A program made the translations under genes and the position numbers. The notes below the pieces were generated by a model that saw only the letters and a list, made by a program, of their open reading frames with translations, searched no databases and was not told the DNA's origin. Positions 1 to 35,976 of a DNA stretch of 35,976 bases are shown here, piece after piece. Positions within the stretch are counted from its first letter, which is position 1; each line of letters begins with the position of its first letter. The stretch is from Candidatus Aenigmatarchaeota archaeon (GTDB taxonomy: Archaea; Aenigmatarchaeota; Aenigmatarchaeia; GW2011-AR5): the NCBI GenBank assembly GCA_043803505.1, contig JAZDJX010000009.1, forward strand, positions 1-35,976, in the 5' to 3' direction.

Positions 1-23
1 CACTTTCTTTAACTGTGGTACAT

Positions 24-1778
24 ATGACAATGAGGCAGCCTATTATAGTTGTATTGGGGCATGTTGATCATGGCAAAACAACATTGCTTGACAGAATCAG
101 GCAGACAGCTGTCGCTGCCAAAGAGGCAGGCGGCATAACACAGGCAATCGGAAGCACAGAAATACCTGCCAGCACTCTTGAGAAACTGTGCGGTAGCGTG
201 ATGCAAAAATTTAATTTTGAGCTTGCTGTGCCAGGATTACTATTCATAGACACGCCAGGGCACGAGGCATTCACAACGCTGAGAAGGCGAGGAGGAAGCG
301 TAGCTGATCTGGCAATCATAGTTGTCGATATTGTTGAGGGTATGATGCCACAGACAAGCGAATGTATAGAAATAATAAAAGAGATAAAGACGCCGTTTGT
401 TGTTGCGGTAAATAAAATCGACAGGATTGCTGATTACAATTCAATTGATGGCTCATTTCTTGAAAATTACGAAAGACAAAGCGATGCTGCCAAAGTGGAA
501 TTTGAAAAGGATTTCTATTCGCTTGTGAATCAATTTACAAATTGCGGATTTTCTGTTGAGAGATTTGACAGGATAACAGACTTCAAAAAGACCATAGCTG
601 CTGTCCCGATAAGCGGAAAGACAGGCGAAGGTATAAACGAATTGCTTGCAATTCTTGTCGGGCTTTCGCAACAATTTCTAGGCAAACAGCTTGAAACATC
701 ATCAGAAGCAAAGGGTATGATACTTGACGTGAAGGATGTTACTGGATTTGGAACAACAATTGATGTGATTGTCTATGATGGCAGTGTTAGCAAGGGTGAT
801 TTTCTAATTGTCGGAGGAAGGGAAGGCGTTATAACAGGCATAAAGGCACTTTTGATGCCACAGCCATTGCATGACACAAGGGTGGAGAAAAAATTTCAGA
901 TTATAGATGAGTGTAGAGCAGCATGCGGAGTGAAAATAGCGGCTCCGAATTTGGAAAATGTTTCAGCAGGCTCTGAGATAAGGACAGCAAAAACATTTCA
1001 TGATGCCATGAAATTCAAGGAAGATCTCAAGAAAGAGATTGAGGAAGTTGAAATAGAAACGCAGAGGGATGGACTGATACTCAGGGCTGACACAGTCGGC
1101 AGCCTTGATGCGCTGGTGAAGATGTTCAGCGATTACCCGATTGAAAAGGCAAAAATAGGCGATGTCACAAAAGAGGATGTAATAAATGTTGCAAATAATT
1201 CTGATTTTTACCGCATGATAATATGCTTCAATGTAAAGCCGTCAGATGACGTGAAATATTCTGCAAAGAACCATGATGTAGGCATTCTAGAATCAAATGT
1301 CATTTACCGTCTTTCAGAAGAATATGGAAAATGGACTGAAGCCAGAAAAAAACAGCTTCTTGAAAAAGAGCTTGAGTATGTTACAAGACCAGGAAAGATG
1401 CTTCTGCTTCCCGGATGTGTCTTCCGCGCAAGCAATCCTGCAATAGTCGGTTGCGAGGTTCAGGGCGGCATAATAAAATCCGGGTACAAGCTCATCAAAA
1501 TTGAAAATATGGTGAAGCCGCTCGGCATAGTAAAGCAGATTCAGGCAGAAGGAAATGCTGTCAACCAGGCATTGGCAGGTGAAAGGGTTGCTGTTTCGAT
1601 AACAGATGCTGTTGTTGGAAGGAACATCAACGAAAGCGACATAATTTATACGGATATAAATAGCAACGAATGTAAAATATTAAAAAAATATGCGTCTGTT
1701 CTCACAGACAGTGAAATAAAAACTCTTGAAGAGATATGTGAGCTGAAAAGAAAAATAGACAAGAGTTTTGGAATGTAA
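24..1778 (+). CDS. infB: translation initiation factor aIF5B (IF-2 family GTPase)
   Basis: GTPase motifs GHVDHGKTTLLD, DTPGHEAF, NKID. Full aIF5B-length ORF. The ORF opens at GTG 15; the first ATGs are at 24 and 30. Confidence 0.9.
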   Translation: MTMRQPIIVVLGHVDHGKTTLLDRIRQTAVAAKEAGGITQAIGSTEIPASTLEKLCGSVMQKFNFELAVPGLLFIDTPGHEAFTTLRRRGGSVADLAIIVVDIVEGMMPQTSECIEIIKEIKTPFVVAVNKIDRIADYNSIDGSFLENYERQSDAAKVEFEKDFYSLVNQFTNCGFSVERFDRITDFKKTIAAVPISGKTGEGINELLAILVGLSQQFLGKQLETSSEAKGMILDVKDVTGFGTTIDVIVYDGSVSKGDFLIVGGREGVITGIKALLMPQPLHDTRVEKKFQIIDECRAACGVKIAAPNLENVSAGSEIRTAKTFHDAMKFKEDLKKEIEEVEIETQRDGLILRADTVGSLDALVKMFSDYPIEKAKIGDVTKEDVINVANNSDFYRMIICFNVKPSDDVKYSAKNHDVGILESNVIYRLSEEYGKWTEARKKQLLEKELEYVTRPGKMLLLPGCVFRASNPAIVGCEVQGGIIKSGYKLIKIENMVKPLGIVKQIQAEGNAVNQALAGERVAVSITDAVVGRNINESDIIYTDINSNECKILKKYASVLTDSEIKTLEEICELKRKIDKSFGM

Positions 1779-1825
1779 TAAAACAGAAAAAGAAGGTATA
1801 GAATAGAAAAAAATAGGAGAAAAGA

Positions 1826-2290
1826 ATGGATTTGATTTATGGCAAAAAAAATGATATCCCGGATTTTGTGAAAACAAATCCGGGAAGTTGGGATTTTTTA
1901 TTCCACCTGCCAAAAATAATCCTGTCTTATTTCCCTAATAATTATCAACAAGAGGTCGAAAACATGGAAACAAAAAAAATCGATGAATACATCAAACAGA
2001 CAGGAATAAAGCCGAAGGACTGTATGTATCATACCAATAGAACTGCAAAAAATTCCAAGCAGCAGCCATCAGGAAATATACGTGTTCTCGTGGCAAAGGC
2101 TGATGGAGTTGCAAGATGCGAGTATGTTTGTCCTGAGTGCGGACATTACGCCTACTGCGAACAGGAATGGAAAAGACCTTTTTCAGTGAAATGCGAAAAA
2201 TGCGGCTTCAAAATTAGTGTGCCAAAGCTGCGCGAGGAGCTCAAGCGCGAGAAGAAACAGGAAAAGCTGGCCAAGATGAAAAAAAAGTAA
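1826..2290 (+). CDS. hypothetical zinc-ribbon protein with Lys-rich tail
   Basis: CPECG...(17 aa)...CEKCG zinc ribbon. AGGAG sits 5-6 nt before ATG 1826. An alternative start at ATG 1964 (METKKIDE) is preceded by AGAGGT. Confidence 0.55.
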   Translation: MDLIYGKKNDIPDFVKTNPGSWDFLFHLPKIILSYFPNNYQQEVENMETKKIDEYIKQTGIKPKDCMYHTNRTAKNSKQQPSGNIRVLVAKADGVARCEYVCPECGHYAYCEQEWKRPFSVKCEKCGFKISVPKLREELKREKKQEKLAKMKKK

Positions 2291-2350
2291 TTGTGACAGA
2301 ATGATTTAAGTTTCTTCATCACAATTAATTATCATGCCTCGTTAGCTCAG

Positions 2351-2433
2351 AAAGCCCCTTTTCTTTGTAAAGAAAAGTCCCTTGGGTTCAAAAGAAACAT
2401 GTGGCTTCGCAAAATATTAAGGAGCTTGAGAAA
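2351..2433 (+). other. tRNA intron 1 (about 83 nt, D-loop, non-canonical position about 15/16)
   Basis: Insert between AGCTCAG and TCGGTAGAGC. Internal hairpin CTTTTCTTT-GTA-AAGAAAAG and AAGCC/GGCTT pairing. Exact boundaries are ambiguous by 1-3 nt. Confidence 0.7.
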
Positions 2434-2456
2434 TCGGTAGAGCGTTACCTTGGTAA

Positions 2457-2545
2457 GACAATCTATGGAAGGGAAAGAAGGTAAATCGATTGACAACCAA
2501 AGATTGTCGGTCTATTTTGAGGAAAACCGTAGGTTGTCCTCAGGA
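2457..2545 (+). other. tRNA intron 2 (about 89 nt, at or next to canonical 37/38 site)
   Basis: Insert between the anticodon loop TTGGTA(A) and the 3' anticodon stem GGTAA. Internal helices GACAATCT/AGATTGTC and GACAACC/GGTTGTC. The boundary is ambiguous by 1 nt. Confidence 0.7.
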
Positions 2546-2631
2546 GGTAAAGGTCCCGAGTTCGACTCTCGGACGAGGCTTGCTTTTGTGCAAGTTAATA
2601 GGCTTATATATTTTACAGGCAATGACTTGAG

Positions 2632-3183
2632 ATGTCTGCTAGTATTTCAGTGTTCAGTGGGAATATGCTATATGACATAGGTCTTTATCACAAAAAATCT
2701 ATTGATGAAGCGCTTCTTATAAAAAATATTGGCGGCAGACCTATAGCGCATTTTGGTATGCCTTCACTTCGTGATGTTGTGAAATTTATCAGATTTTATG
2801 AAGGTCTTCTGCAGAAGCACTGCAAACACTATGTGCCTGAAAAAATTATAAATGCAGAGACTGATTTTGTTTCACATAGAAACAGATGTTGGCTGGATTT
2901 ATCTGGTGACACGTCTTACATAAGACACCATAAAGAAATCGTCGGTTCATATGATCCAGATGATGACATAGAATTGAGAAAAGTACTGAAAGGTATAGAG
3001 CATTTTTCTTATATAATGGAACGAGAATCAAGAGAACGAACCGTATATACTGATGAAGATATAGCGGAAATTGAATTTGGATTAAGAGGCAAAATATCAG
3101 AATTGAATTTTGATAATTTCATGACGGAAGAAGAATTTAAAAAATGCATCGCTGAGGCATACAATGCAATACATGATGAGTGA
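2632..3183 (+). CDS. hypothetical protein
   Basis: 183-aa ORF. TATA-like CTTATATATTTT lies about 20-25 nt upstream of ATG 2632. No recognisable motif. Confidence 0.55.
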   Translation: MSASISVFSGNMLYDIGLYHKKSIDEALLIKNIGGRPIAHFGMPSLRDVVKFIRFYEGLLQKHCKHYVPEKIINAETDFVSHRNRCWLDLSGDTSYIRHHKEIVGSYDPDDDIELRKVLKGIEHFSYIMERESRERTVYTDEDIAEIEFGLRGKISELNFDNFMTEEEFKKCIAEAYNAIHDE

Positions 3184-3225
3184 CGCTTATATCCCAGAAA
3201 AAATTTTACACTAATTTTCTTTATT

Positions 3226-3552
3226 TTAATCTGTCAGTTCTATCTCTATGTTGATGTCAGCAGGTATCCTTATTCTTGTTATCTGGCGCAGGGCGCGGTC
3301 GCTTGCTCCTACATCAAGTATGCGCTTGTGAATGCGCATCTCCCATTTATCCCAGTTGCCTCCGCCTCCACCACGATGCATTCCGTCTCCGCATGGCGTT
3401 TTCATCACAGGTATCTTGAGCTTCTTTGTAGGTAAAGGTACTGGTCCATAAACAGCAACGCCTATTTTCTCGGCTATGTCTTTTATCTCCCTGCATAACT
3501 CATCAAGCTGCTTCGGATCACGGCCAGTCAGCTTTATCCTTGCCTTTTGCAT
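3226..3552 (-). CDS. rps10: 30S ribosomal protein S10 (uS10)
   Basis: [10 protein letters not shown]...[10 protein letters not shown]...RIHKRILD, typical archaeal S10 length and sequence. Confidence 0.9.
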
Positions 3553-3612
3553 AGTATCACTATTTCAAACTTTTACTATTTATTTAGTTCACTCTATAGA
3601 TTAATAGACAAG

Positions 3613-3628
3613 TTTAAAAATATATTAA
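3613..3628 (+). promoter_or_regulatory. TATA-like element TTTAAAAATATATTAA upstream of metG
   Basis: Lies 24-39 nt upstream of the in-frame GTG 3652, in the divergent intergenic region with rps10. Confidence 0.35.
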
Positions 3629-3651
3629 TCTATAACCGTTTTGCAACTGGG

Positions 3652-5871
3652 GTGATAATTTTCAAGAAAAAAGCAGGCAAAAAAGGAAATATTAGGGATG
3701 CTGCTGAGGATGAAAAGAATCGTGTTTTTTTAAACAATGAAAAAATTCTTATAACATCAGCCCTGCCGTATGTCAACGGCATAAAGCATCTTGGTAATAT
3801 TATAGGTTCTCTGCTGCCAGCAGACATATTCCACAGGTTCCTTGATTTGATCGGCATAGAAAACATCTACATATGCGGCACAGACGAACATGGAACGGCA
3901 ATAGAGATAGCAGCTCTTGAAGAGGGCATCACACCAAAGGAATACGCTGACAAATATTATGAGCTCCAGAAAAGAATTTATGAAAAATGGGGTTTTGACT
4001 TTACATATTTTGGCAGGACATCATCTCCTGCCCACCATGAGCTGACAAAAAACATATTTACTGCCATATTCAAGGCAGGGTATATAAAAAAAGAGTCGGT
4101 CACACTTCCATACTGCAGAAATTGCCGAAGGTTTTTGCCAGACAGGTTTGTTTTGGGCGAATGTCCGAAATGTAAATATCAAAGCGCGCGCGGAGACCAG
4201 TGCGAAAGCTGCTCTGCAGTGCTCGATCCAACTGAACTGAAAAATTCATTGTGCTCTGTATGCAAAAAAAGCGAAATAGAATTCAGGCAGGAAGAGCATC
4301 TGTTTCTTGACCTCTTGAAATTGCAGCCAAAACTGGAAAATTGGCTGAAGAAGAACAACCACTGGCCTTCAAATGTCAGGAACATTGCGCTTGGGTGGCT
4401 AAATGAAGGATTGAAACCGAGATGCATCACAAGAAACCTTTCGTGGGGAGTTGCTGTTCCTCTTACAGGCTATCACCATCTTGTTTTCTACGTGTGGTTT
4501 GACGCACCCATAGGATACATATCATTCACAATGGAAGGTGAACAGAAAAAGCTGCTGACGAATGCTGATAAATGGTGGTCAGATGCAAAGATATATCATT
4601 TTCTTGGAAAGGACAACATACCATTCCATACTGTTTTCTGGCCAGCAATCCTGATTGCATCATCAAGAACAGAAAGCCTTCCATATTATGTGGCTGGATA
4701 TGAGTACCTAAACTGGCAGGGAGAGAAATTTTCAACAAGCCGCGGCATTGGCTTATTCAGCGACGAGGCGCTTGAGCTCTTTCCTATTGACTACTGGCGC
4801 TACTATCTCTCTAGGATAATGCCTGAAAATAAGGACAGTAATTTTGACTGGGATGATTTCAGGAGCAAGATAAACAACGAGCTCATTGCAAATTATGGTA
4901 ATTTGTTTTACCGTGTCACGTCGTTTATTCATTCCAACATAGGAAGCGTGCCTGAGCCGGGAAAGATAGGAAAAGAAGAAAAAGAAATAGAGAAATTTTT
5001 TATTGCCACCTGCGGTGAAATAGAGAAACTGACAAAAGAAGTTAAGCTCAAGGAAGCTCTCGAAAGAACAATGACACTTGCCTCTGCTGCAAACAGATAT
5101 TTCCAGGAAAAGAAGCCGTGGAAAACTTTTTCTGCTGACCGAAAAGATGCGTGCACAACGTTATATTATTCAGTAAACCTTGTCCGTATAATATCAACGC
5201 TGCTGCTGCCGTATATACCAACCAGTGCACAAAAAGCGATAGATGCGCTAGGCATAAAAGAAAAAAAATGGAAATTTGACTTTTCTGTCAAGCCAGGACA
5301 ATATGTGAAGCCTGTCATACTTTTCAAGAAAATTGACGATGCTGAGATCAAAAAAGCCGTTTCATACAAGACAAAATACGCAAAAAAAGAGATAGCAGAA
5401 AAAGGCATAAAGGAAATGCCATACCCGGAGATTGTCACTGGTTCAATAACAAGCGTAGAAGATCATCCTGATGCAGAAAAACTTTATGTGATTAGGGTAA
5501 ACATTGGCTCAAGCGAACGACAAATAGTTTCAAGCCTGAAGGATTCACACACCAAGGACGAGCTGGACGGAAAACAGATTCTTATGCTGATAAACCTGAA
5601 GCCGGCAAAGTTTCGCGGAATTGTCAGCGATGGGATGCTGCTTGCCTGCGATGATGACACGCTGCTAGTGCCGAAATACGAGATAAAAAATGGCACTGTC
5701 ATTCAGAAAGGCTCGGGACAGCTGAAGGCAATCGATTTCAGCAGCCATGATTTTCATATTGAAATGCACAACGGCGAGCAGGTTGCTGTACTGGATGGCT
5801 TGGTGTTGTCGGCTGGCAACGTGCCCATAATACCTGAAAAAAAGGTTAATGATGGGTGTAAGGTGCTTTGA
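3652..5871 (+). CDS. metG: methionyl-tRNA synthetase with C-terminal tRNA-binding (Trbp111/EMAPII-like) domain
   Basis: ILITSALPYVNGIKHLGN (HIGH region), Zn knuckles CPKC...CESC and C..C, KFSTSRG (KMSKS). The C-terminal segment ITSVEDHPDAEKLYV marks the tRNA-binding domain. The start is uncertain: in-frame TTG 3547 or GTG 3652 (see finding). Confidence 0.9.
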   Translation: MIIFKKKAGKKGNIRDAAEDEKNRVFLNNEKILITSALPYVNGIKHLGNIIGSLLPADIFHRFLDLIGIENIYICGTDEHGTAIEIAALEEGITPKEYADKYYELQKRIYEKWGFDFTYFGRTSSPAHHELTKNIFTAIFKAGYIKKESVTLPYCRNCRRFLPDRFVLGECPKCKYQSARGDQCESCSAVLDPTELKNSLCSVCKKSEIEFRQEEHLFLDLLKLQPKLENWLKKNNHWPSNVRNIALGWLNEGLKPRCITRNLSWGVAVPLTGYHHLVFYVWFDAPIGYISFTMEGEQKKLLTNADKWWSDAKIYHFLGKDNIPFHTVFWPAILIASSRTESLPYYVAGYEYLNWQGEKFSTSRGIGLFSDEALELFPIDYWRYYLSRIMPENKDSNFDWDDFRSKINNELIANYGNLFYRVTSFIHSNIGSVPEPGKIGKEEKEIEKFFIATCGEIEKLTKEVKLKEALERTMTLASAANRYFQEKKPWKTFSADRKDACTTLYYSVNLVRIISTLLLPYIPTSAQKAIDALGIKEKKWKFDFSVKPGQYVKPVILFKKIDDAEIKKAVSYKTKYAKKEIAEKGIKEMPYPEIVTGSITSVEDHPDAEKLYVIRVNIGSSERQIVSSLKDSHTKDELDGKQILMLINLKPAKFRGIVSDGMLLACDDDTLLVPKYEIKNGTVIQKGSGQLKAIDFSSHDFHIEMHNGEQVAVLDGLVLSAGNVPIIPEKKVNDGCKVL

Positions 5872-5892
5872 ACTTATTGTATTTATTGTATT

Positions 5893-7440
5893 TTATTTTT
5901 TGATAGCATATTGTTGTATCATTTTATCTTTTATTTTCTTGAGATGAGGGCTCAATCCAACCAGATATTCTGCTGGATTTTCTAACCGTGTAATCTCCGG
6001 CCATAATCTATCGAGTTCACTTAAAGCTCTGTGTTTTATTTCGTCTAGAGTTGGCTTTCTATAAGTCCTTACCCCATTTTCAAATATCGTAGCAAGTAGG
6101 GGAATAGCATTTTGAGTATTATTGAATTTTTTTGTTTCATACCCTCTTGACCTATGGTGAACGGTAATTTCATCTTCCAGTATTTCATCTTCCAGTATTT
6201 CATCTGAAGTTAGCATTACATCTGCTGCATAATGCCCATTTTTATCAAGCAATCTATATACATTTTTCCTTCCAGGGTCAGTTATTTTTTCCTCATTTCC
6301 TGAAATTTTTATGGCATATCTGTCGCCAATCTGGACTAGTTTGTAAACTATACCCAGCGATGGTGAACCATCTGCAGTAACCAATTTTGTCCCGATTCCA
6401 TACAAATCAATTTCTGCTCCTTGCTCTATTAATGATTTCGCAATTCTTTCATCTATATCGTTTGAAACAGTAATCTTTGCATCTTTAAACCCATTATCAT
6501 CCAAAATTTTTCTGATGATCCTGCTTTGATAAGCCAGATCTCCGCTATCATCCCTTACGCCACTGAATGTTTTCAATCCCTTTTCTTTGGCAACTGTAAC
6601 TGCATCCTCAACTCCTTTGGAATATCCATACGTATCAATTAAGAAAACACTTTCTTCTCCGAAAACATCAGCATAAGATCTGAATGCATTTTTTTGTGTA
6701 GGAAAAGCCTCCACAAAGCTGTGTGCATGCGTTCCTTTTGCAGGTATTCCGTGAACTATTTCTGCTGAGACGTTTGAAGTTCCAAATGCACCACCGATAT
6801 AAGCAGCCCTTGATGCCATAAGTCCACCTTCATCACCACCCTGAGCCCTTCTTAGTCCAAACTCTAAGTATGGTTTTTTTCCATGCAGATAAATTCTTGC
6901 TGCTTTAGTCGTAACCAGTGTTGGGAATCCTAACTTATTCAGAATGTAGGTTTCGACGAAGTTTGCAATTGGCAGGGTTCCAGTTAGCTGAACCATTGGT
7001 ATGTAAGGCTGAGCCATGGTTCCTTCTGGCAATGCTTCAAGAGTTCCGTCAAATTTTGCTTCCCTAATATATTCGTAAAATGATTTGGGCATTTTCCAGT
7101 GTTTTCTCATATGATCTATATCCCTTCCTGTAAACTGGAACTGCTCTAAATATTCGATGATACGTTCCAAACCTACTGCAAGAGTAAAACCTCCTCCAAA
7201 AGGGTTTCTTCTATAAAACCCATTAAATGTGGCAATTTCATCTGCTTTTCCTGATTCAATATAAGCAGCCATCATAGTGAACTGATAAAAATCAGCGACC
7301 ATTGCAGGGTTTAATGGCGGTTTTTCTGTAATCCATAATGACTTTCCATCTGGTGTTTTGATTTCTGCATAACCCATTTTTGTAGCTTCAACTATGTCAA
7401 TTCCTTTGTCAACCAAAAATTCCATATCACTTTTTTTCAT
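5893..7440 (-). CDS. pncB: nicotinate phosphoribosyltransferase (long form)
   Basis: DFYQFTMMAAY, FYRRNPFGGGF, GTHAHSFV. Length 515 aa. Confidence 0.85.
   Translation of the reverse strand: MKKSDMEFLVDKGIDIVEATKMGYAEIKTPDGKSLWITEKPPLNPAMVADFYQFTMMAAYIESGKADEIATFNGFYRRNPFGGGFTLAVGLERIIEYLEQFQFTGRDIDHMRKHWKMPKSFYEYIREAKFDGTLEALPEGTMAQPYIPMVQLTGTLPIANFVETYILNKLGFPTLVTTKAARIYLHGKKPYLEFGLRRAQGGDEGGLMASRAAYIGGAFGTSNVSAEIVHGIPAKGTHAHSFVEAFPTQKNAFRSYADVFGEESVFLIDTYGYSKGVEDAVTVAKEKGLKTFSGVRDDSGDLAYQSRIIRKILDDNGFKDAKITVSNDIDERIAKSLIEQGAEIDLYGIGTKLVTADGSPSLGIVYKLVQIGDRYAIKISGNEEKITDPGRKNVYRLLDKNGHYAADVMLTSDEILEDEILEDEITVHHRSRGYETKKFNNTQNAIPLLATIFENGVRTYRKPTLDEIKHRALSELDRLWPEITRLENPAEYLVGLSPHLKKIKDKMIQQYAIKK
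6168..6205 (-). repeat. 15-nt in-frame tandem repeat (2.5 copies) inside pncB, encoding EILED-EILED-EI
   Basis: TTTCATCTTCCAGTA occurs at 6168-6182 and 6183-6197, with a partial third copy. Confidence 0.9.
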
Positions 7441-7441
7441 C

Positions 7442-8326
7442 TTACATCATCCTGACAACTTTTAGTGGCTTGTCTGAAATAGTGATAACTGCCTTTGCAC
7501 CCCTGTTAAATTTGTAATCCTCTATTGAATCGCTGCTTACGATTCCATCATCATTCAATGAATGAATTATCAATTTATCCCCTTCTCTTAATACACCGTG
7601 CTGTATGGAATAACCTGTTAATTTTCCCCTGTACGGCTCTGTAACTAGAAATCGTGCCCGCCTATCTGTTTTAGGTTTTTTATTTCCGTTTGAATAGATA
7701 TATCCGCAGGCAGAATCATACCATCCGGTTGAACCTACACCGGTTGAAACCAGCAAGCCAGAGGATTTCTGCTCCTCGGTTTGTCCGTTAAACTGCAGGA
7801 TATGTCTAGACATTCCTTTTCGATATTTTTCTCCTAAATAAAATTCAGATACAGCCATTTCAACAGGATATCCATTTAATTCTGCCGATAATCTTATCCA
7901 ATCTTCCACAGAAAAATCATTTTTTTCCAATTTTTTTAAAACGCTCTCGAAATTAGAGGTTGTAAAATATGTTAAAACTCCTTCACTTTTTGAGGGATCA
8001 GAATTGATGCCCATGATTAAGCTAGAATCTATAAAATGTGATACATACTGGAAATGATTATCACCTCCCAGAGCAATAACCAAATCTGCATCAGCTATAG
8101 ATTCTTTTGTAAGTTCTTCCCGCGCAACAAATTGATTCCTGTTAAATAATCTCCTTAATTCTTCCCGCGATTTTTTCTGCCTTTCATGACTGGATAGTAT
8201 TTTTTCTTCATCAATGCCTTCTTGCCGATATTTGGCAATAAGTTCACCGTAGCTTAACTTATAATTGTGCATGTCCAATTCATATTTGCTCATTTTTGGA
8301 ACAATAATAATACTTGAAATGTTCAT
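7442..8326 (-). CDS. nadK: NAD kinase family protein (NADK2-like N-terminus)
   Basis: LVIALGGDNHF (GGDG-like) and LLVSTGVGSTGW (compare STPTGSTAY). The start codon is 1 nt after the nadM stop. Confidence 0.7.
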   Translation of the reverse strand: MNISSIIIVPKMSKYELDMHNYKLSYGELIAKYRQEGIDEEKILSSHERQKKSREELRRLFNRNQFVAREELTKESIADADLVIALGGDNHFQYVSHFIDSSLIMGINSDPSKSEGVLTYFTTSNFESVLKKLEKNDFSVEDWIRLSAELNGYPVEMAVSEFYLGEKYRKGMSRHILQFNGQTEEQKSSGLLVSTGVGSTGWYDSACGYIYSNGNKKPKTDRRARFLVTEPYRGKLTGYSIQHGVLREGDKLIIHSLNDDGIVSSDSIEDYKFNRGAKAVITISDKPLKVVRMM

Positions 8327-8327
8327 T

Positions 8328-8831
8328 TTATTTACCTCTGCTGATTTCTCTTAATCTTTTTACTCCATCGATTTCCAGTATGACAGTCATGGTTCCTTCA
8401 GGAACATAATCTTGCCAGTTTCCGCCTTCTATCATCATTTGCCTTATTTCTGTCGCAGAAATACCGATACGACGATTAGATATTCTTACTTCATATCCTT
8501 TTTCTTCAAACAACTGCTTTGTTATTGTATTTCCTGAATATACAACATCAAATGTCGGGCAAATGGATTTCACATAAGGAACCCATCGCGGATAATCATT
8601 TATGTCATCTATCACGATAATTTGATAGGGTTTTTTTATGTCTAGACTTCGCCTTATCATATTTTCTCTTTCGTCTGCTGTGAAGGGGTTATAGATTGTA
8701 TTTGCATATTGTGCTGATCCTATACCTATAATAAGTTCATCAATGTCTGGCGCTTCTTCCATTTCATGAATTGCTGATAGATGTCCAAGATGAAATGGCT
8801 GAAACCTGCCGATAAAAAATGCCCGCTTCAT
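8328..8831 (-). CDS. nadM: nicotinamide/nicotinate mononucleotide adenylyltransferase, archaeal type
   Basis: GRFQPFHLGHL and ISATEIR motifs. ATGA overlap with the nadE stop. Confidence 0.85.
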   Translation of the reverse strand: MKRAFFIGRFQPFHLGHLSAIHEMEEAPDIDELIIGIGSAQYANTIYNPFTADERENMIRRSLDIKKPYQIIVIDDINDYPRWVPYVKSICPTFDVVYSGNTITKQLFEEKGYEVRISNRRIGISATEIRQMMIEGGNWQDYVPEGTMTVILEIDGVKRLREISRGK

Positions 8832-9544
8832 CTTTCAACCCTCGCTACCGGAGGAAGCTCTCTTTTATGTTGTGAACGTTCGAACAAGTTTCTAACCTTT
8901 TTGATTATAGCTGGATCAGCACTTTCAGTTTGTCCTCTTAATATTTTATCCAGTGTGTAGTAACCCATTCCAAGATCAGCCTCATCTGTTTGCCCTGGAG
9001 ATAAATCAGCACTTGGTTCTTTACCAATTATTTTTTTAGAAACGCCCAAGAATCTTGCAAGTTCCCATACTTCAGTTTTGTACAAATCGCCTATTGGCTC
9101 GATATCAACTCCACCATCACCATATTTTGTAAAATATCCTGTTTCCAATTCAGATTTGTTGCTTGTCCCTAGGACCAACATGCCTTTTTCATTTGAAACA
9201 CCATACAATAAACACATTCTGGTACGTGCCATCAGATTTTCCTTTGGTATTTTTTTACTAAAGTGACCTGTATGTTCAAAACTTTCTACAATTGGTTTAA
9301 TATCGATTATTTCATATCCTATTTTCAGTATATTTGCTATTTCGATTGCATCATCTGTATTAGAATTTTTAAAATATGGCATAAGTAAGCCATATACCCT
9401 GTCATTACCAATTGCATTTACACTCAAGTAAGCAACGACAGTGGAATCTAATCCTCCACTTAATCCGATAACTCCTCCATTAAACCCTTCTGTTTTTTCT
9501 CTGATAAAAGATTCTATTGTTTCCGCAACTTTTCTGTAGTCCAT
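8828..9544 (-). CDS. nadE: NH3-dependent NAD+ synthetase
   Basis: PP-loop GLSGGLDSTVVA. Length 238 aa. Strong RBS GAGGAG before the ATG. Confidence 0.88.
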   Translation of the reverse strand: MDYRKVAETIESFIREKTEGFNGGVIGLSGGLDSTVVAYLSVNAIGNDRVYGLLMPYFKNSNTDDAIEIANILKIGYEIIDIKPIVESFEHTGHFSKKIPKENLMARTRMCLLYGVSNEKGMLVLGTSNKSELETGYFTKYGDGGVDIEPIGDLYKTEVWELARFLGVSKKIIGKEPSADLSPGQTDEADLGMGYYTLDKILRGQTESADPAIIKKVRNLFERSQHKRELPPVARVER

Positions 9545-9614
9545 ATTATCTCCTCACTATTTCGCTAATATTTTTTCATATTCGGTATTGACATTAACTG
9601 GGTCATTACAATTT

Positions 9615-10475
9615 TCATTTTTCATATCTTCCTAAATATTCGTGACTTCTGATGTAGTTAACTCCAATCTGTTGACACATACTTCTTATGACATCATCCG
9701 CATTTTTCTCATCACAAAAACCTAATGTTGGAATAAGAAGATGCGTTGCACCATCAGCAATTATGTTTACCTCTGCTTTCGGGAACATCTGCTTTACGCC
9801 ACTGGCAGATTGATAAATACATATACCCATCACAACGCCTGTGTGATTTATTGCAAGATTTTTTCCTAGACCATATTTTTGTTGCAGCAGCGTGAATACA
9901 TTTTCATCGCCAGATGGTATATAATCGAAATTTCTCATCCATTTTGTTGACTTTACAGCTGCCCCATTGAACATGTGCTTGGCATTTATGACATATGGTA
10001 CTGCTCCATCAAGAAATTCTTGCTGATTAAGTTTCAAAGCACCAAACGTCTCTTCAACATCCTTATAACTGAAGCATGGCCGGATATTATGTCTCGATTG
10101 ACTTTCAGTATCATAATCCTGAAAGAAAACATGTCTTGAAACAGACAAACCTACTCGTTTGTCTTTTACAACCTCCTGCAGTTTTAAAGTCAGTTCTGGC
10201 GAGACTGTTTTTTCTTCTGCCACACCCAGTTCATCCAGATTATACCAGTCTTTTCGTACAAGATTATGCACAGGGTACATCCCGCCATTTACAGAGAATT
10301 CAGAACTCGTGCGTGAATGCACATCAGATGAAAATATCCACATATTCCCATACCTTATTACATCTGCTGCCGTATTTTTCTGTTTTTCAGTCGTTCCTGA
10401 ATAAAAGTTTCCATCAAGATCTACAAAGGACTTTCCCCAATCAACCAGATGTTCAACAATAATTTTTCTTGTCAT
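9615..10475 (-). CDS. pncA: nicotinamidase / isochorismatase-family hydrolase (Pnc1-like) with internal insertion
   Basis: VDLDGNF (compare VDMQNDF). SSDVHSRTSSEF...YPVHNLVRKDW resembles yeast Pnc1 RDWHPSRHISF...WPVHCVKNTW. A candidate catalytic Cys lies in GVVMGICIYQ. Confidence 0.6.
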   Translation of the reverse strand: MTRKIIVEHLVDWGKSFVDLDGNFYSGTTEKQKNTAADVIRYGNMWIFSSDVHSRTSSEFSVNGGMYPVHNLVRKDWYNLDELGVAEEKTVSPELTLKLQEVVKDKRVGLSVSRHVFFQDYDTESQSRHNIRPCFSYKDVEETFGALKLNQQEFLDGAVPYVINAKHMFNGAAVKSTKWMRNFDYIPSGDENVFTLLQQKYGLGKNLAINHTGVVMGICIYQSASGVKQMFPKAEVNIIADGATHLLIPTLGFCDEKNADDVIRSMCQQIGVNYIRSHEYLGRYEK

Positions 10476-10486
10476 ATATTCCGCCT

Positions 10487-11533
10487 CTAAATATCATTTT
10501 TTTCGCATTTCTGCTCTTTTTCCTCGTAATAAGGTGTCAAACAAAATCTGTAATTGCGCCCCCTTTTGAATGGTTTTATCAAATCAAGCTGGGATGTATC
10601 AAGCCTTTCAGCGTCTTCTTCTGTCAAATGACCCAAAAGAAACGAATCGCTGACCATCATTCCTAAACCAAATTCATCATTTATTTCTGTTACAATTTCT
10701 TCTTGAACAGGCCTATATTTACTATAAAGTTTACTAGGGCCTATGGTTTCAGAAATTTTTAAAGCCTGACAGAGAGATTCAGTATCTTTAAACCATTTGT
10801 TTCCGTAAAGAGAATGTATTGGTTCTCTGCTGAAAGCAAAACCACCAATTCTGAATCTGAAAACACCATACGATTTGCTGAAGGACATGACGACTGCAGG
10901 AATATTTTCATGACTTATATCGAATTTATGTTGCCTGGTTGCACCCACATATGCCAAATCCAAGATAACCTTGTTTCCAGCGTCACAAAGATCTGTTATG
11001 AATTCATTTGGTATGATATTTCCATCACATGAAGAAGGATTTGATATGAACCATACACCAGGCTCACATTTTTTTGAATTTGTTTTTCTAAAATCAAATT
11101 TTCTTACTCGTATTTTGAGGTCATCATGACCTGCATATTCTTCGTAACCCTCATATTCTCCATCAAAAACATTTATGGACTCAATATCTTCAATCTTAAG
11201 CTTTGTCAGAAGTTTAAAGATACCTTCGCTGGATCCTGATGTTGGATAACTGAACTTGAAATCTGAAAGGGCAGGAACAATAGATGAATATGCCTTGACT
11301 ATTCTCTTGATTATAGGGCCATGAATTTCATCGAGATCAACATATCCTTCTGGAGTGGCTGGAATATCCAGCGGTGGAGTAAAAAGTGGTTCTAATCTTT
11401 TGTAGATTTCTTCAGCAGGCGTTGTAACCAAATACATGCTATCGGGCAATGCATTTGAAACTTCTCGAAGCAAAGATCTTGTTTCAGGAAAAAAATAGCA
11501 ATAAACGGATTTCATGGCTTTCAATTTGCTCAT
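10487..11533 (-). CDS. PLP-dependent aminotransferase-fold protein (class I/II-like)
   Basis: SFSKSYGVFRFRIGG (SxSK Lys motif), ISNPSSCDGNIIP (compare NPxNPTG), VILDLAYVG. Start at ATG 11533, in ATGA overlap with the upstream radical SAM stop. Confidence 0.6.
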   Translation of the reverse strand: MSKLKAMKSVYCYFFPETRSLLREVSNALPDSMYLVTTPAEEIYKRLEPLFTPPLDIPATPEGYVDLDEIHGPIIKRIVKAYSSIVPALSDFKFSYPTSGSSEGIFKLLTKLKIEDIESINVFDGEYEGYEEYAGHDDLKIRVRKFDFRKTNSKKCEPGVWFISNPSSCDGNIIPNEFITDLCDAGNKVILDLAYVGATRQHKFDISHENIPAVVMSFSKSYGVFRFRIGGFAFSREPIHSLYGNKWFKDTESLCQALKISETIGPSKLYSKYRPVQEEIVTEINDEFGLGMMVSDSFLLGHLTEEDAERLDTSQLDLIKPFKRGRNYRFCLTPYYEEKEQKCEKNDI

Positions 11534-12408
11534 AATATCCGACCCCCATAAACATTTTCCCAGCTTGTTGTCAACCAACCTTGTGGAAAGAATACTAATT
11601 GTCTTATTTCTTCTTGACCTGGATCAAACGTCAATCCTGTGGTAAGGCAAACATTCTGTTCATTAATTTCGTAAACAATGGCACCATGAGGCAATACATC
11701 ACACTTTGCCCCGTCTTTCTTCAAAAAATCCGTGATGGTTTTTATTTTTTTATCATTCAGTTTGTGTTCATTTACAAATTTTGTGGTTTCCGAGCTTAAT
11801 GAATCTCTAGGGCAATCAACACTCCTCAATGTTAATTGAAAAACTTCATGGTCCTTGGCATATTTAATTAGTTTTTTTACTTCTTCAATATTATCTATAC
11901 ATCCATCAAGCATAACACATGAAAGTCTTGTATTCAAATCTTTTGAATGAATTTTTTTAATAAGCTTCGGTAAATCAAAATAGTTTCCGTTTTTTGGCTT
12001 GAACATTTCTTTGTTTTTTTGCGAGTCATAATGATAAATAGAAACAGCTACTGTATCCAGACCCAAATCTTTCCATGACTCAAGAAAGGCATCATAAAGA
12101 CCTCCATTGGCTATCATTGAACCATTTGTCTGGAGTTCTATTGTATCAAATGATTTTCCGTACAATCTGGTCAAATATCGTGTAATCTGACCGGGATACA
12201 AAGTTGGTTCTCCTTTTCCTGTGATTAACACGTTTTTTGCACCATGATTCATGGCGATTCTGGTTGCCTTTTCAAATTTGGCCCAGTCAACTTTTGGCTC
12301 TTTATTATCAATGCCATAGCTAGGAGTCATTTTAGAAATGCAAATACCACAGTCATTCGTGCAGGTTTTGCTTCCTGCAATGATTGTATAAGTTAGTGCC
12401 TTTTTCAT
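11530..12408 (-). CDS. radical SAM protein, function unknown
   Basis: CTNDCGIC (CX3CX2C), ITGKGEPTLYP, ELQTNGS. Length 292 aa. Confidence 0.8.
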   Translation of the reverse strand: MKKALTYTIIAGSKTCTNDCGICISKMTPSYGIDNKEPKVDWAKFEKATRIAMNHGAKNVLITGKGEPTLYPGQITRYLTRLYGKSFDTIELQTNGSMIANGGLYDAFLESWKDLGLDTVAVSIYHYDSQKNKEMFKPKNGNYFDLPKLIKKIHSKDLNTRLSCVMLDGCIDNIEEVKKLIKYAKDHEVFQLTLRSVDCPRDSLSSETTKFVNEHKLNDKKIKTITDFLKKDGAKCDVLPHGAIVYEINEQNVCLTTGLTFDPGQEEIRQLVFFPQGWLTTSWENVYGGRIL

Positions 12409-12540
12409 TTCTCAATACACCTGAATATTCTAACATCGTTAACTTTATAAATCTTTCATTATTTGACTACCTGCAAATAATTACATGCATAAATCTATGA
12501 TAATTTTCACACATAAATATTTTCATGTTCTATTGGTTTT

Positions 12541-13659
12541 ATGTTACTCGAAAAATACGAGCCGAAATCGCTGAAGGATTTTATCGGCAATCAAAAGCAG
12601 GTTACAGAAATAATTCATTGGCTAAAGAGCTCCAAAGGCACGCTTATGCTTCATGGACCTACTGGCACCGGTAAGTCTTTATGTGTGCGGCTTGCTGCAA
12701 AAGAACTTGGTTACCATATATCAGAGCTTGATGCAAATGAATACCGCAATTATGAATCAATAAAAAAATTTGCTGACAATTCAATGCAAAAGAGCCTTCT
12801 TGGAAAAAGGCTGCTGCTTATAGACGAATGTGAATTCCTTGACACAACACGCGGCATTGAAGAGCTTGTGAAGACTTCGCGCCATCCGCTTGTGTTCATA
12901 ACATCAAATCCTTATGAAAAAAAGCTTTATTCACTCAGGCGGCTGTGCAGGCTCATAAAATTCGAGAAACCTGATGTCCGAAGCATCGCGACTTTTCTCA
13001 GGGCTGTATGTGCCAAGGAGAAAATTTTATGCGAGACAACAGCGCTAATGGATTTTTCAAGGAACTGCAATGGCGACATAAGGGCTGCATTGATGGATTT
13101 GGAAGCAATGGATAAGCTAACTCTGGAGTCGATAAAAAACATTAGTTCCAGGGAACATGAAAATGACATATTTAATACAATGAGAGCGATTTTCAAATCA
13201 CCACACATTAAAGATGCTCTTGAAGCAATGGCAAAAAGCGAAAAACCCATAGAAGAAATTTTCATGTGGCTGGCTGAAAATATACCAAATGAATACAGCA
13301 GCAGTGAAGAGATAAGTTTTGCATATGACAGCCTTGCAAAGGCTGACATGTACATGTCAAGAATTATTAAGCGCCAGTCGTGGAGCCTTTACAAATATTT
13401 CTCAGAGATTTCTGTGTGTGGCACAGCGGCAGCAAAAAACAGGCAGCATATGGGGTTCACGCGCTACACAATGCCAAGATATCTGCAGAAACCCGATTTG
13501 CCACTCCAGAAAATAGCTATAGGTCTTAGAATCTCAGAAAAAAGAGCAAAGGAATATCTTATTCTCATGAAATTTCTGATGAAAGGAAGGAACAAAGAAG
13601 ATATCAAAAAGCTGTTTGCTTTTGACAGTGATGATGTTGAAGCGATTGAAAGTGTGTAA
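12541..13659 (+). CDS. rfcL: replication factor C large subunit-like AAA+ protein
   Basis: LEKYEPKSLKDFIGNQ, Walker A GPTGTGKS, Walker B LLLIDECE. At 372 aa it is short for RFC-L. Confidence 0.7.
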   Translation: MLLEKYEPKSLKDFIGNQKQVTEIIHWLKSSKGTLMLHGPTGTGKSLCVRLAAKELGYHISELDANEYRNYESIKKFADNSMQKSLLGKRLLLIDECEFLDTTRGIEELVKTSRHPLVFITSNPYEKKLYSLRRLCRLIKFEKPDVRSIATFLRAVCAKEKILCETTALMDFSRNCNGDIRAALMDLEAMDKLTLESIKNISSREHENDIFNTMRAIFKSPHIKDALEAMAKSEKPIEEIFMWLAENIPNEYSSSEEISFAYDSLAKADMYMSRIIKRQSWSLYKYFSEISVCGTAAAKNRQHMGFTRYTMPRYLQKPDLPLQKIAIGLRISEKRAKEYLILMKFLMKGRNKEDIKKLFAFDSDDVEAIESV

Positions 13660-13716
13660 ATGGCTCACCGAAAAATTGGAATTGGTTATTTTTTCTTCAT
13701 CTGTGATTTGGTTCTG

Positions 13717-13905
13717 TTATTTTTTTTCTGCCATTTCACGGTTTACCTCAAGAACAAACCTTAGAGCATCAAGCAAGTTTTCTTTTGTTTCTTTTAAGTC
13801 GGAGCCCTGCGTATTAACACCAGGTATTTCCTCCACATAAGCTACATAACCTTCTTTTACCTTTCTGTAAATAGCTGTCAGCCCGCTTATCTTTTCTTTT
13901 TTCAT
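13717..13905 (-). CDS. HicB-like (UPF0150) antitoxin-family protein
   Basis: YVAYVEEIPGVNTQGSDLKETKENLLDALRFVLE. GGTG lies 5 nt before ATG 13905. Confidence 0.6.
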   Translation of the reverse strand: MKKEKISGLTAIYRKVKEGYVAYVEEIPGVNTQGSDLKETKENLLDALRFVLEVNREMAEKK

Positions 13906-13921
13906 GCATGCACCTTTCAAC

Positions 13922-14248
13922 CTACTTTATAACATCATCTGGATTAACATTCTCATAAAGCCTGTATTTTTCTGATGCGATTAGTATTCCAAATGTGGGG
14001 TTGCAGCCAGAGCTGTAATTGGCATAAAAGAAATAACCCATTGATGTCATTTTTTGCTTTGTGAAATATATGAATTCATCAAGATTGTTTGCGAGTGTGC
14101 TGCAATCCGACAAGCTGACAACCTTATTCATCTGCTCCTTTATTTCATAAAAATAGAAATCCTCCCTGTACTTTTCTGTTGTGCCTGAAACTGAATGATA
14201 GCCACGAAACATAACAGAAATTGCGAGAAACGCTGTTGTAGCAACCAC
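13922..14248 (-). CDS. hypothetical protein with N-terminal hydrophobic anchor
   Basis: 108-aa ORF whose stop abuts the HicB-like gene. No known motif. Confidence 0.45.
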   Translation of the reverse strand: MVATTAFLAISVMFRGYHSVSGTTEKYREDFYFYEIKEQMNKVVSLSDCSTLANNLDEFIYFTKQKMTSMGYFFYANYSSGCNPTFGILIASEKYRLYENVNPDDVIK

Positions 14249-14293
14249 AGCAGAAATAAAAAAACCACTGACCTTTCATGTTTACCATTCTCG

Positions 14294-14593
14294 CTATTTA
14301 ATAACCACGACCTGCGCATGCGGGATGCCGCAGACTTCAAGCACATTGCCTGAAGGAATCATGCACTCCTTTATCATCAGCGAAACAATATCTTTTCCGC
14401 ATGCATTGATAATTGTTGACGACTTCATGAGTTTCAGTGCCTGCTCTTTGCTGCATTTTTCACTGCCGTAAAAATCGGTTGATATATCAAACGTCATGTC
14501 TTTATCCTCGAATTTTTTTCCGGTTATAGATGCATCGGATATAGCAAGCAGCGTATCCACTGACTGCCTGAAAATCTTGTAGGTGAATATCAT
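14294..14593 (-). CDS. DUF424-like protein
   Basis: LLAISDASITGKKFED...FYGSEK...GIPHAQVVVI recalls the archaeal DUF424 pattern. ATG 14593 forms an ATGA overlap with the aIF2-beta stop. Confidence 0.55.
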   Translation of the reverse strand: MIFTYKIFRQSVDTLLAISDASITGKKFEDKDMTFDISTDFYGSEKCSKEQALKLMKSSTIINACGKDIVSLMIKECMIPSGNVLEVCGIPHAQVVVIK

Positions 14594-14994
14594 ATTTTTC
14601 TCAGTGTCCTTTTTGCTCCGCATGCCTCGCACCTCAGTATGCTTGCATCCTTGCCTTTCTCTATTACTGTATCAGGTTTCCTGCATTCGTTGCAGAACAC
14701 AAATTCCTTTGCATAGTCGCTTATGCGCCTGTCTATAATATCGCTGTTCACCTTTCCCTGAAGAACAAGCTCGCCTTCTTTTATTGTTCCCGGAACTGCG
14801 AGTTCCTTGAACATAAATTTTGATAGTTCCTTTGGCTCTCTTCTCAGCGATTTGACAATAACAGAAAAGTTTCTTATTGCAGTCTGTTTGCCAATGTGCT
14901 GAATGGTTGCTTTCGGTATCTCAAATCTCTCGGTGCCCTGCTTTATTTCAGGCAAAGATTTTCTTGCTTTTTCCAAAAGTTCATCATATTTCAT
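14590..14994 (-). CDS. eif2b: translation initiation factor aIF2 beta subunit
   Basis: 134 aa with C-terminal zinc ribbon CNECRKPDT...CEACGAKR. Confidence 0.88.
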   Translation of the reverse strand: MKYDELLEKARKSLPEIKQGTERFEIPKATIQHIGKQTAIRNFSVIVKSLRREPKELSKFMFKELAVPGTIKEGELVLQGKVNSDIIDRRISDYAKEFVFCNECRKPDTVIEKGKDASILRCEACGAKRTLRKI

Positions 14995-15023
14995 GTGTTA
15001 CACCTTGATATAATTCTGACATT

Positions 15024-15419
15024 TTATGCCCTATAATTTCTCAAGTCCTTTATGCCAAGATATTTGGTTTTTGCACTTTTTATTGTTCCTGTGACACCTA
15101 GTATTTTTATAATTGCCCTTGATTCAGCAATTGTCTGGAGCATCGAAAGCACTACCCTAACCTCTTCAACACTATCATGATTGCATACTATGATTCCTAT
15201 GCCATTTGTTTCATCATAAAGGTTTTCTATAAGACGAAAATTTGCTTCAGCGGAATTCATCTCGCCAAGAAAACCAAGCGAACAATTCCACACTGCAGAT
15301 GAAAGTTCTCCGTAAGGCACTTTGCTGTCTGATATTACGCTGAAGGCTATATATCTTTTTTTTGGCCGCAAAAATGGTGGCAACATTTTCGGCTTTTCCA
15401 TATTCATATAATTATTCAT
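15024..15419 (-). CDS. rnp2: RNase P protein component 2 (Pop5)
   Basis: LRPKKRYIAF N-terminus, about 125 aa. It overlaps the Rpp30 stop by 8 nt. Confidence 0.75.
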   Translation of the reverse strand: MNNYMNMEKPKMLPPFLRPKKRYIAFSVISDSKVPYGELSSAVWNCSLGFLGEMNSAEANFRLIENLYDETNGIGIIVCNHDSVEEVRVVLSMLQTIAESRAIIKILGVTGTIKSAKTKYLGIKDLRNYRA

Positions 15420-16110
15420 CTATTTTTGCACCTTCCCATCTTTTTCCGGCAAGTCTTTCCCTGTTCTTATTGGTCATCTGCTCGGGTATTGCGCTTATAG
15501 TATCTATGGCTTCTGTCAGCTCCATACCAAGAATATGTGTGATTGCAGCAAGTTCCCTGCCGGCTCTTAAACCCCATTTTGAAACTGCGCCGCTTGTTGT
15601 GAGAACCATTGTATCATATTTCTGGCAGACTTTTATGTTTGTGCGCATGAACGCAAGCACACTGACCCTGTGCCTTCTATATGATTCAAGAATTTCGCGG
15701 AAGTTTATTTCTATTGCCACCTCATTTTCTTCAGCAGCCCTTATGCATATATGGTCAAGGCCCGAATCCTTTCTTCCAAGTTCGGGGTGGCATAAAATAT
15801 CTATCATCGGGTTCTCGCATGCAACGCGGTTTATTCCATAATCACCGCCATGTACCATTAGTATCTCAGCAGAAACCCTCGCTTTTTTTGCGAGCTCGTC
15901 CAGTTCTTCTGCGCTTGTCGGCTTCAACATGACAGCATTGACTATATCTATGCCGTCAACAACTGGCAATTCAGACATCTTTGTACCATTGAAATATCTC
16001 ACAATACCGATGCCACCTATACCCAGATTTTTTGCCATTTGTGCTGCTTCTTCTACTGTGTTCTCTCCTATTGACAGGTTTGTATGTACATGCAAATCGT
16101 AGAATGACAT
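15412..16110 (-). CDS. rnp3: RNase P protein component 3 (Rpp30, PHP-like fold)
   Basis: FYDLHVHT N-terminus, 232 aa, followed by Pop5. Confidence 0.8.
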   Translation of the reverse strand: MSFYDLHVHTNLSIGENTVEEAAQMAKNLGIGGIGIVRYFNGTKMSELPVVDGIDIVNAVMLKPTSAEELDELAKKARVSAEILMVHGGDYGINRVACENPMIDILCHPELGRKDSGLDHICIRAAEENEVAIEINFREILESYRRHRVSVLAFMRTNIKVCQKYDTMVLTTSGAVSKWGLRAGRELAAITHILGMELTEAIDTISAIPEQMTNKNRERLAGKRWEGAKIDE

Positions 16111-16179
16111 ATTACCAGAATAAATATTTTTAGGAAAGTTTTTAAGATGAGATTCTTTGTATGACCAATAGGCTATTTG

Positions 16180-16198
16180 CAGAGAACAAAGCTTTCTG
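16180..16198. promoter_or_regulatory. 19-nt palindromic element CAGAGAACAAAGCTTTCTG, 70 nt upstream of the Rpp30 start
   Basis: 17/19 identical to 17256-17274, which lies at an equivalent distance upstream of L15e. Confidence 0.3.
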
Positions 16199-16460
16199 AA
16201 AGTTGCATCTCAAGTGAAAAGTACGGTTGCAAATCGTAGTATAATTCTATCATTTATTCATACTTTTCACAATGCCCAAAAGAGAGAAAAAATCCTTCAT
16301 CCTATAGCATCTGACATGAATAATTAGACATATTATAAATGTCAGTGCTATATATGGAAAACATTTTTTATATAAAAATTAATGTCTTCCATTATATTCG
16401 TCAGGAAAACTTTTTGCAGACATCATCTTATTTTGAAATTTCTATCAAGAAACTTCAAAA

Positions 16461-16480
16461 GACATTCAGTTGTGAATGTC
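16461..16480. repeat. perfect hairpin GACATTCA-GTTG-TGAATGTC
   Basis: 8-bp inverted repeat inside a cluster of GACAT/ATGTC motifs. Confidence 0.8.
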
Positions 16481-16681
16481 ATCTGCTTTCACCTATGTTG
16501 TTATTACACTATTTCTTTTTTTTCTTTTTCTTTGCCATTTTTTTATTCACCATTTGATAGGTCAATACGTTTAGCATCAACCTATCAATAGAATCAATTA
16601 TACATGTAATATTTATTTAAACATATCGTTTTTTGTGGTTTTTGCTTGTCATATTGAATGATAATTTGAAACAACTAATCC

Positions 16682-16687
16682 AAAAAA
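16682..16687 (-). terminator. oligo-T tract (T6 on minus strand) 8 nt after the L15e stop
   Basis: The minus strand reads TGAATTAATATTTTTTGG. Archaeal terminators are oligo-T tracts. Confidence 0.35.
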
Positions 16688-16694
16688 TATTAAT

Positions 16695-17183
16695 TCAAAT
16701 CCCTCTGGATTTCTTCCCGGAACTTGTCAGCCCGCGAAATGCGCGGCTGCGCTGACTGCATATCCAGTTTATTTTTTTGTCGGATTTTATTACCGGATGA
16801 TCAGGGTCAACCAATATGACTTCGTAAAACTTTTGCTTGCCATCATCGCCGACAAAATAAGAATTAAGAACTTCAAGATTCGGAAATTTCCTTGCAACAC
16901 GCTTCTCGGCTATTGCCTGATGGCTCTGTGATGTTGTATACTTTACAAGCCCGACATTTCCTGGCTTTCTGCCTTTTCTTATTGTCTGCCTTCGCCTGCC
17001 ACCTTTCTTTATCCTTGTTCGCACGACTACAAACCCCTGCTTTGCTGAATAGCCGAGCTGTTTTGCCTTATCGAGCCGTGTTGGTTTTTCAATGCGTAAT
17101 GAAACAGGTTCGCTTCTCCATTTCAGCATCTGCTCGCTGCTTCCGTCATTCCATGCCATTTTAAGATATTTATGATATCCCAT
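16695..17183 (-). CDS. rpl15e: 50S ribosomal protein L15e
   Basis: MGYHKYLKMAW..., KQGFVVVRTRIKKGGRRR, RKGRKPGN. The ORF also opens at TTG 17201. Confidence 0.88.
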   Translation of the reverse strand: MGYHKYLKMAWNDGSSEQMLKWRSEPVSLRIEKPTRLDKAKQLGYSAKQGFVVVRTRIKKGGRRRQTIRKGRKPGNVGLVKYTTSQSHQAIAEKRVARKFPNLEVLNSYFVGDDGKQKFYEVILVDPDHPVIKSDKKINWICSQRSRAFRGLTSSGKKSRGI

Positions 17184-17255
17184 TCCACCATCTCTTGTCA
17201 AGATATTTTGTGAAGCAGGTTATGATATCCTGTTTATTTACTTGTTTCACACCAA

Positions 17256-17274
17256 CAGAAAGCAAAGCTTTCTG
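17256..17274. promoter_or_regulatory. 19-nt palindromic element CAGAAAGCAAAGCTTTCTG, 73 nt upstream of the L15e ATG
   Basis: Perfect 8-bp arms with an AAA spacer. 17/19 identical to 16180-16198. Confidence 0.3.
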
Positions 17275-17281
17275 TGGCGTC

Positions 17282-17359
17282 AAAGAACCTTTGGTTCTTT
17301 AGACGTATAGCAAACAAGAAGAATAATATAGAGATTCTTTGTTTTCTTGTTTAGCTATA
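17282..17359. repeat. two further inverted repeats in the divergent promoter region
   Basis: The first is AAAGAACC-TTT-GGTTCTTT at 17282-17300. The second pairs TATAGCAAACAAGAA with TTCTTGTTT(A)GCTATA at 17306-17359. Confidence 0.8.
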
Positions 17360-17429
17360 CCCTTTAAATATCTCTATTCTCAATAAAAAACTATTTAAGA
17401 ATAGCAGAAAATTAAATTGAGGTGATGAA

Positions 17430-17729
17430 ATGCATTCGGCTGTAAAGCTTATAATTGGGATAGTAATCCTATTGGTCGGCATTTACTGGTATGCTGAGCC
17501 AATGTTCGGTGGTAGTGGCATTTCAAAATTCCTCGCTCCTAACACAGACAGTGTCAAGGACATCAGCACATCCGGTGCATTCCGCATTGTATTCTCCGGC
17601 CTTTTCGGCCTGCTGCTGATATTCCTCGGTGCGATCATAGCATGGATAGAATATGAGGACATAAAGTGGGAGATGAGGGAAAAGAAGGAAAGCAAGACAC
17701 ACAAAGAAGAAAAAGCCACAAAGAAATAA
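17430..17729 (+). CDS. small membrane protein (2 TM) with Lys/Glu-rich tail
   Basis: RBS GAGGTGAT. Hydrophobic segments LIIGIVILLVGIYW and FGLLLIFLGAIIAWI. Confidence 0.6.
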   Translation: MHSAVKLIIGIVILLVGIYWYAEPMFGGSGISKFLAPNTDSVKDISTSGAFRIVFSGLFGLLLIFLGAIIAWIEYEDIKWEMREKKESKTHKEEKATKK

Positions 17730-17804
17730 TATGACCAACAGATTTTTTGTTTTTTTATTTCAAAATTATATCGGATAGTTGTTTTTTTGTAGAAAATTCA
17801 TCAG

Positions 17805-18413
17805 TCAAATAATAACATTCATTCTTCTCAGTCCGACCTTTAGTTGTCTTGGATTCCTGAAATGTATGGCTTTCATGCCTGCTTTTCTTGCGCCAATAAC
17901 ATTTATTTTTGCATCATCTATGAAAACGCATTCGCGCGGCTTTAACTTGAGCCGCTTTGCTGCAAGAAGATAAATATTTTTATCAGGCTTTACCATACCA
18001 ACATCACATGAAAGTATAACAGGATTAAAAAATCTGTAGCGCCGCCTTTTTTTATTGTATGCTACATGGTCCTTTATTGTATTTGAAATCATGACAGTCC
18101 TGTAGCCATTTCTTTTCAGACGGATGGCGATATTTATAACATCTTTTCTCATCCTGCTTTTTACTGCATAATTCCTGAGCCATAATGTAGATGCAAGCTT
18201 TCTGTTATATTTGATACCAAGCTTTCTGGAAACACTTTTCCAGAATTCATATTTGTTTATTTTGCCTTTCATAAATTCTGGCTCTATACAAGAAATTGTA
18301 TATTTCAATTTTCTGATATCAGTTTCCAACATACCTGAAAGATACTTGTATGCCATATTCATGGAATAATCCAGAACAACCCCGCCCATGTCGAATATAA
18401 CTGCTTTTATCAT
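17805..18413 (-). CDS. HAD-superfamily hydrolase (subfamily IA-like)
   Basis: MIKAVIFDMGGVV (DxDx motif I), ISNT, FIDDAKINV. Confidence 0.75.
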   Translation of the reverse strand: MIKAVIFDMGGVVLDYSMNMAYKYLSGMLETDIRKLKYTISCIEPEFMKGKINKYEFWKSVSRKLGIKYNRKLASTLWLRNYAVKSRMRKDVINIAIRLKRNGYRTVMISNTIKDHVAYNKKRRRYRFFNPVILSCDVGMVKPDKNIYLLAAKRLKLKPRECVFIDDAKINVIGARKAGMKAIHFRNPRQLKVGLRRMNVII

Positions 18414-18534
18414 AGCAGATTAGTGTAATACTTTGAATAAAAAGGTTTTTTGAATATCAAGAATTAGTCATGAAAGATTTATAAAAATATAACTCATTAT
18501 TGATTCTAAGGAGATTAAAATGAAGCGGAGAAAA

Positions 18535-18771
18535 TTACTTTTTATACAATTGTTCTCTTCTATCCAGTTCAGCAATTAAATTCTTACGGCGTTGTTCATA
18601 TTCATTTAAAATCTTTTGGTTATATTGTTGGATTCCACCATATTTATCCCATGTTTCTGGACGAGGATGATTTTCATCTACTAATTTACCTCGAAATTCA
18701 TCTTTTAATGTAAACAAAGAATTGATCAATTCTCCAAGAGCCATCTTCTTTATTTCCATTTGTTTTAACAT
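18535..18771 (-). CDS. hypothetical small coiled-coil protein
   Basis: TTTAAATA box about 24 nt upstream of ATG 18771. The longer ORF to 18870 has an implausible hydrophobic N-terminus. Confidence 0.4.
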   Translation of the reverse strand: MLKQMEIKKMALGELINSLFTLKDEFRGKLVDENHPRPETWDKYGGIQQYNQKILNEYEQRRKNLIAELDRREQLYKK

Positions 18772-18937
18772 ATTAGTTAAAAGTAAGAATAAGTATTTAA
18801 ATTTTGTTCTGAAGCAATTGAACTTAATATATATGACTATACAAAGTAAGTACATATTGCATAGTTTCATGAAAAATTACATAATAAAAATTTCAAATCT
18901 ATTTATCTCCTTTAGTCCAATTAATTATTGTGATTTC

Positions 18938-20752
18938 ATGCTTGACTACAAGAAACTTGGCTTGCGTGTTGGGCTTGAGATTCACCAACAGCTTGCCAGC
19001 GGACACAAATTATTCTGCAGGTGCAAAATAGGAAAGAGCGCTGAATTTCCACTTGAGGTGAGGCGAAAACTTCGTCCTGCTGCAGGTGAAACTGGCAGTT
19101 ATGATCCAGCATCAGCATACGAATTCTTGCGAAACAGGGCATTTGTTTACAGGTCAGACCCTCAAACATCGTGCCTGGTTGAACTGGATGATGACCCGCC
19201 AAAAAACATAAATGAAGTTGCCCTTGTTACTGCAATAAAAATATGCAGAATGCTTGGCTGCAATGTTCTTGAAGAACTTCATGTAATGAGAAAAAATGTC
19301 ACTGACGGTAGCTCTGTTTCTGGATTTCAGCGCACAATGCTTATGGGAATTGGAGGAAACATAGAGACAAGCTTTGGCAATGTTGGCATACAAACAGTCT
19401 GCCTGGAAGAGGATTCAGCGCCTGTGCTAAAAAAAACTGGTGATGCCATAGAATACAGACTTGACAGGTTGGGAATTCCTCTTGTTGAAATAGCGACTTT
19501 GCCTTCTTTACATTCTCCTGAACAGGTTAGGGAAACTGCTGAAAAAATGGGTGTGTTGCTTCGCAGCGTTGATGTTGTGCGCGGCATAGGCTCAATCAGA
19601 CAGGATGTGAACATTTCAATAGAAGATGGCTCGCGCGTGGAAATAAAAGGGTTTCAGGAACTGGAAAAAATTGAAAAGGTTGTTGAAAACGAGGTCACAA
19701 GACAGGTCAGCCTTCTGGAGATACGAAATGAACTCCACAAGCGCGGTGTAAAGCAAATCGATTCCATCATCGTTGATGCTACAGATATTTTTGCTGCAAC
19801 AAAATATGATTTCATAAGAAAGATTATTGATAATGATGGAATTGTCTTGGCATGCAGCTTCCCATTTTCCGGTTTAATGGGAAAACAATGTGGTGACAGA
19901 ACATTTGGCAAGGAACTATCAGGCTATGCCGAAGCATATGGCTATGGGCTGACACATAGCGAGGAAGCTGAAAAATACAAGCTGACAAATGAATTTGAAC
20001 AGCTGAAAAGAGAGCTAAAGACTGGAGATAGGGGTGTCATAATTATTTTTGCTGGCGAAGATCCAAGAAACGCAGCAAATGCTGTTGTTAGCCGTGCAAA
20101 AGAATGTTTGAATGGCGTGCCAGAAGAGACAAGGGTTTCAGATGACATTGGCTCGAAATACACGCGTCCTTTGCCCGGCTCTGACAGAATGTATCCTGAA
20201 AGCGATATACAGCCAATATCAACAAGAAAATATGAAAACATTGAAACACCAAAAACATTGATTGAAAAAGCGGATGAGCTGAAGAAGAGACTGCCAAATG
20301 AAATTGTTTCCCAGCTTATTTCATCACAGTCATTTCCTCTCTTCGAGGAATTCAGCGAAAAATTTAATATTGATCCGCTTGTTGTTGCGAGAACACTTCT
20401 GTTTACGCTCAAAGAGCTGAAAAGAGGCGGCGTTCCAATAGAAAATATATCAAAATCTGATATTGCAAAGCTATTTGGCCTGCTCGAGGAATCAAAAATA
20501 ACAAAACAGTCGCTGCCAAAAATTCTTGAACTGCTTGCCAAAGGAGAAAAGCTTGAGACAGCTGCTGCGAAGTTTGCAGCCCTCGCAGAAGAAGGAATAA
20601 TTAAAATAATCGAAGATATCATGCTGGAAAATCCTAACAAGAGCGAGCCTGTTCTCATGGGACTGATAATGAATCGTCTTCAGGGACGGGCTGATGGCGA
20701 AACTGTGATGAAGATATTGAGAAAGCTGGTTTCTGAACGATCCGGTATCTGA
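18938..20752 (+). CDS. gatE: Glu-tRNA(Gln) amidotransferase subunit E
   Basis: MLDYKKLGLRVGLEIHQQL N-terminus. About 604 aa with a GatB/YqeY-like C-terminal tail. The upstream in-frame extension to 18722 is rejected. Confidence 0.88.
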   Translation: MLDYKKLGLRVGLEIHQQLASGHKLFCRCKIGKSAEFPLEVRRKLRPAAGETGSYDPASAYEFLRNRAFVYRSDPQTSCLVELDDDPPKNINEVALVTAIKICRMLGCNVLEELHVMRKNVTDGSSVSGFQRTMLMGIGGNIETSFGNVGIQTVCLEEDSAPVLKKTGDAIEYRLDRLGIPLVEIATLPSLHSPEQVRETAEKMGVLLRSVDVVRGIGSIRQDVNISIEDGSRVEIKGFQELEKIEKVVENEVTRQVSLLEIRNELHKRGVKQIDSIIVDATDIFAATKYDFIRKIIDNDGIVLACSFPFSGLMGKQCGDRTFGKELSGYAEAYGYGLTHSEEAEKYKLTNEFEQLKRELKTGDRGVIIIFAGEDPRNAANAVVSRAKECLNGVPEETRVSDDIGSKYTRPLPGSDRMYPESDIQPISTRKYENIETPKTLIEKADELKKRLPNEIVSQLISSQSFPLFEEFSEKFNIDPLVVARTLLFTLKELKRGGVPIENISKSDIAKLFGLLEESKITKQSLPKILELLAKGEKLETAAAKFAALAEEGIIKIIEDIMLENPNKSEPVLMGLIMNRLQGRADGETVMKILRKLVSERSGI

Positions 20753-20790
20753 TATTTAAAATTTAAATACCAGCGAAACAAATAACTACA

Positions 20791-21165
20791 ATGCCATTTG
20801 GAATTCCATTGAGTGTAGGATATTATATAGGGCTGCTTGTCGATGCGCTCATTGTGTTTGTCGTGCTTATCATTGCAGACAAATTAGTGGCGCATAATTT
20901 CGAGATAAAGCGCACATTGATTCTTGCAATTGTTGCACTTTTCCTCACACCAATAATCACAAGCTTTATTGGCACTGCTATTACTTTACCAAGCTTTGTT
21001 TTCATTTATATTCTGCCACTGATTGTCTGGATAGTTTTAGGAGAAATTCTGCTGAAAGAAGCTGGGATTATGGCAAAACTCAAGGTTATTGTAATTGCAT
21101 TCGTGGTTTGGACAATCCTAAACTATGCTGGCATACCTGGAATGCTCATGGCGATGCTGCCATAA
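20791..21165 (+). CDS. integral membrane protein (3-4 TM)
   Basis: Almost entirely hydrophobic 124-aa ORF. Confidence 0.6.
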   Translation: MPFGIPLSVGYYIGLLVDALIVFVVLIIADKLVAHNFEIKRTLILAIVALFLTPIITSFIGTAITLPSFVFIYILPLIVWIVLGEILLKEAGIMAKLKVIVIAFVVWTILNYAGIPGMLMAMLP

Positions 21166-21196
21166 TGACATCCTTTGTATGAGCCATTGAGATGTC

Positions 21197-21260
21197 TTTT
21201 CGAATTCAAACAAACCGACGATGCAAAGCATCGTCTATCCCTTCGGTGAGAATTCAAAAA
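21197..21260. repeat. nested inverted repeats
   Basis: Outer arms TTTTCGAATTC and GAATTCAAAAA. Inner perfect hairpin GACGATGC-AAA-GCATCGTC at 21217-21235. Confidence 0.75.
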
Positions 21261-21330
21261 TAATCATTAATGAATGTAAAAGTGCAAAAACAACGAATTA
21301 TATTCTGAATCACACAAAGCGACCCCTTTT

Positions 21331-21361
21331 AAAGCTTTCGGTATTTAAAGCCGAAACCTTT
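21331..21361. repeat. inverted repeat AAAGCTTTCGG-TATTTAAAG-CCGAAACCTTT
   Basis: 11-bp stem with one mismatch, embedded in three TTTAAAG/CTTTAAA units. Confidence 0.7.
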
Positions 21362-21720
21362 AAATACTTTTCTGTCTTAATTAGTGGTTTGGATATAAAG
21401 CTATGTAATTGCGATTAAGTGACAAATCCATGAAAATTACAGTGTTCGTCTCAAAAAACGACTGAAAATTGAAGCAAAATTGGTGTGGTTTATGGGTGTA
21501 TCAGGAAACAAAGTGCTTAAACAAGCAAAAACAACATTAAGGAATATTGCCTTGACATATGTGACACTAGGCACTATATATGGATGGTCTGACAGAACAA
21601 CTGGTCATTGCAGCGCTGATTTACATTTGGGAATAAAAGAACCTACAAAACTGGAAAGGGTTCTTTATAATTCATTTGCTGAAAAATATTGAAAAATTCA
21701 ATAAGAAATGGTGTGATTTT

Positions 21721-22152
21721 ATGGCAGATAAGAAAAAGATACTTGTAGTGGATGATAGTGATACCTTTGCCGGTTTGATTAAAGATTATTTAGAGCCACA
21801 ACATGAAGTAAGCACAGTGGGTAATGGTATAAGTGGCTTGAATATGCTGCGCTGCGCCGAACCACCCTATGATCTTGGTCTTATTGATTTTGTAATGCCT
21901 GGCATTAACGGTATAAAACTCATAACTATTGCCAAAGGAAAAGAATATGTTAATTGGCATCGTTTTTTTCAGACAGATGAGGATCACAACAGATTTGTAA
22001 GTGCATACAAAGATATCCCGCTGGTTTTGTGTACAAGCACGCCTGACAACATAGATATTTATGATAGTGCAATAAGAGCTGGCGCAACCGAGGTTATAGG
22101 CAAATCCTTTAACCACAAAGATTTTTTTGGAAAATATGGAATAGAGGTGTAA
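21721..22152 (+). CDS. stand-alone response-regulator receiver (CheY-like) domain protein
   Basis: VVDDS, phospho-acceptor D in LIDFVMPG, LCTS, IGKSF. GGTG RBS before ATG 21721. Confidence 0.8.
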   Translation: MADKKKILVVDDSDTFAGLIKDYLEPQHEVSTVGNGISGLNMLRCAEPPYDLGLIDFVMPGINGIKLITIAKGKEYVNWHRFFQTDEDHNRFVSAYKDIPLVLCTSTPDNIDIYDSAIRAGATEVIGKSFNHKDFFGKYGIEV

Positions 22153-22157
22153 TTATT

Positions 22158-23084
22158 ATGGTAGATAAATGTCCTGAATGCGGAAACAAGCGTTTTGTCA
22201 AGGACGCTGAAAGAGCAGAGCAGGTCTGCATGAAGTGCGGACTAGTTTTAGAAGAAAATATAGTTGATACAGGCCAGGACTGGCGTGCGTTCGACCATGA
22301 CCAGGAAAGCAAGCGTGCACGCGCAGGCGCGCCGCTGACTCACAGAAGACATGACAAAGGTCTGACTACTGAGATTGGAAAGAGCACGACAGAAATATTC
22401 AAGGTTCCGGCAAAGAAACGTTCGCAGTTTTTCAGAATAAGGAAATGGCAAAAAAGATTGCTTACAAGCAAGGACAGGAACATGAGCTTTGCACTAAGTG
22501 AGTTGCAGAGGCTTGTTTCATTTCTGGGCTTGCCAAGAACGCTTCATGAAGAGGTCGCAAAGCTTTATGAAATAGCATTGCAGAAAGGCCTCGTTCGCGG
22601 CAGGAGCATTGAAAGCATAATTGCAGCTCTTGTTTATTCTCTCTCAAGAGAATACGAGACACCAAGAACACTGACAGAGATTTCTCAGGCTTCTGGTATT
22701 GGCAAGCGTGAGCTTGGCAGAACATATAGGTATATTTCAAGAAAATTGGATGTCAGAATTCTTCCAGCGAAAGCAGAATCATACATACCAAGGTTCTCTT
22801 CAATGCTCAAGCTGAGCGACAGAACCCAGATGCGTGCTATTGATATTCTCAAGCATGCAAAGAAAAAGGATGTAGTTTCCGGAAAAGGCCCAACAGGCTG
22901 CGCAGCTGCTGCCATATACATAGCTTCTGTTCTTGAGGGCGAGAGGAAGACGCAGCGCGATGTCGCTGATGTGGTCGGTGTCACAGAGGTAACAATCAGG
23001 AACCGCTACAAGGAAATGGCTGAGGCGCTCGAGATAGAGGAAGAGGTCGAGAAGCGCGCCAAGGAAGAGGAAACTACGCAGTAG
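22158..23084 (+). CDS. tfb: transcription initiation factor TFB (TFIIB)
   Basis: N-terminal Zn ribbon CPECG...CMKCG and two cyclin-like repeats. RBS GAGGTG lies inside the 3' end of the receiver gene. Confidence 0.92.
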   Translation: MVDKCPECGNKRFVKDAERAEQVCMKCGLVLEENIVDTGQDWRAFDHDQESKRARAGAPLTHRRHDKGLTTEIGKSTTEIFKVPAKKRSQFFRIRKWQKRLLTSKDRNMSFALSELQRLVSFLGLPRTLHEEVAKLYEIALQKGLVRGRSIESIIAALVYSLSREYETPRTLTEISQASGIGKRELGRTYRYISRKLDVRILPAKAESYIPRFSSMLKLSDRTQMRAIDILKHAKKKDVVSGKGPTGCAAAAIYIASVLEGERKTQRDVADVVGVTEVTIRNRYKEMAEALEIEEEVEKRAKEEETTQ

Positions 23085-23094
23085 GTGGATTTTT

Positions 23095-23997
23095 ATGATA
23101 AATGACAGTAGTGATATGAATCGCCTTGATTTGTATGGGTCATGCCCGTGCGGCAGCGGCCAGGAATATGACGAGTGCGCAAGGCAGTATTTGACGAATG
23201 TCACCATGAAATATATAACAAACATCATTCGGGTTGGAAATAATGCGAGGACTTTGCCGCCAAACTATTATTTGTTTAGTGATAATCATGCCGGTGTTCA
23301 GCTCCTCGGCAAGACAAGTGAAGGGAATTTTGTTTTCATCAGCGCATGGAAAATGCCGAACAGCGATGTGATTGATGAAAGAGCCGGAATAGAAATATAC
23401 AAGACTGCTGTTAATGATTGGGGAAATAATTGGGACAGCATGAAAAAGTTTCTGGAATCCCTTAGATCAAAACAACCATCCCATCCAAAATATCTAAGTC
23501 AACACGGAAACTCATCAATTTTTAATGATGTTATAGATACTGCACTCAATATCGCGGACATGTTAACGGTAGGTCATGAACTTGACTATTCAAAATCCGT
23601 TGACGATCCAGCAAAACCATCTCCAACACAGCCAGATTCAGTTCAATACAAGAAAGGAAGCAAAGAGATTGTGGAAAAGTTTTTGGAGTCCCTCTCAAAA
23701 GAACAACCGGACTTGCCTGCAAAACCGCAAATCATATTCCCATGTAATACAATTCCAACGAGGACGGGCTCCGTGACTCTTGCAAAGGGTTATTATTTTG
23801 AGGATGGATGGCACTTTGGCAGAACAACTGGCACCATTTACCTGATGCATATAGAAAGTCATGAAGGAAGTAAAGGAAGGATTGTTAAAGAATTTTATTA
23901 TGACCCTATTGATGGTAAACACCCTGAAGACGGGATGATTTTGGAAGCAGTTAGAAATGACGTAATAAAAAGGCAGCCGATGGGGATGCAAAAATAA
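23095..23997 (+). CDS. hypothetical protein with N-terminal SEC-C-like metal-binding motif
   Basis: CPCGSGQEYDEC. Internal repeat KFLESL(R)SK(E)QP. GGTGGA RBS. Confidence 0.65.
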   Translation: MINDSSDMNRLDLYGSCPCGSGQEYDECARQYLTNVTMKYITNIIRVGNNARTLPPNYYLFSDNHAGVQLLGKTSEGNFVFISAWKMPNSDVIDERAGIEIYKTAVNDWGNNWDSMKKFLESLRSKQPSHPKYLSQHGNSSIFNDVIDTALNIADMLTVGHELDYSKSVDDPAKPSPTQPDSVQYKKGSKEIVEKFLESLSKEQPDLPAKPQIIFPCNTIPTRTGSVTLAKGYYFEDGWHFGRTTGTIYLMHIESHEGSKGRIVKEFYYDPIDGKHPEDGMILEAVRNDVIKRQPMGMQK

Positions 23998-24009
23998 AGG
24001 TGATATGAA

Positions 24010-24333
24010 ATGGTAAAAAATAATGATGTTTCAGAATATTTTTCGGGTGAAAGAAACACATCACTTTGCCGTGATGCTGGAGAAATTGTAAGGAGTTTTC
24101 GTAATGGAAAATTTCAATATGGTAGGAATGATGTCAGGCTTAGCACTGGTGAGTTGAGGGCTCTTCCGCCTGGATATAGCTTTGTAGAGTCGGGCTCTAA
24201 CCCTATTTTATCTTATGTTAGAGGTCCGAATGGTGAAGAAGTCGCTTCATTTAGCCTTAATGCCACGGGCGAAAATATTCTGAACTCAATTGAAAACCAT
24301 ATGAAAAACAAAACAGGCAAACCTACTGCTTGA
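24010..24333 (+). CDS. hypothetical protein
   Basis: AGGTGAT RBS. Shares the R.LPP.Y segment with the preceding protein. Confidence 0.55.
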   Translation: MVKNNDVSEYFSGERNTSLCRDAGEIVRSFRNGKFQYGRNDVRLSTGELRALPPGYSFVESGSNPILSYVRGPNGEEVASFSLNATGENILNSIENHMKNKTGKPTA

Positions 24334-24355
24334 TTATTTTTATAAGGTAATTTTC

Positions 24356-24697
24356 ATGAGAGATTATGAAAAATTTTTACATGAACCGTGTGGTCATTGC
24401 AAGGAGATGGGTAAGAAAAATGAATATCGTGTGTGTGCTACAGAGCGTTTTCCTTCAATCGCACCTAACAGGGTACATGCAATTTATGGTTTCGGGTTAA
24501 GATTCCCGATTCCAAATCAATGTAAGCTGTATTTTGATGAACAGACTGGTAATTTTATTTTTACGACACCTGCAGATTCAATTATTGGCGCATGGAAAAA
24601 AGGCGACGGAGAAGCCAAATTAAAAATGTTTGTCGATATTGGCAATTATCTCGGAGAAAAACAGGAATCTCGTGACAGACAACTGGGTTTGTTTTGA
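24356..24697 (+). CDS. hypothetical protein with N-terminal Cys cluster
   Basis: CGHC...C motif. The GNFIF...AWKK segment resembles GNFVFISAWK of the 23095 product. Confidence 0.55.
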   Translation: MRDYEKFLHEPCGHCKEMGKKNEYRVCATERFPSIAPNRVHAIYGFGLRFPIPNQCKLYFDEQTGNFIFTTPADSIIGAWKKGDGEAKLKMFVDIGNYLGEKQESRDRQLGLF

Positions 24698-24708
24698 GGT
24701 GATTCAAA

Positions 24709-24945
24709 ATGACATGGAGAAAATCATACCCCACCAAGCGTGTGGAAGAACTTATTGTTGGCGATGTGTTTCCAGATGGTGGGAAGATAACTAAAATTAC
24801 GTGTGTAGGCAACACTTATTCAATACACTTAACTCCTTCTGTATATGGCAATCGTATGAAAGATTCGCTTAACTATGAACGAGGACATGAAATACGCGTT
24901 GTAGAAGAGGCAAAAAAAGGGGCACCTGGAGCTCATAGAAAATAG
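24709..24945 (+). CDS. hypothetical protein
   Basis: GAGGTGAT RBS 5 nt before the ATG. Length 78 aa. Confidence 0.55.
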   Translation: MTWRKSYPTKRVEELIVGDVFPDGGKITKITCVGNTYSIHLTPSVYGNRMKDSLNYERGHEIRVVEEAKKGAPGAHRK

Positions 24946-25084
24946 ATTTTATCACTATCTAAAGCAACAATATTTATAACATCCTTATTGGCAAGTTGTT
25001 GAATATATAAGCTTTTTTCTGCGATATATTTAGAAATGCAAATATTTTAACTTTGCAATATTCTATATGACTAGTGGTGCTAAA

Positions 25085-25771
25085 ATGAAAGCAGTTATTC
25101 TTGCTGCAGGAGAAGGTACGCGGCTCAGGCCGCTAACAAACGACAAGCCAAAACCTCTTGTAAATATAAATGGAAAGCCATTTATTCATTATCTTCTCAG
25201 GAACATAAAAAAGGCAGGCATAAAAAACATAGGAATTGTTGCTGGCTACAGAAAAGAAATGATTGAAGATTTTCTTTCTGGTGCTAAAATCCATGCAAGC
25301 ATCATAGAACAACCAAAGAGGCTTGGCACAGGCCATGCTGTGAAGCTCACAGAGGATTTCATAGACGGTGAGGATTTTATTGTACTCATGGGCGACAATT
25401 TGTACTCCACAGAAGACATAAAGGCGATATCCCGTGAAGACGGCTGTGTTGTTGCCGGTATAAGTCATCCCAAGCCTGAAAAATTTGGCGTCATCGTGGA
25501 GAACAATGGCATTATCAAGGATATTATAGAAAAGTCAAAAGCTCCAACCAGCAACATTATCAATGCAGGATTGTACAAATTCACTATTGATATCTTTCCT
25601 GCGCTGAAAAAAATAAAGAAGTCAGAGCGCGGCGAGTTCGAATTGACGAGCGCCGTGACTGCACTAGCAAAGGCAGGGACAGTGAAGCTCTACACCATGA
25701 AGGACTATTGGCTTGATGTCGGCTGTCTGGACGACATAAAAAAGGTCGAAGAGTTTCTTAAGGGAAAGTAA
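25085..25771 (+). CDS. sugar-phosphate nucleotidyltransferase (NTP_transferase family)
   Basis: ILAAGEGTRLRPLTNDKPKPLV. GGTG RBS before ATG 25085. Confidence 0.8.
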   Translation: MKAVILAAGEGTRLRPLTNDKPKPLVNINGKPFIHYLLRNIKKAGIKNIGIVAGYRKEMIEDFLSGAKIHASIIEQPKRLGTGHAVKLTEDFIDGEDFIVLMGDNLYSTEDIKAISREDGCVVAGISHPKPEKFGVIVENNGIIKDIIEKSKAPTSNIINAGLYKFTIDIFPALKKIKKSERGEFELTSAVTALAKAGTVKLYTMKDYWLDVGCLDDIKKVEEFLKGK

Positions 25772-25886
25772 AGTCTGCGAGAATTTTCGGCAAATTCAAA
25801 TCCATCAGAACTATCTAGAAAAATAGTGGCGGACGAGCGGTAAATTAATAAAATATGAAAGTATATTTAATGAAAGAGGTATTCGA

Positions 25887-26180
25887 ATGTCAGTTGAAGT
25901 TAAGATAAACAAAGAAAGAATAATTGTACCGAGCGGTGCTGTTACCTACATCGTTGACGAACTTCTTGCTGGACATATAGGTATAGATAAAGCAAGGCGA
26001 TATGTAGCTATGCAAAGGCAAAATGAATGTCTTCATCACGATTTAGGTTATGTAGATTTTGACAATTTAACAGATGGAAAACCCACTATTGTTGGAGATT
26101 TCTATAAAACTAATACAAGATTTGGACTCAAGATATCTGGTAACTGGGAAGAGACTTTTGAAAAACTAACAAAAAAGTGA
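25887..26180 (+). CDS. hypothetical protein
   Basis: AGAGGT RBS. Length 97 aa, no known motif. Confidence 0.5.
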   Translation: MSVEVKINKERIIVPSGAVTYIVDELLAGHIGIDKARRYVAMQRQNECLHHDLGYVDFDNLTDGKPTIVGDFYKTNTRFGLKISGNWEETFEKLTKK

Positions 26181-26270
26181 GCGAGCCCGTGGGAAACTTT
26201 ATACTACTCAAATTGAATCACTTGAAAATAAATAGAGTACTCTTATTAAATTTTGAATAATTTTACTAAT

Positions 26271-28952
26271 TTATCTCCTCTTCTTCTGCTGGTTGAATAG
26301 TTTTTCAATATCCTTTATTGTATTGATATCTTCCGGTCTTTTTTCGTCTGAACGGATGCGCAACAGTCGTGGGAAGCGAAGCGCATAACCACTTGGGTAT
26401 TTCGGGCTTTTTTGTATCTCCTCATAGCCGACTTCTATTACGAGTCTTGGCTTGACTTTAACGCTCCTGTCATTTTCTTCGATTATGAGCTCTTTTAGTT
26501 TTTTTGTCACTTCCTTAAGTTGCTCGTCGGTCAGTCCTGAACCCATCATGCCTGTTTCCAGAAACTTTTCTCCTTTTCGCGCTGCAAGAAGCAGTGAGCC
26601 AAGATATTCTGCGCGCCTGCCCTCGCCCCATGTGGCACCGGTTATGATTAAATCCAAAGGCTCCATTATAGGCTTTACCTTAAGCCAGAAACCAACACGC
26701 TTGCCTGGCTGATAAATAGCAGAAAGATTTTTTACTATCACGCCTTCCTGTCCGGCAGACAGCGCGGACTTGTAAAATTTCTCAGCATCTTTCAGTGTCT
26801 TTGTTTCTATATGATCCGCAAAGCAAAAGTTTTTTGTCTTCTTTACAACATCATTGAGTTTTTTCCATCGCTCGTGAAGAGGCTTGTGCATCCAATTTTC
26901 TCCATTGATGTAAATTAGTTCAAACAAATTAATCTGAACAGGTATCTCTTTCACCATTCTGTCAATGTCATATTTTCTCTGTATGCGCCGGGACAGTTGC
27001 TGAAAGGGCATTGGTTTGCCGTTCCTGTCAACAGCTAGAACCTCGCCTTCTATGATGCAGGTTTTTGCTTTTATGCACTCCTTGCTCCACTTCACAATTT
27101 CAGGAAACTGGTTTGTGACTTCGTCGAGGCGTCGTGAGAATATTTTTATTTCGCCTGCGTTCTTGTGAATCTGGCAGTTATGAAGAACTGCATTATTTGT
27201 GCAATAGCTTTCATCATCTTCAATTTGCAGATTATATAAACGAATTCTCGGATTAGGTCTTTTGATTTCTTCTTTTTTGAGTATTTTGTAGTATACATAT
27301 TGTCCATCACTAAACGCGTATTTTTTTGATTTTGGAACAATAATTTGATAGTATTCTTTTTTATAATTCTTTCTAGGCATCTTTACCATCATTCTTCTTA
27401 ATCCGAGAGGAATAGAGTGCATAATTCCTATTAACTGCGATAAGGAAGCTAATCTTCTCTCTTGGGTAATTATTTTTATTGTTCCCTGAATAGATTTGTA
27501 TCCATCTGATTCGCTCCATCCACGTAGAAAAGCCTTGAAATTAGATTTATTAATGTTTACAAACCACCAAGGTATTGTTTTCCCATGCCATTCAATTCTA
27601 AAATTTCTAGATAACCAAATACGAAGAGGTTTATCTCTCCAATATATAGAAATGGCATTACTTTTGTGTTTATATTCTGAAATTTCTTTAACCCCAAAAA
27701 TATCTCCAATTATTTTCTTATATTCTCTAATCAAATCCTTGTATTTTGAATTAAATATTAAACCAACCCTTTCGGTATTATGATATTCGTTTGTGAAACC
27801 ATCTCCAATCCAATATCCAAGAAATCTATAAAAATTTTCATCCATATTTATTTCTTTTTTATATCCAGACTCGTCTTCCAAGAGCATTTTATTTGGCAAG
27901 GTTTTATTTTGTAATCTTGGCAGAGAAAAAACAAGCATATCAGTGTTTTGTATATCATCAGAAGTCAACCATAATATTTTTTTTCCCCTTTTGCATAAAA
28001 TTTTATGTTTCTCAGAAATCCTAAATTCATTACCCATGTAAGACTGAAAACGGTATATTTTTTCATTTTTATCAATTATTCTCTTGTTTATTGCTATAAC
28101 TTTTTTGAATCTCCCCCTGTGGGTGAGGACACTATCTCCAACCCTCACATCTTTAACAGATTTCAAGCCATGGGGATTTGTATAAATTGCCGTATTTCCT
28201 GCAATGCAACGAAAGCCGTCATATTTAAATTCAAGAGCTGGCTCTTCAAATTTTTTCAGTGCTGTTTCCAGGTCAGGACTGCGATCTGCCAGCATGACGC
28301 GGACAGGCCGGCCGACCACAATCTTGGCTTTCATTTTTCCCTTCTTTGCCATTTCTGCCACATAACCGAAATCACCCATAACATCAAAACTTTTTTCGAC
28401 TTCCTTTGGCTCTTTGCCGAACGCCTTTGCTATAGCGTCGCGGACAATGCCTGCTGCAACGCCCATACGCATGTCACCCAGAATCGTCCGCACAATATAT
28501 TTTGCTTCCTTTGGGTCAGCAGAAGAAAGCAACTCTGATACAAGCGATATTTTACGCTCCTGCGAGCCCTTACCAAAAATTTCAGGTAGCTTCCGCAGAT
28601 TGTCAAAAACAAGGTCAATAGTCAGCTCTTTGTGAACAAGGGCTCTCTGCTTCCTATTTGATGAAAAAAATTCAGCTGTCAGCCCAAGGTCGCCGTTTTC
28701 CTTGAATTTTTTCATCATCTCTGCATCACTGGTGCCTGTGTTTTTTGCAATAATGCGCTTAACCAGCTCTGCAGCAATGCCCAAGTCAAGCTCTCCAGCT
28801 GAATAAATAGTGCCCATGGAAAGAAGCACAACCTTATACAAGTCTTGTGTAGGGCAATCACGATAAAAGTCGGCAAGTATGTCGCGCTTCTCGAGCTTTT
28901 TTGTTGTTGCTTCGAGCTTCTCGTAGAGATCAGCCAGTTTTTTGTAAAGCAT
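26271..28952 (-). CDS. lig: ATP-dependent DNA ligase precursor containing one intein
   Basis: Motif I EFKYDGFR is followed, after the insert, by CQIHK. Also EGEVLAVD, EGVIVK, FWLKVKP. The extein sum is 549 aa. Confidence 0.92.
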   Translation of the reverse strand: MLYKKLADLYEKLEATTKKLEKRDILADFYRDCPTQDLYKVVLLSMGTIYSAGELDLGIAAELVKRIIAKNTGTSDAEMMKKFKENGDLGLTAEFFSSNRKQRALVHKELTIDLVFDNLRKLPEIFGKGSQERKISLVSELLSSADPKEAKYIVRTILGDMRMGVAAGIVRDAIAKAFGKEPKEVEKSFDVMGDFGYVAEMAKKGKMKAKIVVGRPVRVMLADRSPDLETALKKFEEPALEFKYDGFRCIAGNTAIYTNPHGLKSVKDVRVGDSVLTHRGRFKKVIAINKRIIDKNEKIYRFQSYMGNEFRISEKHKILCKRGKKILWLTSDDIQNTDMLVFSLPRLQNKTLPNKMLLEDESGYKKEINMDENFYRFLGYWIGDGFTNEYHNTERVGLIFNSKYKDLIREYKKIIGDIFGVKEISEYKHKSNAISIYWRDKPLRIWLSRNFRIEWHGKTIPWWFVNINKSNFKAFLRGWSESDGYKSIQGTIKIITQERRLASLSQLIGIMHSIPLGLRRMMVKMPRKNYKKEYYQIIVPKSKKYAFSDGQYVYYKILKKEEIKRPNPRIRLYNLQIEDDESYCTNNAVLHNCQIHKNAGEIKIFSRRLDEVTNQFPEIVKWSKECIKAKTCIIEGEVLAVDRNGKPMPFQQLSRRIQRKYDIDRMVKEIPVQINLFELIYINGENWMHKPLHERWKKLNDVVKKTKNFCFADHIETKTLKDAEKFYKSALSAGQEGVIVKNLSAIYQPGKRVGFWLKVKPIMEPLDLIITGATWGEGRRAEYLGSLLLAARKGEKFLETGMMGSGLTDEQLKEVTKKLKELIIEENDRSVKVKPRLVIEVGYEEIQKSPKYPSGYALRFPRLLRIRSDEKRPEDINTIKDIEKLFNQQKKRR
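27177..28208 (-). mobile_element. intein (344 aa) with LAGLIDADG homing-endonuclease domain
   Basis: Starts CIAGNT and has block B VLTHRG. LAGLIDADG motifs FLGYWIGDGFT and FLRGWSESDGY. Ends VLHN with Cys at +1. Confidence 0.9.
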
Positions 28953-29044
28953 AAATAGATTTGTTTTTGTATTCTTAAAACCTTTATAAGAATTGTTATT
29001 GAAGAACTAAGGAATGAAACATATTGATGTGAGTAGTGTCAAAC

Positions 29045-29749
29045 ATGGCAATAAAGAAAAAATGGTATAACATCGTTGCGCCGAAAATGTTTAATGAGAA
29101 GATAATAGGCGAAACGCTTGCATTTGAGCCTGAGCATCTCATAGGAAGAAAAATTGATGTCAGCCTGATGTCGCTGACAGGCGATTATTCGCGGTTTTTT
29201 GTAAAAATTGCGCTTGAAATAGAAAAGGTTGACGACACCCAGGCATTGACAAGATTTATAGGACATGAATGTATGCGCGAGAGGATTTACCGCATGGTCC
29301 AGCGCAGGTCAAGGCGTATTGACTGCATCCAGACAATTGAAACAAAGGACAAAAAAAAGATGGTGTTGAAGACTGTTTTTATTCTTGCCAGAAGGGTTAG
29401 GACTTCGATAAAAGACGATGCAAGAAAAGAGGCACTAAAATTTATTGAGAAGGCTGCCAAAAAAACCATGTTCGGAGATTTCATTGTCATGATAATGACA
29501 GGCGAGCTACAGCACCGTCTTAAAAGGGACTGCAGCAAGATCTACCCTGTAATAGATGCTGAAGTTAGGATGAGCGAAGTTGTTGCCCAGGAAGATGAAA
29601 AAGGCGAAGTACTGGATGAAAAATCGATTGCAATAGCCAAGCCAAAAAATGAGATAAAGGTCAAGAACAAAAAAACCAAACCAATACATGTAACTGAGGA
29701 AAATGATGAAGCATCTGACGAAATTGAAAGCGCGCCGGAAGCGTTATAA
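29045..29749 (+). CDS. rps3ae: 30S ribosomal protein S3Ae (eS1)
   Basis: MAIKKKWYNIVAPKMF N-terminus and an acidic C-terminal extension. The ORF also opens at GTG 29036. Confidence 0.88.
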   Translation: MAIKKKWYNIVAPKMFNEKIIGETLAFEPEHLIGRKIDVSLMSLTGDYSRFFVKIALEIEKVDDTQALTRFIGHECMRERIYRMVQRRSRRIDCIQTIETKDKKKMVLKTVFILARRVRTSIKDDARKEALKFIEKAAKKTMFGDFIVMIMTGELQHRLKRDCSKIYPVIDAEVRMSEVVAQEDEKGEVLDEKSIAIAKPKNEIKVKNKKTKPIHVTEENDEASDEIESAPEAL

Positions 29750-29876
29750 AGATTCATATCCCAGAAAGATTCTTGATCCTAACAACAAGGAAATTAAATT
29801 TGAGCACGTAGCAAAGCTGGAAGCTCTTAGAATGTATTAAAGAATAGATATTCCTGAATGAATATCATGTTGCAAC

Positions 29877-30056
29877 TTATTCCTGAATATCCCAGTCAAC
29901 AAACCGTTTCATCAATATTGCAACAATTACGGCAAGCAGCGAAAGCATACTCATAACATACTGTCCGTCAAGAAGAGCAGTTATGAAATTAGAGAATATT
30001 ATGCCGCTTAGGAATGTTATTACTATGGATATCTTTTCCGAGAGTTTGCGTTTCAT
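29877..30056 (-). CDS. possible 59-aa two-TM membrane peptide (below the ORF-track cutoff)
   Basis: Translated by hand as MKRKLSEKISIVITFLSGIIFSNFITALLDGQYVMSMLSLLAVIVAILMKRFVDWDIQE. It starts 25 nt downstream of the C39-like gene. No clear RBS. Confidence 0.3.
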   Translation of the reverse strand: MKRKLSEKISIVITFLSGIIFSNFITALLDGQYVMSMLSLLAVIVAILMKRFVDWDIQE

Positions 30057-30081
30057 AAATATCTATTGAGGTTTTTGGTAT

Positions 30082-30771
30082 TTAAGCCTTGTTTTCTACC
30101 ATCTGAGTTCCTGATTGTATACCATCTACAATTATAATTCCATGATCGAACCAGCATAAATCACGTGCAGACTCAAATAATTTTTTATTTGTTTTTCTAT
30201 TTGGCATAGCGCTCTTTGGACCACTATCATGATACCAAACATTTTCATCATTCATGGAAGTTATAACACCATAGTGTCCCTTATAGCTGTTATCACGCCC
30301 ATCAAGAATATCGATATTAAACAAGAAAATTATTGGATTTTTATTTTCAAATTCTTGTGTAAGTTCTTGAAACGTCAGCCGTTTTTCTATGGTTTTATTT
30401 GAGTGTTTTATATCCTCAATGGCAGTTTTGACAGCACTAAAATTTGTATGCTCAATCATCCAATCAGCACGTTGTGCACAAAATGATTTTATTTTTTCAA
30501 CAGGGTCATTTTTAAGATATTCATCCAAACCATTTTCTCTGATGAAATATCTGAAATTTAACCCAAGCTCTAGAAATCCTTTTGCAATTTGTACAGGATA
30601 AGTAATTTCATCATCGTGCCTATCTGTAATATCATCAAGTTTTCTAAAAGAAAAATCTCCTTTATGACAAGTGTATTTTAACACGCTTTTCATGGTTGCT
30701 TGGGCACAGCGATATCCACGATTATGATAAAATGGTATATCAAGTAACATTACATCACCAGCAGTAAACAT
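30082..30771 (-). CDS. stand-alone peptidase C39-like (papain-fold cysteine peptidase) domain protein
   Basis: IPFYHNRGYRCAQATMKSVLKY (catalytic Cys region) and KGHYGVITSMNDENVWYHDSG (His plus acidic residue region). ATAAAAATAT box lies 27 nt upstream of ATG 30771. The ORF track opens at TTG 30786. Confidence 0.6.
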   Translation of the reverse strand: MFTAGDVMLLDIPFYHNRGYRCAQATMKSVLKYTCHKGDFSFRKLDDITDRHDDEITYPVQIAKGFLELGLNFRYFIRENGLDEYLKNDPVEKIKSFCAQRADWMIEHTNFSAVKTAIEDIKHSNKTIEKRLTFQELTQEFENKNPIIFLFNIDILDGRDNSYKGHYGVITSMNDENVWYHDSGPKSAMPNRKTNKKLFESARDLCWFDHGIIIVDGIQSGTQMVENKA

Positions 30772-30835
30772 GTCTCTATCAAACAAAAAATCTGTCGATA
30801 TTTTTATCTAATTGTGTGTCATATCTTTTTCCGTT

Positions 30836-31039
30836 TCAATATCTTGCTCCAATTGACAGTACTCTGCTTACATGCTCACAGCAAGGCTGTACATTATCCC
30901 TATGACTGCTATATTTTTCTCTATGCTCTATCATTCTATATTTTATAATTTGATTCAATAATGGATTTTGTATTCTGTCCATACTAATCCTATATCCTAA
31001 AGCTTCAACAACTTCACTAGGTTTTTCACTTTCAGACAT
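30836..31039 (-). CDS. 67-aa protein, candidate precursor peptide or maturase partner
   Basis: GGAGGTGA lies 9 nt upstream of the ATG. The ATG overlaps the maturase stop by 8 nt (ATGTCTGA). The C-terminal region is QPCCEHVSRVLSIGARY. Confidence 0.6.
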   Translation of the reverse strand: MSESEKPSEVVEALGYRISMDRIQNPLLNQIIKYRMIEHREKYSSHRDNVQPCCEHVSRVLSIGARY

Positions 31040-32147
31040 GCTCAGTTCTCACCTCCGCTTTTTTTAATTCTCTGCGAAGAGCATCACCGATATGTTGAAA
31101 CATAATTTTATAACCGGCACAATAATAATCTCTTGTGTTAATATCATTATTAAATGCATATGCGTTATGAACACAACCAGAATTACATATTTTTTTATAT
31201 TCACATGGTTGGCATGCTTTAGTTTCTTCGTCTCTTTTTATTAAATACTGACTGATTGGAGATTTCATAATTTTAGTTAAATCGTCTTCATTTATATTCC
31301 CAAGATTAAATGCAGAATCACCATGGAATCTCCCGCATGGATAGACGTTACCCTCTGGTCCAATTGACAAAAATTCACTTATACAAGATTCTGAGAAAGT
31401 GCAGCAACCTAATTGGCTGTCTGCCAATACGTTTCCAATTACCAAATCCAATGGGTTAACATTGATCCTATGTTCTTTTTCATAAAACCACATATCAAAT
31501 AATTTATTCATGGCATAGCCATATTCTTCAGGACTTACTAATAAATCATTTTGACTGTACTTTGTACGACCTGCACAGCTTAACGAGTTCACTTTTAGAT
31601 TTATTCCATTATCTCGAAAAAACTGGTATATTTCTTCCACATGGTTAACATTTCTTTTTGTCAGAATTGATATTGCTCCACTACCAATTTTTTTTTCTGA
31701 TACGAGTTTAACGGCTTTCATAACATCTTTAAAGCTTCCTTTCCCATTTTTGTATGGTCTGGCTGAATTGTGAATCCATTCCGGACCATCCAAACTTAAC
31801 CCCACATAAAAGTTATATTTTTGAAAGAAGTCAGCAAGATCCTCTGTTAACAAAGTTCCATTAGTTTGTATTGAATTTGCTATTTTATGATCTGAAAAAT
31901 TACTTTCAATATCAACAATTTCTCTATAGAAATCAAGACCGAGAAGCAACGGTTCGCCACCATGCCAAATAAAACGTGCTTCGTCATCCTTATCGCTGAA
32001 CTCTAAAACCTTCTCGATAGACTTTTTCAGTGTTCTGGAATCCATTATCCCAGATTCGGTTTTTTCATCTACATAACAATATTCACATGCTAAATTACAG
32101 GCATGTGTAGGTTTCATTATTACTGTAAAAGTCATAAAAGAGACCAT
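31032..32147 (-). CDS. radical SAM/SPASM-domain maturase (anSME-like peptide-modifying family)
   Basis: CNLACEYC, GGEPLL, QTNGTLL, SLDGP. The Cys-rich C-terminus reads GCCTF..C...YPCG...CQPCEYKKICNSGC...YYCAGYK. Confidence 0.85.
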   Translation of the reverse strand: MVSFMTFTVIMKPTHACNLACEYCYVDEKTESGIMDSRTLKKSIEKVLEFSDKDDEARFIWHGGEPLLLGLDFYREIVDIESNFSDHKIANSIQTNGTLLTEDLADFFQKYNFYVGLSLDGPEWIHNSARPYKNGKGSFKDVMKAVKLVSEKKIGSGAISILTKRNVNHVEEIYQFFRDNGINLKVNSLSCAGRTKYSQNDLLVSPEEYGYAMNKLFDMWFYEKEHRINVNPLDLVIGNVLADSQLGCCTFSESCISEFLSIGPEGNVYPCGRFHGDSAFNLGNINEDDLTKIMKSPISQYLIKRDEETKACQPCEYKKICNSGCVHNAYAFNNDINTRDYYCAGYKIMFQHIGDALRRELKKAEVRTEHV

Positions 32148-32164
32148 TGTAGATATGTTAGAAA

Positions 32165-32174
32165 TTTATTTAAA
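32165..32174 (-). promoter_or_regulatory. TATA box (TTTAAATAAA on minus strand) for the radical SAM/SPASM gene
   Basis: Centred about 23 nt upstream of ATG 32147, giving leaderless geometry. Confidence 0.35.
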
Positions 32175-32265
32175 CCGTTAGTGGGATTATCGACTCAAAG
32201 TCAGATGTTAATTATTATTGTTGGTTCTCTGATTTTTGAAATAATTATAGGCTAAATATATTGTC

Positions 32266-32475
32266 TTAAGCCTTCTTGTCAGCCGCGTTCACTGCTGCTG
32301 AGATGAATAGCGCAGAGCCAAGCACAACCAAAACAAATGAAACAAATACAGAAGTACCGAATGTGAATGTTGTAGTGCCTTCTGCCCACTCTATATTGCC
32401 TGCCATGAGTGCGCCTGTAAAAAAGAATATGGCTCCCAGAAGCCATAAACCATGAACATAGATGTCAAAATTCAT
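32266..32475 (-). CDS. small membrane protein (2 TM)
   Basis: LWLLGAIFFFTGALMAG and VFVSFVLVVLGSALFISAAV. Start at ATG 32475, or at GTG 32481. Confidence 0.5.
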   Translation of the reverse strand: MNFDIYVHGLWLLGAIFFFTGALMAGNIEWAEGTTTFTFGTSVFVSFVLVVLGSALFISAAVNAADKKA

Positions 32476-32549
32476 ATTCACACCATTTTTGAATTATAGT
32501 AACTACTACATAGTAAAGCTTTAAAAAGGTTACTCCGAATAGAAAACGC

Positions 32550-33734
32550 CTATCTTTTTTTCCTGCCTTTCTTTGGCTTTGTATGCTTTATTGCCTTTCT
32601 GGCAGGTTTGCCTTCTATTATCGGCCCGAGTGTCTGGACAAACCTGCGGACATACTCGCGTGTCGTTTCTATGTCACGCTGCGATATCTCGCCTATCTTG
32701 TCCTCGTCAAGCATCTTTCGCATGCTTATCACGCGATGAAGAACATCACTAAAATATGCGTCTATTTTGCCTGTGTCTATTAGATAATTTTTTATTGCCT
32801 TTGGCAGATCCTTAGGGTCCTCTGGCAGATTGTCAAGCCTTTTCAGCGCTGCTACAGCAGCCTTTATCATGACCTCGTAATTTTTCTGGACAACGCTTTC
32901 CTTCTTTTTCTTCTGGAGTTGAAGCAATAGCTGTTCCATTCTTGAAACATAGCTTTTGGCTTTTTGTATCATCTCGTCAAGTTCTGTCCCTGTAACATCC
33001 TTTATTTCCTTATGTTCAACCTTTTTTCTGAAATCTATAACCCTTTCAAGGTCAGCAAGATAATTTTCTTCAAGAAGCTTTTGGTCAACAAGATGTTCTT
33101 TTACTTCTGCTGGTGTGTGTTTAGGTGAAGACGGATTCATTCCAAGATACATAAGCACTGCCTGAGATGAGTTGAGCATGGCGTAATACAAATCTTCTGC
33201 TATCATGTATAATTTGGCTGTCTCAACGCGATTGATTTTTTGTGGCGCGGTTTCCATGAATTTTTCAACAGCCTCGAGCGTTGCCGGTATCTTGCCGAAC
33301 TCAAGCAGTTTTCTTATAGGAATGAAAAATCCTGTGTCGTACAATGCCCAGCCGTCTCTCACAATTGTATATAATAGCGGGTGGCCAATCCTTGCCATAT
33401 CCCAGAACTCAGTAAGCGTCCATGCAGGCTGTACTGTAATATTCTCATTTATCTTTTTTGCAATAAAATAAAGCTCGTCATCGAGCCTGTCCTTCATCTC
33501 TGGTGTAAGTCTTGCAACAGTATCGTCAACAATAACAAGCATGTCAATGTCACTTTTTTCGTGAAAGTCTCCCCTTACAAGCGAGCCGAAAAGAACAACC
33601 GCCTTGATAATATTCTTGTATTTCTTCATTACCTCTTCCTTGAACTGCTCTGCCAGCTTAAGCTGTCTTTTCTTGAGTGCTTCACGTTTCTTGTCGGTTT
33701 TCTTTTCATCCATTTTTTTCGTCATTAATACCAT
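32550..33734 (-). CDS. fused minimal nucleotidyltransferase (MNT) plus HEPN-like domain protein
   Basis: FGSLVRGDFHEKSDIDMLVIV (GS...DxD). A downstream helical region carries RKKVEH (Rx4H). Basic, coiled N- and C-termini. Confidence 0.6.
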   Translation of the reverse strand: MVLMTKKMDEKKTDKKREALKKRQLKLAEQFKEEVMKKYKNIIKAVVLFGSLVRGDFHEKSDIDMLVIVDDTVARLTPEMKDRLDDELYFIAKKINENITVQPAWTLTEFWDMARIGHPLLYTIVRDGWALYDTGFFIPIRKLLEFGKIPATLEAVEKFMETAPQKINRVETAKLYMIAEDLYYAMLNSSQAVLMYLGMNPSSPKHTPAEVKEHLVDQKLLEENYLADLERVIDFRKKVEHKEIKDVTGTELDEMIQKAKSYVSRMEQLLLQLQKKKKESVVQKNYEVMIKAAVAALKRLDNLPEDPKDLPKAIKNYLIDTGKIDAYFSDVLHRVISMRKMLDEDKIGEISQRDIETTREYVRRFVQTLGPIIEGKPARKAIKHTKPKKGRKKR

Positions 33735-33829
33735 TTCCAGAATTGATAATAATCTTTACTCTTAAGTAGTATATAAAGCTATCGTTCATTTGTTTTAATC
33801 TATTATACCACAAAAATTATTGATTGTAT

Positions 33830-34411
33830 ATGAATAAAAAGCTTGTTATAGGCGTTACAGGATGTTTTGGCAGCGGCAAAACAACTGTTGCAGGTATAAT
33901 AAAAAAATTTACAGACTGCTATGTCATAAATGCAGACGGCGTTGCAAAAAGAATTATGGCAGGAAAAATAAGGGAAGATATAAAATCAGCGTTCGGAACG
34001 ACTGACAGGAAGAAACTGACAAAAATTGTTTTCAATGACAAGAAGAAACTGGCATTGCTTGGCAGTATTGTTCATCCTCATGTTATCGGTGAAATAAATA
34101 AATTGGTAAAGGCATCAGGCAAGAAAATTGTTGTTATTGATGTGCCGCTGCTTATCGAATCGGGCATGCAGGATATGACTGACAGAATCATTCTCGTAAA
34201 ATGCAAAAAAAACGTGATTTTCTCGCGGCTCCGTGACAGGTTTACAAAGGAAATAGCTGAAAAGATAATCAAAAGTCAGTTGCCATTTGACAAGAAAAAG
34301 AAATATGCTGATTATGTGATTGATAATAGCTATTCGTTAAGCGAAACTAAGAAAAAAATTATGAAAATATGTAAACTTAATGGGATTTCTGGCTTTTTAG
34401 CGCTTCAATAA
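33830..34411 (+). CDS. coaE: dephospho-CoA kinase, bacterial/eukaryotic CoaE type
   Basis: IGVTGCFGSGKTT P-loop, DVPLLIESG, about 190 aa. Confidence 0.8.
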   Translation: MNKKLVIGVTGCFGSGKTTVAGIIKKFTDCYVINADGVAKRIMAGKIREDIKSAFGTTDRKKLTKIVFNDKKKLALLGSIVHPHVIGEINKLVKASGKKIVVIDVPLLIESGMQDMTDRIILVKCKKNVIFSRLRDRFTKEIAEKIIKSQLPFDKKKKYADYVIDNSYSLSETKKKIMKICKLNGISGFLALQ

Positions 34412-34877
34412 GCTCCTTTTCTATTTGCTTTAGCCTGATTTCAGGATGCTTATCAAGATATTTGCTTTCAGCAAATTCTGACAGTTTACCAAGACCAGCT
34501 TCAGAGCCTATCCATGCTGCAGAAGAGCCTATTGCGCCTGCGTTTGCAATTTCAGGATTGCCGCTTATCAAAAAGCCGAGTGCAGCATATGGCGCAAGCG
34601 TGCTCACAACATTTTTTGCATATCTCGGAAGTTTATAAATAAAAGGCATGTCATTCCAGTATTCATGCCTGTTGTTTATGTCGTCTATAGTTCTTGCTGT
34701 CTGTCCAGCAGCAAACAAAGCTGCGGGTACGGCAAGATAAGGACCAGGCATATCAAGTGTATTGTAACCGATTGCGTGCGCCATGTCAGAAGCGCCGGTA
34801 ATGACAGCTGAACCTAAGCCCAGACTGCCTGCATTTTTCCTCAGAATGCGCATTGCTTTAGAATTATATTCTTTCAT
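34377..34877 (-). CDS. hypothetical Gly/Ala-rich protein
   Basis: 166-aa ORF from ATG 34877 (alternative start 34913). Its 3' end overlaps the coaE 3' end by 35 nt (convergent). Confidence 0.45.
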   Translation of the reverse strand: MKEYNSKAMRILRKNAGSLGLGSAVITGASDMAHAIGYNTLDMPGPYLAVPAALFAAGQTARTIDDINNRHEYWNDMPFIYKLPRYAKNVVSTLAPYAALGFLISGNPEIANAGAIGSSAAWIGSEAGLGKLSEFAESKYLDKHPEIRLKQIEKELIEALKSQKSH

Positions 34878-35026
34878 ACCAATCACATATATGTTATTAC
34901 TTATTAGTAACATTTAGAGTATTTAAAGATTTCTATTTGGGGAGATATATGTAATTTCAATCAGTAAATGACGAAGATTATCAATAACGAAGTTCAATAA
35001 ATAAATGAAGAAAGAGCACAAAACAA

Positions 35027-35536
35027 TTATTTAATTTGTTTATAACATTCATCACAGAAACGAATTTCATGTAAAGATGACCAACGAGGACCTGGTATTT
35101 TATTATGTGACATCTCGCACGGATTTAATTGGTCAAAATCATGGTGCTTAAGTCCAAGTGCATGACCTATTTCACCAAATGTTATAGCATTAAAATCAAC
35201 ATCATCTGGGCGGAATTTATACCAAGAATTAAAATAACCATCACTTGATGCTATTGCTCTTTTATTATCACCCCTTCCGTGAATTCGTCCACAATCTCCT
35301 TTCAAATCCATTGAGGTCAAGACAAGGTAAACATCTTTATCAGAGCTAGGTAATCTTTCCATAATTGCACATGCTGGCCAATAGCCAGAACGTATTTTTA
35401 TTCCTCGTGGTCTCATCTCACCATCGTAAGCATATCCTTCAGTAAACTGTTTCTGCATCTGAGGTATTCTAAATAATGAATTTACGGTGGCATCAATACT
35501 ATACGGAAACCACAATTTTCTCACTAAGAGTTTCAT
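35027..35536 (-). CDS. metzincin/archaemetzincin-like zinc peptidase with variant motif
   Basis: GEIGHALGLKHH...NPCEM...(18 aa)...CDEC resembles the archaemetzincin motif HExxHxxGxxxCxxxxCxM...CxxC. Gly replaces the first His. Confidence 0.5.
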   Translation of the reverse strand: MKLLVRKLWFPYSIDATVNSLFRIPQMQKQFTEGYAYDGEMRPRGIKIRSGYWPACAIMERLPSSDKDVYLVLTSMDLKGDCGRIHGRGDNKRAIASSDGYFNSWYKFRPDDVDFNAITFGEIGHALGLKHHDFDQLNPCEMSHNKIPGPRWSSLHEIRFCDECYKQIK

Positions 35537-35679
35537 ATTTTACTACTACTTGATGGTATTATTTAAAGCTTTGGTTTGATTTTCTTGCCTTTTCCACTAA
35601 TTCACCATTTGACAACTTTAAATTTTCGCATTCTCCAGCCTCAAAAAACTTTAATTATAGCCACAGTGAATTTATTCTC

Positions 35680-35976
35680 ATGACGTACAAAATCGGCATT
35701 TCTTCAGGCTGGTGGAGCGTTGCGAGAGCTCCTGAACTTCTGGGTCTTACAATGAAGGTCGGGGGATTTGGCGCGACCACAGGCATTCAGTTCAACCAGA
35801 TAGACCTTGATACAATAAGCGAATTTCTTGAGCCACGGCTGAAACAGGAACTTACACGGATGAAAAAAGAGCTTAGTCTTGAAGTCGGCCTGCACGGCGA
35901 GATTGGCGAGGTAATGAAGCTTGAAAGTGCAGAGCGCAGGTTCTGGGAGCTGTCCCATCAACGGCTTGTCACGACT
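35680..35976 (+). CDS. hypothetical protein, 5' partial view (runs off the window end)
   Basis: Hand translation MTYKIGISSGWWSVARAPELL...EVGLHGEIGE is open to the window edge. A TATA-like TTTAATTATA lies about 20-30 nt upstream. Possibly a TIM-barrel (xylose-isomerase-like) fold, but that is weak. Confidence 0.55.
   Translation, partial: MTYKIGISSGWWSVARAPELLGLTMKVGGFGATTGIQFNQIDLDTISEFLEPRLKQELTRMKKELSLEVGLHGEIGEVMKLESAERRFWELSHQRLVTT

Follow-up and report, generated by a model that had tools for sequence, protein, structure and literature searches.

Multi-intron tRNA genes with non-canonical bulge-helix-bulge (BHB) introns have been described in the Thermoproteales (Crenarchaeota) (Sugahara et al. 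2007, 2008; as covered in the review PMC4090602). According to that review, the similarity of introns in Thermoproteales is independent of the orthology of their host genes (Fujishima 2010, cited in PMC4090602). In DPANN lineages, alpha4-type splicing endonucleases (EndA) that bear an insert are reported to go together with increased tRNA disruption (PMC5829648). As a class, archaeal tRNAs with several introns at non-canonical sites are thus known, and so is the disruption of tRNA genes in DPANN archaea.

The window analyzed here is the whole of contig C9, a stretch of 35,976 nucleotides from a 574-kb assembly of 53 contigs that is 65% complete. The neighboring genes in the window are archaeal (aIF5B, ribosomal protein S10, and MetRS), and the host is an archaeon of the Aenigmatarchaeota (DPANN), not of the Thermoproteales. 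On the forward strand at 2336-2580, the window carries a real and almost certainly functional tRNA-Thr(GGU) gene. Very probably, this is the functional, and probably the only, tRNA-Thr(GGU) gene of the host, and it would be matured by EndA and RtcB through the removal of two BHB introns. The explanation is based on the gene anatomy, the comparison of orthologues, family membership, the ligase gene, and the endonuclease of relatives.

Removal of 2351-2433 and 2456-2544 from the 245-nt locus leaves a 73-nt tRNA-Thr(GGU) with four perfect stems. The joined exons (2336-2350, 2434-2455/6, and 2545/6-2580) read GCCTCGTTAGCTCAGTCGGTAGAGCGTTACCTTGGTAAGGTAAAGGTCCCGAGTTCGACTCTCGGACGAGGCT. The earlier note had claimed a flawless cloverleaf from the exons, and this was confirmed by two programs: ARAGORN identified the spliced sequence as tRNA-Thr(GGT) of 73 nt, and ViennaRNA folded it into a cloverleaf at -29.2 kcal/mol. 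All four stems are entirely Watson-Crick. The spliced product carries the features that define tRNA-Thr(GGU), namely anticodon GGU, U33, A37, G18G19, a T-loop of the form UUCRANY (here UUCGACU), and the cloverleaf itself, together with U8, A14, G15/C48, and the discriminator U73. The CCA end is not encoded.

All parts of the gene lie on the forward strand. Exon 1 (2336-2350) contains the 5' strand of the acceptor stem, U8 and A9, the 5' strand of the D-stem, and A14 and G15, and it was recovered at 100% by BLAST of the mature Thr sequence. Intron 1 (2351-2433, 83 nt; alternatively 2352-2432, 81 nt) interrupts the D-loop at 15/16. Exon 2 (2434-2455) supplies UCGGUA of the D-loop, the 3' strand of the D-stem, G26, the 5' strand of the anticodon stem, and the residues U32 to A37, so that its end reads U32 U33 G34 G35 U36 A37. 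Intron 2 (2456-2544, 89 nt) lies at the canonical 37/38 site, as placed by its BHB and by ARAGORN -i. Exon 3 (2545-2580) contains A38, the 3' strand of the anticodon stem, the AGGUC variable loop, the T arm, the 3' strand of the acceptor stem, and U73; it shows 97% identity to the 3' exons of the Thr orthologues in the related genomes G022, G007, and G005. The preferred boundaries of the first insert are those proposed in the earlier note. Those of the second, given there as 2457-2545, were shifted by one base, because A2456 and A2545 are interchangeable and 2456-2544 places the insert exactly at 37/38.

A putative TATA-like box, ATTTAAGT, lies at 2304-2311, about 28 nt before tRNA position 1. 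Many tRNA candidates of the genome, the Thr gene among them, have an A/T box 24-25 nt before +1 (in others, for example, TTTAAAT and TTTATAT), and the box at 2304-2311 may serve as a promoter element. Directly past the gene, the T-run at 2583-2586 in GCTTTTG is a possible archaeal termination signal.

The prediction that standard scans would miss the gene proved correct. ARAGORN with default settings reported 0 tRNAs in the window, and Rfam at the gathering threshold returned 0 matches there, ribozyme families included. Both misses are to be expected and do not count against the gene. When ARAGORN was run with introns on the whole genome, it found the correct ends, 2336-2580, but called the gene Arg with one intron of 174 nt, a false identity that results from forcing the sequence to a single 174-nt intron. 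This Arg(CCT) candidate and a Glu(TTC) candidate, which ARAGORN gave when only intron 2 was removed, were both rejected since each needs mispaired stems.

To compare the gene with its orthologues, BLAST of the 245-nt gene against 60 relatives was followed by retrieval of the loci. Orthologues of tRNA-Thr(GGU) were present in more than 20 related Aenigmatarchaeota genomes, with near-invariant exons and 0-3 introns. No intron is present in the 73-nt genes of G049, G036, and G034. A single intron occurs in the D-loop (G016 and G013), at 37/38 (G043 and G040), or at 29/30 (G004, G022, and G009). Two introns are found at 29/30 and in the variable loop (G027, G032, and G031) or in the D-loop and at 37/38 (G025, G007, and G044), and three introns are found in G005, G003, and G028. 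G025, which belongs to the same family as the host, has the identical two-intron layout and a homologous 37/38 intron with pair changes inside helix h'. The interrupted gene is not a chance pattern: the same exons recur in these genomes with inserts that vary, and the fold of the 245-nt precursor is better than that of 200 of 200 shuffled sequences (z = -3.1).

The D-loop site is filled in the Thr orthologues of at least 10 other genomes. The h' helix of their D-loop introns occurs as AAGCCC/GAGCUU, ACCAAU/AUUGGU, ACAAAU/GCUUGU, and AGCUCC/GGAGCU, and is always complementary. Across family members, including those in other host genes, the four nucleotides before the 3' bulge track the host exon (GCUC with GAGC or GGGC, GUAG with CUAC or CUAU, CUCA with UGAG or GGAG, and CCUG with CAGG). 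The complementarity of h' and a central helix H that follows the exon are what selection for BHB splicing predicts. The junctions of the family were scored by a custom script and not by alifold, because the MAFFT alignment of 17 long-form family members slipped at the 3' junction.

One canonical and one non-canonical D-loop site, as proposed in the earlier note, are supported both by the BHB folds and by this comparison. Of the BHB motifs that the earlier note expected at the junctions, a near-canonical one can be folded for intron 2 and only a relaxed one, with two possible registers, for intron 1, where the covariation with the host exon across the family supports it. The predicted hBHBh' of intron 2 has an outer helix h in the anticodon stem (UUACC/GGUAA, 5/5), bulges UA|A on the 5' strand (U36A37|A) and GG|A on the 3' strand, and a central helix H of U32U33G34G35/CUCA that pairs at 3/4 (G-C, G.U, and U-A, with one U.C mismatch). 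Its h' is 12 bp long (GACAAUCUAUGG/CCGUAGGUUGUC), and the first eight pairs score 8/8. Cutting each strand behind its second bulge base would yield A37 and A38 and so the canonical 37/38 junction, and ARAGORN -i placed the intron at the same site when intron 1 was removed. By its predicted structure, intron 2 is a near-canonical archaeal BHB intron of the EndA-spliced type. Homologous 37/38 introns were found in G025 and G044. Intron 2 was also considered as a repeat family, and this was rejected: what recurs is no more than a short motif at its 3' end (AAACC-R-YAGGUUGUCC), present in two orthologues and close to the RNase P RNA gene, and the host genome has no family of it.

Intron 1 could be cut in two registers, one base apart on each side. 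In register A (2351-2433), the central helix H consists of C11-G, U12-A, and C13-G (2346-2348/2428-2430) plus G10.A, a score of 3/4, with A14G15|A and AA|U as bulges and AAGCCC/G(A)GCUU as h'. The product is the 73-nt tRNA with an 8-nt D-loop, AGUCGGUA. Register B (2352-2432) has a complete H of CUCA/UGAG (4/4) between bulges GA|A and AA|A and would yield a 75-nt tRNA with a 10-nt D-loop, AGAAUCGGUA. The h' of intron 1 scores 5/6, and the outer helix h reached 3/4 in the BHB screen but does not stand out clearly as a helix. A blind search scored the junction pairs for all pairs of BHB-like inserts in the Thr gene; register A with intron 2 ranked first and register B third, with equal counts of junction pairs. 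The predicted minimum-energy fold pairs CUUGGGUUC with GAGCUUGAG instead and is more stable than either register by about 12 kcal/mol. Since neither register is the minimum-energy fold, intron 1 would be a relaxed BHB substrate.

The pairing of exon CTCA (2346-2349) with intron TGAG (2427-2430), pointed out in the earlier note, is correct; it belongs to the register with the 10-nt D-loop and not to the boundaries given there. The strict-BHB reading of CUCA/UGAG was favored at first and then downgraded by the orthologue comparison. Moving both cuts inward by one base, which would give an 81-nt intron and a 75-nt tRNA, draws on the complete H of register B, on a marginally better constrained fold (-63.8 versus -63.1 kcal/mol for register A), on acceptance of the 75-nt product by ARAGORN, and on its fit to most family members in other genomes, which follow the pattern [H5][NN|A][AGCYCC...GGRGCU][H3][AA|N]. 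Set against this, the intronless orthologues all have the 8-nt D-loop AGYYGGUA, in G036 exactly AGTCGGTA, and the 8-nt register is available in every orthologue with a D-loop intron. In G016 and G005, H at this register is perfect (GCUC/GGGC and GCUC/GAGC, respectively). The sister copy in tRNA-Gln on contig C2 gives a normal AGUGGUCAA loop only if it is cut after G15. Four bases between G15 and G18, as register B requires, are unusual in standard tRNA numbering and also count against it. Register B is therefore a serious but rather unlikely reading. Register A is favored, because an 8-nt loop is possible in all orthologues with a D-loop intron and matches the intronless genes.

Sequences like intron 1, a point that the earlier note does not raise, are dispersed widely. 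In the BLAST of the 245-nt gene, query positions 17-62 (up to about 100) recurred in 59 of 61 relatives, with up to 15 copies per genome. In the host genome, a family copy forms the D-loop intron of tRNA-Gln(CUG) on C2, where the T-loop of the same gene holds a shorter relative; another is a T-loop intron on C22. Further copies lie directly after a zinc-ribbon ORF (C18:24050) and, as a short form, inside the 16S rRNA gene (C47:7581). Copies in relatives are also found in 16S rRNA (L013) and just behind the 3' ends of tRNAs. At 90% identity, the nearest relative of intron 1 is in a CAU-anticodon tRNA of G039, a genome of a different family, and the orthologous Thr genes carry other variants of the intron-1 family. 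Thus, the similarity of these introns does not follow host orthology. As judged from this similarity, intron 1 belongs to a transposed or dispersed family of tRNA introns in the sense of Fujishima 2010. Exact matches to the core pattern came from genomes labelled Aenigmatarchaeota, Micrarchaeota, Pacearchaeota, Woesearchaeota, Nanoarchaeota, Altiarchaeota, and Iainarchaeum; the pattern also matches some bacteria, which may be chance for a pattern of low complexity. No description of the intron-1 family was found in the literature on tRNA or rRNA introns of Aenigmarchaeota.

The family shares a module of a hairpin followed by a purine tract, which lies on the forward strand in intron 1. A pyrimidine arm, CTTTTCTTT (CUUUUCUUU), at 2358-2366 is followed by the loop GT and by its complement, the purine arm AAAGAAAAG, at 2369-2377. 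After a 12-nt spacer, TCCCTTGGGTTC (2378-2389), comes a second purine tract, AAAAGAAA, at 2390-2397. The hairpin at 2358-2377 has 9 bp, is perfect, and is present in the predicted minimum-energy fold. The tract at 2390-2397 mirrors the A-run lengths of the purine arm and is its mirror image, not a repeat.

To score this symmetry, the arm was denoted A(n1)GA(n2) and the tail A(m1)GA(m2), and a mirror was defined by m1 = n2 and m2 = n1. Among asymmetric hairpins in 1.5 Mb (host genome and retrieved loci), 73 of 92 were exact mirrors and 0 were direct repeats. The dominant class was left out of a second count because it had been partly selected by the search pattern; mirrors still numbered 29 of 41 against 0 direct repeats, and 0 of 2000 permutations reached 29/41. 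To see which of the three tracts is central, hairpins with a mismatch in one arm were compared: the third tract followed one arm in 6 cases, the other arm in 7, and neither in 8. At least one module was carried in sense orientation by 13 of the 26 host tRNA candidates described below, and antisense there were only two weak matches. Module hits outside tRNA genes, besides those on C18, C35, and C47, look like noise.

A triple helix classically requires homopurine mirror symmetry beside a purine/pyrimidine duplex. Read as sequence, the module is a mirror repeat of the H-palindrome type, and the mirror is kept despite sequence variation. It is conceivable, though we regard it as doubtful, that the module is a functional triple-helix-forming element, in RNA or in transcribed DNA, rather than a passive spacer, and that it drives or marks the spread of a pan-DPANN class of BHB introns into rRNA and into conserved D-loop and T-loop positions of tRNAs. 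If so, it could guide integration, keep the excised circle stable, or regulate transcription across the gene, and Aenigmatarchaeota would be a living system in which to study archaeal intron gain.

To place the Thr gene among the other tRNA genes of the host, the assembly was searched for a T-arm with a 7-bp acceptor stem, inserts allowed. The 123 raw hits were reduced by manual filtering for G+C-rich acceptor stems to 26 candidates, 9 of which were also found by ARAGORN -i and 5 by Rfam. About 25 of the 26 are interrupted, with lengths of 104-296 nt, by a permissive BHB screen in which many identities are ambiguous and which was used for the interrupted count and the Thr gene only. The sole uninterrupted candidate is a Gly-GCC gene of 71 nt. 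A tRNA-Thr(CGU) gene with two introns is located on C38. ARAGORN without the intron option detected 1 tRNA in the genome compared to about 26 candidates. Therefore, interruption is the norm in this genome, and the view of the earlier note that two introns of such length in one tRNA are unusual does not apply here, where many inserts are longer. The apparent tRNA deficit of the host genome comes from introns, and an essential tRNA missed by annotation pipelines is recovered.

A pseudogene, into which mobile repeats had inserted without being removed and whose functional counterpart would sit in the 35% of the genome missing from the assembly, would explain why the intron-1 core also occurs outside tRNA genes, after the zinc-ribbon ORF and in relatives at tRNA 3' ends, where it behaves like a dispersed repeat. 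It would also be in keeping with the imperfect BHB of intron 1 and with the incomplete assembly. However, the exons are without any defect, and about 25 of the 26 tRNA candidates would need to be pseudogenes as well; in this genome, an insert is no sign of a pseudogene. The D-loop site is also filled in the orthologues of at least ten other genomes, whose junction helices are kept complementary by compensating changes. An intact intronless tRNA-Thr(GGU) elsewhere, which the earlier note had named as the sign of a pseudogene, was absent from the 574-kb, 65%-complete assembly: BLAST of the mature Thr sequence returned only the three exons on C9 and no second intact Thr anticodon arm. A pseudogene is very unlikely, and a functional gene remains the preferred reading.

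The enzymes of the pathway were searched for in the host and its relatives. The host encodes RtcB (PF01139, E 1.4e-168, C6:2628-3959), in a frame that is broken by a 30-nt insert with a TGA stop; either the host RtcB itself would need splicing, or it would be damaged. The earlier note had associated non-canonical introns with broad-specificity endonucleases. No EndA was found in the 65%-complete host assembly, by PF01974 or by tblastn, and relatives have a single alpha4-like gene that bears a conserved insert. Of 41 relatives, 37 encode EndA, as do all 13 with a completeness of 90% or more, in the form of one gene of about 190-240 aa; its absence in the host is therefore most likely an assembly gap. 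The best solved match of the relatives' EndA is the alpha4 enzyme of M. jannaschii (1a79, E 5e-34, full length). All 10 sampled EndA sequences of relatives carry LKKGPK, a six-residue, Lys-rich insert between the catalytic Tyr and His. Other lineages have specificity-broadening EndA loops at the site of LKKGPK (PMC5829648), and by analogy the insert may broaden the specificity of EndA in this group.

Removal without EndA, by a self-cleaving ribozyme or as group I or II introns, was also considered. The introns are structured, intron 1 is highly conserved across families, and EndA was not found in the host assembly. Nevertheless, group I and group II introns are far longer than 83 and 89 nt, the Rfam search of the window gave no match to any family, ribozymes included, the BHB geometry of the junctions covaries with the host exon, and EndA is near-universal in relatives. 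This explanation is exceedingly improbable, and splicing by EndA and RtcB is retained.

In the proposed pathway, the gene would be transcribed as a precursor of about 245 nt. EndA would then cut two BHB junctions, the near-canonical one at 37/38 and the relaxed one in the D-loop at 15/16, where the 3' end of intron 1 (GAGA/UGAG) would mimic the D-stem partner of exon GCUC(A). RtcB would join the three exons to the 73-nt tRNA, or to the 75-nt form if the D-loop is cut one base further in, and the introns would probably be released as circles. Intron 1 would be a copy of the dispersed family whose members sit at conserved positions in the D-loop and T-loop of many tRNAs, and in rRNA genes, throughout the order, and intron 2 would be a lineage-restricted canonical intron.

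The Thr(GGU) orthologues with 0, 1, 2, and 3 introns, and with varying variants per site, offer a natural series from which gains, losses, and replacements of introns could be dated. The apparent alpha4-type EndA with its Lys-rich insert bears directly on how the specificity of EndA evolves together with the number of introns. For the unsolved question of how archaeal introns spliced by proteins move, the mirror-tract module offers a sequence handle.

Like the multi-intron tRNAs of Thermoproteales, the Thr gene has at least two protein-spliced introns at canonical and D/T-arm sites, with relaxed BHBs formed between exon and intron, and in both groups standard finders miss such genes. Unlike those, it is found in a DPANN host of the Aenigmatarchaeota, its introns are longer (83 and 89 nt), and about 25 of 26 genes are interrupted; tRNA genes of Aenigmatarchaeota appear to be disrupted at least as much as those of Thermoproteales, if not more. 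The endonuclease also differs, as Thermoproteales have an (alpha-beta)2 EndA whereas the Aenigmatarchaeota relatives have a single alpha-type gene. As in the transposed introns of Thermoproteales, to the extent that the review cited above describes them, near-identical introns are found in different tRNA species and positions. However, the intron-1 family is also located in 16S rRNA, in 3' trailers, and after protein genes, and it spans several DPANN phyla. Its hairpin and mirror-tract module has not been described for Thermoproteales introns.

The tRNA-Trp intron of Haloferax volcanii encodes a C/D box sRNA. Intron 1 resembles it as a long (about 100 nt) BHB intron with a conserved RNA module that may function after excision. 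In contrast to that intron, it has no C/D boxes, none being seen by eye or matched by Rfam in either intron of the Thr gene, and carries the pyrimidine/purine hairpin with the mirror purine tract instead.

The combination of a small DPANN genome, many disrupted tRNAs, and an extra-loop EndA is shared with ARMAN-2 and its epsilon2 EndA (PMC3239211) and with the alpha4 L3-loop EndAs (PMC5829648). Unlike the three-unit epsilon enzyme of ARMAN-2, the EndA predicted in the relatives is a single alpha unit with LKKGPK. Beyond these known systems are the degree of interruption, an apparently simple alpha-type EndA with a small insert, and a pan-DPANN intron and trailer family that carries a module of triple-helix type.

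The gene for tRNA-Thr(GGU) is overlapped in the window by a listed 76-aa ORF with a TTG start (2450-2680), which runs from exon 2 across intron 2 and exon 3 into the spacer downstream. The ORF is an artefact of the tRNA gene, in agreement with the earlier note. The next plausible gene begins at 2632.

Interrupted tRNA genes were observed throughout the genome. Among about 26 tRNA candidates, the sole uninterrupted one was Gly-GCC (contig C23, 820-890). The interrupted candidates span 104-296 nt and include a tRNA-Thr(CGU) with two inserts (C38, 327-461). Several of them displayed apparent T-loop inserts of 49-132 nt.

The module, which is the conserved core of the intron-1 family (a pyrimidine/purine hairpin with a downstream mirror purine tract), was also found in the 16S rRNA gene (C47, 7108-7670; 1609-2171 of locus L187). 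An insert of about 45 nt in this gene, flanked by GCGCGAAACCUUCGCAA and GGGCGAAAGCCUGACG, holds a short form of the module at C47:7581, consisting of UUUUCUUU, aaa, AAAGAAAA, ccuugg, and AAAAGAAAAG. This insert probably represents a mini-intron in rRNA that belongs to the intron-1 family. On the minus strand of C18 (24046-24099), the 5' half of the family was present as the module alone, without the closing 3' part. This copy begins right where a zinc-ribbon ORF (...FFRCTKCKHVWREYK*) terminates, just past its stop codon; therefore, the module is not confined to introns and can sit at the end of a gene. The same contig carries, on its minus strand at approximately 10930-11300 (435-712 of locus L189), a weak match to archaeal RNase P RNA, whose score of 39.7 bits falls short of the gathering threshold (84). 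This region contains GGGAAAACCACAAGGUUGUCCUUUGGAG, similar to GAGGAAAACCGUAGGUUGUCCUCAGGAG at the 3' terminus of intron 2. The RNase P RNA gene may be interrupted too.

The gene for the RtcB ligase (C6, 2628-3959) contains a 30-nt hairpin insert, TTTTGATTAAGATATTCTTTATCAAACCCA, at approximately 1573-1602 of locus L066. The insert has an in-frame TGA and is positioned exactly within a conserved motif, PDGHWG|YGFPIGGV; deletion of the 30 nt regains both this motif and the rtcB frame. The exon UGGG can pair with the 3' CCCA of the insert. Under a strict BHB register, however, 32 nt would be excised, compared to the 30 nt that mends the frame. The insert could be an mRNA mini-intron or a hairpin-repeat insertion. 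Directly upstream of rtcB is an ORF of 273 aa (L066, 531-1352) that includes LCADGYV, a LAGLIDADG-like motif. This ORF could encode a homing endonuclease or be the remnant of an intein.

Some bacterial genomes, including Clostridia, Ruminococcus, and C. difficile, also match the exact three-tract pattern of the module (L068, L071, L073, L088, and other loci). These bacterial matches may reflect chance, the pattern being of low complexity, or terminator-like hairpins.

Follow-up and report, generated by a model that had tools for sequence, protein, structure and literature searches.

The window analysed here, 35,976 nucleotides that make up one entire contig of a metagenome-assembled Candidatus Aenigmatarchaeota genome, harbours what is probably a cassette for a ribosomally synthesised, post-translationally modified peptide (RiPP), in which [His/Tyr/Trp]-x-[Asp/Glu] triplets of a small peptide would be converted into three-residue cyclophanes and a peptidase would remove the leader. 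Judging from the sequence, triceptide-type cyclophanes close to the Tyr-x-Asp (YxdB) type are the most likely product. The cassette resides in a small-genome archaeon and recurs in other archaea; the product type deemed most likely has been studied so far only in bacteria. An earlier note on this DNA had recognised a maturase, a short peptide and a leader-type peptidase as the core logic of a RiPP system, and this logic is supported, each of the tests named there as able to refute it having come out in its favour.

Organisation of the locus

The elements of the locus are as follows:

29877-30056, minus strand: ORF of 59 aa, two membrane helices predicted, 3' of the peptidase gene (ORF reading)
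30082-30786, minus strand: C39-like peptidase ORF, 234 aa from a TTG (ORF reading)
30082-30750, minus strand: free-standing C39-like papain-fold cysteine peptidase, 222 aa with the NCBI start (family search, Pfam, PDB profiles, model)
30798-30807, minus strand: putative TATA-like A/T-rich box ATAAAAATAT (from sequence)
30836-31039, minus strand: predicted precursor peptide, 67 aa (leader profile from other loci; position 3' of the maturase in relatives; fusions)
30839-30934, minus strand: core region, residues 36-67, MIEHREKYSSHRDNVQPCCEHVSRVLSIGARY (core-motif statistics, 15 precursors)
30935-31039, minus strand: leader region, residues 1-35 (aligns in register with the family leaders)
31032-32147, minus strand: radical SAM/SPASM peptide maturase, 371 aa, 367 aa in NCBI (Pfam and NCBIfam)
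31049-31056, minus strand: ribosome-binding site GGAGGTGA for the precursor, inside the maturase 3' end (sequence reading)
32166-32174, minus strand: TATA-like box TTTAAATAA, putative cassette promoter, ~23 nt upstream of the maturase ATG (from sequence)
32266-32481, minus strand: ORF of 71 aa, two membrane helices predicted, 5' of the maturase gene (ORF reading)

The five minus-strand ORFs of the earlier note were all recovered at these positions. Translational coupling of the peptide to the maturase, which had been described as an overlapping start with a consensus ribosome-binding site, can be read directly: the maturase stop is overlapped by 8 nt by the precursor gene (ATGTCTGA), whose ATG occupies 31039-31037, and GGAGGTGA (31056-31049) is located 9 nt upstream of this ATG. 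The small membrane ORFs, by contrast, had also been counted as part of the system, but their counterparts were looked for in the related loci and were absent from every one of them. In the case of the 71-aa ORF, there was no family match in Pfam or NCBIfam, and the 59-aa ORF gave a weak match to SLATT_4 only (17.7 bits, cut-off 55). No exporter or immunity gene was evident at the locus.

The block has a GC content of 32-34%, compared with ~38% for the whole window. It is not the most AT-rich stretch, as had been supposed, since positions 18001-19000 are lower (30.3% GC) and positions 27001-28000 equal to it (32.2%), and the difference is a weak argument for accessory origin.

The precursor peptide and its core motif

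Whether the 67-aa ORF encodes an RRE/PqqD protein or a precursor had been posed as a question, and its conserved leader and hypervariable, motif-repeat core identify it, at the level of sequence, as a genuine precursor. When a leader profile was made from other loci only, it retrieved this ORF at E=1e-7 from among 777 six-frame ORFs of the window, with the runner-up at E=0.93. In the 825 kb of loci that were fetched, all hits of the leader HMM were ORFs directly 3' of a maturase (E 1e-10 to 1e-15) or fused proteins. The window leader contains ...E-A-L-G-Y-R-I-S-M-D-R-I-Q-N-P-L-L-N-Q-I-I-K-Y-R, the pattern of the family alignment being E[IA][LM]G[HYL]x[IV]x4[IL]xN[PR]x[LI]xRxI[KRS]x[RS], and no curated model matched the leader family. 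The reported absence of Gly-Gly from the window precursor was borne out; the leaders of the counterparts in loci L001 and L085 end in Arg-Gly-Gly.

The cores of 15 precursors share one triplet. Tyr/His/Trp/Phe at position i combined with Asp/Glu at i+2 was observed 103 times against 36.9 expected (z=13.8), an excess reached in none of 5000 shuffles. Asp/Glu are depleted at i+1 and i+3 from the aromatic residue, 102 of the 149 Tyr/His/Trp residues carry Asp/Glu at +2, and other residues are not comparably enriched at this position (Gln weakly, z 2.8). The core parts range from 23 to 98 residues, a hypervariable length, and are all made of the same triplet. Two such triplets, His39-Arg40-Glu41 and His46-Arg47-Asp48, are present in the window core.

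In the proposed pathway, the 67-aa peptide would be translated from the start overlapping the end of the maturase gene, and its conserved N-terminal leader (~35 residues) would dock on the radical SAM/SPASM enzyme. The 5'-deoxyadenosyl radical would take hydrogen from the beta-carbon of the Asp/Glu at position 3 of the triplet, the resulting carbon radical would add to the aromatic ring at position 1, and the electron would be accepted by the auxiliary Fe-S clusters. Every triplet, in the window peptide the two named above, would become a three-residue cyclophane (-2 Da), as in triceptides; we infer this cross-link from motif and homology alone. The leader would then be cut off, at a putative cleavage site, by the free-standing C39-like cysteine peptidase, presumably in the cytoplasm because this peptidase has no transporter domain.

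It is possible, though on balance doubtful, that the RiPP cassette performs another chemistry, i.e. forms a C-O or C-N link after the model of darobactin/dynobactin or a Cys-to-Glu/Asp thioether after that of QhpD or ranthipeptide enzymes, or oxidises or decarboxylates Asp, Glu or the middle Ser. The best curated match of the maturase, DynA, makes a His-Tyr N-C link besides a C-C link (PMC10288494), the outcome of the DarE reaction is substrate-controlled, with formylglycine from Ser being possible (PMC10705402), and Ser is the commonest middle residue (23 of 103 triplets). In addition, Cys53-Cys54-Glu55 occurs in the window core, and the profiles of QhpD (134.5 bits, cut-off 453) and PapB (163 bits) match the maturase. 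However, the cores are poor in Cys (2.2%), the middle position of the triplet varies greatly, and the two constrained positions, aromatic at i and Asp/Glu at i+2, follow the spacing and logic of triceptides. For one triceptide enzyme, YxdB, a bond from Tyr-C3 to Asp-C-beta has been proven (Sugiyama et al. 2022, cited from the summaries in PMC11002830 and PMC11499958).

The window copy itself might be decaying or neofunctionalised, its core having drifted from the family motif so that a different product or none may result. Among the 15 cores, that of the window departs most from the family type, with two triplets in 32 residues against 3-17 triplets in relatives, an atypical C-terminal half (non-acidic, with Cys-Cys) and no trace of the conserved Phe-[Leu/Ile/Met]-Phe-x-Tyr-x-Asp junction; the leader score is the weakest of the family (26.6 bits against 39-55), and 85 nt separate the precursor from the peptidase gene, whereas the two are tightly coupled in relatives. 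Nevertheless, such decay or change of function is considered unlikely, as the catalytic and cluster residues of both maturase and peptidase are intact, the precursor gene keeps its strong ribosome-binding site and its 8-nt overlap with the maturase gene, and a product could be formed from two triplets.

Occurrence in related loci

An ORF with the same leader directly follows the maturase in 11 other independent loci, and most hosts of the cassette are archaea, from DPANN groups and one Asgard. The small ORF overlaps or abuts the maturase stop in L001, L003, L005, L007, L085-L089, L093, L094 and L095, the leader being only partial in the last of these. Co-occurrence of the trio, proposed earlier as a check, was found in the same gene order in L001, L005, L007, L093, L094 and L095. 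The peptidase gene lies directly after maturase and precursor in all seven peptidase-bearing loci examined, and all four loci found via peptidase homologues (L001, L093, L094, L095) have the maturase and the small ORF directly upstream. The peptidase is missing from 7 of the 10 loci found via maturase or leader and is therefore an optional partner. Tandem precursor copies are present in L005, L085 and L094.

In some Chloroflexota-type relatives the leader is fused in frame to the enzyme. Among the top 120 maturase homologues, seven proteins of ~470-490 aa are in-frame fusions of maturase, leader and core. In P0093, P0102 and P0103 the maturase and a leader-like segment are followed by a TPR domain and no core, and in P0118 by a short, nearly triplet-free tail, hence a typical core need not accompany the leader-like segment. 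These proteins, and a word-index search that found no homologue of the window ORF, would fit a small ORF that has become detached from the enzyme's C-terminus or serves the enzyme as an accessory subunit, the true substrate being encoded elsewhere. This seems improbable, for the C-terminal parts vary so widely in length yet share one triplet, tandem copies stand behind one enzyme in three loci, and in seven loci the small ORF is followed by the gene of a dedicated peptidase. Moreover, fusion of enzyme and substrate has a RiPP precedent in the borosins.

The maturase

The assignment of the 371-aa enzyme to the radical SAM/SPASM proteins was confirmed with Pfam (Radical_SAM 81 bits, SPASM 39 bits). 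All three Fe-S cluster motifs are present: the CX3CX2C motif (C17, C21, C24) and the eight auxiliary-cluster Cys (C249, C255, C271, C312, C315, C321, C325, C343) are invariant across 31 relatives, and in a residue-by-residue alignment the latter coincide with those of anSMEcpe. The clade signature is Pro-Cys271-Gly-Arg-Phe, and 96 of the 120 closest homologues carry Cys-Gly-Arg-[Phe/Trp/Tyr/Leu/Ser]. This signature tracks loci with leader-type peptides, whereas anSME-like loci have Cys-Asp-[His/Lys]. Gly272 is the counterpart of Asp277 of anSMEcpe, which was reportedly proposed as the catalytic base by Goldman and co-workers in 2013; Gly occupies this position in ~110 of the 120 closest homologues, and anSME-like loci keep Asp. 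The clade-specific Arg273 may bind the Asp/Glu carboxylate.

The top curated match is DynA (NCBIfam NF041298; 333.9 bits, cut-off 450), which was also the best for 7 of the 9 maturases scanned from such loci, that of the window included. No named family has a curated cut-off that the enzyme reaches; among the triceptide synthases, it scored 157 bits with YhhB (cut-off 445), 174 with GrrM/OscB (310), 111 with XyeB (450) and 104 with FxsB (370). The earlier framing as a relative of sactipeptide, ranthipeptide and anSME maturases is to be narrowed to the cyclophane branch (triceptide, darobactin/dynobactin). DarE is a case of an enzyme closest in sequence to anSME that is nevertheless cyclophane-forming (PMC10288494, PMC10705402).

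A role of the enzyme in anaerobic sulfatase maturation, or in a similar maturation of full-length proteins, with unrelated neighbours, is very improbable despite the 279.8 bits obtained with TIGR03942 and anSMEcpe as the closest solved structure (E=3e-45), for the enzyme scores below the curated cut-offs of both sulfatase (349.45 bits) and quinohemoprotein maturases and higher with DynA, carries Gly-Arg in place of Asp277, and is conservedly linked to a leader-bearing peptide encoded next door, and a search for the sulfatase signature across the 36-kb contig found none.

The peptidase

The peptidase ORF encodes 229 aa from its first ATG, and the NCBI start at 30750 (222 aa) agrees with the homologue starts. 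The YRCAQATM and KGHYGV motifs pointed out earlier are present and contain Cys15 (codon 30706-30708) and His159 (codon 30274-30276); the third triad position is Asp175. A search of 1.84 billion representatives yielded 362 relatives. Among 60 family members Cys15 and His159 are the sole invariant columns, and position 175 is Asp/Glu/Asn in 55. Pfam C39-clan models match most members, the window peptidase itself lying at or slightly under the thresholds, and PDB profiles matched ComA and 3erv. The AlphaFold2 model (pLDDT 95) gave PeiR, PCAT1, ComA (TM-score 0.75 on target) and LahT150 as the top folds in Foldseek. Peptidase identity, which the note had wanted checked, is thus borne out by profile matches, a C39-like fold and an aligned, invariant Cys/His dyad, and the free-standing C39-like peptidases to which the protein belongs form a family without a name.

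Comparison with known systems

The maturase shares with anSMEcpe (PDB 4K36/4K37), whose cluster ligands are listed in PMC5715301, the three-cluster layout with eight aligned auxiliary Cys. It differs in Gly272-Arg273 at the place of Asp277, in scoring under the TIGR03942 cut-off and in having a dedicated small peptide, not a sulfatase, as its substrate. QhpD is a SPASM enzyme that attacks Asp/Glu side-chain carbons in a small polypeptide, and its profile matches the maturase, though far under the cut-off; its partner atom is a Cys sulfur, whereas the cassette cores are Cys-poor and conserve an aromatic residue at i-2 as the partner.

The C39 double-glycine leader peptidases ComA and PCAT1 (peptidase domains) and LahT150 resemble the window peptidase in their papain fold (Foldseek probability 1.0, TM-score on target 0.70-0.75), in catalytic residues (its Cys/His align with those of ComA) and in that its gene adjoins a leader-bearing peptide; the C39-like 3erv and Pfam families Peptidase_C39_2, DUF3335 and Guanylate_cyc_2 were also compared. 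C39 peptidases have Gln 6 residues before the catalytic Cys, whereas the window peptidase has Asn 5 residues before it. The latter is also ~70 residues longer, with a helical insert, and, as noted earlier, is not fused to an ABC transporter; Gly-Gly ends only some of the cognate leaders, that of the window not among them.

DynA is matched end to end (profile positions 1-354 of 356), with the same size and architecture, and likewise makes side-chain cross-links on a short peptide encoded adjacent to it (PMC10288494), but the maturase scores under its cut-off. The cassette precursors share nothing with the WNSNVHSYRF core of dynobactin, whose rings are Trp-Asn and His-Tyr instead of aromatic-x-Asp/Glu and whose source is gammaproteobacterial.

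Triceptides are aromatic1-X2-X3 cyclophanes made by radical SAM/SPASM enzymes (PMC11499958). Compared with YxdA/YxdB, as far as published descriptions of that system go, the cassette has mostly archaeal hosts, also uses His, Trp and Glu beside Tyr and Asp, has a leader family outside the curated models and, in some family members, a dedicated C39-like peptidase that is free-standing. According to the same descriptions, the two systems have in common a radical SAM/SPASM maturase that lacks an N-terminal peptide-recognition (RRE) domain and adjoins a leader-core precursor, and repeated aromatic1-X2-X3 core triplets in which Tyr or His comes first and X3 is Asp.

Gene content of the locus

The 35,976-bp contig, which is identical with the window, belongs to a metagenome-assembled genome of Candidatus Aenigmatarchaeota. 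All five minus-strand ORFs that an earlier note had described as a RiPP-like locus were found where it had placed them, and three of them make up the cassette:

31032-32147, minus strand: radical SAM/SPASM maturase
30836-31039, minus strand: 67-aa ORF (V1802_00740), precursor
30082-30750, minus strand: C39-like peptidase (V1802_00735), 222-aa form

As claimed, the ATG of the 67-aa ORF (start at 31039) overlaps the maturase stop by 8 nt (ATGTCTGA), and a ribosome binding site (GGAGGTGA) lies 9 nt upstream of this ATG. Read from a TTG, the peptidase ORF encodes 234 aa; its first ATG would give 229 aa and the start annotated by NCBI 222 aa, and this last start is also that of the homologues. The two remaining ORFs, coding for membrane proteins of 59 and 71 aa, were dropped from the system to which they had been ascribed, because BLAST revealed no conserved partner in any of the related loci fetched for comparison (hereafter L-numbers; homologous proteins bear P-numbers). 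Two small ORFs after the precursor of L088 (4866-5030 and 5064-5231), each with two predicted membrane helices, are of the same type, without sequence similarity to those of the window; to ascribe a role in immunity or export to them would be speculative.

The cassette is flanked by housekeeping genes (ribosomal protein S3Ae, an intein-bearing DNA ligase, dephospho-CoA kinase). The idea that it occupies the most AT-rich stretch did not hold: the block has 32-34% GC against ~38% overall, yet the lowest-GC kilobase of the contig (18001-19000) has 30.3%. The ATP-dependent DNA ligase (26271-28952, minus strand) is interrupted by a ~340-residue insertion with intein hallmarks, which splits the ligase domains at about residues 250 and 594, matches Pfam Intein_splicing below threshold (26 bits) and coincides with the low-GC kilobase 27001-28000. 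Directly upstream of the cassette (32550-33734, minus strand) a 394-aa protein combines NTP_transf_2 with a C-terminal part weakly resembling HepT/HEPN, and none of the related loci yielded a conserved partner of it by BLAST. A HEPN and nucleotidyltransferase pair follows the cassette of L003 (9483-10153), and a Pol-beta-type nucleotidyltransferase lies near that of L001 (911-1507). Since such modules are abundant in archaea, their proximity to the cassettes may be a coincidence. A 169-aa ORF (35027-35536, minus strand) with a HALGLKHH zinc-binding-type motif and a weak Peptidase_M10 match (16.7 bits) could encode a small metzincin-like protease.

The 67-aa ORF and its leader

A word-index search with the 67-aa ORF returned no match besides itself, and the DNA following homologous maturases was therefore read for relatives. 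Small ORFs that overlap or abut the maturase stop were found in L001, L003, L005, L007, L085, L086, L087, L088, L089, L093 and L094. Aligned in register, the ORFs of these 11 loci have in common the leader E-[I/A]-[L/M]-G-[H/Y/L]-x-[I/V]-x4-[I/L]-x-N-[P/R]-x-[L/I]-x-R-x-I-[K/R/S]-x-[R/S]; the one in L089 had previously not been called as a gene, and the small ORF of L095 carries a partial leader only. A maturase with an adjoining leader-core ORF thus occurs in the window and in 12 other loci, with tandem precursor copies after one maturase in L005, L085 and L094. A leader profile from which the window sequence had been left out retrieved the 67-aa ORF at E=1e-7; among the 777 six-frame ORFs, none other did better than 0.93. 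Against 825 kb of fetched DNA this profile detected only post-maturase ORFs (1e-10 to 1e-15) and one maturase ORF. The strict DNA pattern of the leader was absent from the viral contigs scanned and occurred at a single locus among the metagenome contigs scanned.

The earlier note had left open whether the 67-aa ORF is a precursor or an RRE; the leader profile and the core repeats described below favour the former. The conserved leader, the hypervariable repeat core, the tandem copies, the translational coupling and the gene fusions together mark this ORF as a RiPP precursor. An RRE/PqqD-type protein (a winged helix of ~80-90 aa) was rejected on the grounds that no such profile matched and that only ~30 N-terminal residues are conserved, the rest being variable both in sequence and in length. 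Neither the ORF nor the leader matched any other Pfam or NCBIfam model.

Core motif and proposed cross-link

The cores are 23-98 residues long and are dominated by one spacing. Over the 734 core residues of 15 precursors, an aromatic residue (Tyr, His, Trp or Phe) at position i is combined with Asp or Glu at i+2 in 103 cases against 36.9 expected (z=13.8), a count equalled in 0 of 5000 shuffles; spacings i+1 and i+3 are depleted. Asp or Glu occupies the +2 position of 102 of the 149 core Tyr, His and Trp residues, where no other residue is comparably enriched (Gln weakly, z 2.8). The middle position of the triplets is unconstrained, with Ser in 23 cases, Thr in 15, Gly in 11, Arg in 10 and further residues besides, and many cores open with the junction Phe-[Leu/Ile/Met]-Phe-x-Tyr-x-Asp.

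These observations fit a pathway that we consider probable, namely leader-guided closure of each triplet into a cyclophane, followed by cytoplasmic removal of the leader by the C39-like peptidase. The leader would guide the peptide to the maturase, which would abstract a hydrogen at the beta-carbon of the Asp or Glu in each [His/Tyr/Trp]-x-[Asp/Glu] triplet; this carbon would then be joined to the aromatic ring, giving one three-residue cyclophane per triplet, and the peptidase would finally cut the leader off within the cytoplasm. The genes, their linkage, the core motif and the catalytic residues are established by the present data; the bond type, the cleavage site and the export of the product are what we infer. 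We know of no characterised His-Asp or aromatic-Glu cyclophane ring. A less likely alternative is a RiPP pathway of this kind in which another type of cross-link is formed.

The core of the window (MIEHREKYSSHRDNVQPCCEHVSRVLSIGARY) contains only His-Arg-Glu and His-Arg-Asp as triplets, has no junction motif and includes Cys-Cys; on these features it is the least typical member of the family. Such a core might belong to a copy that is drifting, a reading which we regard as improbable.

Triplet-rich small ORFs are also present beside more distant bacterial maturases (28-37% identity) in five loci.

Triplet-rich small ORFs beside distant bacterial maturases
L006, Kiritimatiellae: 5097-5387, same leader
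L011, Bacteroidales: 3806-4000, upstream of the enzyme, without the archaeal leader
L019, Patescibacteria: 5143-5391
L021, Bacteroidales: 3232-3387, upstream of the enzyme, without the archaeal leader
L051, Christensenella: 3832-3981, upstream of the enzyme, without the archaeal leader

The best curated match of the maturase is DynA, the dynobactin maturase, in L006, L011 and L021 and anSME in L019 and L051, and Pfam scans of the neighbouring genes in all five loci gave nothing informative. These may be the YxD-type triceptide loci of the literature.

Fusions of maturase, leader and core

The single maturase ORF matched by the leader profile led to the recognition of in-frame fusions. Seven proteins of 467-491 aa (P0030, P0035, P0037, P0043, P0051, P0073 and P0114) consist of a maturase, a leader-like segment at residues of about 390-415 and a motif-rich tail with 5-12 triplets, which ends in ...Met-Cys in six of the seven; they resemble the enzyme-precursor fusion of borosins. 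P0030 originates from an Anaerolineales bacterium, and its gene (L090, 3501-4949) is surrounded by a TPR/AAA_16 protein, other radical SAM genes and an aminotransferase-glycosyltransferase fusion.

P0093, P0102 and P0103 likewise carry a leader-like segment behind the maturase (e.g. FRGRKVDPARISNRKLARIFRKR), where a TPR domain takes the place of a core. In P0118 (439 aa) the segment leads into a short, nearly triplet-free tail. These proteins suggest that such a segment can act as a docking or regulatory tail. The same fusions could be taken to mean that the 67-aa ORF is the split-off tail of an enzyme and not its substrate. We hold this to be quite improbable in view of the hypervariable, triplet-bearing cores and the tandem copies, both of which point to a precursor. 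A possible long or divergent substrate is a 170-aa protein encoded downstream of a Pacearchaeota maturase homologue (L091, 4613-5125), which starts with a leader-like ELKNPLLKQIAELY and continues with a Gly/His-rich stretch and a larger domain.

The maturase

The maturase contains a Radical_SAM domain (81.3 bits, Pfam) and a SPASM domain. In the alignment with 31 relatives, C17, C21 and C24 of the CX3CX2C motif are invariant, as are eight auxiliary Cys (C249, C255, C271, C312, C315, C321, C325 and C343), which pair one-to-one with C255, C261, C276, C317, C320, C326, C330 and C348 of anSMEcpe, the closest solved structure (E=3e-45). In the latter they are the ligands of the Aux I and Aux II [4Fe-4S] clusters (PMC5715301). 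The seven-Cys SPASM motif and the one upstream Cys expected for two auxiliary clusters are present, and the correspondence with anSMEcpe identifies the enzyme as a complete three-cluster SPASM protein.

NCBIfam scores of the maturase
DynA, dynobactin maturase (NF041298): 333.9 bits, cut-off 450; best-scoring family
anSME (TIGR03942): 279.8 bits, cut-off 349.45
TIGR04083: 210 bits, cut-off 300
GrrM/OscB: 174 bits, cut-off 310
YhhB: 157 bits, cut-off 445
QhpD: 134.5 bits, cut-off 453

The curated cut-off was reached in no NCBIfam family, including YhhB, GrrM/OscB, XyeB and FxsB. The earlier assignment to the anSME, sactipeptide, ranthipeptide and QhpD maturases stands as far as a radical SAM enzyme with a full SPASM part is concerned, and fails for each identity named: QhpD was rejected by its score, and the sactipeptide and ranthipeptide synthases were rejected as well.

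Cys276-Asp277 of anSMEcpe aligns with Cys271-Gly272-Arg273 of the maturase; Asp277 was reportedly proposed as the catalytic base by Goldman et al. in 2013. Cys-Gly-Arg-[Phe/Trp/Tyr/Leu/Ser] was found in 96 of the 120 closest homologues and Cys-Asp in one. A genome-collection scan with the maturase alignment, in which the matches listed were mostly distant anSME-like loci, provided a contrast set; among the 80 more distant loci listed, Cys-Asp-[His/Lys]-[Phe/Tyr] dominates in typical anSME-like loci, e.g. those of Bacteroidales. In the signature survey of the loci, Cys-Gly-Arg-Phe tracks those bearing leader-core peptides, and Arg273 would bind the Asp/Glu carboxylate. A sequence that resembles anSME need not share its chemistry: DarE, which the same model also retrieves and which comes closest to anSME, makes cyclophanes (PMC10288494, PMC10705402). 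That the enzyme is a true sulfatase maturase is most improbable despite this similarity, considering the TIGR03942 score below cut-off, the replacement of Asp277 by Gly272 and the absence of any sulfatase-like ORF (Cys/Ser-x-Pro/Ala-x-Arg) from the 36-kb contig, whose six reading frames were scanned with a regular expression.

The peptidase and the co-occurrence of the three genes

The Pfam matches of the window peptidase are marginal. Its 234-aa form scores 24.7 bits on Peptidase_C39_2, where the threshold is 24, and Guanylate_cyc_2 is matched with 21.5 bits; for the 222-aa form, to which residue numbers refer, Guanylate_cyc_2 is the sole Pfam match (21.8 vs 28.1). A word-index search yielded one relative, P0123 (36% identity). 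When 1.84 billion representatives were searched with a profile of these two sequences, E<=1e-3 was reached by 362 proteins and E<=1e-10 by 149, nearly all of them free-standing and 200-235 aa long (205-235 aa for almost every one of the 150 best). Across 60 members, Cys15 and His159 are the sole invariant columns, 55 members have Asp, Glu or Asn at position 175, and an Asn precedes the Cys by 5 residues in 44; the Pfam matches of these members are Guanylate_cyc_2 (47), Peptidase_C39_2 (35), DUF3335 (30) and Peptidase_C39 (15). There is no curated model for either the leader or the peptidase family, the latter being a nameless group of about 360 sequence clusters.

A PDB search with the single sequence gave nothing significant, and the family profile matched 3erv (C39-like) and the peptidase domain of ComA, each at about 7e-6 with both catalytic motifs aligned. 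The AlphaFold model obtained from two sequences had a pLDDT of 66 and weak fold matches; the model from the 60-sequence alignment reached a pLDDT of 95 and a pTM of 0.91, and its best PDB fold matches by Foldseek were PeiR, PCAT1, ComA (TM-score on target 0.75) and LahT150. The protein is accordingly modelled as a papain-fold, C39-like peptidase with a ~70-residue helical insert and without a transporter. Both the papain fold with its Cys/His pair and the lack of an ABC fusion had been foreseen from the sequence of the window; no ABC gene is present in the cassette.

The earlier note had also asked whether the trio co-occurs elsewhere, and it does. A family-profile scan of the loci then in hand detected the peptidase in the window, L001, L005 and L007, and the order maturase, small ORF(s), peptidase was observed in all four loci retrieved via peptidase homologues.

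Loci retrieved via peptidase homologues, with E-values to the family profile
L001, with P0123: 6e-115
L093, with P0124: 3.5e-63
L094, with P0130: 1.2e-50
L095, with P0145: 3.3e-33

Altogether, the same order is kept in 7 of 7 peptidase-bearing loci (the window, L001, L005, L007, L093, L094 and L095). When loci were reached via the maturase or the leader, the peptidase was found in three of ten leader-bearing ones (the window, L005 and L007). The genome GCA_053536475.1 has two loci, L094 with two precursors and the peptidase and L087 with one precursor and no peptidase; because only one of them has it, this suggests that the peptidase can act in trans and serve both.

Significance

Radical-SAM RiPPs are well explored in bacteria, and our literature search found no published description of such a system in DPANN archaea. 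Tyr-x-Asp triceptides are already known. That host-dependent DPANN archaea keep a three-gene peptide-maturation cassette in their tiny genomes suggests that it serves in host interaction, competition or the handling of metals. Rather tentatively, we propose that DPANN and at least one Asgard lineage encode undescribed cyclophane RiPPs, in which a DynA-like enzyme would link His, Tyr or Trp to the Asp or Glu two residues on and a transporter-free C39-like peptidase would release the product inside the cell, the Chloroflexota-type relatives being a single self-modifying enzyme-leader-core polypeptide.

A testable family is now defined by the leader signature, the [Tyr/His/Trp]-x-[Asp/Glu] core rule, the Cys-Gly-Arg-Phe maturase signature and the linked peptidase family. 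The distinction between Cys-Gly-Arg-Phe and the Cys-Asp of anSME helps to tell peptide cross-linkers from true sulfatase maturases, which is useful because sequence similarity alone confuses the two. In addition, His-x-Asp, Trp-x-Asp and aromatic-x-Glu are new substrates for cyclophane-forming biocatalysts, and the maturase-leader-core proteins point to natural enzyme-substrate fusions.

Comparison with known systems

In triceptides, the first residue contributes its ring and the third its beta-carbon to a bond made by a radical SAM/SPASM enzyme (PMC11499958). The cassette cores have the same aromatic1-X2-X3 grammar, represented in the window by His-Arg-Glu and His-Arg-Asp only, and in both cases the maturase lies beside a leader-core precursor. 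For YxdB, the Tyr-x-Asp type synthase, a link from Tyr-C3 to Asp-C-beta has been demonstrated (PMC11002830). DynA is the best-scoring family for the cassette maturase, still below its cut-off. C39 peptidases have a double-glycine site in the cognate leader, which is absent from the window leader, as remarked before; Arg-Gly-Gly ends the leader immediately before the junction in the L001 and L085 precursors only. The C39 domain of peptidase-containing ABC transporters is fused to the exporter, whereas the cassette peptidase is free-standing. Finally, the methyltransferase-precursor fusions of borosins are an analogue of the proposed self-modifying radical SAM polypeptide.
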